DNA of 64,000 bases from positions 45,086 to 109,085 of the forward strand of contig MU271234.1 in the NCBI GenBank assembly GCA_021432655.1, given 5' to 3'. The DNA comes from Atractiella rhizophila (taxonomy: Eukaryota). The position numbers and the translations under genes are program-made. Below the pieces are notes generated by a model that was given only the letters and a program-made list of their open reading frames with translations, had not been told where the DNA came from and ran no database searches. Shown here piece by piece: positions 1 to 64,000 of the stretch (position 1 is its first letter; every line of letters begins with the position of its first letter).

Positions 1-3000
1 GCCTTCAATCCTTCGCTTCCCTTTCCCAAGACCTCCTCAGGCACACTTCTCGCTCTCCCTGTCCCCTCTCAATATCAGACAGAAAGATCAAACAGGTTGG
101 AAAGGGAACGGACACATCTCGAGTCTCCATCCTGCCCGCGCTAACTCTCGTGCTTTCTGGATCTGCACCGAAGGATCTTTCGCTAAGATCTCCTTCATCC
201 TTTCGCGCTGCCATATGAACATTTCTTTCCTTTTACCAGGCAGTTTTTCAAGGTCTTGAAGTGGAACCTGCCGAAGCACTAAACAAATATCGTCAACGCA
301 TGGACGTGATATGAGCAGAAGGCGTACGTTGAGGTAGTGGAGGAAGACCATCCCACTCCGCTTGAGCTAATTCTTTTGCCTTCACCTTGTCCATGTTTGG
401 CTCCTTAGCCATGTACTCTTCTACTTTTTGTTTCAGGAACGCCCACTTTTCCGGTTTCTGTCTAAGCTCTCCGGTTTCTAAGGGCATGAGAGCTGCTAAG
501 CGCGTCAGTCATCTGACCTCGATAAGCGGAGAAAAGGCAGACGTGGACTCTTGCTTGTAGTTGAGTTGTCGAGCTGCTTCTTCCTCCATTCGGCTCGAGC
601 GAGATGCCTTGCAGTAGCAAGTGGGATTTGTAGATCGTTACTGATGATCTCCTTCACTTTCTCACGCTGCCACAGCAACATTTCTCGCCGTCCCGGAGGT
701 AACTTGTCTAATTCTTCGATTGGAACCTGACGCAAGACTGAAGAAACTATCATCAGCGCTTGGGATACAATTTTGATCAAAAGATCTTACGGCGCTGGCT
801 TGGCAGAGGACGACCTCGAAAAAAACCATCCGGGAAGAGCGCTATTTGAAAGCGTGTCAGACCCTAACCAGTGGAGAAAAGGAAGAGGTTTGAGGACTCA
901 CGAGTAACAGGACGTGCTGCACCTCCAAAAGGCGTATTCAGGGTGTGATTCCTCCATTCTTGCCTTGCCACTTCAGTAGCTTCACTAGGTTTGAGGTTGG
1001 GTTGTTTGGCCATAATATCCTTCACCTTTTCTCTCATGAATAAGACGTGCTCTCGTCTGCGTGGGTGCAGCTTCTCCAGTTTCTCGTCTGCAACTGCAGT
1101 TCTCCTTGGAGCTATATGGTGTGATCTCATCAGCTTAGGAATGGAGCGGGGTAAGGTTCGTACGCTTGCTTAACTCGCGATACGCCTTCCACTCTGCAGC
1201 GGCTAGTTTGCGAAGTTCGAGGTACGACAAATCAGGTTTCTCTGCCCTCATGCTCCGAGCCCTCTGCTGAACGAAACGATGGTATTCGTGCATCGTCGGA
1301 GAGCTAGGGCCTCTCTCCACTGGTTTTGCTGCATTCCACGATTCATCAAACGGGCCATCGATTTTGAACTGAGTAGCTTACAAGCCTCTGTTTTCTTCCA
1401 CTCGTCCCTTGCTCTGTTCAGAGCCTGACTCCTGCTCAGGTTTGGTTCTGCTTCGATGAGCTCATCCGTCCTCCTCCTCACAAACAGATAGTACTCTTTT
1501 CGCTTTGGAGCAAGCTTCTGCAATCTCTCCGCAGGTACAAAACGGCCTGCATGTTGATTTCGAAATTTGACATCTGTTCATCATAGTTAGTTGGCTCAAT
1601 TGAATGTCTGAAGGAAGATCACTCCTACTTGTGGCAGGTAGACGAAATGCGGTCCAGAGTGCTCGGACTTCCTCGACAACCTCTGCTGCTGACAGATCCG
1701 GACTCCGTTCTTCAACGAGCTGGCTAAGGATGCGATCGTACTCGTGGGCATCGGATCTGGTCGCGGTCTTGTCCAAGGGAGTAGGCACTAGTTGAAGAAA
1801 GCCTGAGAGGTCCGGCTATAGCGGGGTGAAAGAGACTAACCGGGACGAGTTGAAACTGCTTCCCACTCTTTGATAGCAGCAAGCCGACAGTCTTGAGGGC
1901 TCTTCAACGTGTCCGACTGTGAAATGACTTTCTCTTTTTGTGTAATAAACTGGAAGAACTCCATCAATCCCTGAAGTTTTTCCTTCCCTCGCTTCAACCT
2001 TTCTGGATACCAGTCTTTGATGGCTTGTTTTCGCGCCACATCCTTAGACATAGTTGGATTTTCTTCTAAAAGCTTCTGTGCTCTTTGACGACGGAAGATG
2101 TAGAACTCTTTTTGCCCAGTACTTGCATCTTTGAGGCTGTCATACCTGGCCTTTGGGCACGGAGAATGAGCCAAGATATTTTCGACTGCTTTCTTGATTT
2201 CCGCAGCCAAATCTGTGCAGCAGATGAACAAGATGTCCACTATAACTTGAAATTCGTACCGATCTGGGCTGTGTACGACACAAGTCAGTGATTTTTTGCT
2301 TCTACGATGATGAAAGGCTTACGTATGTTGGACTCTTCCATTTTCGACAATTCAGTGGCAACTTGCCTATACGCATCCTTGAGACGTAAATCCGGGTTCT
2401 GAGCCAACATAAGCTGAGCTTTGTCGTCCAAGATTTGGCGGTAGAGCGTAGCAGTTGGCGGGGTGCCTATCTTAGGAACTGCCCATGGACGGGTGTTACT
2501 CAGAGTTCAGATCGTGTAAATAGCACTCACTCTGGAGACCTAAATCCTCGGTCCATGACCTGACTGCAAACGCATGCGCCTTTCTTTGAGTAAAATCAGG
2601 ATCTTTTTCCATTACCTGTGTCGTCACCTCGCGCAGAAAGGTAACGTATCGATCGTGTGATAGTTTGTTCGCGCTAAGATTTCTTTGCCGGTGCAACTTC
2701 CATTGGGCAATCGCTTGTCGTCTCGCTTCCTTGGCCGCACGAGCGGTCCATGATTTCGCTAAAGCTTTGGTCTCTCTCTCCTTCCATCGTGGGTCTAGTC
2801 CACCGAAACTGGTTTCAATCTGAGTTCTTCCATTTCCTTGACTGCACGCTGTTTGCCGGAGAGACGAAGATGTCATCCTCGCCATGCTCAAAGCATGGAA
2901 AACCTTGAATGGCGAAAGATGTTTCTGCTCTCCGCCAGCTTTGATTCCTGATTGTTCGAGTTCACACATAGAAGAGCAGGATAGCTAGCGTGGACGAACC

Positions 3001-6000
3001 GTGATCTCCTTGATTCCACTCATCCAGGACCACCTTTCGTAGTCGTGAGGCAGAGTAGTCAGGATGATCCCGCTCAAGCTGAGGATATCGAAGAGCAATG
3101 TGTTTCAAATAGAGATCCTCCTTTATGTCTTCTGTATTGATCACGCACTGGGTCAGTATTATGCACAACAAGATGTATGAGCAGGATCGAAAGTTGAAAC
3201 GTACGCGATATCGTTTGTTCCTTCAGAGGCCGACCTAAGCGTCGCCCTCGTCCAACCAAACTTGGTCTTGGGCCCGTATCTATCTTCTTATTGCCTGGGT
3301 CAGAAGGAGGACTAGTAAGTTGTTGGAGGATAAAGATTTTGGAGAGCGATGAGGGACAAACGGGCACGCCATTGCTCTCCCAAAACCTTGAGCCGCTGGC
3401 GACGAGGTATGGACGAATACTCAGGTTTCTCCACGTTTTGTGCGTAAAACAGTTGCCAATCTGAAATTCTTTTCTTTAACATTCCAGCTTTGATTCCTAG
3501 ATAGAGATACCAGTGAACGATAACCTTTAATACTCGCAGAAAGAAAAGCATACCATTCTCCCCATCATTCCATTCCTTCAATAGAAGGTCTCTCTTTGCA
3601 GATTCTGCCCAGTCAGGGTATTCATTCTGGATCTGAGAGTACCTGTCGGAAAGGTGCTTGATGAAACGGTCATGGATCCCATCACGTTGCGCGTCGCCTT
3701 TCACCCAGCAAATGAAAGCCTGGCTTGATGACCGGAGAATCACTTACCGTGATGGTCTTTGTCTTTAGCAGGTCGCCCCGCTGCTCGTTGAACCTTCGCT
3801 TCGACGTCATTGGGATGAACTTTGAACTACTTTGAATGAGGACTCTACGAGCCAAAGTGAAAACGAACCCGATCTCCATTCTGCAGCAATCTCTTTCTTG
3901 AATTGGCGTCGTCCTTGATTTGTGAACCCGGATTCCTTAAGACGCTGGGCAAAAAACACATCCCATTCAGACAGTCTCTGCCTTTGTTTGGCTGTCTTCA
4001 TTCCTGAACGGAGCAGTTATGAATTGGAGCCAAATGCCGATGGCAAGACGAACCATGTGCTCCTTCGTTCCATTCTTTCAGCACCTCTGCCCTTGTCTCT
4101 TCACCGGTCCACTCGGGATTTTCAGCCTGTAGCTGTGAATATCGAGATGCAAGGTGCCTGAACCAAGCATCTCGTTCTGCTGGCCCATCGTTCTTTAAAG
4201 CATCTGTTCCATTCTCCCTATGACGGGCCATTTGCACTACCAACACGAATAAATGAGCCATGCGGAGATCTAAGGGAGGAAAAGCTTGCTTTGTCTCCAC
4301 TCTCGGCCCATGACCTTCTTGAACTCGCGTCGACGTAGATCCTTGTATTCGGATCCATTCACCCGTCGAGAGTAAAACACCTCCCACGGAGTTAGTTGGA
4401 GTCTCTGCCTCCCTCCCTGTGATCCTGACAACAGTCGCATGTGAAATTTGCATGAGGCTTGGTGACGGCGACGAACCATGTTCTCCTTCATTCCAATCAC
4501 TTAATACCTTTGCCCTTATCATATCATCTGTCCATTGCGGATTCTCTGCCTCGACCTTTGCATATCCAGAAACAACGTGATCGTACCAAAGCTGTTGGAG
4601 GGCTGTCCACATCAACGCCGATGAATGAAGCTGCCCAGATAAATCCATACGCTTACGAGACTGGCGAGGTTGAACAGCCTTAAAGGGGGCTTTCATAACA
4701 TCTCTTCAGGTCAACTTTCAAGGGCAACGCAAGGGGAGACGAACCTTTGTCCCGCTCTTTACGAAACTCCTTCCAAAACAGCGTACGTCCCGTCCCCAAA
4801 ACGCGCTCCCTCTCTACCGCCTGGGTGTATAAGACCATTTCTTGACTAAGTCGCGAGACCTTTCTCCCTACAATAGATATTCCCCAGCGAACGGGATGAG
4901 AAAACCAATACATGATTTGAGAAAATGATGAAAGCAAACCAAGTCCTTTGGCATTCCACTCCTCTAATACCTTCTGTCTAATCGTAGCCTCTTCCCATTC
5001 TGGATTCATCTCCTGAAGCTCTTGGTAACGAGTTGCCACATGCGTTTTGAACATATCTCGAATGGCTAAGGCGTCCAACAGCGAATAAGCACAGCTCGAA
5101 AGTAAAACGCGCATAACGGAAGCAGAAGCTTACGCAAGCTGGTAATTCTGTGGCTATGAAATGACTTTGGCGCGGCCTCGCCTTTTAGAAGCCAAGAATA
5201 AGCTCAGATTACACCCAAAAAGGGAGACGCGCACCACCTGAAATGATTTCACTTTTCTCCTCCATCTCCCTCCAAATCTGCCCTCGATCGACATTCTCCC
5301 AACCCATCTTGTCCAGTGTTTGAGCATACCGAACAGTGATCGGTGTAAGCCATCCTTTGTTCTTCCCTTCACATACGAAAACAACAAACGTGAGTAACCG
5401 ACATCGTACTTCTGCCCACGGAGGGAGTAGTGATGAAAACACACCAGATACCCCAGCCCAATCTTCCAACACTCTGGCTCGTATCTCGTCATCCCGCCAC
5501 TGAGGGTTCTCAGCCTGAACCTTGGGGTATCGTTGAGCGACGTATTTGAGAAACTCTGATGGCGGAATGAGCCCCAACCGATTATGTGATTAAGAACAAA
5601 ACAAACCATCATCATCCAACTCAGGGTTGGGCTCCTTGACTGCGTCGTGCAACACCATTAATGCAGATCTCTCATTGACGAGATGAAACACGAACTCTGT
5701 TTCCACTCTCTCCTCAAGTTGTCCATGATTTCATGTCGATCACGGGTCTCCCATCCCACCTTCTCGAGTATTTGTGCAAACCGTACAATGACCGAAGAAA
5801 TGCTCGACCGGGGTTTCCCTTCTATGAATCAGCGAGCAACTCTTAGCTTGACTTCTCCCAAGAACAGAGTTACCCGAAACACACCATTCTGTTGATTCCA
5901 TTCTTTCAACATTCTTTTACGTATAGCGAAATCCTGCAGTTGTGGATTCGCGTCCTTGAGCTCCTTGTACCGTCTAACAATGTACTTGAAGAAGTCTGTG

Positions 6001-7152
6001 TAACGCGCAAGGTCAGCTTTCATGTCGAACTCGAAGCGAGACGTGGGACGAGTTGACAATGGTGTTGGCATAATGAGAAAAAAGAACGTACGGTCGTGCG
6101 TTAGATCCGCCATTTTCCCTTTACCCTCTGTCCACGGCGTCAAACATAAGTGCATGTTGCAATGATTGTAGAAAAGAAACAGGACGCACTGCCTGACGTT
6201 TCCTCTACCTCCTTCAGCGTAACTTCCCGTTCGGACCCTGCCCAACCTGACTTCTCCAGTGCTTGACCATACCTCAGCTGTGGAGGTCTGATGGCCCCGC
6301 GCGGTCCCCAAGTTTTACCTGCCCATCGAGATGTCAGAAGACACTCAGTGATTGCAGAGGTGCTAAAAGCAACTGTGTGAGTCTCTGCAAAGGAAGAACG
6401 CACCAAACTGCACATTCCAGTCGACGATTATTTGTTTGCGGACCTCTTTGTCCGTCCATCCCGGATTGAGGTCCCTCAATTCAGCGTACCGCACGACGAT
6501 GAATCTGTAGAAGGCTAAGGGCAAGACGAAGTCAGTTGCATGGATGTGGCTGGAAAGAAACACGCACCATATCTTGGTCCGTCGAGCTCAGAAGAGCGTT
6601 TTCGTGGCTGATCAAGCTTCGACTTTTTCAATTGCATTATCGGAGCCCTCCACCATCTCCTCCGGCTAAGGGGCGCCTTTACGCTAGCGCCTACGACATA
6701 AGCGTCAGTGCGAGTGCATGCGTGCTCGGTATGGTCACGTACTTTCTTCTTCTGTTGCGAACTCGAAGCCAGTCCTAATGCAATATGCAAATTCTAGTTA
6801 ACGTTTTGAGAGACAATAGTAAAATATGGCTTACCCCTCCAAAAAAATATTCCACCACCTTCGTATGTAACTCTCCTGTGCGATGTCCTCTTCCATCAAA
6901 GAAGTTTGAAGCGTCTCCTCCTTTTCATCAATGACAATGGTAGGATCCGAGAGTACGTTAGCCTGTCGAGTAAGAGGCAGCGGAAGCGGAAAGTGTTTCT
7001 GAAGGGAATAAATCTTGGTATGATGCTTTCGACGAGCAGTTGCAATCCTACTCCAAATACTTCAGCTTCAGCACGGTTGACGTGTAACGGTCTGCTTACA
7101 ATGGTGCAGATAAATATGAGCTCCTCCGTGCAATTATGGAGAGTAAAGACAT
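1..7152 (-). CDS. Giant multi-exon protein with about 25 or more tandem truncated HMG-box/YABBY-like helical repeats and a predicted mitochondrial presequence; 3' end lies beyond the window
   Basis: Chain of short minus-strand exons, each with a motif like F/Y-x2-F...NP-x-W/L...K/R...EW (e.g. FFKYIVRRYKELKDANPQLQDFAIRKRMLKEW; EYHRFVQQRARSMRAEKPDLSYLELRKLAAAEW), separated by ~50-nt GT-AG introns. ATG at 7152 plus a 52-nt intron gives MSLLSIIARRSSYLSAPLIATARRKHHT. Confidence 0.75.
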
Positions 7153-7413
7153 CCAAGCAGGTGCCAAAATGTGCCGGTCGACAGTTATACGTGCACCAAT
7201 AACTTTTCTTTGGCTTGACGGTCGGAAATGTAACTCTTATGCGGTACCGACACATAAATGCACATTGATGTATGACAGTAAGTAAATTCAGATCAGATAG
7301 GCAATCTACATTTGTGGGAGAATTCAAATTTGATATCCGAGGGACAAAATCCTCCCATGCACTCTTACAAATTATAGTACTCAGCGTGAAACTTGAAGGT
7401 TGAAACCGGTCGA

Positions 7414-9046
7414 TTAATCGTCATCGTCATCGTCGATAAAAGCCGTCTTCGCTGCTCCTTTCCTATTCGCCAAACCGTAACAACATCAGCTACACCTTCT
7501 ATTCGCGCATAATAAAGAAAGAGCAAGAAGCATAATCATGGACTGAGGAAGAAATCAAAGAGAGGTTCAGATTCAAAACTTACACACGCCGGTTGCCACC
7601 CGTGAGCGTCGGCGCGGCTTTCTTCACCACCTTTTTCGCTGGCGGGGCCTTCTTCTCTTCCAGCTCCACAACGGGCCCTAAATCGACAGGTAAACTCAGT
7701 GTTCGTGAGCGGACGAGAGGGGAGGTACGCACCATCGTCTGGGGACTTCCGTTTCGTTCTGCTTGTCGTCGTACTACTGCTCGCTATTGGCGCGACCAAG
7801 GATGTTGGGACAGCAGCAGGAGCGGGAGGTAGGATGGATGGGGGGATTTGATTTCGGGTTTGCGTAGGGAAGGAGGAAGAGGAAGAGGGAATGGGGAGAG
7901 GGAGGGAGGAGTCGGATTGAAGGATGGACAGTATCTGGTTCGCTTTGACTTGGAGTGATGTGGCTCGCATACATGCCTGATTGTTCAGGGCCATCAGGTT
8001 TGTGGGAAGGAGGCGGGAGTGGAGGGAGGAAGAGATCGTACCATGCTCAGCACTTCCGGAATCGAGAGTGGTGGTGTTGAACAACGGGTCAGGTCGAGGA
8101 GGACAGCTTTGCCTTGGGGATCGAGCATTATCTACACAAAATCAGGATCAGGATTGAGAGGATACAACATTCTTCAACGTCACATCAAATATCAAGGGTG
8201 CATCTCAAGGGCGAGAAAGGACAGATGTCGAGTGTAGCTATGTCAATGATCTAGAATATTTACTCAAACGTTGTAACTGTAGAACATTTGAGGTGTCTTT
8301 CACTCCGTGAATTCAAGTAGAAGCAACCTTCTATCGTTTTCAAAATGAAGGCGCAAAGATGAGTAAGTTTCAATCATATAGGGACCGAGCATCCCTCGCT
8401 AGCTATGAGGAGTGTATTATACAGCGTCATAGACTCTGTCACGTAACTTGTGCCTTCTGAGACTACCCAGGAGCAAAGAGAGCCCAATGGAAGCTTTGCG
8501 TCCTCTCCAACATGCTACTCGATCCACTTGTTTTATTTTTGCAGTCGTAATACTTAGAATTGAGACGCAACCAGACTCTGAATCGCTAAACTTCAGCATA
8601 CGAAGTACGATTCTTGCATGTGTGATGAACAACGCCAGTCATAAGAAACAAATTGTTTCCGAGCTATAGTCTCGACGCTGCAACTGGCAGCGCCATCAAG
8701 AAATAAGAAGCGAATGGACAGCGGAACTATAACGATAGGAATCGAAACAGAGAATCAAACTGACGGACGGATCCTCATCACTCCCTTCAGAGTATCCAAC
8801 CAACTCCACGCTCTCAGCGGCTAGAACGCCTTTCAACCACCCAAGTCTCTCCTCGTCGTTATCTCCAATAGACCGTAGATTCCTTCGCCTGCCGGACGCG
8901 TCGAGGGAGATGGAAAACCAGTTTGGTGTGTCAGACGCGGACGCAGAGAAGGTCAGGACGTTGAGGGTGTCTGTAGAGGGAAGGCTGAGTAGGAAGAACG
9001 GGGGAGTGGACGTGGAAATGTGTAGGATTATGCTGGGAAGGGACAT
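7414..9046 (-). CDS. Hypothetical protein, possible PAXX/XRCC4-superfamily NHEJ factor
   Basis: Exon MSLPSIILHIST...SDEDPS (donor GTCAGT at 8764) joins in frame to TGTAG|ATAATGCTC (exon from 8131). Then IMLDPQGKAVLLDL...ACMRATSLQVKANQILSILQS, a Pro/Ser-rich linker, KRK, and terminal TLTGGNRRVKGAAKTAFIDDDDDD-stop. Confidence 0.55.
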
Positions 9047-9202
9047 TTCGTTATCAATAACTTGTTCCTCGCGAACAATGGGTAATGTTAATGTTGAATA
9101 TCGCTTCCTTGGAAACAATGACTCGTCTTTACAAAGTATCAGAATTAGGTTCCGTTGTGATACTTCGTCACCAGTCAATCCTTCTCTCGCAGAGGGTCCA
9201 CA

Positions 9203-12000
9203 ATGGCCACTCCATCTGGCACCCCCGCGAATCCACCAGCCGACTCGCTCGACTCCAGCTTCTCCAAATGGACGCACTTCGTCGCCCGCCGCTTCAGCAA
9301 AGGAAAAGGAAAGTCACGCTCCTCAAACGCCAAAGACGGCCCCCTCCCAATCTTCGAGTCCGCATTCCAGCCCTCCTCTTCCTCCGCCGTCGCAGGTACA
9401 GGTGCAAGCGCCGCATTCGTATTCGGAGACTCGGACGACGAGGGAGATGAGGAAGAGTATGCGCATTTGTTCGACAAGACGTTGGATGATGGCGAGCACG
9501 GGATGACGGAGGAAGAGTTCAGGGAGTACGTTACGCCTTTTTGATTCACTTGGGAACTGTGATAGTATCTTCGTCCGTTGTTTGTTGTGCTGAAGATTCG
9601 TCGTGGGAAGGATAGAAGGGTCGATTCGAGAGGCGCTGGAGAAATATCCGCCGAAATTGAATGCGAGCGGATCGAGTGGGAGCTATTTTGTGAGGGATGG
9701 AGAAGGAAAGGTTAGAGGAATATTTAAACCCAAGGTGAGTGAGCTTTGGTCTGTGCAAGAAGGGAAAACGTGGTGTTGCGACGTCATATTGCACATGACA
9801 CTGCTTTTAGAAGTTGTGGAGAGCTGGAGGAGTGTGACCAATGCGCCAGCTCAGAAGGGATAGACAGGAAACCTTTTCTTACTTATAGCTACTCTTCACA
9901 CGTTGGAGCATGGAAACTACCTGTATCCAATGGTATATCCTCAAAATGGTGACGTAACATGCTGCTTATTATAGGATAATCATAAACAGTACGAGAGGTG
10001 TTGGATGTCTTAGAAGTTTGAATGTTGCAAGTTGAAGTAGTTTGGTGGGAAGCAGAAATTGCGCGAAATTTGCAAAGTACCTTAATTTTTTGTGGCTCTT
10101 CCCTGAAAGATGCTTCCCATGTCTATCCTGACACACTTCCAATGAGTCCTCGACAATCCCATCTGATGCAGTGCTATCAATAACAGGACGAAGAGCCCTA
10201 CGGCTCCCTCAATCCCAAATGGACGAAATGGTTCCACCGCGTCATCCTCACCCGAATCCTCGGCTCCCAATCCTTCGGTCGTTCCTGCCTCATCCCCAAC
10301 CTTTCCTACCTCTCCGAATCCTGCGCCTCCCTCCTCGACCGTCGACTGGGGACGAACGTGGTGCCGAGGACCGAAGTCGTGGCGTTTAGCAGCCCCAGCT
10401 TTTATTATGATTGGATCGACAGAGAGAGGGCGAAGAGGAGGAAGAAACCGAGACCGTTGCCGGAGAAGGTGGGCAGTTTGCAGATCTTTCTTAAGGGTTA
10501 TCAAGGCGCGTTCAACCATTCTCTCCCTGTTTCATGGCTAATGTATTTGCTTTGTTTTTGGTAGATGCTTCCCTGTTTCTGAGGCTGCATCCGTGGCCTG
10601 GACGTGCGGTTGCAGACACGTATGCCAATGAATCGCATAGAACCAAACGTCGCAGCTTCTTTGGCTGGGCCCGCTTCGTCTGCGGACGGAGGGGGAAGGA
10701 CGAGAACGATGACGGGGAATGGTGGACGTGGGGAGCGGAGGAGAAAGCAGGCGGGGGTAAAGAAGGATTCTCGTGGACGGACGACCTGATAGACGAGTTT
10801 CGAATCGAGATGGAGAAGCTCGTCATCCTCGATGTCATGATTCGAAACACCGATCGGGGGCTAGATAACTTCATGATTCGTTATTGTCCCCCCTCGCCTT
10901 CGTCAACTACATCCTCTTCGTCCCCCAGCAACGGAAATGGAAATCGTCAACCACATATCCATCTTGCAGCTATCGATAACTCTCTCGCTTTCCCTCACCA
11001 ACATCCTTCAGGTTATCGCTCTTATGCATACGGATGGCTCTGGCTCCCCGTCTCCCTCATAGGACAGCCATTCACCTCTACCACCAGGAAACATTTCATA
11101 CCACTCCTAGAATCAAAAGAATGGTGGAGCGAGACAATCTGGCAGTTACGAAAGAGGTTTGAAAAGGACGAGGGGTTCGATGAACGGTTATTCAATAAGC
11201 AAATGGCGGTCATGAAAGGCCAAGGATTATCGATCCTCAACGCCCTTCGGAATCCAGAACACGGTCCACTTGAGCTCTGTGCCGCAGACCGTCTTCTCGT
11301 CCACGATGAAATCGTCGACGTTCCAGCCTCCGCCCTCAAAGCGGCTTCAGGGTCGGCACCCAGTCCACCGGGCTCTCCAATCAAGTCCCCAACTCCCCTT
11401 TCGCGCTCCATCACCTCCGTACTCTCCGAACCGCGTCGGATACCGTCCATGATGCGCAGCTCGACATACGCTCCAACGGCCAGTGGACCGATGCAAATCT
11501 CGGCGTCTGTGGGATCTCTGGGCAGGAACGCTGGAGTGGAATGGAACAGTATGACGGGATGGCAGAAGTTGGAGTGGATGGCCACGTCTCCCACCATCTC
11601 TAACGCTACGTTGCAGGAAGAGTGGGGAACGAACTCCGTACCTGATGTCAGGTCCGGTCCATCACGTTGGAAGTGGCCAGGGAGGATGAGGCGGCCGACT
11701 GTAGGGTCAGGTCAGGAGTATAGGAGGATACCAGATTTGGAGACGGTGGGAGAAGAGGAAGGCGGCCCTGATACACCCTCAGAGGAGAGAGTGCTTCCGT
11801 CTGCTACTAGTAGAGGGTTCCATAAAAGGTCGAAGACGGAATTGCCCAGGGGGAGTCGGTTAATGTGGGCGAGGGATGAGAGGGTGGAGGAGGAGGGGAA
11901 GGAAGAGACGAGGAAAGCGATAAAGGAGAGAGTGGAAGTGGTCACTGCCAGTACGTCGTTGCTTTCGCTTCTCACTTCAAAAGCTAATAAATTTTGTTGA
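9203..12000 (+). CDS. LSB6: Type II phosphatidylinositol 4-kinase
   Basis: Motifs GSSGSYFV, GIFKPK|DEEPYGSLNPKWTKW, EKVGSLQIF, LDVMIRNTDRGLDNFMI, AAIDNSLAFP. Confidence 0.92.
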
Positions 12001-12594
12001 TAGAACCTTACTTTGCGTCATGCTAATAACGACGAAGTTGTTTATCAAGCGTTATCGTAGCATACACTAACTAGCCACTCATATTGCGTGCCAGCGTCAC
12101 AGAGGCATAGAACTATTCTCATGGCGTGCTGTTGATGTGACGAGAGGCTGATGCCTTGATGTGTCGACATCCTTGACATTGTTCTTGCTCTTGCAGAATA
12201 CGAACAAGTGCACGCGAAAGATTGTGCCTTTGCTGAGAGATTAACCCTGTTTCCAACAACTATCATTACGCCGCTGAAGGACATCTTGAGATGTTACACA
12301 TCGCCGAACGACGCCCTTCTGCCAATTCACGCGATTTACACGTATCCCGGACCTTGCATAGCTCGGGTAAGGGTAAGGATGGTAAGCGGACGCTGGGATA
12401 GAGGCTACATAAAGTCGTGGGCTCTTCCGCACCTCAGAAAAAAAGCAGTACCGCCTTTTTAAGCGACAAATTACTCTTAAATTTCTTATCATCGAGTGAG
12501 TGGCAGCTTCAACCTGAGGGCCTGAGGTCGGAATGGTAATAATGTTATGCGAACTTTGCGCGACGATCACTAGGTCTTTTCTGTCGACTTGAAT

Positions 12595-14065
12595 ATGTCT
12601 CGACCTGAAGAGTCTGCGATTCAACGCTTGCAAGTTGTCCAGAAGCACTTGCACAGTTTGCCACGTTCCCAGCGCTTAAAGGACAAGGTTGCAATCATCA
12701 CGGGTTCGTCTTCAAATTTCATTGACGCGATACAAGCCTCTGATATTTGGGACTCGGTAGGTGCTGCATCTGGCATAGGGTCTGTCCGCATAATTTGCAA
12801 CTCTCACCCGTTACTGACGTGAAGACAGCCGAGCAACAGCTGTCACATTTGCAAACGCAGGTTGGTGTCTAACTTGGTCTAACTGCGACGTGACACTAAT
12901 ATTTTCGCGGTTTTAATAGGCGTCAAAGCTTTGTATCTGCTCGACTTAGGCGCAGACAAGTTTCCATCTTTGCAAGCCGAGCTGAAAGAGAAATATCCAG
13001 ATGTCCTGGTCAGTTCAGTGTCCCAATACAGCGCGCTGCCTTCATGGAGCTTGGGCAGGTGTCCGTCACGGCAGGGGATGCTTCAGATGAAAAGACTATT
13101 GCCCAGCTGTGCCAGAAAACACTTGGTAATGATCTTTTTCAGTCACAGAGGAAAGGTTTGGCTGATTTCTTCAGTTTAGATGACCATGGGCGGCTGGACA
13201 TTTTCTTTGCTAATGCAGGTAGGTTCAACCGATATAGATGAGCTAAAAACACGCGCTAATACTCCAGTGCAGGCATTCTTGGGCCGAACAGGTTTCAAAC
13301 ACTAGACGAAGCGACGCTCATGCGTCAATACAAGATTAACACTGTGTCCTGTTTCTTTGGGATAAAGTATGGTACTGCAGCTATGAGGCAACTTGGTGGA
13401 GGGAAGACGAGGGAGACTGGAAGCGTCATCCTAACTGCATCAGGTGCATTTGATTCAACCTATGCACATGCGGTTGTCGACTGACCTTGCTTAGTTGCTG
13501 GTATGAGAGGGGGCGGAGGGGGATTCGAGTACACTGTCTCAAAAGCTGCGTGCGTATTTTTCTCCTCATGCCAGATGTTCCTCAGCAAATTTACAGCGTT
13601 GCGAATATGGCGGCTGCAGCCGTGAACAACCTTCAAGGAACAGAGATACGGGTTAGCAGTCTCTAAATCAGCAGTCACCCATCCACTATGTTAATTCTTG
13701 AACAGGTAAACTCTTTGGCGCCGGGATTCACTCGCACAGGGATGACAGAATTTGCTTTCCACAAACAACCAATGATTGAAAAGATCGACAATCTGATTCC
13801 AATGCGCAGATCTGCTGCACCAGAAGAGGTTTCTCAAGCAGTGCTCTTTCTAGCTTCAGGTACGCTGTACTCCTCCCCTGAAACCACCTCGCTGAGACAA
13901 TGCACATCGGAAGACGAAAGCTCCTATATTACGGGAATAGTTCTGCCTGGTTAGTATTTCTATCTTGTCAAGCTATATTGTACTAAGTTGAAACACCCTG
14001 TAGTCGACGGGGGCATGTCATCGACGGTACCATTTGCACCGGATGCAGGTAGATTCAATAAGTAG
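12595..14065 (+). CDS. Short-chain dehydrogenase/reductase with N-terminal PTS2-like motif
   Basis: KDKVAIITG..GAASGIG, LDIFFANAG, YTVSKAA (YxxxK), VNSLAPG, YITGIVLP|VDGG; many short introns. Confidence 0.88.
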
Positions 14066-14175
14066 ATATCTCCTAACATCTGCAAATCAGCACTTTGGGC
14101 GTTCAGAAGTCTCGAAACATTAGATGAGTACATTGACAACAATCCTGTACAACATGGCGGAAGACCCCTCCTATT

Positions 14176-17100
14176 TCACAATGAGATGTTTAGAATACGA
14201 ACTGTTGTGTCATCGCTTGCAACGGCGAGACGTAGGTTCTCGAGGCGTTTTGGGCAGAGCTGAATGTGATTGATGGTTGAATAGGGGCTTGGAATTCTGT
14301 GCTCCAGAGTGAATAGGATTGAGTCACAAGGTACAGAGTACACTCACGTTAGGGCTATTCTGTTTATTGGCTGCCACTCGCTCGCTGACCGTTGATAAAG
14401 CAATAACGTTCCAGATTCCAACCCAACAGCCATGACAATACTGGATCTCAGGTCAGACTAAACAATAACGGAACCAAAGGACGAACCTATCACTTTTGTT
14501 CGCGGGAGTGGTCAGGCAAACGCTATTTCCAGAATCTTCCAGCTTAATTGTGCTTGTGCACATGAACTCAATTTTGCCTTGCACTGTTTTTGGTTCCCAT
14601 GTCTTGATCTATACAACATAGTGAGTTGCCGGAGATTAAAAGGACAAGACGAACCGTTTTGTCTCTAGAGGAAGTGACAAAGAATTGGTCCTCATGAAAA
14701 GCGCAATCCCAAATAATTCTTCCATGCGCTTTCGCCTCCCGCTTCATCAAATGGTAATGCCCATCGTCTTCTACTCACACATAAGAATCGATTACATTCC
14801 CAGGTTGCAGAAGACGCACTAGACTTCTCCCAGATTACCCAACTCCTATCCCTCCCCACAGCTAGCAGCCATTGATCATCCTTACTCCAAGCCATCCTCG
14901 TGATTGTCAGGGTATGACCAGCTAGCGGCTCTCCAAAAGATTTATAGGACTTGGAATCGAAAAGGCGGACGGCGGCATGTGTGGCAGAAGTTGATTTGCA
15001 TGCTGTGGCAATCAGGTGACAGGAACGAGAGATCGACAGAGAGAAAAGCTCGTATCCGTGGCCATAAATCTTATCGACCTTTACAATAGATACATCATCA
15101 GGTTGACCGTGGAGCAGAATCTAAGTGACGTACTTCTGGCCAGAGGGTAGATGTCATGAGCTCCTCTTCTGATGGCGGATGCCGTGGTCCATCCTGTTCT
15201 TTGAAACATCTCGGTAAGTTATTTTCGGGAAAGGTGGAGTAAAGATATCCTACTTTGACTTGCGACAGTCCCACCTGCTCCACCTTCGGCCTTATTTGAC
15301 AGACCCAATGCCGGAAGCAGCGCAACGTCAGCTTTCTTCCCGCTAGAAGTATCCTCATCCCCCTCGATGCCCAATACGAGTTTCCTGGTCGCCTGCCAGC
15401 TCATGGTATCCTCAAACACCCTCGCAATCTTCTCATCCGCCGCACAGACGAATCTATCCCTCCCGATCCAATCCACTGCCCAAATTTCCCATCCGTGCAC
15501 CTGTGGTCTCCCAACCTCCCTCCAACATCCATCCTTAGCCACGCGTCCATGGATCCTCGAGGTCCTATCTACACCACAGCTCATGACCCATTCGCCTTCA
15601 GGTTCCCACGCTATCCCTTTCACGGCGCCAAAATGCCCTCCAACTCCCAGCTCCGACTTCCACTCCCCTTCGCCTTCAGATAGGGATGAAGTGGAGCAGG
15701 ACCAAACGTGCCATGCTCCTCCCCATCCTGAAGCTAACACCGTCGTCCGATTTGGGGTTATGGACCAGAGTGCACCAAAGAAACCGAGATTCGTCCCTTT
15801 TTCCAGCTCTCCAAATCTCTCCGACACAATCCATAAGGATTCGTCGGATGAGGTGGAAGACGATGTTGGAGACCAGAGGATAAGGGAACGGTCTAGGGAT
15901 GTGGATAGAAGGGAAGGTGAGGTGAAAGAGGAGGGAGAAAAGTGAAGCGAAGTGACTGGAGAGGTGTGAGAGGCTAGGACCGCATAAGGACGAATGGATA
16001 GTTGTCTGCCGCCCTGAAATGAGTAATGCAGCAAGTCTAAGAGAGACCACGCACACTGTTGAGGACAAGTTGAAAACCTGTTCTTTCAGTTCCAACTCCT
16101 CCTCCTCGCCTCCTAGTGCGTCAAGTTCCTCCAATCCCTCGAGAGTTTCGAATACCGCTCCTGGCTCCTCTTCCTTCCGCTCCTCCTTCACCTCCCTCAT
16201 ACGTACGCTCCACAACCGAATGTAAGAATCGTGGCTCCCCGTAGCCAGCAGCATTCCATCTTCACGGTCGCTCCTTTCGTCATTCCTAGATCTTATCGGC
16301 GGAATGTAGATGTCGAGGCAGTCGACCCAGTTCGTATGTCCTTTCAATCCTATGGCGCGCTTGAGGATCGCATGCTTAGCTGGGGCAATCTGGGTGGAAA
16401 CGTAGATGGAAACGACTCTCGATGTGAGACAAAGGAACAGCAGCATAGTGTCTGAAAATATATTAGTATCCGCAATTTCCTCAGCAATGGTGAGACATAC
16501 CTTCCCTTCTTGAAGTCGAGACAAAGACCATCTCAGCGTCCAAGGCGAAAACAAGAGTGTCCTCCTTAGCTTTCCCTTTCCCCTCTTCCGTTCGCAGATT
16601 TAGCACCTGTGATGGTTCCTCGACAGACTTCTCAACATCCCATACCTTGACGCGTCCGTCAGAGGAAGCTGTGATCAGGGTCGGGAAATCGAATGCGAGA
16701 GCGGAGATGGAGTGGGATGGGTGAGCTTTGATAGTTTTGTGGATGCTCCACGCTTCCTACTTCCCCATTATGCATCAGTGCTTCATTGTCAGCTTTGGCA
16801 AGCACAGTGGAGGACAAACATTGTCAGCTTCCCTCCAGATGATGACTGTCCCTTCAGCATCTCCGGAGGCAAGACAGCTTTGCTGGGTAGGTGTCGTCGA
16901 TTCAGAGGAAACGCGTCGTCTTGAAAACTTGACCTTTGTGATTTCAGCTTTATGGCCGCTCAGCGCCTTCCAAATCCTCGCGTTTTGGTCCTACCCAACC
17001 ATACTCATCAATTGCTGTGACGAAGACGCCGTCATGAACTTACTTGAGTCTTCCATAGAGAAATGAGATTACAGGATCCAAACGCCAGCAGGCCGTCGCT

Positions 17101-17181
17101 GTCGCGGACAGAGGAGCAGGCGGATGAGCGATTCGCAGCACAAGAAATGTAAGACTCTTCGTGTCTGATGTCGATTGTCAT
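14176..17181 (-). CDS. ELP2: Elongator complex subunit 2 (WD40 repeats)
   Basis: YISCAANR N-terminus, GHTNWVDCL, LATGSHDSYIRLW, RPQVHGWEI, ADEKIARVF, LPALGLSNKA, TLWPE..KIYGHGYE, AHGRIIWDC. Confidence 0.92.
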
Positions 17182-17436
17182 GGCGTACTAGTCGACGACG
17201 AGGTCCATGAACTTCCCGAACTTCGCAAGTCGATTTTTGGTGATCGCAAACCTATGACTCACGAACAACCTTGAGCCATTCCGCTGTGCGTACTAGAATG
17301 ATCTGGTAAAAAAGCGAGCGCCTGGGCGCTCTGATGGTAATAAATTGGGCAAATAAACTCTGACAATACAGCTCTTCTAATCAAACCGAAAGACCCAGCG
17401 AAGATTCAAACAAAGACACAAAATAGTATGAACGGA

Positions 17437-20400
17437 TCAGTCCCATGCACTTCTCCCTCTCCAACTCGGATTTGACCCTGACCCAGGCAATGGAGGTTTA
17501 AATCGACTCGGACCTCCATTCTGGTGAGGTGGCGGCCTGTAACTGCTCCCACCACGATAACTATCTCCTTGACTTGCATGACTGGGACGATAACTATCTG
17601 ACTGGTTCGTTCGTACTGGACTCCTGCTTCTACGCTCGTTACCTGAATCTCGTCGATCTCCTCCCCATCGACTATGTGGCGGTGACGCGTGAGAATGTCG
17701 TCCTCGTGGTGGATCGACCTCCGGTCGAGGAGGAAGACCTGCACTAGCAGGTGGCTGATAAGCAGGAGATCGATTGCTGTTGTCAGACTGATCGGAAGAT
17801 GGGACGTGGCCTGACTTCTTGATCCTCTTGATGTGAAGATTGTCCAATTTGACACGCTTGATCCCCGTCCCATCCAGATCTTCATCCATATCCCTCTCTG
17901 ACTTCCTTTTCTGCACACCCTTCTCCACTGAACTTGGCCGCCTCCGCTCGTCATCTTCAGTCTCTTCGCTGTCGCGCTTCCGCTTCACAAAAGTCGAAGT
18001 CTCTGCAACGGCTCCATTGGGATTGGAGTTTCGAGGATCGTCTATTGATGTGTCGCGTGGAGCCTCCTTGTTCGAAATCTTCCGCTTAGCTGACGGTTTC
18101 GTCACACCGTTCGCTTGGGTTTTCGATTTTTTTGGCGCCGTTTTTCTCTTCGGAGGAGTATCTTCAGGTTCAGTAAGATCACTGTCTGAGTCCGGAAGCT
18201 TTCGTTTCTTGCCGGCGGGAGAGTCGGGAGGTGGTTGGGAAGGGGAGATTTTGTCGTATCTGTGGCATGCATGGTCGGGTTGAGTCGCAGGAGAAGGAAA
18301 GGAGCTTACAGTTTTGCGATGTCACTACCTGATAGTTCGCCAGGCCAATATCCCGCAACGTGATCCCAGATTTTCTGCGTCCAATTCTCGACTTCGGAAG
18401 TGGGACATCGCTTCATTCGAAGCACTTGCGGTATTCGATCTCCGACGCCTTTCACGACCCTTCGGAAAATGTCGATATTACTGGAGACGTTGAGATCTTT
18501 GAGGCCGTTAAGATCATCGATCAAAGGTGCAGTAGTCTCTTCGCATGCCTCCTGGAGCGGATTTCCCTGAGGTTCGACTTCATCTTCCGCCTCACTCTTT
18601 TTCTTCGACTTGGCTTTCCTTTCCGCTTTCGTCGAATTGTGATAGTACTCCCGAAGTTTTCGAAGCAGAGTATCACCTCGTCGTTGGAGGTGAATTCCCT
18701 GAGGGCCGCTCTTCTTCAGCTTACCGGCATCCTTCTCCTTCCCCTCCCCTCCCTTCTTCCCCTCGTCGAGAGCAAACAGTCCCTTCAACCCCAGCTTCTC
18801 ATCCTTCTCTATATCAGCCCAATTCTGCATCCCATGCAGCCAAATTCCGATCAACAGAGATTGATCATTATCCTCTGTCCACGTCTCTGAAAATTGAGCC
18901 TTCTGGAAGGTGTCGAGCGGCATCTCCCACTGATACGGGTCTTTAGCTTTGTCGAGGTACAAGTGCAAGATTTTGAGATCTTCTGCTCGCTGAACAAATT
19001 GGCCAGCATTGATATCAGATAGGGTATTGTATGACGCCGTGACGACTTTGTTCTTCATCGACTGAGTGATGGTGACTCCTTCGGACTTTTGTCTCTCCAA
19101 ATCAGCAGCAGACTTTGCAAGTGCCTCTTTGCATGCGACGAGGATATTATCGTATGCCTGCTCCACCTTTGCTCGATTTTTCGTTTCTAACTTCGCGTCT
19201 TTGACCACTCGATCGTACCTCCGCTTCAAGTCCCCAAAACGCTGAACGCTTCGAGTGAGCCCTCGGAGATCCTTCGTTGTAAGCGACATGCTCTTTTCGG
19301 CAGCAGTTTTCCTAGCACCAGTAGGACCAGGCTTCTTCTTCCCCTTCTTCCCATCTTTCGTGTCATCGTCCTTCGAAGGTGGCGGGGGTGGCTCCTTCAC
19401 CTCAGGTCCTTTTCTCCTCTCCTTCAAAGCTGCGGCGAGGGCCTCTTCCTTCCTCAGCTCCTGCGCAGCGCGTTCACGATCCTCCAGAGGAATGATATCG
19501 TCCCAAGAGGTGGTGTCAGCTTTGATGTCTTGGACTTTGAGAGACTCCAAAAACTCTTCACCCCCTAGAGAGACGCCAGCAGCGTCTTGAGTGGTTTCGT
19601 AGGACTCTGCTTGATTGAGTACCTCGTCCAGGTCAAGCTCTTCGAGTTTCGCTTGGTTGGCATCGGTTGCGAAAATGTTCGACGCGCCGTACTTGAGGAT
19701 CGATTGGAGTTCATCCTTTGAGAACATGTCCTTGCCATTCTTAGACTTCTCCTTCCTCTCGTCTCCAATATTCTGACCAGAAGTGTCCATAGCGCTAATC
19801 ACTGTAGACATTTCCCCGTAAACAACAGCAGCAGAAAGTAATGGTCACGCACCAGCGTGCTCCAGCACTCGCTTTTGATGTGCTCTTTGAAGGACATCCT
19901 CTTCGACTGAACCCTTCGTCAGGAAACGATAAACGGAGACATGATTTTTCTGTCCGATACGATGTGCCCTTGCCTGAGCTTGAAGATCCTTTCATACCTG
20001 TGAGAAATGAGCAACAGGTGGCAATATCACACACGTTCTGAGGATTCCAGTCAGAATCAAAGATGATCACAGTGTCAGCAGTTTCGAGATTAATTCCCAA
20101 TCCACCTGCGCGTGTGGAGAGAAGGAAAGCAAAATCTGGAGAGTCGGCGGCGTTGAAATGGTCCATGGAACGTCGTCTCAGATCTGCAGGTGTAGAACCG
20201 TCTAAGCGTTGGAATTGGTAACCCCTCATCCGAAGGTAGTCCGACAGGATGTCACTGGCCCCGAAAAGGTATTAACATTTGTAGTTATGCGGCAAAGGAA
20301 AGATATACAGCATGCGAACCATTTGACTGAAAATCAGCACGCGATGACCATCCTGTTTGCACCGTTGCAGAAGCTTGTCCAAAAGGATCATTTTCCCACT

Positions 20401-23285
20401 ATTGACAACAAGGTTCTTCATAGCAGCGTTTCGATCGACGTTGTCGTCCACGTTCTCTGCGCCATCAAAGAGGAACGGGTGGTTGCAACACTTTTTCAAC
20501 TCCACTATTACGTTAAGGAGCGAGACTTGTGTATTTGCACTAATGAGCGCTTCGTAGTTCTATCTCCATTCCTTTTAGCAAAGTTGAAATCAAGGATGGA
20601 CGAACACACCCTTGAAAGGATGTTTTTGTACCACTTTGTCTGCATCTCGCTCATTTCAACTCTCAATATTCGCTCGCTCTTTGTCGGCAGACTCTTGATA
20701 ACGTCTTTCTTCAACCTTCGCAACATGAGCGTCTCCAGCTTTCCATGCAGTTCCTTAATCTTCTCCTCCTTATCCTCATCCTCGAGATCAAATTGGTCAT
20801 TGAGGTCGAAAGATTCCGGATGGAGGAAATGCATCAGGCACAACAGTTCTATAAGAAAGTGTAAGCCTGCTCTTCCAGAAGTGAACTAAGACTGAACCTT
20901 TAACGCTATTTTGCAGTGGTGTTCCTGTGATGAGAAGTTTCGCTCCAGTATTGAAGCCAATAAGGGCTTGATAAAGTTGGCTGTTGTGGTCCTTCAATCG
21001 ATGTGCCTATATTTTCTGTTTAGCTCCTGTGGCAGCTAAGAATGAGGGAACTCACTTCATCGACAATCAAATGCTGGTACTTATACCGCTGGAGCCACTT
21101 GACGTCCTTAAGGAGGATCTCGTATGTAGTAAGGATGGCATTGAACTTTGGTTTTTTCCTTTCTCCAAACTCATATTGCCTAATGATCTCCCTCGATTTT
21201 GACGAACCGATGTAAGTGACGACGTTGAGAGCTGGGGCCCAGTAGGCAATTTGGGCTTGCCAGGCGGAGAGGGTGGAGAGGGGGACGATGATGAGGAAAG
21301 GCCCATATTGTTGCATCGTGTTGAAAAGGTAGGAGAGCATGGCGCATGTCTGGACAGTTTTTCCTAGACCCATCTATTGCATTCCAAACTGTTAGCATTG
21401 CACCAATCGCAGGGAAGCAGGAACGGAGGCGGAGGTGGTAAAAGTCGAGATGTACCTCGTCTGCAAGTATGCCATTCTTGTAAGAGCACCAGCAATAGAT
21501 TAACCAGTTCAGTCCAACCATCTGAAAATCTTTCAGATTTCCTCCTGTGGCTGTAATGTACTCTGGCTCCTCTTCAATTTTCTTGAACACAGGTCGCTTC
21601 TTGGTTGATGGGGCACTTCGATGCGGGAGGGTAGGTTTACTGATTCGCTCCATATATTCATCGATCTGCTTCGCCGCGATGCTCGCAACATCATCATGTA
21701 TTTCCCAAGTTGCGACATCGTGTTGAAGGCCTTGCCATTTGATGTAGTATTCGACTGCATTCCATCTTCTTTCAATCTGCAGGGAATAGGAAACAAGGAG
21801 ACTCACGATGTTCTCTATCACAATCAATACCAGCTGGCGCGTTTCTCTGATCGATGACCCGCTCAACAGTCTTCCACATCTCCATCTCATTTCTCCTCCT
21901 CTCCCTTTCGATATTATGCGTCTCAATATCCTCTGGCGTCGTTTCCGTGCTCTTCAAAAACGCAATCTCCGGCTCCACAAAAGCTTTAATGTAGTTCTCC
22001 ACCTTCCGAAACCCCTTGAACCGCTTCAGGTACTCATAAGACTCCCAGGTATTGTGCAAGTGGGAATACGCCTTCCATTTAATTAGGTAACGAAGGTTCT
22101 GTCGCGGGAGGACCTCTGCATTCGCTGATGCCCAATAACACAGTTGATCGCAGATCAGTCCACTCCCCAAGAACGCAGGAAGAGAACGTACGCGGGGCAT
22201 CCGGCTCCAGTTTCCAATCATGAACAGAATCGATCATATCCTCCTCAACCTCGTCTCCATCCTCATTCCGAACCATCTCCCTCTCCTCTTCGTCCTCCTC
22301 GTCATCAAGCGCAAACATTGCCTCCTCGTTGTAATTCGGAAGCTCCCTACCGTTTCGTCCAATACGAGGCATCTCAAAATCCGTCACATTGAGCGACCCA
22401 CCTCCTCCACTTCCCATTTTGGCCTTCCTCTTCTTCGAACCGCGCTTTTTCTTCCCTCGTGATTTACCTCCATATTCATCGTCGTAATCTGAGGACGATG
22501 ACGCAGACGATTCTTCCGTTGAAAGTTCAGGAGCTCTCGCTGTGGCATGGGTACTTTGAGAAAGTGAAACATTGAAGACAAAACAGAAGGGCAGACCTTT
22601 CGATTTCCCAACTTTCTTGCTCGACCTCTTCTTCTTACGGGCATATCCATCATCCTCAGTCTCTTCTGAATCATCCAGCGACTTCTCTCTCTGCCTCCAA
22701 GTATCAGCTCTTTCGTGTCGGATGTGGGATAGGGAAGAAAACATACAAAGCTCTTGGCTGCTGCTCTCCCCTTCATTCATTCAGGCACTCTCAGTCCTCA
22801 TCCCATACCACAAGAGGAAGGAAGGGACACACCGATCTCCTGAGTCCATATAACTCTGGGTTATCTGCCAAACCTTCCAGCGCGAACTTCCCCCGCGCCT
22901 TCCTGCCTGCTCTTCCAGGGACGACAACGGGAGGAGAGTCCGCCTCCTCCGTTCCCACTTCGGGCTCTGGGTTCACATCCCTCTCTTCATCATCTTCATC
23001 TCCTTCCTCATCTCCTTCGTGCTCAGAACCGGAGCCTTCAGGCTTATAATCCGACTCTGCGCTCACTTCCTCCTTTTCAGAAGCAGTGGATGGATCAGCG
23101 TCCATATCTCCCTCCCCATCTTCATCTCCTTCCCCATCCCCATTCACCGTTGATGATTGGAAATTTGGTGTAAATGCTCCTTCGATAGGTGGGATCGTCT
23201 GTGTGTCGATTCGGGAGGTCGAGGCGAGGGGAGTGATGGGTGGCAAAGTCTCTGGGATGACCGAGGAGCTCTCCATACCGTCCAT
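17437..23285 (-). CDS. CHD1: Chromodomain helicase DNA-binding protein 1 (SNF2-family remodeler)
   Basis: Double chromodomain ([24 protein letters not shown]), [54 protein letters not shown]. Confidence 0.96.
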
Positions 23286-24018
23286 GAAGTAAGGAACTGT
23301 AGCCCACCATGCCGCAAACCGTGAAGGAAATGGTCAGAAATATGCAAGTTGGTCGATTGCGTTGTTATGATGCACCAACTACCCAATCCCAGGTGGTGAA
23401 AACGAACACACACCTTTTCCCCCTTTAAATTCCTCGTTGTCTAGAGGAATATTTCTCTTTTATTTCACTCTTGATTCCCTCAATTTCCTCTGGCACGCGA
23501 GGTTGAGTTAACAGGGGCAGAAATTGTGCTTGTCGTCGTTGAAAACGACACAACTCAGTCCGCCCAACGAACAAAGAATTTGCGGTTCCGAATGAATCTG
23601 TTTACGGTCTACAGCTTACGAGAGAGGCTTAGAAAGGTACGGAGGACTCAGAAATGTATGGAGTGGACCAATGGAGTGGAATGCAGGAGAAAAGGGTAAT
23701 AATTGATTTCACGACTTGAGCACCTATGCATCATGGATTGGACGTGTTGTACACCTCTAGTCTAGAATGTGAGATAGTAAAAGAGCTGCAGAACGGCTAG
23801 GTCGGAAGAAAACGCGTCGATTGGAGTTCTTGGAATGAGGAGAAGTTGAAACTGGCAAGTAGCAAGCGGGATGAGGCAGAATACCAGAAGGCGACAGCGA
23901 GAAGGACACGACAACCGGGAATGGGGAGAAGAGAAGCTCTACTGTGATAACAATGCTATTAGCAGCTGTGGTGAGTTGGAATGAAGTGAGATGATTCGCA
24001 TACACAGGCAAGCACTCC

Positions 24019-25638
24019 CTACGCAGTTCTGGCAGCCTTCACATCCCGCACCTCCTTCACGTAGTCATCGAACAGAGTCATCGCATCGTGAGGGCCACTA
24101 GCGTGCATAAAACAAATCAGGTCATAGGTACTAGTACACAGAAAAGAAATACGTACCCATAAGCTTCTGGATGAAACTGAGCGGCCCAACAGCGTACTCC
24201 GGACTCAGCAGTCGACTTGATACCTTCCACAGACGCATCTAACGCATCGCTTCCATTATTTTCCTTCTGTTTGATCAGAATTGCATTCACGAACCATTTG
24301 CATCTGTTCCGGATCGAATATCAGCAAAGCACGTGCAGGATTTGGTTAAAACCACTCACTCAGAAAGAACAGCTCCCAACCATCCGGGAAGGGGTCTTGA
24401 AGCTTCAAAGCGTACTTTGCATCTCCAATGAGCTCCTTTCACCTTTGGAAGGAAAGAAAACTGACCTGATGGTTCTGACTTGTCACAAGCACCCTTCCCT
24501 TCTTGATACTTCGACTTTCAGCGGTACAAAGCACGGGCTGATTATGCCCTCTATTTCCGAACCTCATCCTCTCAACCTCCAACCCAGCAGCCATCCCTAC
24601 AATCTGATTTCCCATGCAGATTCCAAAGATAGGCTTCTTCCATTCCGCAATGGTTTTCCTCAAATTCAGTGCTGCTTCCATGCAGTGCGTAGGATCCCCC
24701 GGCCCATTAGAGAGGAAGAGACCGTCATATTCGTTTCGAATGGAATAGAAGTCTACATTCCATGGAAGAACCGTCACAGAGGCACCACGAGCGACCAGTG
24801 AGCGGGCAATGTTAGCCTTCGCTCCAAAATCGACCAGGGCAATCTTCACGTCGCCTTCAGGATTAAGGGTGTAAGCTTCCTTAGTTGACACCTTATCGAC
24901 GAGATTCTCTTTCGACGGGTCCCAGAAGTCGCCCTCCTTCACGGATTGCAAATGATCGTCCCCAACCGCAATCTTGCCCAACGTGGTTCCCTGCTCACGC
25001 AAAATCTTGGTGATCTCCCTTGTGTCTACCCCGGTAATCCCAGGTACTTCGTAGCGTTCACACCACTCGTGAAGACTCTCCACAGCCTGATAATGCGAAT
25101 ATTTCTCTGCCAAGTCAGATACAATCACCCCGGCAACTTTGATCCCGTCGCTCTCTAGCTGGGGGATTCCATCCACAAAATCGTTTGCCGGGACACCATA
25201 ATTCCCTATCAGAGGAGTGGTGAAGACGAGAATTTGAGACAAATACGAAGGATCTGTCAGAGATTCCGGATACGACGTTATCGATGTAGAGAAGACCGTC
25301 TCTCCGAACCGAGAGACTGGTGCCCCAAAGGAGGTCCCTGTGAACTTCTCGCCAGTTTTGAGATGAAGAGTGGCGGGAATGGAAGTGTCGCGTCCAATGG
25401 ATGCAGACGCAGACGCAGGTGGAGCCGGAGCAGATCCGTGCCTGGAATTACTGGAGGAGAAAGTCCTCCGTCCCCCAAACCGGAGGATAAAAACTGAAGA
25501 CGATCGAGTACTCGAGTTTGACGAGAGAAAGGGACGGGATTGGATACCGGTTTTGATTGCTTTTGAGTAAAGGGAAGAGTGGGATGAGGGCAAGACGGCG
25601 AAGAGGGAATTAATTGGAGCGAGTTTTGAAAACGACAT
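24019..25638 (-). CDS. CPA1: Arginine-specific carbamoyl-phosphate synthetase small subunit (arg-2/CPA1), with mitochondrial-type presequence
   Basis: YPESLTDPSY, PLIGNYGVP, LSNGPGDP, PIFGICMG, GNRGHNQP, TSQNH, QFHPE. Confidence 0.95.
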
Positions 25639-25771
25639 CGGAAAGATAGTCTAGCCTAACTTGAGTACTCTTTTTCGCTGGTGTCACTGAAAGCCTGGCG
25701 CAAGCCCGAATCAGAACTCGCCAGTAACCACAAACTGCCCCTAAATGAAAGAAAGAAATAAATACGCACAT
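25610..25771 (-). promoter_or_regulatory. Arginine attenuator peptide (AAP) upstream ORF overlapping the CPA1 start codon
   Basis: AT|GTGCGT...TTCTGAT...CCAG|G (75-nt intron 25769-25695) gives MLSVTPAKKSTQVRLDYLSDVVFKTRSN-stop. DYLSD core matches the N. crassa DYLSDHLW and yeast DYISDHIWKT AAPs. Confidence 0.8.
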
Positions 25772-26537
25772 CGACTTTTTTGAGGTAATAACAGTGTTGT
25801 GTGAGTAGTTAAGGAATGATTATTCCTTGAGAGCAAAAGTGTTTTTCAACCGACGAGGCTCAATGAAAAATTGAGGTGGTTGGATGTTCACCTTGTCGCT
25901 TGACTCACCCAAATTCATCCCTCAATATGCATCAACGTGCATTAACCACGAGAAGGGTTGCAGTTGGAATCATACTACACCTAGTGAGGAGGAAGCGTTA
26001 GGGGAAGTGCCATTGGCAGCAAGAGCTTCTGACAATGAAACTCACACAGAAATATACTCGGTTCACAAGTGGGTCCGTTCGGCGTTGTTGGGAGGCTTGA
26101 ATGAAGCTTTGAAATTTGGCAATCAAAATCAAACATCAAACTTCAAAACATTGGGACACCTCAAAGTGTGCATCAGAAGACATATATTGCAATACTAATG
26201 ACCAAGAATAAGAACCATCATAGATGCTCACGTAGTCAAAACATTTAATAAAATCGAGGAAATTACGAAATAATCACAGAAAACTTTAGATTCCTGCACA
26301 TCAAAATTGGAGAGGTTGGGCAATCCTCACTAAGTCTTATTAGTGATTGCTATGATTTGGTTAAAAGATCGCTGAAAGAGTGAGCTTGAAATAAGGAGGC
26401 ACACTGGCGTCAGAAGAAACGGCACAGTTAAAGGAGCAGCGAAAGAGGAAATAACGAGATTATGTATATCGGGTATATTATACTTCGAGTACATGAATAC
26501 AATCCATTATCCCTACCAAACCCAAAACATTATAGTA

Positions 26538-30375
<3,838 letters not shown>

Positions 30376-31669
30376 TGTTTATTGGAAGCGGGGGGAGAGA
30401 GGGTATATGTGACAGGACAGGAATAAGGAAAGTCTGAGAAGCGGGAGGTGTTGCCAGATTGGGAAGAACTGGGAAACGCCGACGATCTTGAATAATCAGC
30501 AACAAATTTTTTGACTTCAGACAAAGCTTTGAAGAAACAGATTATTGAACGCGTTTGTGGAAATGTTACGGAGTATTGTGCAGCGCATATTACATTGCGG
30601 CGCGCCAGGTTGTGATTCGGTATGATCCCACCTCAACATTGTCATGGTGTGTCTCCGGAAGTGGTTTTGCATTTGACGGACGCGTCGCATCATTGCGGTA
30701 GAGGTATATGCAATATGTTTAGATTTGAGGACTCTCAAAGCCATAAATACAGCATGTTTACTCTGATCGAGCTTGAAGAGGATATGCTGCTTTTATGTCA
30801 TTCACGAACATTAACTATCATTCATGCTGTGAGAATTCGTGTTCTACCTTCTACTTCGTACATGTCAGCTATTATTCAAGCTCTTCTTTAGGAATCCTAG
30901 GTTAGATGAGCTTTGTGCTTTTCTTTCCGGATCTCATTAGATGTAGAAGAAGGACTTCCGGACATGCGTGTTAAAAATGCTAAACGACATTATCGTCTAC
31001 ATCACTGTTTATATCTGACTGAATCTGTCTATCCCTTTCCCTTGCTAGGAGAACTTTTGGTCATATGGGTCCTATTAAGTTAGCAAATTACTACTCTAGG
31101 AGAATATTGAAATTATTGAAATACTGTCAATGTTGGTTGAATAAATGATTACTGATCCTTTGGTCATCCCACCTCTAATCAATCTTATGATTTTTTGTTG
31201 AAGTCCTCTTATTTGTATCAGTAAAGGACGCAATTATTTGCAATTTGGCAGAATAAAATGTAGCATTGCTGCAATTTTTGCTTGTGGCTCGGTAATTTTT
31301 CACCATCTGGTGATCAAGAAGGCATTGAATTTATGAAGTTAAAACGACCTCACGTTTGTTTTCTACCCCTTCCAACGCTTCACTGCAGACAAGATTGTTA
31401 TCAGCAATGTCATCGATGTCCGCGACATTAAATTTGGGAAGCGGTCGGAAATAGCCTTCTGAAATGCGGAGAGGCATTACGCGTCCAGTTGCCCTGGGTA
31501 TAAAAGGCTTTTCGCATGAAACCCTGCTGCAAATCGCCACATTGCTACAATCGAACAACGAACCACAAAGCGAACCCTTTCCCTTTTCCAAGTCGAATAC
31601 CAATTATACAAGGTGAGCTTCTGCTGTAATTACCCAAACCAGGCTGACGCCTGGACTGGATCGATTTAG

Positions 31670-32032
31670 ATGTCATCTGCAGGAAAGAAGAAACGATGCG
31701 CTTATCTATCAGCTTCCCCTTCTGTCACACCTACTTCTTCCTCCAACAACACACCTTCGACTTCAACCCCTCAACCAGTCCAAGCACCCACGACACCCGC
31801 TGAAGCCTTGCTATCCCCTCCTCCGCCACCAGTGCAATGTTCTTCCGCAGCCCTTAGGATGGTAGGGCACTGCCCACATTGCGATCGGACGTATTGTGCG
31901 AAGCATAGGCTACCAGAGGATCATAAGTGTCTTGGATTGGAGGGAATCAAGGGGAGAGCGTTCGAGATGAATAAAGAGAAGTTGGAGAGGGAAGCGAAGG
32001 AGGCAGCGAGGGGACCGGTTGCTGCTGTCTAA
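31670..32032 (+). CDS. AN1-type zinc finger protein
   Basis: QCSSAALRMVGHCPHCDRTYCAKHRLPEDHKC; 5'UTR intron ends just before the ATG; TATAAAA at ~31499. Confidence 0.85.
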   Translation: MSSAGKKKRCAYLSASPSVTPTSSSNNTPSTSTPQPVQAPTTPAEALLSPPPPPVQCSSAALRMVGHCPHCDRTYCAKHRLPEDHKCLGLEGIKGRAFEMNKEKLEREAKEAARGPVAAV

Positions 32033-32410
32033 GCAAACATGGCAGGAGAAGGTGTGTTCTCCAGCAGATCCATGTTGGATGGGTGCGGAGGTTGAAAGAT
32101 GTCCAGTCATTGCATGTTCATTTGTTTGTTTGTTTTTAGTATTCCCATCTTTTTGATATCCATGCCATCCATAATAATACCTTGCATCACCCATTCATTC
32201 CTACCGTAACAGCAATCGTGCCACGAAGTTATCCGACTCCACACGACTCAAGGACAAAGCAGCCGAGATTCGGCATCCGTGTTTCCCTTAAAGTGACGAT
32301 GCGGGAGCTGCAGCTCCAGCCAAAAAAAAACAGAAACTACTCAGGGACGTGGGGTTGAGGCTGAGGTCGACTGTCTTGAGCAGCAAAGAGCAAGGAACAT
32401 CTTGCAAAGC

Positions 32411-34597
32411 ATGAGTTTGGATGCCCGCTTAAACTCAATCGAGGTAGAGGAAGTCGATCGGCCCGCCAGGCCGGACCTCAAAGACGATGAAGAGGACTTG
32501 GAAGCGCAAGACAGAAAATCAAGCGAAACAGTCGTTGAAGGTGTGCATCCAGCTTCTCAATGGGAGCTACATATGAAGCAATTAGTGGAACATTGCCATT
32601 AATTGAATATTGGTGATTGATGATTGTGAACAGAGAAGGAGCTTGACATCGAACACCTTCCCGTGCCTGACGATCCGAGAGCGTGGTCGAGCGCAAAGAA
32701 GAACTTTGTCCTGTTCAGTGTTTCGATATGTTCAGTATGTGCGACATTGGGGGCGAATATCTACTTTCCTGCCATCGCGAACCTGCAAAAGGATCTTGAT
32801 GCTTCAGATTCCGGTACACATTCAGTAATTAAGGAATATTCCAAAGTAGCCAACTGGAACCGGTTACGATAGATATATCACTTTCGGTTTCCCTGTTTAT
32901 CGTAACTCAAGGAGTCTTTCCTCTCATTTGGTCATCAATATCAGAGTTAAAGGTCAGGTCATCCTTTTCATTCAACTTTCCATAACTAAACAATCTGCAA
33001 CAGGGCAGGAAGAAGATATACCTATCGAGCATGCTAGTTTACATTGTTGGGGCTATCGTCGCGGCTCGTTGCACCTCCATCTCCGTGTTCATAGGCATGC
33101 GAATCCTCCAAGCCATAGGCGGTTCCAGCGTGCTCTCCCTTGGAGCTGGGACGCTGAGCGACATTTACGACACACACGAGCGCGGTGCAAAAGTAGGGAT
33201 CTACTACGTCCGTTCTTTCTTCCCTTTTCTCTATCCCTTGAAGACTCGTCGCCGGACAGATGTCGCCCCTGCTTGGGCAGTCTCTAGGACCATTGATTGG
33301 CGGAGCAGTGACGAAAGCGTCAGACTGGAGAGCTACATTCTACCTCATCGTGGCTTACGCCGGTCTTTGCGTTCTCATCCTCCTGTTCTTCCCGGAGACG
33401 TTTCGAAAGGAGCGGTCGGCTGCTTGGCGAGCGGCTCTCAAACGAGCGATCGCTAGTGCAGAGTCAGAGGCGGATACAAAGGCGAAAGAACGAAGGGAGG
33501 AAGATGTTGAGAAGGGGGAGAGGATAGGCAGAAAGCTGACGATTGTCAGTTTGGGAGGAAGTGTTTTACGAGTTCCTACGAAGGATGGAGAGGGTGAAGG
33601 AGTGAAGGTTAAGATCAGTTGGAGGGACTTAAATCCCTTGAGTGCGACAGGGACAGTGTTGAAGCAGTTACACAACATCGTTGCCATCGCCTTTTCAGGT
33701 ATGTCTGCTGCATTTGTCGTATTCTCCTTTGAGAAAGTCTGAATGAAGCACGATGTAGGATTGTTGTTTGGTGCTCAATACTCCATATTTTTCACTGCAG
33801 CACGCGACTTCGCTAAAACACCATATAATTATTCCTCATTAGAAGTTGGGCTCGTGCTTCTCTCATTCGGCGTCGGGAACATTGTGAGTCTCGTCCTTCG
33901 TTTTTCTTATAGAATCTAGTTGGTTTATTCCGTTCGCCTGCATAGATTGGGAGCATCCTCGGCGGCAAGTACTCCGACATCGTACTCGCACGTTTGAAGC
34001 GCAAGAACAACGGTGTTGAACGACCAGGTCTGTTGTTTTCTCTCGCTTTGATATACGGAACGACTGACGAGTAGACACGGCAGAGATGCGCATTCGGAGC
34101 ACGACCATTGCCCTCATCTTCTGGCCACCTTCTGTCCTGGCTTACGCCTGGGCGGTCGATCGTACGGTTGATATCTGGTGGTGTTGTATCATCTTGGTCG
34201 TTGGAGGCTTCTCATGCATGTCTGTTCTTCCCTCATAACCACAGTGCAGAACTTGATGATCATGACAGATGGGCATACACCTCTATTCTAGCTTACATAG
34301 TGGATAAAAACAAAGGTCGTGCGTCAAGCGCAGTCGCTTGCAACTCTCTATTTCGCGGTGAGAATCTCAGTTCAGCAACAGTTCCTCCGGCTGATGTCCT
34401 AGCATGTAGGGGTATTTGCCATGGTTGCCTCGGAGACTGCTCTTCCGTTACAGAAGGCAATAGGCAATGGCTGGCTGTACACGATTTGGTTCGCGCTGAC
34501 CCTTCTGGGAGAAATCAGTGTGGTCTGGATCGGGTGGATGGAGGATCGAAGGATTCAATGGAAGTTTTGGACCCCACGGACAGACGCATCGCAATGA
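32411..34597 (+). CDS. MFS transporter, drug:H+ antiporter (DHA1/QDR-like)
   Basis: DDPRAWSSAKK, ANIYFPAI, GRKKIYL, RILQAIGGSS..GAGTLSDIYDTHERG, GPLIGG..WRATF, FFPETFR. Confidence 0.88.
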
Positions 34598-34781
34598 CTC
34601 CATGAGGATCGGAACTTGAGGATGCTTCAGGCAGGCTTCAGGAGATCACGATAATGGAAATGATGAACATAATGCACATTGTACAGTAGCAAACGTATAC
34701 CCATTCGTGTCCTCCCTCAACAGGGAAGACCCGCCCAACACTCACAATTCTAACCAAAACGTGCTATACGACTTCTGTGAG

Positions 34782-37040
34782 AAGGGCAGCCTAATCTTCC
34801 CAACTACTGATACTGTGGGCTGAGGCGCCAGCGAAACATATTCCTTCCGGATATTTGGCTGGAAGCCTGATGGCGCATTCTGCTTGCAAGTTGTGATCAC
34901 GCCTTCGCAACACTTACTCAACTTCAAACTGCTCAACTACCTTCCCAAAGTTGCTGTGTTCCAGCTTGATAAGTTATGAGAGTGTCAGCAGCTGTTAGAT
35001 CGCCTAATGTTGTGTCGGGATTCTTGGGGTCAGTGGGAAGGACACCTTTGGTGAGTGAGCTCTTTGCAAAACAGGCTTTGATGCCTGAAAGCGTTGAGCT
35101 CCTGAAGCATTTTGTAGACGCGTTGCATCAAAATTCTGGAAACTAGATGAATTATGTGTCGTCAGGCAACTAGATGTTCAAAGCTGTTCAGACAGCGAAT
35201 TGTTATTGGCTGTTAGGGACAGCCTAGAGATGTTTTCTTTGCTCAACAAAAGCATCCTACATCCCCGCCAAAGGAGGCACCAGAAGATACACATAAGGAT
35301 ATAACAAGTAGAGAGAACAGCCACGGTAGTGGCATGCTTTTATCAATTTTGTTAGTGTGGTTGCTCCCGTTTGTTTTCAACATTTGCGTGCTATCCTACC
35401 AGATGCGCCACACAACTGGATAAATCAAGTAATCTGCTAACTCTATCAACTTTCGCCTTATTGAATTATGCTTGTCTAACTAAGAACCTGACTGTCTACT
35501 CTAGATCCGTCTCTCCCACCTCTCAAAAGCGACAGGCTGCGAAATCCTCGCCAAAGCCGAATTCCAAAATCCTGGAGGAAGTGTGAAAGACCGCGCTGCT
35601 CTTGGTTTGATTGAGGAGGGGGAGCGACGCGGTTTGTCCTTCCGCTCTCCTTATGATCACATCAGCTGATTTGTCGGTTTGGCTTGGGCATGGTCGGTAT
35701 CAGGTCTCATTAGAGCTGGAGGAACGATCATCGAAGGTACGGCAGGGAACACTGGCATCGGATTAGCCCACGTGTGTAGGAGCAAGGGGTACAAATGCGT
35801 GATTTACATGCCTAATGTTCGCCCTTGTCCTCTCTTAACGTACAATCTGATGTGGACGTAATTTTCGAATGATGAGCAGACCCAGAGCCAAGAGAAGATA
35901 GACTTATTGAGAATGCTAAAAGGGTAGCCTAATCTTCCCAACTACTGATACTGTGGGCTGATGCGCCAGCGAAACATATTCCTTCCGGATATTTGGCCGG
36001 AAGCCTGATGGCGCATTCTGCTTGCAAGTTGTGATCACGCCTTCGCAACACTTACTCAACTTCAAACTGCTCAACTGGCTTCCCAAAGTTGCTTTATTCC
36101 AGCTTCATAAGTTATGAGAGTGTCAGCAGCTGTTAGATCGCCTAATGTTGTGTCGGGATTCTTGGGGTCAGTGGGAAGGACACCTTTGGTGAGTGAGCTT
36201 GCAAAACAGGCTTTCATGCATGAAAGCGTTGAGCTCCTGAAGCATTTGCGGACGAAAATTCTAGAAACTAGATGAAGCATGTGTCATCAGGCAACTAAGA
36301 TGCTCAAAGCCGTTAGGACAGCGAATTGATTTGCTGTAGCGACAGATGTTTTCTTGCTCAACAAAGCATCCTACGTCGCCGTCAAGGAGGCACCAGAAGA
36401 TACACATAAGGATATAGCAAGTAGAGAGAACAGCCACGGTAGTGGCATGCTTTTATCAATTTTTGTTATGTGATTCTCCCATTTGTTTTCTACATTTCCG
36501 TGCCATCCAACCGGATGCGCCAAACAACAGGATAAATCAAGTAATCTGCTAACCCGCTCAACTTTTTGTCTTATGGGATAATTCTTGTCTAACTAAGAAC
36601 CTGGCTGTCTACTCTAGATCCGTCTCTCCCACCTCTCAAAAGCGACAGGCTGCGAAATCCTCGCCAAAGCCGAATTCCAAAATCCTGGAGGGAGCGTGAA
36701 AGACCGGGCTGCTCTTGGTTTGATTGAGGAGGGGGAGCGACGCGGTGTGTCCATCCACTCTCCTTATGATCACATTAGCTGATTTGATAATTTATCAATT
36801 TGACTTGGGCATGGTCGACATACAGGTCTCGTTAGAGCTGGAGGAACGATCATCGAAGGTACGGCAGGGAACACTGGCATTGGATTAGCCCATGTGTGTA
36901 GGAGCAAGGGGTACAAATGCGTGATTTACATGCCTAATGTTCGCCCTTGTCCTCTCTTAACATACAATCTGATGTGGACGTAATTCTCGAATGATGAGCA
37001 GACCCAGAGCCAGGAGAAGATAGACTTATTGAGAATGCTA
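34782..37040. repeat. Direct tandem duplication (~1.14 kb units, 34782-35918 and 35920-37040) of the cysteine synthase promoter and 5' exons
   Basis: Both units begin aagggYagcctaatcttcccaactactgatactgtggg and stay collinear through ...gagaagatagacttattgagaatgcta. Confidence 0.92.
34976..35927 (+). pseudogene. 3'-truncated copy of cysteine synthase (partial duplicate or mis-assembled allele)
   Basis: Same exons as the full gene ([34 protein letters not shown]) but ends [19 protein letters not shown] at the repeat junction. Confidence 0.75.
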
Positions 37041-38046
37041 GGAGCCGAAGTGTACCCAGTTCCGGGTCCGTTATTCTTTCTTTCCTTCTTGTCAAGTGAA
37101 GTTGAAATGTTTTGCAGCGGTTGCATATGAGAATCCTGAGAATTACAATCACCGTAATTTCTTCCCTTTTCTCCTCGCAGCCGTTCTCTGGTGCTCATTG
37201 TGAGTGTAGAAGCAAAGCGGCACGCAGAACGGACAGAAAATGCCTTCTGGACTGACCAGTTCGGTGAGTCTCTCATCTTCATTCGTCCAAGCGTCGGCAC
37301 CAACTCGAGTCAGACAATCCATCAAACGCACGGTATCACCAAGTAACTACTGGACCGGAAATCCTATCCGCACTCTCCTCCCTGACATCCACGTCTCCCT
37401 CGTCTCTTGGATTCATCTGCTCCACTGGCACTGGGGGCACGCTTGCAGGCGTGACTCTCGCTCTGAAGGAGAAGAGCAAGGATATCCAGTGTTACCTGGC
37501 CGATCCGCCTGGTTCTGTGCTCTCTGGATATTTTGAAAGCGGAAAGAAGAACCTGGGCGAGAGGAAAGGGAGCAGTATCACCGAAGGTATTGGACAAGGC
37601 AGGGTCACTGGGAACCTTCAGCTCGCAGTGGACGCCATCGACGGGTAAGTCTCCCCTTTTCTTCTTGCCTTGGTCCTAGCTGGAATGACTGTATCTGAGT
37701 ATGATGTGTGGTATTTGGCGTATAGTGCATTCCATATTCCCGATGAAGAGTCGATAGAGATGGTCTACCGCCTACTTGATGAAGAGGGAATCTACGTCGG
37801 TGCCTCTTCCGCCCTTAACGTGGTGGCTGCCACCAAGTTGGCCAAGAAGATGGGCAAGGGTTCGACGGTGGTCACTGTGCTCGCAGATGGCGCCTATCGG
37901 TCCGTACCTCTCCCTCTCTTTCTCAATCTTGCATTGACTGTGGAAATAGGTATCAATCCCGATTGTTCAGCAAGAAGTGGATCGAGAGTAAAGGGCTCTG
38001 GGGTGCCATTCCGCAATCGTTGCAGAAGTATGCAACATTACCTTGA
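36114..38046 (+). CDS. Cysteine synthase (O-acetylserine sulfhydrylase, PLP-dependent)
   Basis: [61 protein letters not shown]. Confidence 0.93.
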
Positions 38047-38535
38047 TTCATTCCCAGTGTAGCATGTTATACTTAGAATGCAAGAGATTGTCAAAATCAT
38101 CGGATTGCGCTATGAGTTGTCACAAAAACATCAAGGTACCCGTACGACATGACCAGAACCTTAGCTCTCTACTACTATGTACTCGACTCGTTCAAGATGA
38201 AGAAAAATTCAAAGGAACGGAGAATAAAGCCCTATTATATTTGCTTCGTGCGGTGAAGAGGAGGGAGGGATGAATTGAACATGAGAGAAAACAAAGGCGA
38301 AGCGGGAATAAAAAGAGGATAGGGCTGTGTATTCGATGGCATATTGAAATGACTGTGTATGACCTTTGCTTGAGTCTTGTTCAAAGGCAGTGGGAGAGGA
38401 GAAAATCGAAAGACATTGGAAGTGACTGAAATGATGATACAGAACAGACAAAATGATGGAGAAACCCATGGCCCATGCCACGAAAACCAATAGCCACGTA
38501 GTCACACTCCGGCGGAGTACCAATCTAATAAAAAG

Positions 38536-38716
38536 NNNNNNNNNNNNNNNNNNNNNNNNNNNNNNNNNNNNNNNNNNNNNNNNNNNNNNNNNNNNNNNNN
38601 NNNNNNNNNNNNNNNNNNNNNNNNNNNNNNNNNNNNNNNNNNNNNNNNNNNNNNNNNNNNNNNNNNNNNNNNNNNNNNNNNNNNNNNNNNNNNNNNNNNN
38701 NNNNNNNNNNNNNNNN
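38536..38716. other. Assembly gap (run of N)
   Basis: Continuous Ns. Confidence 1.
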
Positions 38717-38775
38717 GCTTGAGCTACGCAAACACGTTACGTAAGGGTCCGACCAACTAATGTTTCCGTACAGAA

Positions 38776-40965
38776 CTACGTTTCAAGCTGTGATGGCCTC
38801 CACTCTTTCTGTTCCTGCTCCTCCGTGTTCACCCTTAGCTCCCTCCCTACCTGTAATTCCAAGGACCCTACGTACCCTGGCAGTCCGAACGCTTCCCATT
38901 CTCCCTCCTCCCTACCTTTCCACCACAAACCCTCTCCACCTTCGTAACCACCTTCTTCTGGATTCGTGAGATAAGGAGGGAGTGTGAAAATGTAATATCT
39001 AGGTGTCATGTGCGCCTCGAGGCTCGAGAGGCTTCGCGGCGGTGGCCTAGGAGGATCCTTTCTTTGATGGAGCGATTGACTTGGAGGCGTCGCCTGCTGC
39101 TCCGATAAGAGTGGCGCCGCGGTGTTAGGCGTGGTGACAGGAGTTGTATCCTCCGTAATCCTACCATCATCAAGCTCGTCCGTCTCCTCCCCACTCGCAC
39201 CTTCCGTCTCTTCCGAATCGCTCGCCTGCTGCCTTTGCAATTCGAAGCCCAGCAAACTCGGCCGCCTTGGTCTATCATTGATAGGAGCCTCCTTCGGGTC
39301 ACCAAAAGGGTCGGAATCGCTCCTTGAGCGCAGAGAGGGATTGGAGGCGATGGTGGGAAGGCGATTGGTTTGGCGGGTGGGACGACGAGATGGTGGTGGG
39401 GGCGGTGGTTTCTTCTTCTGTGCACCACCCTGCTCTCCATCCGCGGTCGGTACAACGAAAGACATAGCTTGGCGGACCGTTGCATGGGAGGAGACGGATG
39501 ACCCGAGCTCGTTGGAGTGGGAATGAGAATGCACATCCTCCTCCGTCGTGCTGGTCGTGTACGCAGAACTAGGCCGCGAACGCATATCCACCAATCTTTC
39601 GCTACATCCCAAAAGACCTTTCAAGAGATGAACAGTGTCGTCCATCCACTCTCCTCCTCCAGCTTCCAACAATGCTGCCTCATCAACTTCCCACTCGACC
39701 CTCCTCTCCGATGCTCCTCCCTTCCCACTCCTCCTCTGCACGTTCAAAGCCATATACAATCCCCTCGCGAAGGGATGGGTCCCCGGAAGGGAGTTCGTGC
39801 AGTTCCTCCCGATCCAGCGTCGGAGACCACGGTATCGGTTAGTGCGGGCGTCCCGCCCTTTAGGCGCAAATTCAGGCTTCGTCGAGAGAAGTAGCTGCCG
39901 AAGTTTCGAACGTCGGTCAGCGAGAGAGTCTGCATGGAATTGGGCCCGAATGCGCGCTTGGATCTTTGAAAAGATTGGACGGATCGAAGGAGGTTGGAGT
40001 CGGAGCAGTTTGTCGATTTGTGCGCCAGCTGTGGGAGAGTGATCATAATAAAGCTCGCGACATAGCTTGATAAAACATTTCAGTATGCATACTTTGATGT
40101 AGACTAAAAAGGTGGGAGAGGATGAGAACTGAACGTCAATTTCTCTCGTTCGCATTGAAGGTAGCGAAGCTCATCGTTAGAGGATATCTCCATCCTCCCT
40201 TATCACTCTTGACAGTAATCGCAAGCTCTCTCATTTGGGCCCGAAGAATTAGCGGGAGTAAACGTCAAAGAGCGGCTCTGATAGCGAAGGCCTTTCATTA
40301 CTGCTTTATTAATTAATTTTCCTTCGATGGGTAGGAATAGAGCAACACCGAAGATCTCCCCTATGTACTCCTCAATTTCCTGAATGAAAGCGCGAGTCTT
40401 TTGGCACCCTCACCCAACTTCAATCCGAATGCTTGGCAATCAATGCAGTATATCGGAAGCTAATGGGAACGGCGCACATTCCAACGCTCTCGAACACGTA
40501 GTGGATAACATTAGAAGCAATTTATAGTTACTTCTCAGAAAGAAGCACAGTGGCCGGGATGGCAAAATCATCTCTTATCTCATAGAGATGGATGTAGAGC
40601 CATTTCTGACGCCTCCCTGCAAATGCAAATGAAGGAAGTAAAGTAACTCTCAGTGGCGGAGATTTCTCCCTCCAATTACTCAACCTCAAACACCCAGAAA
40701 ATTGAAGAAGCCATACCTGTTCAAACCTCTCCATATCTCCTTCATCCGGCTCTACGACTTCCCGTTCCCGCCTCCCGGCACTGATAGCACTGAATGCACT
40801 CCCTCCATTGCTGCCCAAAGCAGGAGAAACAGGACTATTCCTCCATCCGGCTCCCGCTCCTGTCGAACTAGCGCTTGCTAGAGTGGGTGATCGAATGTTC
40901 CCTGTGCGGGAAGGAGAGTTGTTGCTGGACAGTGAGGAGAGGTTGAGGGGTGGAGGACGGGACAT
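38776..40965 (-). CDS. Hypothetical protein; 3' end uncertain near the gap
   Basis: Exon MSRPPPLNLSS...MERFEQ spliced over a ~650-nt intron to a long ORF LCRELYYDH...GTHPFARGL...RRVEWEVDEAALLEAGG...FTLPPYLTNPE. Confidence 0.7.
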
Positions 40966-42161
40966 CCTCTATCTATTCGTGCTGGAGTGATACTCGCCTT
41001 TCCTCGCTGCTTGATACTGAAGGAAAGGGAGAAGAAGTTGGTCGTTCGTTGCCGAAACGAAACGACGACCAAGTCTCTTGAAACACGAAGCACGACTAAG
41101 ACGCCTTCTACGTCTGCCTATTAAAGAGGGACTCGGATAATGTCATATCGCCTGATGTCGATGTCCTGTGATATCTAGCATTCGTCACCCGGGCTGGCCA
41201 CCACAGAATGGGACGGCGGAGTTGTTTCCAATTGGGCACCAGCCAACCCCACCCCATGATCATTCAATGAGCATATGTGGCAGGGTTCGGAGATGCTGCA
41301 TGGATGTGATGAGATTATTCATGAGGATGGCATCTCCGGTGAGTGGAAAGTGACAGATTGAGAGGGTTGTGAGATGTGGAATGATTCCCAAAAGCTTTGG
41401 TTCAAGCTTCAGCTTCAGCAGAGCGCAGAGATTTCTGAGGTTGATCAAGGCTAAACTTGTGGGCATTTTTGCAACTTCGTGTTCAACTGAAGCTCGTCCT
41501 CTCTCAATGAATGATCCGCTGTGAGCTCGATTCCCAAAGTATTCCGATCTCATTGGGGTGGACCATTTACTTTGCGTGCTTGCAAAATTCCGACAAAGTA
41601 TGATGTAACCCCATCCTATCCTAACGTTAACTTACCATACTCGAAAAAAATATCAGTTATTTCACACAACATTCGTATTTTGGCTCTGGAATTGTTAATA
41701 TTTCACATGGCATTATTCAAGTGTTTGAAAATCGGCCACAAAACTGCTTCACTGTCAAGCTAATTTGTGAATCCGATCTAAAAGAAAGAAGAACCATTGC
41801 ACATCGATGCTCTCTCGCGGGCGTTTTTCATGCGTACTCACATACGCCTGGTCTTTGATAAATTATCTTGCACAGGATCATAGATGCAAACGATATGGCG
41901 CTTCCTTCTTCCTTCGTTCCTTAACGCTGCTTCCCTTCTTCGCTGTTCACAGTTCTCAGCCAGGTCAACGTTAATACCTCAGCAGGGACTAACGGCTGCA
42001 GTCGTGAGTTCCAACATAAATGCTAGTACGCAGTTTTCTACAAGTTCTCATCCCTGCAATGCTGTTTCGTCTCCCTCCTCTAAGGGCATGAAACGAAAGG
42101 CTAGTCCGAGGCCTCTTAGGACATAAACTTGCAGTACTTTTTTGTATTACAAAGAGGTAGT

Positions 42162-42861
42162 TCACCAATGAGCAGCAGTGATTATATCTTGGCTAATTGC
42201 GTTTACTTCATCCTCGGTCATGTTTTCGTGGAACCATCGTTCTTCTTCCTTGATCTGTATTTCGTTCCCTTTTTGGGTCATGACGGCATTTCAGTGTGAG
42301 ATCAAAAAACTAGAGATAAACCTGACCTGACATCTGGCGCTTCGCCATTAACCCGTTCGGTGCGAAAGTCCAATCCTCCAACCCATCTTCTCACCGGGAT
42401 CATTATCTGCTTCTCGCTGGTCACAATGAACGACTTACAGCAACGGAACCATTGCTGCTCCAGCTCACTGAAGTATTCATACCAAAATCTATCGAACCAT
42501 TTCGGCCTCAATCTTTGGGCAGGAACAAAGCCACGTACTGCACAGCGATCTTATTGTCAGTAAAAGCAAAAAGCTCTTTCCTTAACTTGTACTTCTTCTC
42601 TCTCTGCCATTTCGCCGTAAGAAATACTTTCACCGCTTCTCGACCCGTCAAAAAAATGTGTCTATTGCGCCATATCGTGTCTATCGCAATAATTATGCCT
42701 CCATGATACAATATGGTAGTAGTTCGAAGCTCACCTTCCGTGTAGGCAAAAGGGACACGCTCGGGGTCTTTGGTGTTCCAAGCAGCTTGAGCAGCTTTCA
42801 CCTTTTGCGTAGCCGTCTCGAAAGTAAAAGGAGGAAGCGGAGGACGAGATTCTGATGACAT
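42162..42861 (-). CDS. DUF1348 / SnoaL-like (NTF2-fold) protein
   Basis: RPPLPPFTFETATQKVKAAQAAWNTKDPERV, IWRNR..F..GR, WQREKKYKLRKELFAF..NKIAVQ|FWYE, GLEDWTF; TATAAA upstream at ~42950. Confidence 0.85.
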
Positions 42862-43984
42862 GATGCTTCTGGGCCGTCTTCCCTATGACTTCAAATACTT
42901 TGGTGCAGTGAGTGAACCAGTGAAGGATCAGAATCGAGTCGCTGGCTTTATATAATTTATACAGCCACGGCCATGTCAACAAGATCACCGATGCCTGGTC
43001 GGAGAACGTCGTTGGGACAAAGATGAATCTTCCCTTTGAGGAGGACGGATCTCTCCGCATCCGCCATGTCAAGGATCAAGGCATATCAGGACGACTCAGG
43101 AGAAAGAATATGCAGCTCTGAGGAACAACGCGCAATCTCCAATCCATTGTTTGAAGTGTAGTAGACTGGGGCTAGGGCTATTTGCGCAAGCTTCAAGTCA
43201 TCACGCCAAAATTGCTTACTCAGTACCTCAACGACTTCAACCACATTGCGCCCAGCACCTGGCGCACACGCTGCTTCATCTTCAGAGTGAGATGCACCAA
43301 CGCCTTAGATTGTCGCCTTTAATTCCCGTGGTACAGGGAATGAAATGAATGATCTGACGTCTCGCAAATGATTTGTCGCTGTGAACGCATGAACGGGGTT
43401 TCCGTGCTTGTACACACTTTTTCCTTTCAGCGATGATGCCGCAGCGTCCGCTCTATTGTAGCATAAATCTATAACAATCCTCATCAGCTCATCAGCATAA
43501 CTCTATCTCTATTTTCTGGCAAGAAGTGCGAGTCGTGGTAAATTCGAGGATGCCATGCAGCACGCAGCGTTGTGGTGCCCTGCACACATGATGATAGTGC
43601 ATTTCCTGAAGGAAGTTCCAACCTAGGTCTTTTGTAGTGCTGCATTGCTGAACTCGGGCAGGGTCCAACTCGTTGGAAGTGAGCCCTTCCGTTCGTCCTG
43701 CTTCGTCTCGTCCCGTTCGTTCAAGAGCGTAAATGGCGTTTCGAGCTTTGTTGCCCACGTCGCTTTTACAGCCAGTGGTGTCTCGAGGTCGTGCCAGGTC
43801 ATATCATGTATTGCCAAGGAAAATAAAGGCCCATACAGAAGGCGAGGAGAAGGCAGTGTCCTGCTTGCACGAGCCACTATCTGAATCTCTTAAAACTAGT
43901 TGCTCTCACATATATCTCACATGGGAGCATTGACCATTTTCTGTGACTTGTTGCAGCGTTTTCTACTATTCTGATAGCGAAATA

Positions 43985-44530
43985 CGAGGAACCTGCTTCT
44001 CAAAGCCTTCCTTAAAGCCTGTCCCTCCTTGGTGCCCAACTCGCCTACTCTTCAGTCTGCCTTGATACTGTTTCGGTCTAGAGGAAGTCATGTCGCCCGA
44101 AATGTTTGTGGGACAGCATCAGAAAGGATGTCCTCAAAATTCCTTCTCATACGACTGCAGATTCTTTTCCGTGATCTGTATGGACGATCTGGGCAAGAAC
44201 TGTGGGGACAGGTTTACGAAGTCACAATTCCTAGAAGAGAACCCAACGGTGCTCGTGTGGTGGTGAAGATTTACTAAGAAGCTTGAACCTTCCCAGCTCG
44301 ACTTCGAGACGTATCCAGCGGATTCCTCAACACGCGAGCATCAGCTCATTCTTCTTTACGATTACTTCAACGGTCAGCAATCCGAAATCCTATGGTTTTA
44401 CGAAGTATATCGAACCCTTCCTTTAGCTTCAGATACTGCTGGCGCATATGAAGGTTGTCGCAACTTACGTGCTCGAGTTTGTAGAAGGCCCTCAGACTCA
44501 TATCGATGAGGTCGACTTACCCTCCCTTTC
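43985..44530 (+). pseudogene. Degraded paralog of the kinase-like gene at 62933-64000
   Basis: SGQELWGQVYEVTIPRREPNGARVVVKIY-stop versus SGPQLWGQVYEVTIPGRELSGTCLVLKIYEE; later SYGFYEV and VLEFVEGP..HID fragments broken by frameshifts. Confidence 0.8.
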
Positions 44531-45704
44531 AGCTTTATCTTCTTCCTCTAAACGGCGCCGTCGGATATGTTTGGAAGAGAATGCTGTTTTTGAGGTTTCT
44601 AGTACCGAATAATGAATAGCGTTCACAGAGTGAAAAAACGGCTAGAAAATGAGCCATTGCCTTCGTCAGACCTTCATTTTCGCGTCTGGCCACGCAAATG
44701 ACACCACATTGCAGGAGATTAATCTACAGATTACATTGCTTACCAGCCCTGCGGCTCAGTGCAGTTTTCCGAGTCAATCATATACATTAGATACGCCTAA
44801 CACAGTGAGCAAGTGGCATTGAAGCCATCTCCTATGCACAGCGGCGTTTTGGTCCTCATCCGCAGATATATATACTTGATGGCTGAAATGTTCCGAACTG
44901 CATTTTGGAGTTGTCTACGAGTAGACAATAGAATAACGCTGCAGTGGGGTTCATGGCAGAACCTCAGACAGCTGATTTGCGAAGGCATATATTTATGGTT
45001 TAATCGTGTGCATTCTCCACAGATGGGCTGCGTCAAGATCTCCTCATCTTCAAAGAGGTCTGAGGGACAACTCTGTTTTCTCTCATAGCATCTGATGCTT
45101 CGTTGATGCTCGCGTTGTAGGTGAACGTCACACATGATAGCGAAAAGAAGTGTAAACTGTATGCCTGGTTATCAGCCTGAGAAAATAAAATAGACAAGAC
45201 CTTCAGGCGGAGCAACCAACTGCCTCTCATCCACGGCATCCTCCGCCACCTCACCCTCCTCAACACAAAGATAGGCTGGTCTACGTAAGTTTACGTTCAA
45301 ATCCCTGAAATCGCCTATGCAATTCGCCGCATCGATCCCATCTCCTCTCATCGATCCCAGATCAGTCTACGAACCTTGCCCACCTTTGGCCAATTAGCCG
45401 CCCACATAAAAGCACTCCTCTGCGCTGTCCGCTGTCCTGTGACCTGTACCTAACCATTCCCTGCTCCTGAGAGGCGACACCTGCCTAGCAAGTCAGGCAT
45501 ATCCATATCCAATCGTAGTAGAAACAGCGTTAGAGCACGTTCCGATCAATCTCACCGACGTATCCCGATCAGCAGGATCAGTTGGCGTCACTCACAAAAG
45601 ACGACGAACGAGCGACGAAGACTTCTCTGCCTCCCCCAGCACCTTATATATACAGCTGTCCAGCGTAAACAACCAACAACGACGGGCCATCGCCTCAGAT
45701 CAAC

Positions 45705-48700
45705 ATGTAATTCCTCAAACACCATTCCTCCTGACAAAGATACTGACGCGACCATGGGAAAGGCCATCAGTGTCCTTCCTCCCAGACCCAACATACCACC
45801 AGCTGATCGAAGAAGAAGACGAAAATCTAGATCAAGAATGGGAACCAGCGGCTGCAAATGTGCATCTGCCCACTTTGTCCGAGGTGCAGGGACAGATAAA
45901 GGAGCTAGAGGACAGCGTGAATCGGAAGTGGGAGGCGGATAGGAAGCATAGAGGATTGGATGCGAGCCAGAAGAGGAGCTCTGGAAGAGTGATGTGAGTC
46001 TGCCTGTTTTTGACGTAATCTGTGAAAGAGGGTGGTGAACGAGGTTTCGAGTTGCTTGAAGATGGACCTGTTTTCTGGTTGTTCGCTATGAAGTATTGCA
46101 TTTCACTTTATCGGTGGAATGATGTAGATCGAGCATCGAGGCAACGGCGCCGATGGCAAGGTGTCACTCCCACATCCGCAAGCCTTTATAATAGACGCAT
46201 TAAATAGATCTTGACCTGACATATTCGCGGTCCTCTATGAGAAGGATCGAGGCACACTTTGATGCTTAAAGATTTATTGGACATTCCGTTCAATGATGGT
46301 TGGGATGTGTATTTTAAACGTTTCAATGTTGATTGGTTGCCAATGTAAAAGAATACTGACATGGAATAACACAGAGTCGTGATTCACACACTTCCTTACA
46401 CATGCGTCCTGACGAACGAAACGGCCGCGGACCACTCCTCCCCCTCCCACGCCCACCATCCCGTCGACATCGTGACCTCCGATTCACCCGCTCGTCCTGC
46501 CCCACTACATGCGCACCCGTCTCTCCTCACCTCTCCAGTCGCGGCCGTCAGCAGTGGTCCCACGCCCGTTTGGAAGCTTCTTCCGCGTCGCGGCCACTCT
46601 GCTCTTCATAGTGGCATCGCTTCCCTCGCCAGTTCTGAGCGGGAGGTGACGCTCATTGCTTGGCCGGGGGATTTGCAGACCGCAGAAGGTGCTGGGGTAC
46701 CGAGTAATGTGGAATTGGCAGGTGGGAGGGAGATACCGAAAAGTGAAGGCACTGGAGGACAGGGATTGGATATTGGTGAATTGACGGAGGAGGAGAAGGG
46801 ATTGCTTGAGAAGGGATTGTGGGAACTTGGTGCACCTAATGAACAGGGGAAGGAAAGTGTGAGATGTGTTCCGGTTTGGCTACGCGATAGGACTTGGAGC
46901 GACTTTTATGATGGATTCTGCAAGAAGTTGGTTTTCAATTCCTCTACTGAGAGTTGGTTCTGATCAAATTTTGGAAGATATCTGTGGCCCACTTTTCATT
47001 ACCTCTCCTTGAGCGATAGCCTCGATTGTAATGAGGAAGCTCGGTACTGGAAGGCTTATTACGAGGCGAACATGGCTTATGCGAAGCGAGTAGCAGAAAC
47101 CTACAAGCCTGGCGATCTGGTTTGTCAAGTTCCCCTTCCTTCTTTTCTTTCTTCTGCTCACTAGAGACGCGGGACGACAGATCATGATCCACGACTACCA
47201 CTTACTCCTCGTTCCCAAACTAGTCCGCGACCTACTTGGGCAGGAAGTTCTCATCGAGCTCTTCCTCCACTCACCCTTCCCCTCTTCCGAGTTCTTTCGC
47301 TGCCTCCCCCGCCGGGAAGAGATCCTACAAGGTATGCTCGGCTCTAACCTGTGCTGTTTCCAGACGTACAGCTATGGACGACACTTCCTCTCGTCCTGCG
47401 TCAGAGTTTTAGGATACGAAGCGGCACAGGGTGGAGGAGTGGATGCGAAAGGGAGCATCACCCGGATCGGCAATTGTCCGATTGGTATTGATGCGGAGAA
47501 GATAGAGGAGGATTTGAAGAGTCCGGGCGTGAAACCGAAGTTGGACAGCTTGTTGAAACTTTATCAAGGAAAGAAGATCGTTGTGGGTAGGGATAAGTTG
47601 GACCCTACGAAAGGTGTCATTCCTAAGGTTTGTCTATCTCGTGTTCTTGGGGAAAGTGCTAAGATAGGTATTCAGCTTCAAGCGTTCGAACACCTTCTGG
47701 CAGCTTATCCTCAATGGATTGGAAAGGTCGTCATGATCCAAGTCACTAGCCCTTCACCGACCGACTCTCCTCATCTCCATCGCAAAATATCAGAGATGGT
47801 CGATCACATCAATGTTTGTCCCATTCATATCGCCGATCCCCCTTGTCCTCATAGGAATGACAGGGAACCTACGGGTCACTCCACTTCCAACCCTTGCACC
47901 ACTACCATCAAACGATTGAGAGGGACGAGTACTTTGCCCTCCTCTCCGCGGCTGATGTTGCCCTCATCACCGCTGTCCGGGACGGGATGAACACCACGAG
48001 GTGAGCTTGCCATCCCTTGCCCATTCCATCCGGCAGGTCTTCATTGTAGATTTTGATTTGGTTGCATCGTCGGCCAGTATGGAATATACTGTTTGCCAGA
48101 CAGAAAATAAGAATCCTCTCATCCTATCGGAATTTGTAGGCGTGGTCGGCTCGCTCAAGGCGGCGTTGAAGATAAATCCATGGGATCGAGGTGGCTGCGC
48201 GAAGGCTATCGATTACTGCTTAAATATGGACCCTGAAGAGAAGGCGCAACGACACGCGGTACGTCTCACTCACCTCTATATTTTTATGTGGTTGGTTGAA
48301 GGGCTTCGGTGGGCTTCCAGCAACTATTAAAGCGCGTCAAGAGCCAAACTGCTGCCGTTTGGGCCCATTCACTCGTCCTAAAACTCCTCGAGTGTGCCGA
48401 AGACATGCAGGCGTCGAAGGAGACACCGATGCTCGACGTGCCGGGTGTTTTGAAGAAGTATAAGGAGGCAGGAAAGCGGATGCTTCTATTCGACTACGAT
48501 GTAAGCCTATCTCATCTTGAAGCGTGCAGAACTAGACGTGCGTTTCATAGGGTACTCTTACCCCCATTGTCAAGGTTCCCTCAGCCGCCGTTCCTTCTCC
48601 CCCTCTTCTTGAGGCGCTAGAAAAGCTCACTGCCGACCCAAACAACATCGTGTACATCATCTCTGGGCGTGACGCCACCTTCCTCGACTTACACCTCGGT

Positions 48701-49721
48701 CATATTTCTAACCTAGGACTGTCAGCAGAGCACGGATGCTTCATCAAACTTCCTGGTGAGAAGGAGTGGACAAATTTGACAGCAGATATCGATATGGGAT
48801 GGAAGCAGGACGTGGAGGAGATCTTCCGGTATTATGAGGCGAGGACGACGGGAAGTATGGTAGAGAAAAAAGCTAGTAGCGTCACTTTCCACTATCGAAA
48901 TGCCGATCCTGTCTTCGGTGACTTCCAAGGTCTGTTGTTTGACAACTCTGGATATATTGTGCTGACTATGGAAACAGCGAAGGAGTGCCAAGCTATGTTA
49001 GAGTCAATGCAAGATAGACTGCCGATTGATATCCTCGTTGTGAGCCATTTCGTGGAGAAAAAGTTGCACGCGACTGATGGGGTTATTTCAGGGCAAGAAG
49101 AATGTTGAGGTTCGACCTGCTCATACAGACAAAGTGTGTCGCTTGAATGTTCGGAAGAATTGGATAATGATCTGGTATTAGGGAGAAATCGTAAAGCGAT
49201 TACTCTATCTGAACCCTGAGACAAACTTTGTCATTTGCGCCGGAGACGACAGGACAGGTCGGTCCCCCTTGGGCTGTGACATGCACAGACAGACTGATGT
49301 TCGCGCAGACGAAGACATGTTCCGAGCGATACTGGCTATCAAAAACAGTGCAGCTCCCGGAGAAAAACCAACGATCCAACCTCCAGCATCCGTCACCATG
49401 TATCCATCCTCCCAGCGCTCGTCCCGCCGTTCCTCGAAGCATGTCACTCCCGCACGGACGCCTACAAATTCCCAATCTAACTCGAGTGGTGGAATTCTGA
49501 GCGAGCTCTCGTCCAAGCTGCCTACTTTGGCTAATGGCTCGACGCCCGGAACCGACGAGGATGAAGAAGGAGACATTGGTCCTATCAAGAGTGATTTGGA
49601 GGCAACTTCCACTTTTACGATCGCCATCGACCCGAAGATGGCACGAAACACGATTGCCGGATGGCATGTCGACACGCCTGAGGATCTGATCGATATCCTC
49701 GCTTCCATGGCTGGTATTTAA
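45705..49721 (+). CDS. TPS2: Trehalose-6-phosphate phosphatase (GT20 plus HAD domains)
   Basis: SGRVI|VVIHTLP, FYDGFCK..LWPTFHY, IHDYHLLLVP, LHSPFPSSEFFRCLP, RDGMNTT, LLFDYD|GTL, LSAEHG. Start codon AT|G is split by a 56-nt intron. Confidence 0.92.
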
Positions 49722-50649
49722 GCAACGAAAGAACTTCAACGATATTGACGACTGGTCCCGACGTCTGCTCTGTTTGGATTGACTTATGGATATGATTTGA
49801 GAAATTGTCTGTCAACTGTTCAACGTGTAGCGAAAAGGGATCAAGAAGGTTTAGCAATAGAAAGAGTATCTGAAAGGTTGGGTATTTGATGACACAATAA
49901 CAATATTCAAAACAGGCGGATTACTTTTATTTTCTCTGCGCAATGAATTCGTGAATCATCGCTTCTGTTTGTTGCGTTCCCTCTCTCATTCTCATTCTTG
50001 AATTTTAGCTACCTTGAGCTTGAGGCCTTGAGGCCTCAGATTGGCGCTCTGGTTTCACCTGATTGCTTCTCCTGCGCCGACCGGGCCACAACCTGGATGG
50101 CGGGAAAGTGTTGGGAACCTTCACTCGTAGATGATGTGGTAGGGCTGTTGGTGAGAGTCAGAACTTGAAACAACTTGCTAAACTTGCCCAAATGTAGGAG
50201 AATCTCTCCTTAACAGGTGTGCGTGGCGGCTTGTAGGGACTCAAATGATCGGATGAGAATTTGGCTGTAGATTGCGGCGTTACACACTGTCAAAACACGA
50301 ATAAGAATGTGCAACGTTTGAGTAAATGAGCTATGGTTTTAATCATATCCGTTGGGACGGGGCGGTCTTGTTATTCTTGTTGTTTTGGAGGTTCAGTTTG
50401 TGCGGCCCGTTGACTTGATTCAGCATACTACAGGATGTGAACGAATTTGTAAATTGTGTCGCAATCTTCTTGCAATATAGCAACGCCGCTTTGGTTATTG
50501 AGCAGGATTGGATAGCACAGCATTTCATTTGCCTTCGACGGATGAGCCGCACTGGAATGCTTGTCCCGCGGGGTCGCGCATAAAAAGGCTCCTCCCGTCC
50601 TTCTTCAGGCATAAGTACTTGTACCATTGACGAGTTGATCACATACAGT

Positions 50650-52287
50650 ATGCGTTTCTCCACAGCGCTTATTCTCTCTGTAGCGGTCGGGGCTTCTCAA
50701 GCAGGTCGAACAACAACCATTGAGAGGGATTATGTGATCATTGGTGGAGGCAGCTCTGGTTTGTCGAAAATCTTTAGCATGAGCAAAGCTCACCAGTGCT
50801 GTTGGCCATGATTAGGGGTGTATTCGGCAATATACTTGAAGGACAAGGGAAAGTCTGTCGCGGTTGTGGAGGCGAAAGACATTCTTGGTTCAATGTTCAT
50901 TCTTTGCGACCCGTTAGTGTGCTGAAGTGAAAGCAGGGGGACACACAGAAACCTATGTTGACCCAGTCACCAGCAGTCCTATTAATCTAGCAGTAATCTA
51001 TTTCCAGGTGCGCTCTTCCACACTCGTTAGATAGGTGCTTACACGAATGGACAGACCAATCAAGTAGCAAAAGATTATTTTGCTCGCCTTAATATCAGTA
51101 CCATAACGCATGTCCCAGGATCTTCGCAGAATCCAACACAATACTACAACTACGCAACTGGCGAGAAAGTCTCGTACTCTCCCTCGCCGGATACCGGTTC
51201 TGCACTCCAAGCATATGCTGCTCAACTAGTCAAGTACCCTTATCTCGAAACGGGCTTCAACCTCCCTTCTCCAGTTCCTGAAGATCTTCTGCTTAAGTTC
51301 GGTGATTTCGTTGACAAGTACCAACTCGGTCCAGCTGTTCGCACCATCTGGAACGTTGCTCAAGGCTTTGGCAACCTCTTAGAGCAACCTACGGTTTATG
51401 TGCTGAAGATCTTTGGTATGTCGAACGGCTAAACTTGGATTGATGGATGACTTGGAGTAGGTCTCGGAGTTCTTCAGTCTTTCACAGCTGGTTTTACTGT
51501 CGTTGCATCGGGAGACAACCACGAAATTTACGACAAAGCTGCAACAATACTTGGGAGCGACGCCTTTCTCTCTTCCAAGATCGCTTCAGTGACGCGATCC
51601 AATAAAGGAGTCGAAGTCAAGTTCTCTGGCCCTAACGGCGAAACCAAAATCAAAGCTAGCAAGCTGATCCTCACTATTCCTCCAAAACTCGAAAACCTCA
51701 GAGCTTTCGATCTTTCTAACACTGAACGACAGTTGTTCGGAAAATTCAGCAATTCAGTTTATTACGCTGGCACCGTGCGGCACAACGGTTCACTCTCTTT
51801 TCCCATCGAAAACTACGACCCCGCCGCACCATTTGGTATTCCTGATGGACCTGGCATCTACAGTCTGTCTCCAACCGGGTGAGCCGACTTGTCAAAGAAT
51901 ACATCCTTGCTGATCACTCAGAGCAGGGTTCCAAACCTGACGAATGTCAAGTACGGGCTACCATCCTTCGTTCCACCCGAGGAAGTGGGGGCGGATATCA
52001 TTCAGAGCATTGAAGGTCTCTCTTTGAACCCTGGAGAGGTGTCCTTGGCCGTGCTCAAGACGCATTATCCCTTCGAGCTCACAGTCAAGCCAGATGACAT
52101 CGCGAATGGATTTTACACGCAACTTTATAATTTGCAAGGTGAGTGTAGATCTCATCTTTCGTGGAGTGAAGTTCAACGTTGAGAAGGGACTGCCAACACC
52201 TATTATACCGGTGCAGCCTTCCATACCCACGACTCAGCCCAACTTTGGCAGTTCACCAAAACCCTGCTTGACGGCGTGGTAGTTTAA
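50650..52287 (+). CDS. Secreted FAD-dependent oxidoreductase (flavin amine oxidase / CpaO-like), copy 1
   Basis: Signal peptide MRFSTALILSVAVGASQA, VIIGGGSS|G, VVEAKDIL|GGHTETY, VPEDLLLKFGDFV, YYTGAAFHTHDSAQLWQF. Confidence 0.88.
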
Positions 52288-54752
52288 GTAATGTGCAGCA
52301 CTGGTGTCAGTATGACACTCGTTTACTATAAAGAGGGCAGTTGTACCTCAAATATCTGCAATTTCTTTGATGCTGAGCCAGTGGTACCTGTCAGCTGTTC
52401 AACGTGTAGCGAAAAGGGATCAAGGAAGGTTTAGCAAAAGAAAGAATATCTGAAAGACTGGGTATTTGACGACACAAAGAGAATATTCAAAACAGGCGGA
52501 TTACTTTTATTTTCTGTGTGCAATGAAGGTTGTGGCTCATCCTTCAAGCCTTCACGTCTCGCTCTCTGCGTTCTTCAGATACCTTGAGACATGAGATAAG
52601 CAGTGCGATTCTTTCCTGGCACCTGGCCGAGGCATGCACGAGCATGGACCCTAGAGAGAATGCCCAACTCGAGTATTCACAACCGCCAGGTTGCAAGTTG
52701 CCTAAAGCTTGCGCGACCTCTGTGCGATTGTCAATGTAAGGATGACGATGACTATGATAACTGACGGGAAGAGAATGAATTCTAGAATTCGACTTGGTGA
52801 GTCCATAATCGTAAGCTGGCTTCCTTCGGGACATGCATCCTGAATGTTCTGAGCGAATAAACCCTGTGGACAGTCCCAGGCCAGTTTTTGCAGACACTGA
52901 TTTTGAGCTGGAAATAACATAGGAGAGGCAGGTAAATTTAAGATAAAACAGGGCAAAGGAGCGGCAGATCAGACTGCGTTTTACCAGTGAGTGAGCAGGT
53001 CCTTCACTAGAGAGTTGGTTATTGAAGCAACTTGTCATTCTCAGTGAATCTGCTGGACACATTGCAACCCCACCGTGACACTGATCTGCAACGGCAACCA
53101 TCGTCCATGTCACTCAATCTGCCACGAGTACGCCATCCTCCTCGGCCCTGCGGCTTCTTTGTCACCACCAGATTGATCGACCTCTCCCATGACCTGATCG
53201 TGGCCCAAGAGGACAATCTCGCCTTTCCTCTCTAGACTACAATAGGACGTGCTCGAATCTATATCGATGCCTAGCCTAGCTGGCCAAGTTTTGGTCGATT
53301 AAAAATTATTTCTGGTGTACCTCGACGGGAGGGAGAAGCATGCGGATTGGGAAATGAATACGGAGGGACGGAGTCTTCCAACATGATTCTGCGAGCATGA
53401 ATGGCCTGCTGCACTCGACTAATCGGAAGAAGGAAGTAGGAGGGATAATGAGGTGGGTTCTCAACTCGAGGACGCTGTCAAACCGACACGGGGAGAAAAC
53501 CTGGTGCAGACTTCGTCCTTGCCATCTGTATTGCGGACCGCTGAAGGCTGCTAACTTGTTCCATCACCACCAATTTGCGCTCGAGGACCAAGCGTTCACA
53601 TTTAAGTAGGCGGTTGGGCCAGGAGCATGTGGGGGGTTGGAGGAGAGGACGATGTTCATGGAGGTAACCAATGCGAGGTGTGTCCCTTTGATTGTGACCT
53701 GTTACAGATCCTGCATGTTTACTTTACGCTGACACCATGTTTGCTTTAGCAGGTTCTAGAATAACATAAGGGATTCTGCATCTCAGTCCTTTCTCTCTCT
53801 CTTCTGCGCTCAGCGACATGAGCGACACGTCCTCCTAGATCCGTCACTTGTGCCATCGACCGACACAGCCTCCTACACACGCACTGACCCGACAATCGAA
53901 TTCTTCTCGATCTCCTTCTCCAGCCTATCAGGGAAAATATCCTCCAGCTGACTTAGTGCAGGGACCCACTATAGCTTGTTTCGAGCGACCAGTGGTGAAC
54001 CATCTTGAGAAGAAAGAGAGGCATCTCCGTGATTCCCACGCGCCGCATTCACATGACCTCCCGCTTACGCAACAAGCAACGCTTGTGTTCTGCCTTATCG
54101 AGAGGCAGGACGTACCGGTTGGCAGAGACTGGCAAGAACTGGGCTGTATCTCAATGTCCGCAGAAATCGGCTCTGACTCTGTTCCAGATTCCTCTTTGTA
54201 CGGTGAGTGTCAATGTCATTTCCTGTAATGGCTGGGAAAGCTCCGAATCTCTTCCGCGCCATTCGCCAGACATGAGTGCATGAGTTTGATCAAAAGCCTT
54301 ACAAATTCACCACCACTTCTAAGCAACCCCTTGGTTTCGTTCTCTGCTTGCTTGCTGAGTAGGCACTTGCGGCGGGAGATGAACATCTCATTTAGGCCAG
54401 CTGCAGTCTTCACTGCGTTCGTTCGCGCCTGCACGGTGTTGTTACTCTTGTTGTTTGTGACGAGCAGTTCGTGCCGCCAATTGACTCACGTTTTAGGGCA
54501 GAAGGTAAGGGAGGTTGAGAACTGTGTCGCTATCTTTGTGCAAGGCAGCGACGCCACTTGGTCATTGAACAGGATGGGGCACCGAGATGGGTTATGGATA
54601 ACACCGCACTTCATTTGCCTTTGATGGAAAAGTCGCACTATCGAAATGCTTGTGCGCTGGCGCCGGGTCTCGCATAAAAAGGCTCTTCCGATTGTGCTTC
54701 AGGTATACTTCCATCTTTCTTTTGTACCAGTGACGAGTTCAACACATACAGT

Positions 54753-56395
54753 ATGCGTTTCTCCACAGCGCTCATTCTCTCTGTGGCGGTCGGGGCTTCT
54801 CAAGCAGGTCGAACAACAACCATTGAGAGGGATTATGTGATCATTGGTGGAGGCAGCACTGGTTTGTAGCGAATTTTCAACACGGAACAAGGCTCATTTT
54901 GCTTCTGATTATAGGGGTGTATTCGGCAATATACTTGAAGGACAAGGGAAAGTCTGTTGCGGTTGTAGAGGCAAAGGACATTCTTGGTTCGATGTTCGCT
55001 CTGTGTGGCTCTTCAGACAGTGTTGAAAGTGAAAGCAGGAGGACACACAGAGACCTATGTCGACCCAGTCACCAGTAGACCTATTAATCTAGCCGTAGTT
55101 GTTTTTCAAGTCCGCTCTTCCCCATTCTTGGGATAGATACTTACACCAAGACAACAGGCAAATCAAGTAGCAAAAGATTATTTTGCGCGCCTTAACATCA
55201 GTACCATAACGCAAGTCCCAGGATCTTCGCAGAACCCAACCCAGTACTACAACTACGCAACTGGAGAGAAAGCCTCCTACTCTCCCTCACCTGATACTGG
55301 TACTGCACTCCAAGCATACGCCGCTCAACTAGCCAAGTACCCTTATCTCGAGACGGGCTTCAACCTCCCTTCTCCAGTTCCTGAAGATCTTCTGCTTAAG
55401 TTCGGTGATTTCGTTGACAAGTACCAACTCGGTCCAGCTGTTCGCACCATCTGGAACGTTGCTCAAGGCTTCGGCAACTTCTTAGAACAACCTACGGTTT
55501 ATGTGTTTAAGCTCTTTGGTATGTTGACCGGCAAAACTCGCAGAAGCGATTCATAATGCGGAGTAGGTCTAGGAGTTCTTCAGTCTTTTACAAATGGTTT
55601 TACTGTCGTTGCATCGGGAGACAACCACGAAATTTACGACAAAGCTGCGACAATACTTGGGAGCGACGCCTTTCTTTCATCCAGGATCACTTCAGTGACA
55701 CGGTCCAAAAAAGGGGTCGAAGTCAAATTCTGTGGCCCTAACGGCGATACCAAAATCAAAGCTAGCAAGCTGATTCTCGCCATTCCCCCAAAGCTCGAGA
55801 ATCTCAGAGCTTTTGATCTTTCTAACAATGAACGCCAGTTGTTCGGAAAGTTCAACAATTCTGCTTATTACGCTGGTGCCGTGAGACACAACGGTTCAAT
55901 CTCTTTTCCCATCGAAAACTACGACCCCGCCGCGCCTTTCGGGATTCCTGACGGGCCTGGCATCTACACTGTGTCTCCAAGCGGGTAAGTTGACTTGTCA
56001 AAGAATCCATCCTTGCTGATCATGCGGAGCAGGGTTCCAAATCTGGCGAATGTCTGGTATGGGCTGCCATCCTTCGTTCCACCCGAGGCAGTGGGGGCGG
56101 ATATCATTCAGCGCATTGAAGGTCTCTCTTTGAACCTTGGAGAGGTGTCCTTGGCGGTGCTCAAGACACATTATCCCTTCGAGCTCACCGTCAAGCCAGA
56201 CGACATCGCGAATGGATTTTACACCCAACTTTATAATTTGCAAGGTGAGTGTAGATCTCATCGGCATCGGGGAGTGAAGCTCAACATTGAGAAGGAACCG
56301 CCAACACCTATTACACCGGTGCAGCCTTCCATACTCACGACTCAGCCCAACTGTGGCAGTTCACCAAAACCCTGCTTGACGGAGTGGTGGTTTAA
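54753..56395 (+). CDS. Secreted FAD-dependent oxidoreductase (flavin amine oxidase / CpaO-like), copy 2
   Basis: Same exon structure and motifs as copy 1 (IIGGGST|G, GGHTETY, YYTGAAFHTHDS); appears intact. Confidence 0.88.
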
Positions 56396-56774
56396 GTAAT
56401 CTGTCAGCACCAGTGTCAGTATGACATACGTTTACTATAATGCAGCTAACTATAGCTCAAATATTTGCAATTAATTTGGTTTTCAGCATGTTGTACCACC
56501 AGACGCCATGTGAAGCAAAATTTGACGTGAACAAGACCTGCAGGCTTCGTATTGCGTTGAGAGCACCTATATGTAGTTTGCTTGTATGTACGATGAGTTA
56601 CAAGTTCGTCGAGTTAGAATTCCAAAAGTCAAAAAGTACAGTGCCAATCTTTGTTTTAATTCGAAAAGGCGCACGTTAGATGTCAACCGTCCATGGAATT
56701 TCGGCGCCGTCGTCTCCTTCAGCTGCTAGAATAAGCCCTTTCGCCAAGCCCGCCCCTTCTTTGATGCTATTCCT

Positions 56775-58873
56775 TCAGCGTCGGCGATGTCGCGTGCGGC
56801 CTTCTCTTCCTGGTCGTCCCTCAGTAGTTGGAGGCATTGAATCTGCGGAGAAGATTAATGTTGGCCTTGGTACTTCCGGGACGAGCGACGGACGGAATGA
56901 TGTTCCGTGTCTCTGGGAAGGGCCAAATGTAGATGTACTTCTCGAAGGTATTCCAGAGGTTGAAGGGAATGCTCCAGAAACTGGCGTTCTCCGGTGGTCA
57001 CGACCGCTTTGTTGCCCTCTAGTAGAGGAAGGAGTCGGATCCGGGAGGGGTGGCATATCTGATTCAGTAGATGGCGTCTCCAATGGAGGAAGGTCGCCAT
57101 TGTCGTCACCTGCATCAGCTTCGTGTTGCGGGACCGGATGAACATCCTCATCCTCGCTGTCACCTGAAACATCGGTTAAAGGAGGGGGGTTCTCCCCCGA
57201 TTCAGAATCAGGATCTGTGTAATGAGTGGACTGCCAGGTGGAGTGAAAAGGCTGCTCCAAGCCCCAGGCTTCCTCATCCTCATCTGAGTCGCCGCTGATA
57301 TGTCTCGGATCGTTGGAGTTGTGCTACTCAGCAGGTTAGTGAATGAAAGCTTACAGATAATCCCTCATGTTTCAACTCACATCAAAGAAATTGGCCTCGT
57401 CGATCTCCCCTGCCATCTCTGCGATCGCTCTCCTGCTAGCCCTCTCCCTCCTCCTCCTCTCCTCCTCATTTGTTCTCCCCCACATTCCCCTCCTCTGTCG
57501 TCTCTGCATTGGTCCCGGTGATCTAGGGGACCCGCCTAAAATGCCACTGCCGACTAACTCCTCCAGCACCTCCCTCGTCAGGCGCTGGAGTTCTGTCTCC
57601 TCCATCCTATCTACCGCTCCATGCAACCCAAAGAGCGCATCGACAACTGTACTGTATTGCTGACTGAGCGACCGTCGGCTGGCTTGGCGGAGCAGGGTCT
57701 CCTCATAAGTGTGCATGAAACTGATCTTCTCTCCGGTGAATGGATCGACGTGCGAATAGTGGCAAGAAAGACCAAAGGGGCACCAGCGTCTGCCAGTGCC
57801 ACGAGCAAGGTACTTGCAAGGAATCCTGGCCAATTTCTCTGGTCCCGCATAAGAGGCATCAGCCAAATGGCCACACATCAGCAAGATGGTTACCGCGATG
57901 CATCCTGATGGCGTCATCCTTCTCCCTACCCTCTTCATACCAAACCGTGCTTCCAAAAACCAAATCGCTATCCCTCCGGCAAATAGGGCACTTCCTCAGC
58001 ACCCCCTCCGCAATCTGCACTGCCGTCTTCTCCTTCGTTTTCCTCCAAGAATGTATGCAGTCGAGACAAAAGACATGCATGCATGAAGGAAGGATGCCAA
58101 ACCGCACCGGTGGTTCGTAGCAAATAGTGCAAAGGCGCTCCTCTGTCTCTATTTCCTTTTCCACTCCTACAGGGATATTAGGTGGGGTGCTTCCGAAATT
58201 GATGGGATGAGAGGTAGGTCCAATTTGAGAGGAAAATGAAGGTCGCGCGGGAACTGCAGCTGTTGATGCTTTGGTTTTCGATCCATCGCTGCCAGTACCG
58301 CTTCCCGATGCACCAGGTGCAGATAATTGCTCTCCTGCTTCGAAACGGTGGCGGAAAAAGCAAGTCTCGCCTGCGACAAGATGTGATGATCAGTAACCCT
58401 ACAGTTGTTGCATAGTGTAAACGGCTATGAGTCGAACTCGTCTATCGACAACAAGCTGTCTTCCAAATGGGGTCCGATTGCATAGTTTGAGAACTTAAGT
58501 AGCGCTCTTGCACCAACTTCAGATATTTCAGTTATCCCCTGCATCTAGGATTCCTGAACGGTTCTACTAGATGACAGACAACAGCTGCCTCTTATTGCAT
58601 CTATACATCCATGGTCACCAGATTGGTAAAGCTATAGATAGTTGTCAAAGTGATTCAAGCTTCACGCTTCGAAGCTCTCTCCATCACCCCTATTCTCCAC
58701 AGTCGCTCACTAACGATATTAATGACAGGTGGAAACAAGTATAAAGCAACACAAGCACTTTGACCCACGTTCTAGAAATCAGCGGACTGACCTCTCCAGC
58801 AGTACCCTGTAGCATAAAACTTGCAAAGCGTAATGCTCGCTGGCTTCCCTGAAGCTCCCACTCGCTCAGCCAT
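56775..58873 (-). CDS. Makorin-like CCCH zinc finger plus RING E3 ubiquitin ligase
   Basis: CKFYATGYCWRG|ETCFFRH; RING CTICYE...CMHVFCLDCIHSWR...CPICR; C-terminal CKYL...CPFGLSCHYSH. Confidence 0.88.
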
Positions 58874-58991
58874 CGAGGTCATCGTTGTCGAACCCGGAGG
58901 ACTTTCGCGGCTCCGTTTGAACAACTACTGACAACTTCAACAAAACCATCAGCGGAAGAAGTTGCTCGTGAAACAGCTTTATTACTCTGAA

Positions 58992-59909
58992 AGTGCGTGA
59001 ATTTCGTAGTGTGTGTGGAGTAACAATACTGACAGCCATGTTGTAGTGTCTGAAGCCATCCCAACACCGGGTGCTGGAAAGAGACCAATCGTATTCTTCG
59101 ATATCAATGTAAGTCTTTCTCTTCCAACCAATGCGCACTCTAGCTCATAGATTCTCTGGAAAGATTGGAGAGACACCAGTAGGGCGAGTCAAGATTGAAC
59201 TGTTTAGCGACTATGTCCCAAAGACCGCTGAAAACTTCCGCCAATTCTGCACCGGCGAATGTAGGTACGTTTCCTCCCTCTTCCTTGTATTTTCTCATAC
59301 CTTGGAGCGTAGGAGGAATGGAGTACCCCTGGGATACAAAAACTCAACATTTCATCGTGTCATCAAGGACTTTATGGTCCAAGGTTTGACTCTTTTTTCT
59401 CCAAAAAAGAAAATGACGCATTTTAACTCGGATGGATGGTGTACAGGAGGGGACTTTATTTCTCATGACGGTACAGGCTCTACATCAATATTTGGAAGCG
59501 GACAGCAATTTGAAGACGAAAAGTTCCTAGGTCCAAGTGGTAAAGGGCACGATTCGCCTTTTCTGCTTTCCATGGTTCGTTCCTTCAACCTGTCGTATCT
59601 GCTTATGCGACGCTCTCAATAACCACGCCTTTGATAAATGATGGCTTTATTTGTTTGACGCAGGCGAACTCCGGCCCAAATACGAACGGCTGCCAATTCT
59701 TCATCACCACCCAGGCATGCGACTTCCTCGACCAGAAGCATGTCATCTTTGGACGAGTTATCGAGGGGATGCTTGTGATTAGGAAGATCGAGAATGTACC
59801 CATTGGGGTTAACAATCGTCCAAAATTAGCGGTCAAGGTTACAGGTTAGATCCTCTCTTCACTTGCTGGAAGTCATTCACGTTCTTGGGTAGAGTGTGGC
59901 GAAATGTAA
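58992..59909 (+). CDS. PPIH: Cyclophilin H-type peptidyl-prolyl isomerase (U4/U6-associated type)
   Basis: [93 protein letters not shown]-stop. Confidence 0.88.
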
Positions 59910-60559
59910 TCCTGCACTTGTTGAAGAAAATCTGTTCAAAGAAGCCGCTACCAATGAAAGGGTGGCTGCACCAGTCTCCTAAGTTGGACCTTGAAGTCCG
60001 AGGCATGGTCAATGCGGCGCTGCAGTACTTGATGTTCTCTCCTCAGACTGCTTTCGAACAAATGGTTACTTACCTATACATAAGGAGCACGCTTATGTTC
60101 ACCCAAGAACTAGCCAAACCTGGCAACAGGCAACGCAAGATGCGCTGCAGAAATGTGTTCATGTCAAGCTTTGGCATGCTCTATCGACAGGTTTTATTTC
60201 GTCAGATTTCAGGCAGACTCACAACAAATTATATTATATCTGCAAGAAGGCGAAGCAGCCGTGGAATGCCGAAGTTTTCTGTTGTGCAATAGGTTGAGAT
60301 AGGTATTCCGCAACTACGCCGATGTGCCTGTGCTGCATGTTACTACACGCGTCAGTTTTCAGCTGCAATCAGTTTTGTTTCGCGTTACTTCGTTACTTCG
60401 CTGGGGATGAGGGATGGGGGTGCAAAGTAGGGTTCAAAGAAGACCGAGTGGAGTCGGCGCGTGGACGCGTGGATCTACTAGGATAAAACGGGATCTGAGA
60501 AAAGAACTAACCATGAGATGATTCCGTTCGACTTATATATCCTGACCTGTTATCATCCC

Positions 60560-60591
60560 CTTTCATCTTTCATCTTTCATCTTTCATCTTT
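60560..60591 (+). repeat. (CTTTCAT)4 tandem repeat in the lipoxygenase promoter/5' leader
   Basis: ctttcatctttcatctttcatctttcatcttt, just downstream of TTATATAT at ~60532. Confidence 0.85.
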
Positions 60592-60685
60592 CTGCTTTCT
60601 GGACCGCGCCATCGTGCTGTCCACACCCATTTGCCTCGCTTAGCCGGGGCTCACGTTCTTTTGTGATACTCCTCATTTTCCCAGA

Positions 60686-62686
60686 ATGCCTCAGGGTTGG
60701 ACACCAATGGTCACCATCAGCCGATTCGACCTGACCTCCCTCCTCCTCGTCCTCGTACCTCTCGCCAACGGTTCCCTGCTAGGTGACCTCCTTGCTCCCG
60801 GAACTCCTTACTCTCTCCCCATTGGTAACTTTGCCACTTCCGAACGTTCTCAAGCCATCGCCTCCATCCGTCAGAAATTCGACTACGGCCCAGACATCGC
60901 TGGCAATGCAACCTTCTATCCTGTTGGATCATATGCGAAAGAGATGATAGCCGAGATGTCCCTCTCTTTCTTCCCTGAAGAAACGGCATGGGCAGCGAGC
61001 GTAGAGGCGGAGTCTGTCGCTGTCAAAGCCGCCGTGACTTTGGTAGGCTCCTTCTGCTTACCGTCGCTGGCTGAGACTGATTGATGTTCGGTTCGTGCGG
61101 GGTGGTAGAGAGGAGGCTTGAAGGAATATGACGACTATGCTACCAAATTGTATGACGGCCTATGGAAGCTGACCATGCCCGATGGACCAGCTCCAGGGAT
61201 GCTGACCAACTACACCTCCGACCTCCTCTTCTCCATGGAGAGACTGTCCGTGCAACCGTACAGCGTGCGTCGAGTGCAACAATCCGAAACCCTGAGCTTC
61301 AAAGTGGACGACTCGACGGCCAAGAAGATCACGACGCAGACGCAGTCTCAGCTTCAGAAGGCGGGTCGGCTCTTCTACATCGATTATAGGAACCAAGGAG
61401 AGCAAAAGCTGACGGCGGGACGATACGCTGGGGCGTGCGATGCCTACTTTTACATTCATCCAACCTCGTCAGATTTCCTTCCTCTCGCCATTCGACCAAA
61501 CAATGGCAGTCCACTCATATACACTCCCGCGGATCCAACGAACGATTGGCAGCTGGCAAAGATGCTATTCGAGTTGAACGACTTTTGGTATGGCCAGTGG
61601 TACCATCTGGTCGCCACACATGAAGTCATCGATTTGGTTTATGAGGCGGCGGTGAGGACTTTGAGCGTGCAACATCCTTTGTACGCCGTCATGACCCGTC
61701 GTACGTCCTCCTGGTCACCAGTTAGTGCTGAACCTGAAAACGTAAATAGTGGCAAAACAAACCTTCGTCTTTCGCGTCATCGCGATCACGAACCTGATCA
61801 ACAAAGGTGGGCCAGTGGACTCTTACTTCGCCTGGAACGGTTCCACAGCGGGGAACTTCTCCACCAAGCTGTATAGAGAGGACGCAGCGCCATGGACATC
61901 GAACTATTTCCTCACCCACCTGTCCAACCGAGGATTGATCAACAGTTCGTTCGGCCCAGCTCTCAAAAGTTTTCCATTCTTTGAGGACGCTACCATCGTG
62001 TATGATGCCATCAAAGCTTTCATGAAGACGTTTGTAGATTCTTATTACACGGACGATGGCATGCTGGTCACAGATATCGAATTGCAAGCCTTTCTCGCTG
62101 AAGCCGTACCTGCCCAGATTGTCGATTTTCCAAAAGAGTTGAAGAGTAGAGATGAGCTCGTAGACCTGATGTCTCACTTCGGATACCTTGTCTCAATCCT
62201 CCATGGTGTGTTGAACGGGAACGATCCTGTGCATTCCACCGCGACGTAAGCGCCATTCCTCCCCGTTCTCAAAACATTCGCGACGTTGATTCTGATATAT
62301 GGATATAAATGTTCAGGCTCCCCCTCCACCCCGCAGCCTTCTACCAACCCCTTCCAACTAAAAAAGGGCTGACAGACGCCGAGTTACTCGCCTTCATGCC
62401 TTCACTCTCTCAAAGTTGCGGCCAAATAGTCCTGCTTGGCGCCTTCAACCGCCCTTACTTTGAAGACAGCCCACGCACGTTGAGCGAAATGTTCGACGAC
62501 TCTGAGCTCTTGTCAAGGTCGAACGATGCAACGAGAGAGGCAGCGGGAGAGTTTAAGTCCAAGATGTTGGCTTTCAGTGATGTCGTCAGTGTAAGGACAT
62601 TTGATGAGAACGGGTTGAGCCAGGGAATGCCTTTCATTTGGAAGGTACTTGATCCTTTGACTGCTGCCTTTTATCTCACTATTTGA
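60686..62686 (+). CDS. Secreted lipoxygenase resembling the fungal MnLOX-type family
   Basis: Signal-like LTSLLLVLVPLANG (alternative ATG at 60707), NYTSDLLFSMERLS, FLPLAIRPN..LIYTP.D..NDWQLAKM, WYHLVATHE, HGVLN, GLSQGMPFIWKVLDP, C-terminal FYLTI; 3 introns. Confidence 0.92.
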
Positions 62687-62932
62687 GCACTTACTCCCTT
62701 CGACTTGGGTCACTCAAGTTCTACCCGGTGTGTTTATAGAGTCCGTCCTTACTTAGTTGAAATGATGAATGTAGAGCAAATGATAGGTGGTCTGCGAGAC
62801 GACCTGCGTCACTTCGCAACTGGAAAGTGCGTCAGATGAATCCATCCTAAATCCCTGCTTAACAGTATAATTGTGTTGTCTACTACTCACTGAAGCTTGT
62901 CGCTCCAGACATTCCAATCACCAATGAGGTCA

Positions 62933-64000
62933 TTACCACTTTACGTCAAAAGAGCCGAATTTGACAGTCTTCATCCACTTCCACACATAAGTAGAAACTC
63001 CTTCAGGATGCTCGCTAATGTCGTCCCATCCCAAATAGTCGCATAGTTCCCAAGTCATGTGCAAAGAATCAGGAGTGCCCAGGACTTCAAGATCCCATGC
63101 AAGATCCTTTGAGTTTAAAGCGCTGTCGTCCATGAAAATGCCACAGTTCGACATTCCAAAATCCAGAAAAACAGGATTGGGCACTCCCGATCCATCGCTA
63201 TGGCAGATGATTTGATCTGGTCGCTGGTCAATGTCGGTGTGATTCACGCCTAGCAGCAACACGGCACCAATCATCGTCATCGCGTTGATGTACTAACAAA
63301 ATCAGCGAACGACAACTACGAATAAAAATACTCACAAATGCCCGCTGATCATCGGCTGAAAGTGATTTCAGACCTGCTTTGTCTATATGAGGACCTTCCA
63401 CAAACTCTAGCAGGTGTGCTGGTGCCACCGTTCCATCCGACAGCCGTACCTGTCCCACTTCAGTTCCGAGGCAACCCACTAAACTCACCTCGTAGAAACC
63501 ATAAGACCTTGAGATAGCTGACCCTTGAAGCAGTTGCAAAGAGGTATAAGCAGATTGCTCCCGTATCAAGCAATCCTGCGCGTCAGGCCAACGGCGAATG
63601 CGTTTCGAAGCTTCCTCCCCCGCTCCGTTCCAGGCCGGAAACGGGTACAATCGCTCCTCATAAATCTTCAGGACAAGACAGGTACCGCTGAGTTCTCTGC
63701 CAGGGATTGTAACTTCGTAAACCTGGCCCCACAGTTGTGGCCCAGACCTGAGCGAACGAAGAAGCTGTATGGATTCGCCGATTTTGAGATCAATGGCTGG
63801 CAGGGAAGATCGTTGCTTCGACATGGCGTGAAGCATGATGTTCTGTCGGAAAAGCACAAGAGGATCAGTGGTGTGCTGAGAATCAGTGTAGGGCTAGTGG
63901 ACGTGGACTCCGTAACCTTGAGAATAGACACAACCGGCAGATCCTCTCCAGGTAATCGCAAATCATCAAGCCACAACTTCCCTTCCTGCAAGCGAGCGTG
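62933..64000 (-). CDS. Atypical protein kinase-like protein; 5' end lies beyond the window
   Basis: WGQVY (Gly-loop region), LVLKIY, REQSAY..L..LQG..I.RSYGFY, LLEFVEG, HTDIDQRPDQII, VFLDFG. Confidence 0.75.

What the first reader, a model, noticed from the sequence alone, without database searches (positions are those of the whole stretch)
1..7152. Giant tandem array of truncated HMG/YABBY-like boxes behind a mitochondrial-type presequence
Seen: one continuous spliced minus-strand gene with about 27 helix-Pro-helix-Trp modules by my count, still open at the window edge. The spliced N-terminus MSLLSIIARRSSYLSAPLIATARRKHHTKIYSLQKHF is Arg/Ser/Leu-rich with no acidic residue for ~50 aa. Established: mitochondrial nucleoid HMG proteins (Abf2, TFAM) carry two boxes, and YABBY-type domains correspond to HMG helices 1-2. 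Inference: a modular nucleic-acid-binding scaffold for mtDNA or mitochondrial RNA with about ten times the usual box number. I know of no described protein like it.
Basis: partly seen in the sequence, partly recalled or inferred. Interest (0 to 1): 0.88.

Follow-up and report, generated by a model that had tools for sequence, protein, structure and literature searches.

The report
Giant fungal array of half HMG boxes
A single expressed fungal gene strings together about 27 two-helix pieces that look like the front half of the DNA-bending HMG box, far more than any named protein, and it may package mitochondrial DNA.

Summary
Window 1-7152 (minus strand) is one intron-rich gene of Atractiella rhizophila. 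My model has 38 exons and at least 1651 residues, and is still open at the window edge. Spliced cDNA-like contigs of a public run tile the locus and bridge the two places where the public annotation cuts it into two hypothetical proteins. Of 26 differences between window and cDNA, 19 are synonymous (7.4 expected, P=3e-6), so the frame is under constraint.

There are 26 clear modules and one degenerate one, in three types: 8 A/B pairs, then 11 C. Thirty-five of 37 introns are in phase 1. Each type aligns in register with helices 1-2 of canonical HMG boxes (hhalign 77-95%; 0 of 100 shuffles reach the score). No single module passes Pfam's cutoff, none has helix 3, and fold searches return only generic helical hairpins. 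AlphaFold predicts confident hairpins joined by disordered linkers.

No relative was found among 1.84 billion representative proteins. The mitochondrial presequence (51 residues without an acidic one) and nucleic-acid binding remain inference. Verdict: a real, lineage-restricted, extreme variant of the HMG/YABBY-type half box, with function untested.

The parts
1..7152 (-). Whole gene as far as the window reaches: 38 exons, 37 introns, at least 1651 codons, 3' end beyond base 1
   Evidence: Splice model. Spliced cDNA-like contigs cover all 30 bins. 19 of 26 differences are synonymous. The public models P0001 and P0002 cover parts of it.
6948..7152 (-). Start codon, exon 1, intron 7099-7048 and the start of exon 2: a presequence-like N-terminus of 51 residues without an acidic one
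   Evidence: The acceptor of the first intron is uncertain: P0001 uses one two codons earlier.
6408..6515 (-). Module A1
   Evidence: (A-only profile E 1.6e-19, self-inclusive)
6185..6292 (-). Module B1 (no terminal Trp)
5889..5996 (-). Module A2
5694..5801 (-). Module B2
5449..5556 (-). Module A3
   Evidence: Pfam HMG_box 19.6 bits on its ORF. Weakly found by the C-only profile (E 0.14).
5242..5349 (-). Module B3 (no terminal Trp)
4947..5054 (-). Module A4
4743..4850 (-). Module B4 (no terminal Trp)
4484..4591 (-). Module A5
4288..4395 (-). Module B5
4237..4289 (-). Proposed GC-AG intron between B5 and the A6 exon
   Evidence: A cDNA contig piece starts exactly at 4236. P0001 has the same junction. 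The donor side was not among the joints shown.
4061..4168 (-). Module A6
3867..3974 (-). Module B6
3561..3668 (-). Module A7
3360..3467 (-). Module B7
3007..3114 (-). Module A8
2691..2947 (-). Degenerate B8 region. The B-like start lies at about 2945-2850; the stretch 2691-2798 was used as 'B8' in alignment A1.
   Evidence: Not found by the B-only profile.
2544..2651 (-). Module C1
2339..2446 (-). Module C2 (no terminal Trp)
2260..2268 (-). Micro-exon of 9 bases
   Evidence: Predicted. The cDNA contig skips 2214-2322 with 8 letters between.
2001..2108 (-). Module C3
   Evidence: Found by the A-only profile at E 0.006.
1854..1961 (-). Module C4
1645..1752 (-). Module C5
1389..1496 (-). Module C6
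1180..1287 (-). Module C7, the best single match to Pfam HMG_box
   Evidence: 24.0-24.1 bits against a cutoff of 25.4, profile positions 5-47 of 69; YABBY 18-18.6 bits
945..1052 (-). Module C8
   Evidence: HMG_box 16.5 bits.
577..684 (-). Module C9
344..451 (-). Module C10
118..225 (-). Module C11
1..58 (-). Last exon seen, open at the window edge
   Evidence: The joint skipping 58-112 lies in a cDNA contig that runs about 309 bases past base 1.

Best explanation
This is one expressed nuclear gene of the basidiomycete Atractiella rhizophila. It encodes a protein of at least 1651 residues built like beads on a string.

Architecture:
- An N-terminus of about 50 residues that is basic, rich in hydroxylated residues and free of acidic ones, like a mitochondrial presequence.
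- Eight A/B module pairs, then eleven C modules.
- Each module is a hairpin of two helices of about 17-20 residues. It matches helix 1, the turn (often Asn-Pro) and helix 2 up to the conserved Trp of an HMG box. B and C modules also match part of the basic N-terminal strand. None has helix 3.
- Modules are joined by flexible, mostly basic linkers.

Origin: the array grew by tandem duplication of phase-1 exons. In the N-terminal half the unit is an A exon, a B exon and a small linker exon. The copies are now old and diverged but still under purifying selection.

Most likely mechanism (inferred, not shown): many weak HMG-type or YABBY-type contacts, helped by the basic linkers, let one molecule coat, bridge or condense DNA. 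The most probable site is the mitochondrial nucleoid.

Confidence by step:
- One expressed, constrained gene: about 0.9.
- Modules derived from HMG-box helices 1-2: about 0.75.
- Nucleic-acid binding: about 0.55.
- Mitochondrial location: about 0.5.
- All steps together: see the confidence field.
For: Gene and transcript:
- 10 contigs of run X1 lie on 1-7300 and cover all 30 bins. They carry 37 joints, of which 15 were shown. Thirteen of those 15 have CT..AC ends on the plus strand, which is GT..AG on the minus strand.
- A 3497-base contig spans 1857 to beyond 4236, so it bridges the stop of public model P0001 near 3283. A 1604-base contig spans from beyond base 1 to about 1722, so it bridges the start of P0002.
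- 9 of the 15 shown joints had been predicted exactly before the reads were seen.

Constraint: 19 synonymous against 7 non-synonymous differences, with 7.4 synonymous expected; binomial P 3.3e-6.

Modules:
- 27 placements inside the locus against 2 weak ones in the rest of the window.
- A against C: hhalign 85%, E 5.9e-6, in register.

HMG likeness:
- hhalign against a profile of 7 canonical tandem HMG-box proteins: C 95.4% (E 1.7e-8), whole C exons 93.6%, A 92.2% (E 6e-7), B 76.5% (E 2.2e-5).
- 0 of 100 column-shuffled versions of each reach the observed score: maxima 12.7-17 against 32-44 observed.
- 35 of 42 non-self hits of the module profile in 1.84 billion proteins carry HMG_box above Pfam's cutoff, and one more carries YABBY only.
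- Against the PDB, 10 of 14 hits of the all-module profile are HMG boxes. 3 of 4 hits of the C-exon profile are too, the best being yeast mitochondrial Abf2 at E 0.034.
- P0002 as a whole scores 30.2 bits on HMG_box, above the 25.4 cutoff.

Architecture:
- AlphaFold2 of P0002: each C module is helix, 5-residue loop, helix, with block pLDDT up to 96. Linkers are below 50 and pTM is 0.25.
- In P0001 the A modules are hairpins with block pLDDT up to 83.
- 35 of 37 introns are in phase 1, and exons 4-37 are all multiples of three.

N-terminus and charge: no acidic residue in the first 51 residues; net charge of the whole protein +72.

Precedents (passages read):
- Fungal mitochondrial HMG proteins evolve fast. 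HmbB of A. nidulans carries degenerate 'Shadow-HMG-boxes' (PMC7463775; PMC6483251).
- The YABBY domain is described as similar to the first two HMG helices (PMC5808293).
Against: - No module reaches Pfam's HMG_box or YABBY cutoff alone: best 24.1 against 25.4 bits. Only 3 of 21 ORF pieces and 2 of 11 C exons give any HMG_box hit.
- Helix 3, part of the canonical L-shaped fold (passage in PMC7463775), is absent. HMG_box alignments stop at profile position 44-58 of 69, and linkers are predicted disordered.
- Fold searches are not specific. Foldseek finds nothing at E <= 0.001; its top row, a tandem HMG box, has E 0.23. VIA-align gives a best Z of 6.2 to unrelated hairpins, with HMG domains only at Z 5.3 and 4.8.
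- Direct B against A or C comparisons are not significant (E 0.1 and 0.13). The B profile finds nothing in the PDB.
- The C-only 36-column profile finds no HMG box in the PDB. The A-only profile finds NDUFA2 instead, over 16-17 residues at E 0.17-0.8.
- A modules have net charge -4 to +4, and several are acidic.
- The HMG proteins used for the reference profile were picked from hits of the module profile, so that comparison is not free of selection.
- Both structure models were made without an alignment. P0001 has mean pLDDT 43.
- Localisation and binding were not tested.
- The 5' end is not settled. One contig departs from the window at 7130, and another continues upstream of the ATG past 7293.
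- Bacterial 31-32-residue repeats with a similar Asn-Pro ... Trp punctuation and no HMG_box call above Pfam's cutoff (P0003 none; P0009 only an 18.7-bit HMG_WDHD1 row against 51.6) show that the motif can recur without HMG ancestry.
Confidence: 0.45

Rival explanations
1. The protein is a nuclear chromatin or rDNA architectural factor with many degenerate HMG-type modules, working like UBF. On this reading the basic N-terminus is not an import signal.
For: - The same HMG-like evidence as for the best explanation.
- The multi-box proteins found by the profile are ordinary HMGB-like proteins with 2 to 10 boxes.
- Fungal HmbB is dually located in mitochondria and nucleus (passages in PMC6483251).
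- The 5' end of the transcript is unsettled.
Against: The first 51 residues have no acidic residue and are rich in Arg, Ser, Leu and Ala. This fits a presequence better than a typical nuclear protein start (inference only). No acidic tail or other nuclear HMGB hallmark is seen within the window.
Confidence: 0.2
2. The hairpins are a protein-protein or structural scaffold with no nucleic-acid role. Their likeness to HMG helices 1-2 is either a relic without function or convergence on a helix, Asn-Pro turn, helix, Trp pattern.
For: - There is no helix 3.
- A modules are neutral to acidic.
- Fold searches give only generic hairpins.
- Unrelated bacterial repeat proteins (P0003, P0009, P0045) and P0041 carry similar punctuation and give no HMG_box call above Pfam's cutoff.
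- The A-only profile prefers a 16-17-residue stretch of NDUFA2 in the PDB.
Against: - All three module types align over their whole length, in register, with canonical HMG boxes, far above shuffled controls.
- B and C modules also carry the basic stretch before helix 1.
- Linkers and the whole protein are basic.
- YABBY domains are a precedent for a two-helix HMG-like domain in DNA-binding transcription factors (passage in PMC5808293; their DNA binding is recalled knowledge).
Confidence: 0.2
3. It is a mitochondrial RNA-binding helical-repeat protein that works like PPR, OPR or HPR proteins, each hairpin contacting RNA.
For: It has many two-helix units of about 36 residues behind a presequence-like N-terminus.
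Against: - No Pfam match to PPR or related repeats on any piece.
- The hairpins are separated by 15-30 residue linkers predicted as disordered and are not stacked; pTM is 0.25.
- The sequence likeness is to HMG boxes.
Confidence: 0.1
4. The locus holds two or more independent genes, as in the public annotation (P0001 of 852 residues and P0002 of 311 residues, with an unannotated gap). Alternatively it is a decaying repeat array that is not a working gene.
For: The public records split it, both as hypothetical proteins. The cDNA contigs are broken between about 1722 and 1857.
Against: - Spliced contigs bridge both annotated borders, and all 30 bins are covered.
- The contig break coincides with variant sites at 1723-1750 carried by contigs of depth 13.4 and 26.3, as expected at an assembly bubble.
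- A single frame stays open through 38 exons.
- 19 of 26 differences are synonymous in that frame, from position 168 to 7014.
Confidence: 0.03

Closest known systems
HMG box (Pfam PF00505), as in HMGB1, UBF, SOX2, Abf2 and TFAM
   Same: Helix 1 with a conserved aromatic residue, a turn that is often Asn-Pro followed by a hydrophobic residue, and helix 2 ending in the conserved Trp, all in register. B and C modules also have a basic stretch before helix 1.
   Different: No helix 3 and no L-shape. Single modules stay below Pfam's cutoff. A modules are not basic. There are 26-27 units, against 1-2 in most HMG proteins (passage in PMC7463775) and at most 10 among the hits seen here (P0013).
YABBY C-terminal domain (PF04690)
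   Same: A two-helix domain described as similar to the first two HMG helices (passage in PMC5808293). Sub-threshold YABBY hits on C7 and on P0002.
   Different: Scores are 18-22 bits against a cutoff of 28.6. There is no C2C2 zinc finger. This is a fungal protein, whereas the papers read call the family plant-specific. It has many copies instead of one.
Fungal mitochondrial HMG proteins: Abf2, Gcf1, mtHMG1, and HmbB with its 'Shadow-HMG-boxes'
   Same: A presequence-like N-terminus followed by HMG-type modules, some of them degenerate. The class evolves quickly (passages in PMC7463775, and PMC6483251). Abf2 is the best PDB hit of the C-exon profile (E 0.034).
   Different: Those proteins carry one to three boxes that include complete three-helix ones. 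This protein has about 27 half boxes and no complete one. Orthology is not shown, and localisation is untested.
Unnamed environmental proteins P0025 (507 aa) and P0021 (305 aa), with 3-4 tandem half boxes, and P0013 (868 aa), with 10 boxes of two alternating types
   Same: Tandem HMG/YABBY-type two-helix modules without an evident helix 3 (P0025, P0021). Alternation of two box types (P0013).
   Different: They have far fewer units and much clearer Pfam scores (YABBY 63-103 bits, HMG_box up to 341 bits). They show no detectable specific kinship to this protein beyond the module type. Their organisms are unknown.

Membership tests
HMG_box (PF00505) | Sequence score above Pfam's gathering cutoff (25.4 bits) | tested here: inconclusive
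   Single modules score 16.5-24.1 bits. Only 3 of 21 ORF pieces and 2 of 11 C exons give any hit. P0002, with five C modules, scores 30.2 bits; P0001 scores 19.8.
HMG_box (PF00505) | Helix 1, turn and helix 2 with the conserved aromatic residue and Trp, in register | tested here: met
   hhalign against canonical tandem HMG proteins: C 95.4%, A 92.2%, B 76.5%. 0 of 100 shuffles reach the score. AlphaFold hairpins have block pLDDT up to 96.
HMG_box (PF00505) | Third long helix that completes the L-shaped three-helix fold | tested here: not met
   HMG_box alignments end at profile position 44-58 of 69. After the Trp come short or disordered linkers.
HMG_box (PF00505) | Binding and bending of DNA through the minor groove | not testable with these tools
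Net charge of modules is -6 to +6, and of the whole protein +72.
YABBY C-terminal domain (PF04690) | Score above the 28.6-bit cutoff, together with an N-terminal C2C2 zinc finger | tested here: not met
   Best scores are 18-22 bits. No zinc-finger family was reported for any piece, for P0001 or for P0002.
Mitochondrial HMG packaging proteins (Abf2/TFAM type) | Cleavable mitochondrial presequence | tested here: inconclusive
   The composition fits: 51 residues without Asp or Glu, with 5 Arg and 3 Lys. No predictor was available, and the 5' end of the mRNA is unsettled.
Mitochondrial HMG packaging proteins (Abf2/TFAM type) | Complete tandem HMG boxes | tested here: not met
   No complete box was found. 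Abf2 is only a marginal profile hit (E 0.034).
PPR/OPR-type helical repeat RNA binders | Directly abutting hairpins forming a solenoid, with a family profile match | tested here: inconclusive
   No Pfam match. The single-sequence model shows separate hairpins with disordered linkers and pTM 0.25, but such a model cannot exclude packing.
L51_S25_CI-B8 / NDUFA2 | Thioredoxin-like domain matched over its length | tested here: not met
   The A profile matches only 16-17 residues of NDUFA2 at E 0.17-0.8. The second half of the module is predicted helical.

The most novel reading that the evidence does not exclude
In Atractiellomycetes the usual two-box mitochondrial packaging protein has been replaced or joined by a giant polyvalent protein made of about 27 HMG half boxes. 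It condenses mtDNA by many weak contacts spaced by flexible basic linkers, in a 'stickers and spacers' manner, rather than by the sharp bends of complete boxes. That would be a new physical solution to nucleoid packaging, and a natural example of an HMG box cut down to an autonomous two-helix unit outside plants.
Probability: 0.2. Interest if true: 0.75.

Novelty: new variant of a known kind. Interest (0 to 1): 0.55.

Why it matters
If the reading is right, three things follow.

- It is the longest array of HMG-type modules seen in these searches: about 27, against 10 for the largest hit and 1-2 in most described HMG proteins.
- It would show that the front half of the box can persist under selection as a repeated unit without helix 3.
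- It would offer a test case for how multivalency, rather than strong bending, can organise organelle DNA.

The finding also corrects a public annotation that splits one gene into two hypothetical proteins and leaves the middle third unannotated. In addition, the gene is a clean example of growth by duplication of phase-1 exons. If the protein turns out not to bind nucleic acids, it remains only a lineage-restricted repeat protein of modest interest.

Tried and rejected
- Whole genome: none is held for this window, so the 3' end beyond base 1, paralogues and a canonical Abf2-type gene could not be sought.
- RNA runs: no RNA holder is listed. The single run found is of unrecorded kind. Its contigs were read as cDNA-like only because they skip GT..AG introns. 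Twenty-two of its 37 joints were not shown.
- Relatives, all without result:
  - word-based search with the C3-C4 exon among longer proteins: none;
  - P0001 residues 130-850 among proteins of 468-1491 residues: only itself;
  - JGI metagenome contigs with P0001: 25 pattern matches, none confirmed;
  - earlier findings of this scan: nothing.
- Fold searches with the P0002 model:
  - Foldseek against the PDB found nothing at E <= 0.001;
  - VIA-align wide gave a best Z of 6.2, within the range of chance for helical models.
- ESM Atlas: DUF6434 scored 0.81 and HMG_box 0.75, both below the level that counts.
- NDUFA2 likeness of A modules: rejected as a short partial match.
- Co-duplication of A and B partners: no signal (Mantel r 0.16, p 0.24). 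Paralogue identity is 22-56% for A and 10-40% for B.
- Gene models:
  - the first two dynamic-programming models missed in-frame introns;
  - the third used a bonus for phase-1 introns, which biases the phase count. The run without the bonus already gave phase 1 for every intron after exon 3;
  - a GC-donor intron at 2887-2837 and another at 554-478 were dropped, because cDNA pieces contradict them.
- Junctions that remain uncertain: the acceptor of intron 1, and the introns at 4656-4603, 4053-3992, 3868-3781 and 3747-3698. Here P0001 differs from my model, or the joint shown is not canonical.


Full report
**What is at 1-7152**

Stop-to-stop ORFs on the minus strand of 1-7152 form a chain of short open pieces in all three frames. 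Each piece carries a helix-turn-helix pattern ending in Trp. G+C is 0.43-0.54, with nothing unusual. The short pieces, GT..AG boundaries and 47-96-base gaps are those of an intron-rich fungal gene.

The public protein collection holds two predicted proteins that are letter-for-letter products of this locus:
- P0001, 852 residues, running from the ATG at 7152 to module B7.
- P0002, 311 residues, covering modules C7 to C11.

Both are 'hypothetical protein' of Atractiella rhizophila, lie on one 129,690-base contig, and are singletons at 90% identity. No whole genome is held for the window.

**Gene model**

I trained a codon table on the obvious module pieces and ran a dynamic-programming exon chain three times, with hand inspection of junctions. 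The final model has 38 exons and 37 introns (47-96 bases, median 54). It gives 4955 coding bases and 1651 residues without a stop, and is open at base 1.

Thirty-five of the 37 introns are in phase 1, and exons 4 to 37 are all multiples of three. The third run carried a bonus for phase 1. The second run, without it, already gave phase 1 for every intron after exon 3.

In the N-terminal half the repeated unit is three exons:
- an A exon of 111-183 bases;
- a B exon of 123-135 bases;
- a small linker exon of 33-90 bases, fused to the A6 exon in one unit.

**Transcript evidence**

One public run (X1, kind not on record, kept as contigs) holds 0.41 of the sampled words. Laid on 1-7300, 10 contigs cover all 30 bins and carry 37 joints, of which 15 were shown. 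Thirteen of those 15 have CT..AC ends on the plus strand, which is GT..AG on the minus strand. The contigs therefore behave as spliced cDNA of the minus strand.

How the 15 shown joints compare with the model, made before the reads were seen:
- Nine were predicted exactly, counting the 9-base micro-exon at 2268-2260, which the contig shows as 8 letters between 2213 and 2323.
- Four differed in one or both splice sites and were corrected.
- One in-frame intron (3553-3497) had been missed by the program, although it was seen by eye.
- One (3699-3758, with 10 letters between) is not canonical and stays unresolved.

A 3497-base contig runs from 1857 to beyond 4236, so it bridges the stop of P0001 near 3283. 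A 1604-base contig runs from about 309 bases beyond base 1 to about 1722, so it bridges the start of P0002. The break between the two contigs coincides with variant sites at 1723-1750 that are carried by contigs of depth 13.4 and 26.3.

The public split into two genes, with the middle third unannotated, is therefore an annotation artefact. Contigs cannot formally prove one molecule, and 22 joints were not shown to me.

**Selective constraint**

The contigs differ from the window at 26 listed places between 168 and 7014. In the model's frame, 19 are synonymous and 7 are not. The expectation from the coding sequence and the observed transition/transversion mix is 7.4 synonymous, giving a binomial P of 3.3e-6. 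The reading frame is under purifying selection along its whole length.

**The modules**

I placed 27 modules of 36 residues by coordinates and aligned them. They are of three kinds.

- Eight A modules have invariant Tyr, Pro, Arg and Trp columns.
- Seven B modules share a basic start, a Leu-Ser/Thr pair, an aromatic pair and usually a terminal Trp. They have no Pro at the turn, and three of them lack the terminal Trp. An eighth B is degenerate.
- Eleven C modules have a nearly invariant Trp and a Pro at the turn.

A and B alternate eight times; the C modules follow.

Profiles built from one type recover all their own members. Across types the results are:
- The A profile weakly finds C3 (E 0.006) and C7 (0.048).
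- The C profile weakly finds A3 (0.14).
- The B profile finds neither A nor C.
- Outside the locus, the six-frame translation of the whole 64-kb window gives only 2 stretches at E 0.5-0.85 for the all-module profile.

By hhalign, A and C are related in register (85%, E 5.9e-6). B is not demonstrably related to either directly (E 0.1 and 0.13).

Paralogues are old. Identity is 22-56% among A and 10-40% among B, with no signal that A and B partners share a duplication history.

**Are they HMG-like?**

*Direct Pfam scans are weak.* Only 3 of 21 ORF pieces and 2 of 11 C exons hit HMG_box. The best score is 24.1 bits against a cutoff of 25.4, covering profile positions 5-47 of 69. YABBY scores 18-19 bits against 28.6. 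P0002 as a whole reaches 30.2 bits.

*Profile searches are more telling.* The 27-module profile was run over 1.84 billion representative proteins and gave 44 hits at E <= 0.001. Two of these are the locus's own products. Of the other 42:
- 35 carry HMG_box above Pfam's cutoff, and one more carries YABBY only.
- The remaining six are bacterial or unknown repeat proteins.

Against the PDB, the results by profile were:
- All-module profile: 10 of 14 hits are HMG boxes (UBF1 at E 0.084).
- C-exon profile: 3 of 4 hits are HMG boxes, led by yeast mitochondrial Abf2 (E 0.034).
- 36-column C profile: no HMG box.
- A profile: a 16-17-residue stretch of NDUFA2 (E 0.17-0.8).
- B profile: nothing.

*Comparison with a canonical HMG profile.* I built a profile of seven canonical tandem HMG-box proteins and compared each module type with it by hhalign:

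| Module profile | Probability | E-value | Columns aligned |
|---|---|---|---|
| C | 95.4% | 1.7e-8 | 35 |
| C exons | 93.6% | 2.1e-7 | 44 |
| A | 92.2% | 6e-7 | 36 |
| B | 76.5% | 2.2e-5 | 48 |

The B alignment includes the basic strand before helix 1. All alignments end at or just after the conserved Trp. None of 100 column-shuffled versions of any query reached the observed score (maxima 12.7-17 against 32-44). Reversed queries scored 10.8-12.8. The seven reference proteins were chosen from the hits, so this test is not free of selection.

**Structure**

AlphaFold2 without an alignment gives the following for P0002: mean pLDDT 72.8 and pTM 0.25. Each C module is a helix of 17-20 residues, a five-residue loop and a helix of 14-22 residues, with block pLDDT up to 96. 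Short helices precede some modules, and the linkers are below 50.

P0001 is poor overall (mean 43.3). Its A modules are hairpins with block pLDDT up to 83, and its B modules are of low confidence.

Fold searches were not specific. Foldseek finds nothing at E <= 0.001; its top row is a tandem HMG box complex (E 0.23), with TFAM and HMGB1 further down. VIA-align gives at best Z 6.2 to unrelated hairpins, with HMG domains at Z 5.3 and 4.8.

So the fold is a generic two-helix hairpin. The case for HMG ancestry rests on sequence profiles. Helix 3 is absent.

**N-terminus and charge**

The first 51 residues have 5 Arg, 3 Lys, 3 His, 9 Ser/Thr, 14 Ala/Leu and no Asp or Glu. The whole protein has a net charge of +72. 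A modules range from -4 to +4, the seven clear B modules from -2 to +5 (the degenerate B8 stretch is +6) and C modules from -6 to +3, so much of the positive charge sits in the linkers.

This fits a mitochondrial presequence, but no predictor was available. One contig leaves the window sequence at 7130, inside exon 1. Another continues upstream of the ATG past 7293. The 5' end is therefore not settled.

**Relatives**

None were found:
- Apart from the locus's own two products, only one protein (P0003, 6 stretches, no Pfam HMG_box match) scores at E <= 1e-10 among the 1.84 billion representatives, and no hit has more than 6 matched stretches against 14 in P0001.
- No relative of the C3-C4 exon appears among longer proteins.
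- P0001 finds only itself among 5.8 billion clusters, within 468-1491 residues.
- Nothing was confirmed in JGI metagenome contigs.

Smaller analogues do exist among unnamed environmental proteins:
- P0025 and P0021 have 3-4 tandem half boxes without an evident helix 3.
- P0013 has ten boxes of two alternating types.

Bacterial repeat proteins (P0003, P0009, P0045) show that a similar Asn-Pro ... Trp punctuation can occur without an HMG_box call above Pfam's cutoff.

**Literature**

I read passages only.
- A review of mitochondrial HMG proteins says such proteins normally have one or two boxes, that a box is three helices in an L-shape, that the class evolves quickly, and that the Aspergillus nidulans protein has one canonical box and two 'Shadow-HMG-boxes' (PMC7463775).
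- A second paper calls that protein HmbB and describes it as dually located in mitochondria and nucleus (PMC6483251).
- A YABBY survey states that the YABBY domain resembles the first two HMG helices (PMC5808293).
- Fifteen papers mention Atractiella rhizophila, and 10 were listed. None of the listed titles concerns this gene.
- My four literature searches were not aimed at long half-box arrays, so they do not establish that none is in print.

**Verdict**

The HMG/YABBY-like reading is supported at the level of remote sequence similarity. The module fails full membership of the HMG_box family because helix 3 is missing.

The function is inference. The most likely reading is a multivalent DNA-binding and condensing protein of the mitochondrial nucleoid. 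The rivals are a nuclear architectural role, a scaffold that does not bind nucleic acids, and an RNA binder.

Neighbouring genes are ordinary nuclear genes and give no clue to function: a PI3/PI4-kinase piece, a WD40 gene and a CHD1-like remodeller.

Noticed in passing
window 2260-2268 (minus strand): A 9-base micro-exon between modules C2 and C3. The exon-chain program predicted it, and the cDNA-like contig matches it as 8 letters lying between 2213 and 2323.
   Followed up: yes
window 4237-4289 (minus strand): A likely GC-AG intron. The donor starts GC, and the acceptor is supported by a contig piece that begins at 4236 and by the junction in P0001.
   Followed up: partly
window 7130 and 7293-7300: One cDNA-like contig stops matching the window at 7130, inside exon 1, and continues with 23 unlike letters; there is no splice acceptor at that point. 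Another contig follows the genomic sequence upstream of the ATG for at least 255 more bases. The true 5' end is unclear: it could involve an alternative first exon, or a read-through from the upstream gene.
   Followed up: no
window 1723-1750 and 6968-7014: Clusters of differences carried by contigs of unequal depth (13.4 against 26.3, and 9.4 against 24.9). This looks like two alleles or strains in the sequenced material.
   Followed up: partly
window 3699-3758: A non-canonical joint with 10 unlike letters at the small linker exon before A7. It could be a local sequence difference between the run and the window, or a mis-laid micro-exon.
   Followed up: no
window 38536-38716: A run of 181 N, which is an assembly gap.
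   Followed up: no
window 10495-12000 (+), 15219-16085 (-), 18306-21953 (-): Neighbouring ORF pieces match a PI3/PI4 kinase, WD40 repeats and a CHD1-like chromatin remodeller (chromo, HTH and C-terminal domains). This is an ordinary nuclear gene context.
   Followed up: partly
proteins P0003, P0009, P0045 (database hits, not in the window): Bacterial proteins carry tandem 31-32-residue repeats punctuated by Glu-Asn-Pro and a Trp and give no HMG_box call above Pfam's cutoff. P0009 and P0045 are named Candidatus Margulisbacteria; P0003 is unnamed. They are a look-alike repeat of unknown function.
   Followed up: partly
proteins P0025, P0021, P0013, P0041 (database hits, not in the window): Unnamed environmental proteins: P0025 and P0021 have 3-4 tandem half HMG/YABBY-type modules, P0013 has ten boxes of two alternating types, and P0041 has six helix-Asn-Pro-helix repeats without Trp. 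Their organisms are unknown.
   Followed up: partly

Follow-up and report, generated by a model that had tools for sequence, protein, structure and literature searches.

A diverged arginine attenuator-type uORF with the CPA1 AUG inside its predicted arrest motif in Atractiella rhizophila

Among the eukaryotic arrest peptides that sense a metabolite, the arginine attenuator peptide (AAP) is the best studied and, in all models of its action that we know of, the arrested ribosome blocks scanning upstream of the main start codon. What would such a peptide do if the main AUG lay within its own arrest motif? This question is raised by a stretch of 64,000 nucleotides of Atractiella rhizophila DNA (contig MU271234.1, positions 45,086 to 109,085; called the window below), in which the leader of a CPA1 gene on the minus strand carries a short upstream ORF (uORF) with a D-Y-L-S-D core that runs across the CPA1 AUG.

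According to the parts of PMC7969011, PMC7038982 and PMC11550727 that were available, the AAP makes the ribosome stall on the stop codon of the uORF when arginine is high, and this stall raises initiation at the uORF. Changing Asp to Asn abolishes regulation in yeast (D13N, PMC7969011) as well as in Neurospora (D12N, PMC7038982). The native uAUG context is inefficient (PMC7969011), and the main ORF is reached via leaky scanning past this weak uAUG (PMC7969011, PMC11550727). For basidiomycetes, the available text describes a conserved, ribosome-occupied uORF in Cryptococcus CPA1, which is also an NMD target (PMC7049704), and a putative AAP uORF in Coprinopsis (PMC12230235). These two uORFs, set beside that of the window by description, resemble it as conserved basidiomycete leader uORFs.

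By comparing the ORF downstream of the window uORF with Pfam, we found matches to CPSase_sm_chain (PF00988) from residue 91 and to GATase (PF00117) from residue 268. The best homologues, basidiomycete proteins named as arginine-specific CPS small chains, share no more than 73% identity with it. The gene is thus the one expected downstream of an AAP, and one spliced RNA contig carries both the uORF and CPA1. In a quick tree, the CPA1 protein stood on a long branch whose position among Mixia, Microbotryomycetes and Agaricomycetes did not resolve, and it therefore comes from a basidiomycete that branches deep and lacks a close relative in the collection searched. The leader and the first part of the gene are organized as follows:

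25770..25885, minus strand: leader exon 1, without ATG; its final AT provides the first two bases of the uORF start codon.
25695..25769, minus strand: leader intron of 75 nt (GTGCGT...CAG), which splits the uORF start codon between AT and G, is a multiple of 3 in length and has no in-frame stop.
24466..25694, minus strand: exon 2 as a whole, with the uORF, the overlap and CPA1 codons 1-391.
25610..25694, minus strand: exon-2 part of the uORF, which supplies the G of its AUG and then 27 codons followed by the TAA stop.
25613..25651, minus strand: AAP core with its tail, DYLSDVVFKTRSN, which counts 13 residues between the first Asp and the last sense codon, both included.
25771..25610, minus strand: ORF of the unspliced uORF, which translates into a 53-aa peptide.
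24415..24465, minus strand: second intron, 51 nt, within the CPA1 coding region.

This organization was compared over 24300-26300 with contigs from four public runs, belonging to at most four studies; according to its record, one run is a root metatranscriptome, and the kind of the other three is guessed or unknown. First, the joint 25693/25769 was present in the contigs of all four runs, with 75 nt skipped and CT..AC on the plus strand, that is GT..AG on the gene strand. A branch-site-like CTGAT lies ~20 nt before the 3' end of this intron, and the joint of the second intron (24414/24466) was also seen in 4/4 runs. Once 25769..25695 is removed, the uORF has 28 codons, MLSVTPAKKSTQVRLDYLSDVVFKTRSN, and stops at TAA 25612-25610. 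Second, the contig of run X2 is colinear from 24466 to 25693 and then through the joint to 25880; therefore, no more introns separate the uORF from the CPA1 core. The same contig gives at least 112 nt of leader upstream of the 75-nt intron (25769-25880), and the X4 contig extends to 25862 and, with a small indel, beyond. Third, there is no ATG between 25885 and the uORF AUG (25885-25772). The leader above 25885 has no contig cover, which says nothing on the 5' end of the mRNA; ATGs are found further out at 25918, 25932 and 25942, and these would be on the mRNA only if its 5' end lay further upstream. Because the 75-nt intron itself starts with G, the uORF AUG is present in the spliced and in the unspliced RNA, and its context is weak (T at -3, C at +4). 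An earlier note, made from the sequence alone, had predicted that this intron is in frame and that its retention would give a 53-aa variant. The intron is indeed real and in frame in 4/4 runs, but the contigs show the spliced form only; a retained-intron form is possible, and contigs drop rare variants.

The uORF resembles the AAPs of N. crassa arg-2 and S. cerevisiae CPA1 in several respects. First, the gene is the same, coding for the arginine-specific CPS small subunit, and its leader has just one short uORF. Second, it encodes the D-Y-L/I-S-D core with the essential first Asp, and DY[LI]SD occurs a single time when all six frames of the window (128,000 codon positions) are read, namely in this uORF. 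Third, the weak uAUG context of the known systems is found here as well. Also, known AAPs count 13 residues from Asp to stop, as does the window uORF. In contrast to the N. crassa and yeast AAPs, the window uORF does not end upstream of the main AUG: its stop comes 26 nt into the main ORF, whose AUG is built from the Asp-Val codons of the predicted arrest motif. In addition, its core continues with V-V-F and not with the H-L/I-W that follows D-Y-L-S-D in the canonical ascomycete AAP, its start codon is split by an intron, and neither the 27-aa nor the 53-aa form of the peptide matched the Pfam model PF08252 (Leader_CPA1) at E <= 10.

We scanned metagenomes for leaders of related genes and obtained five CPA1 loci, three of them with a readable leader (L001 to L003); the other two, L004 and L005, have almost no upstream sequence. 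The three leaders contain the following uORFs:

L001: uORF MLWTERTSDDYISDLVYTISRH, 13 residues from Asp to stop, 120 nt from uORF stop to main AUG.
L002: uORF MLWTQRTSDDYLSDLVFTLP after removal of a 46-nt intron (GTAAGT...TAG), 11 residues from Asp to stop, 47 nt from uORF stop to main AUG.
L003: peptide identical to that of L002, with a 48-nt intron, 11 residues from Asp to stop, 39 nt from uORF stop to main AUG.

In the tree these contigs group with Phaffia (SH-aLRT 98), where L003 is to be disregarded since its translation has a frame break or an intron. The three uORFs resemble that of the window in their position, in the context of their uAUG (T at -3 and C at +4 in all four) and in a core of two hydrophobic residues followed by an aromatic one: DYISDLVY in L001 and DYLSDLVF in L002 and L003, both of which align with the window core. 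The intron of L002 and L003 lies inside the uORF after codon 9, and not at the AUG. Unlike in the window, the main AUG of the three contigs has A at -3 and follows the uORF stop at a distance of 120, 47 and 39 nt, so that an overlap between uORF and main ORF occurs in none of the three relatives with a readable leader and was seen only in this species and close strains. Since the relatives share the variant core, yet their uORFs end 39-120 nt before the main AUG, the overlap is the unusual part of the locus.

Several expectations of the earlier note can be judged from these leaders. It had proposed an AAP-type uORF in a CPA1/arg-2 leader, and this is borne out by the motif, by the identity of the gene and by the uORFs of the relatives. 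The replacement of HLW by V-V-F is present in the uORF as described, but it is not peculiar to it, given the L-V-Y or L-V-F cores in 3/3 related contigs. Likewise, the 13-residue length from Asp to stop holds for the window and for L001, but not for L002 and L003, with 11 residues. On this comparison, the putative V-V-F arrest core is a lineage-level, recurring basidiomycete variant in which the hydrophobic-hydrophobic-aromatic pattern is kept. When the L001 peptide was compared with PF08252, it gave 12.2 bits (E 0.13) over the DYISD core, which is below the gathering threshold of 18.5 bits. A sequence search of the PDB with the window and L001 peptides returned no AAP chain, and a search of the full-text literature for the motif strings returned nothing relevant.

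According to the earlier note, AAP stalling needs a Trp of DYLSDHLW. Because V-V-F replaces H-L/I-W, arginine sensing could be lost here if this Trp or the His is essential, and the uORF would then be a decayed, arginine-blind AAP that acts as a constitutive damper of CPA1 by its overlap, with arginine control exerted elsewhere, for instance at transcription. Such a damper would fit with the PF08252 model finding no match and with the differences from the canonical core at positions past the second Asp, and an overlapping uORF represses without any need of stalling. However, the uORF keeps D-Y-L-S-D and, three positions further on, an aromatic residue, as well as the spacing of 13 residues up to the stop, and the L-V-F and L-V-Y cores in independent contigs argue for selection on the variant core. 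Moreover, a damper needs no conserved peptide, whereas the uORF is invariant in 4/4 runs while the flanking leader and coding region vary. The exon-2 part of the uORF was identical in the contigs of all four runs, and none of the 22 and 21 differences found in the long pieces of X1 and X2, all of them listed, falls within 25550-25693. By comparison, the leader exon carries 1 to 4 differences and the coding stretch after the uORF differs by ~4.5%. The haplotypes being few and related, this invariance gives modest support. All in all, we regard a decayed, arginine-blind uORF as unlikely.

Whether the locus departs from the canonical layout depends on the start codon of CPA1, around which the features are:

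25636..25638, minus strand: CPA1 main AUG, inside the uORF codons GAT GTC, in a weak context (C at -3, T at +4).
25610..25638, minus strand: dual-coded overlap, read as D-V-V-F-K-T-R-S-N-stop in the uORF and as M-S-F-S-K-L-A-P-I-N in the +1 frame of CPA1.
25369..25638, minus strand: CPA1 pre-domain extension of 90 codons, rich in Ser, Arg and Lys, with its first acidic residue at about position 84.

The ATG at 25638-25636 is in the +1 frame relative to the uORF and lies 58 nt past the uAUG on the spliced RNA; the two frames share 26 nt of sense codons, which become 29 nt if the stop is counted. A TAG at 25653-25651, five codons upstream of this ATG, closes the CPA1 frame, and no further in-frame ATG comes before 24681, which is deep inside the catalytic core; therefore, AUG 25638 is the sole AUG able to open the CPA1 frame. 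Past 25638, there is no other ATG in any frame for 436 nt, and AUG 25638 is the first that a leaky-scanning ribosome reaches after the uAUG. These coordinates agree with what the earlier note had read from the sequence: the CPA1 ATG lies within the Asp-Val codons (GAT GTC), the uORF stop (25612-25610) lies ~26 nt inside the CPA1 ORF and no other in-frame ATG precedes the CPA1 core. They support the conclusion that ribosomes reading the uORF finish downstream of the CPA1 AUG. In the four runs, no difference was found in the overlap (25610..25638). From the sequence of the region, we infer that AUG 25638 is probably the start in use for CPA1. Separately, a +1 frameshift fusion of the uORF to CPA1 was considered and rejected: the frames do differ by +1, but we found no slippery sequence or other supporting feature.

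Alternatively, the AAP could be functional and the overlap only apparent, if CPA1 started at a near-cognate codon past the uORF stop; AUG 25638 would then be weak, little used or accidental, and the layout would be canonical. The 90-residue extension, presumed to be a mitochondrial presequence, leaves room for a downstream non-AUG start and hence for no overlap at all, because about 30-70 residues precede the core in relatives; a start near codons 16-32 would bring the presequence to such a length. In-frame candidates with G at -3 are TTG 25593, ATC 25557 and ATC 25545, and AUG 25638 itself has C at -3 and T at +4, whereas the main AUGs of L001 to L003 have A at -3. On the other hand, AUG 25638 is the first AUG met by a leaky-scanning ribosome, in frame and open, and AUG-dependent synthesis of CPA1 would have no alternative to it within the 436 nt mentioned above.

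The differences between the runs and the window bear on this point. Among the 14 listed within 25282-25549, 12 are synonymous third positions in the CPA1 frame and 2 are first positions. Over CPA1 codons 30-83, 8/10 strain differences are synonymous third positions (by our own arithmetic, P ~0.003 for at least 8 of 10 to fall on third positions at random). The synonymous changes include codons 30, 38 and 39, with coding consequently extending upstream of 25522, and they establish the CPA1 frame as coding from codon 30 at the latest; strain differences do not discriminate between AUG 25638 and a near-cognate start at codons 16-28, such as TTG 25593 or ATC 25557. Taking both sides together, we judge a near-cognate start improbable. 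That uORF and motif arose by chance in a leader without coding function, for which one could cite a short peptide that fails the Pfam model, is extremely improbable, given a motif whose one occurrence in 128,000 codon positions is in the leader of the one gene known for it, related peptides at the same place in L001 to L003 and an invariant uORF among strains.

The reading that we favor, with somewhat better than even confidence, is that of a diverged AAP, descended from the uORF of arg-2/CPA1 and similar to it in function, whose arrested ribosome would mask the main AUG itself and not only block scanning. Reasoning from the known AAPs, we infer that arginine-dependent arrest would mask AUG 25638 sterically, in the following way. 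Scanning ribosomes would meet the weak uORF AUG first; some would translate its 28 codons and others would scan a further 58 nt to AUG 25638. At high arginine, the nascent D-Y-L-S-D-V-V-F... peptide would arrest its ribosome with the TAA stop of the uORF in the A site and AAT 25615-25613 in the P site. Since only 23 nt separate this P site from the CPA1 AUG upstream of it, a distance shorter than a ribosome, the start codon would be masked by the arrested ribosome. A ribosome covers ~12 nt 5' and ~15 nt 3' of the first P-site base, and collided ribosomes are ~30 nt apart. With these general footprint sizes, a pre-initiation complex should be unable to set AUG 25638 in its P site beside the arrested ribosome, and a newly initiated 80S would hit it after about two codons. 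The arrested ribosome would thus also block any ribosome newly initiated at AUG 25638, and the effect would be stronger than that of a scanning block some distance upstream. At low arginine, ribosomes on the uORF would terminate 26 nt inside the CPA1 frame and be lost for CPA1, the enzyme being made by leaky scanning only. Hence, the sign of regulation would be that of the known AAP, with arginine lowering CPA1, and the block would act on the start codon. The earlier note had described a switch in which re-initiation is impossible and the stalled ribosome is next to the main start. The loss of re-initiation changes little, because leaky scanning is the route to the main AUG in known AAP systems and the weak uAUG context is kept here.

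Parts of this arrangement have counterparts elsewhere. ATF4 uORF2 is an inhibitory uORF that overlaps its main ORF, and so is N. crassa cpc-1 uORF2, which reaches into an N-terminal extension (PMC5487733). As in the window, both terminate out of frame inside the main frame, and ribosomes that read them are lost for the main protein. Unlike what we propose for the window, ATF4 uORF2 and cpc-1 uORF2 work through the timing of re-initiation and not through a metabolite-sensing arrest peptide. In hCMV gp48 uORF2, the plant AMD1 S-uORF and the mammalian AMD1 MAGDIS uORF, all listed in PMC7038982, arrest by the peptide at the uORF stop is likewise proposed to lower translation of the main ORF; their sequences and effectors are unrelated to those of the window. 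Within the literature searched, and in the parts of the papers that were available, we found no description of an AAP that overlaps its main ORF; the novelty of the overlapping layout is provisional. More broadly, we know of no arrest-peptide uORF described with the main AUG inside its arrest motif.

How could the main AUG have come to lie there? The codon after GAT is a Leu codon in L001 to L003 (CTT or TTA) and GTC (Val) in the window, where it makes the ATG. This comparison suggests that the overlap may have originated through a Leu to Val change at that codon. On a more extended scenario, which we offer tentatively and at slightly less than an even chance, one first-position change (Leu CTN/TTR to Val GTC) would have made an AUG inside the arginine sensor, and this AUG would since serve the enzyme as its only AUG start. 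The sensor would then share 26 nt of dual-coded sequence with the presequence, and a scanning roadblock would have turned into a switch that masks the start codon or acts by collision, possibly with collision-triggered decay of the mRNA.

If AUG 25638 is unused or if the peptide is arginine-blind, the locus would be just a diverged copy of a textbook element. If the proposed reading is true, the locus would test how near a start codon an arrested ribosome may sit and still regulate. It would also reveal a natural tolerance of the AAP core to exchanges of H for V or L and of W for F or Y, and provide an arrest motif that is dual-coded with the presequence of the enzyme under its control. A conservative change from Leu to Val may thus be enough to shift a start codon into a regulatory uORF.

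Contigs from four public sequencing runs, X1 and X15 among them, were aligned to the region around CPA1, the minus-strand gene for the small subunit of the arginine-specific carbamoyl phosphate synthetase. First, we observed that the X1 contig departs from the CPA1 leader at 25803 and continues as unrelated sequence, so that the break resembles a chimeric join made in assembly more than the end of a transcript. Second, contigs of both runs cover the intergenic sequence upstream of CPA1 (25957-26202) at a depth of only 2.7-4.3, compared to 377 for CPA1 itself in X15, and are separated from the CPA1 contigs by a gap at 25886-25956. These low-depth contigs could derive from a longer leader of low abundance, from a separate transcript or from carried-over DNA.

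Beyond the mapped portion of the leader, we noticed three more ATGs upstream of the attenuator-like uORF (25820-25942, minus strand):

Further upstream ATGs
25942, minus strand: upstream ATG, opens 5-6 codons
25932, minus strand: upstream ATG, opens 5-6 codons
25918, minus strand: upstream ATG, opens 32 codons, ending at 25820

The mRNA would include them only if its 5' end lies farther upstream than the mapped leader. Farther upstream, minus-strand ORF fragments at 26530-28003, one segment of which contains GDSEQTA, look by eye like a putative multi-exon P-type ATPase.

On the other side of the CPA1 AUG, the following 436 nt (25200-25635, minus strand) contain no ATG in any frame. By using mononucleotide shuffles as the null model, we found an expected mean of 4.7 ATGs, with none in 0.8% of shuffles. 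This absence may stem from the C/T-rich Ser/Pro composition, or may reflect tolerance of leaky scanning past the weak main AUG.

Finally, the leader intron lies at the uORF start codon in the window, whereas in two related basidiomycete contigs it lies inside the uORF (L002:1757-1802 and L003:127-174), interrupting the codon of the Asp just before D-Y-L-S-D. Thus, the intron position in leaders encoding arginine attenuator peptides is not conserved among basidiomycetes.
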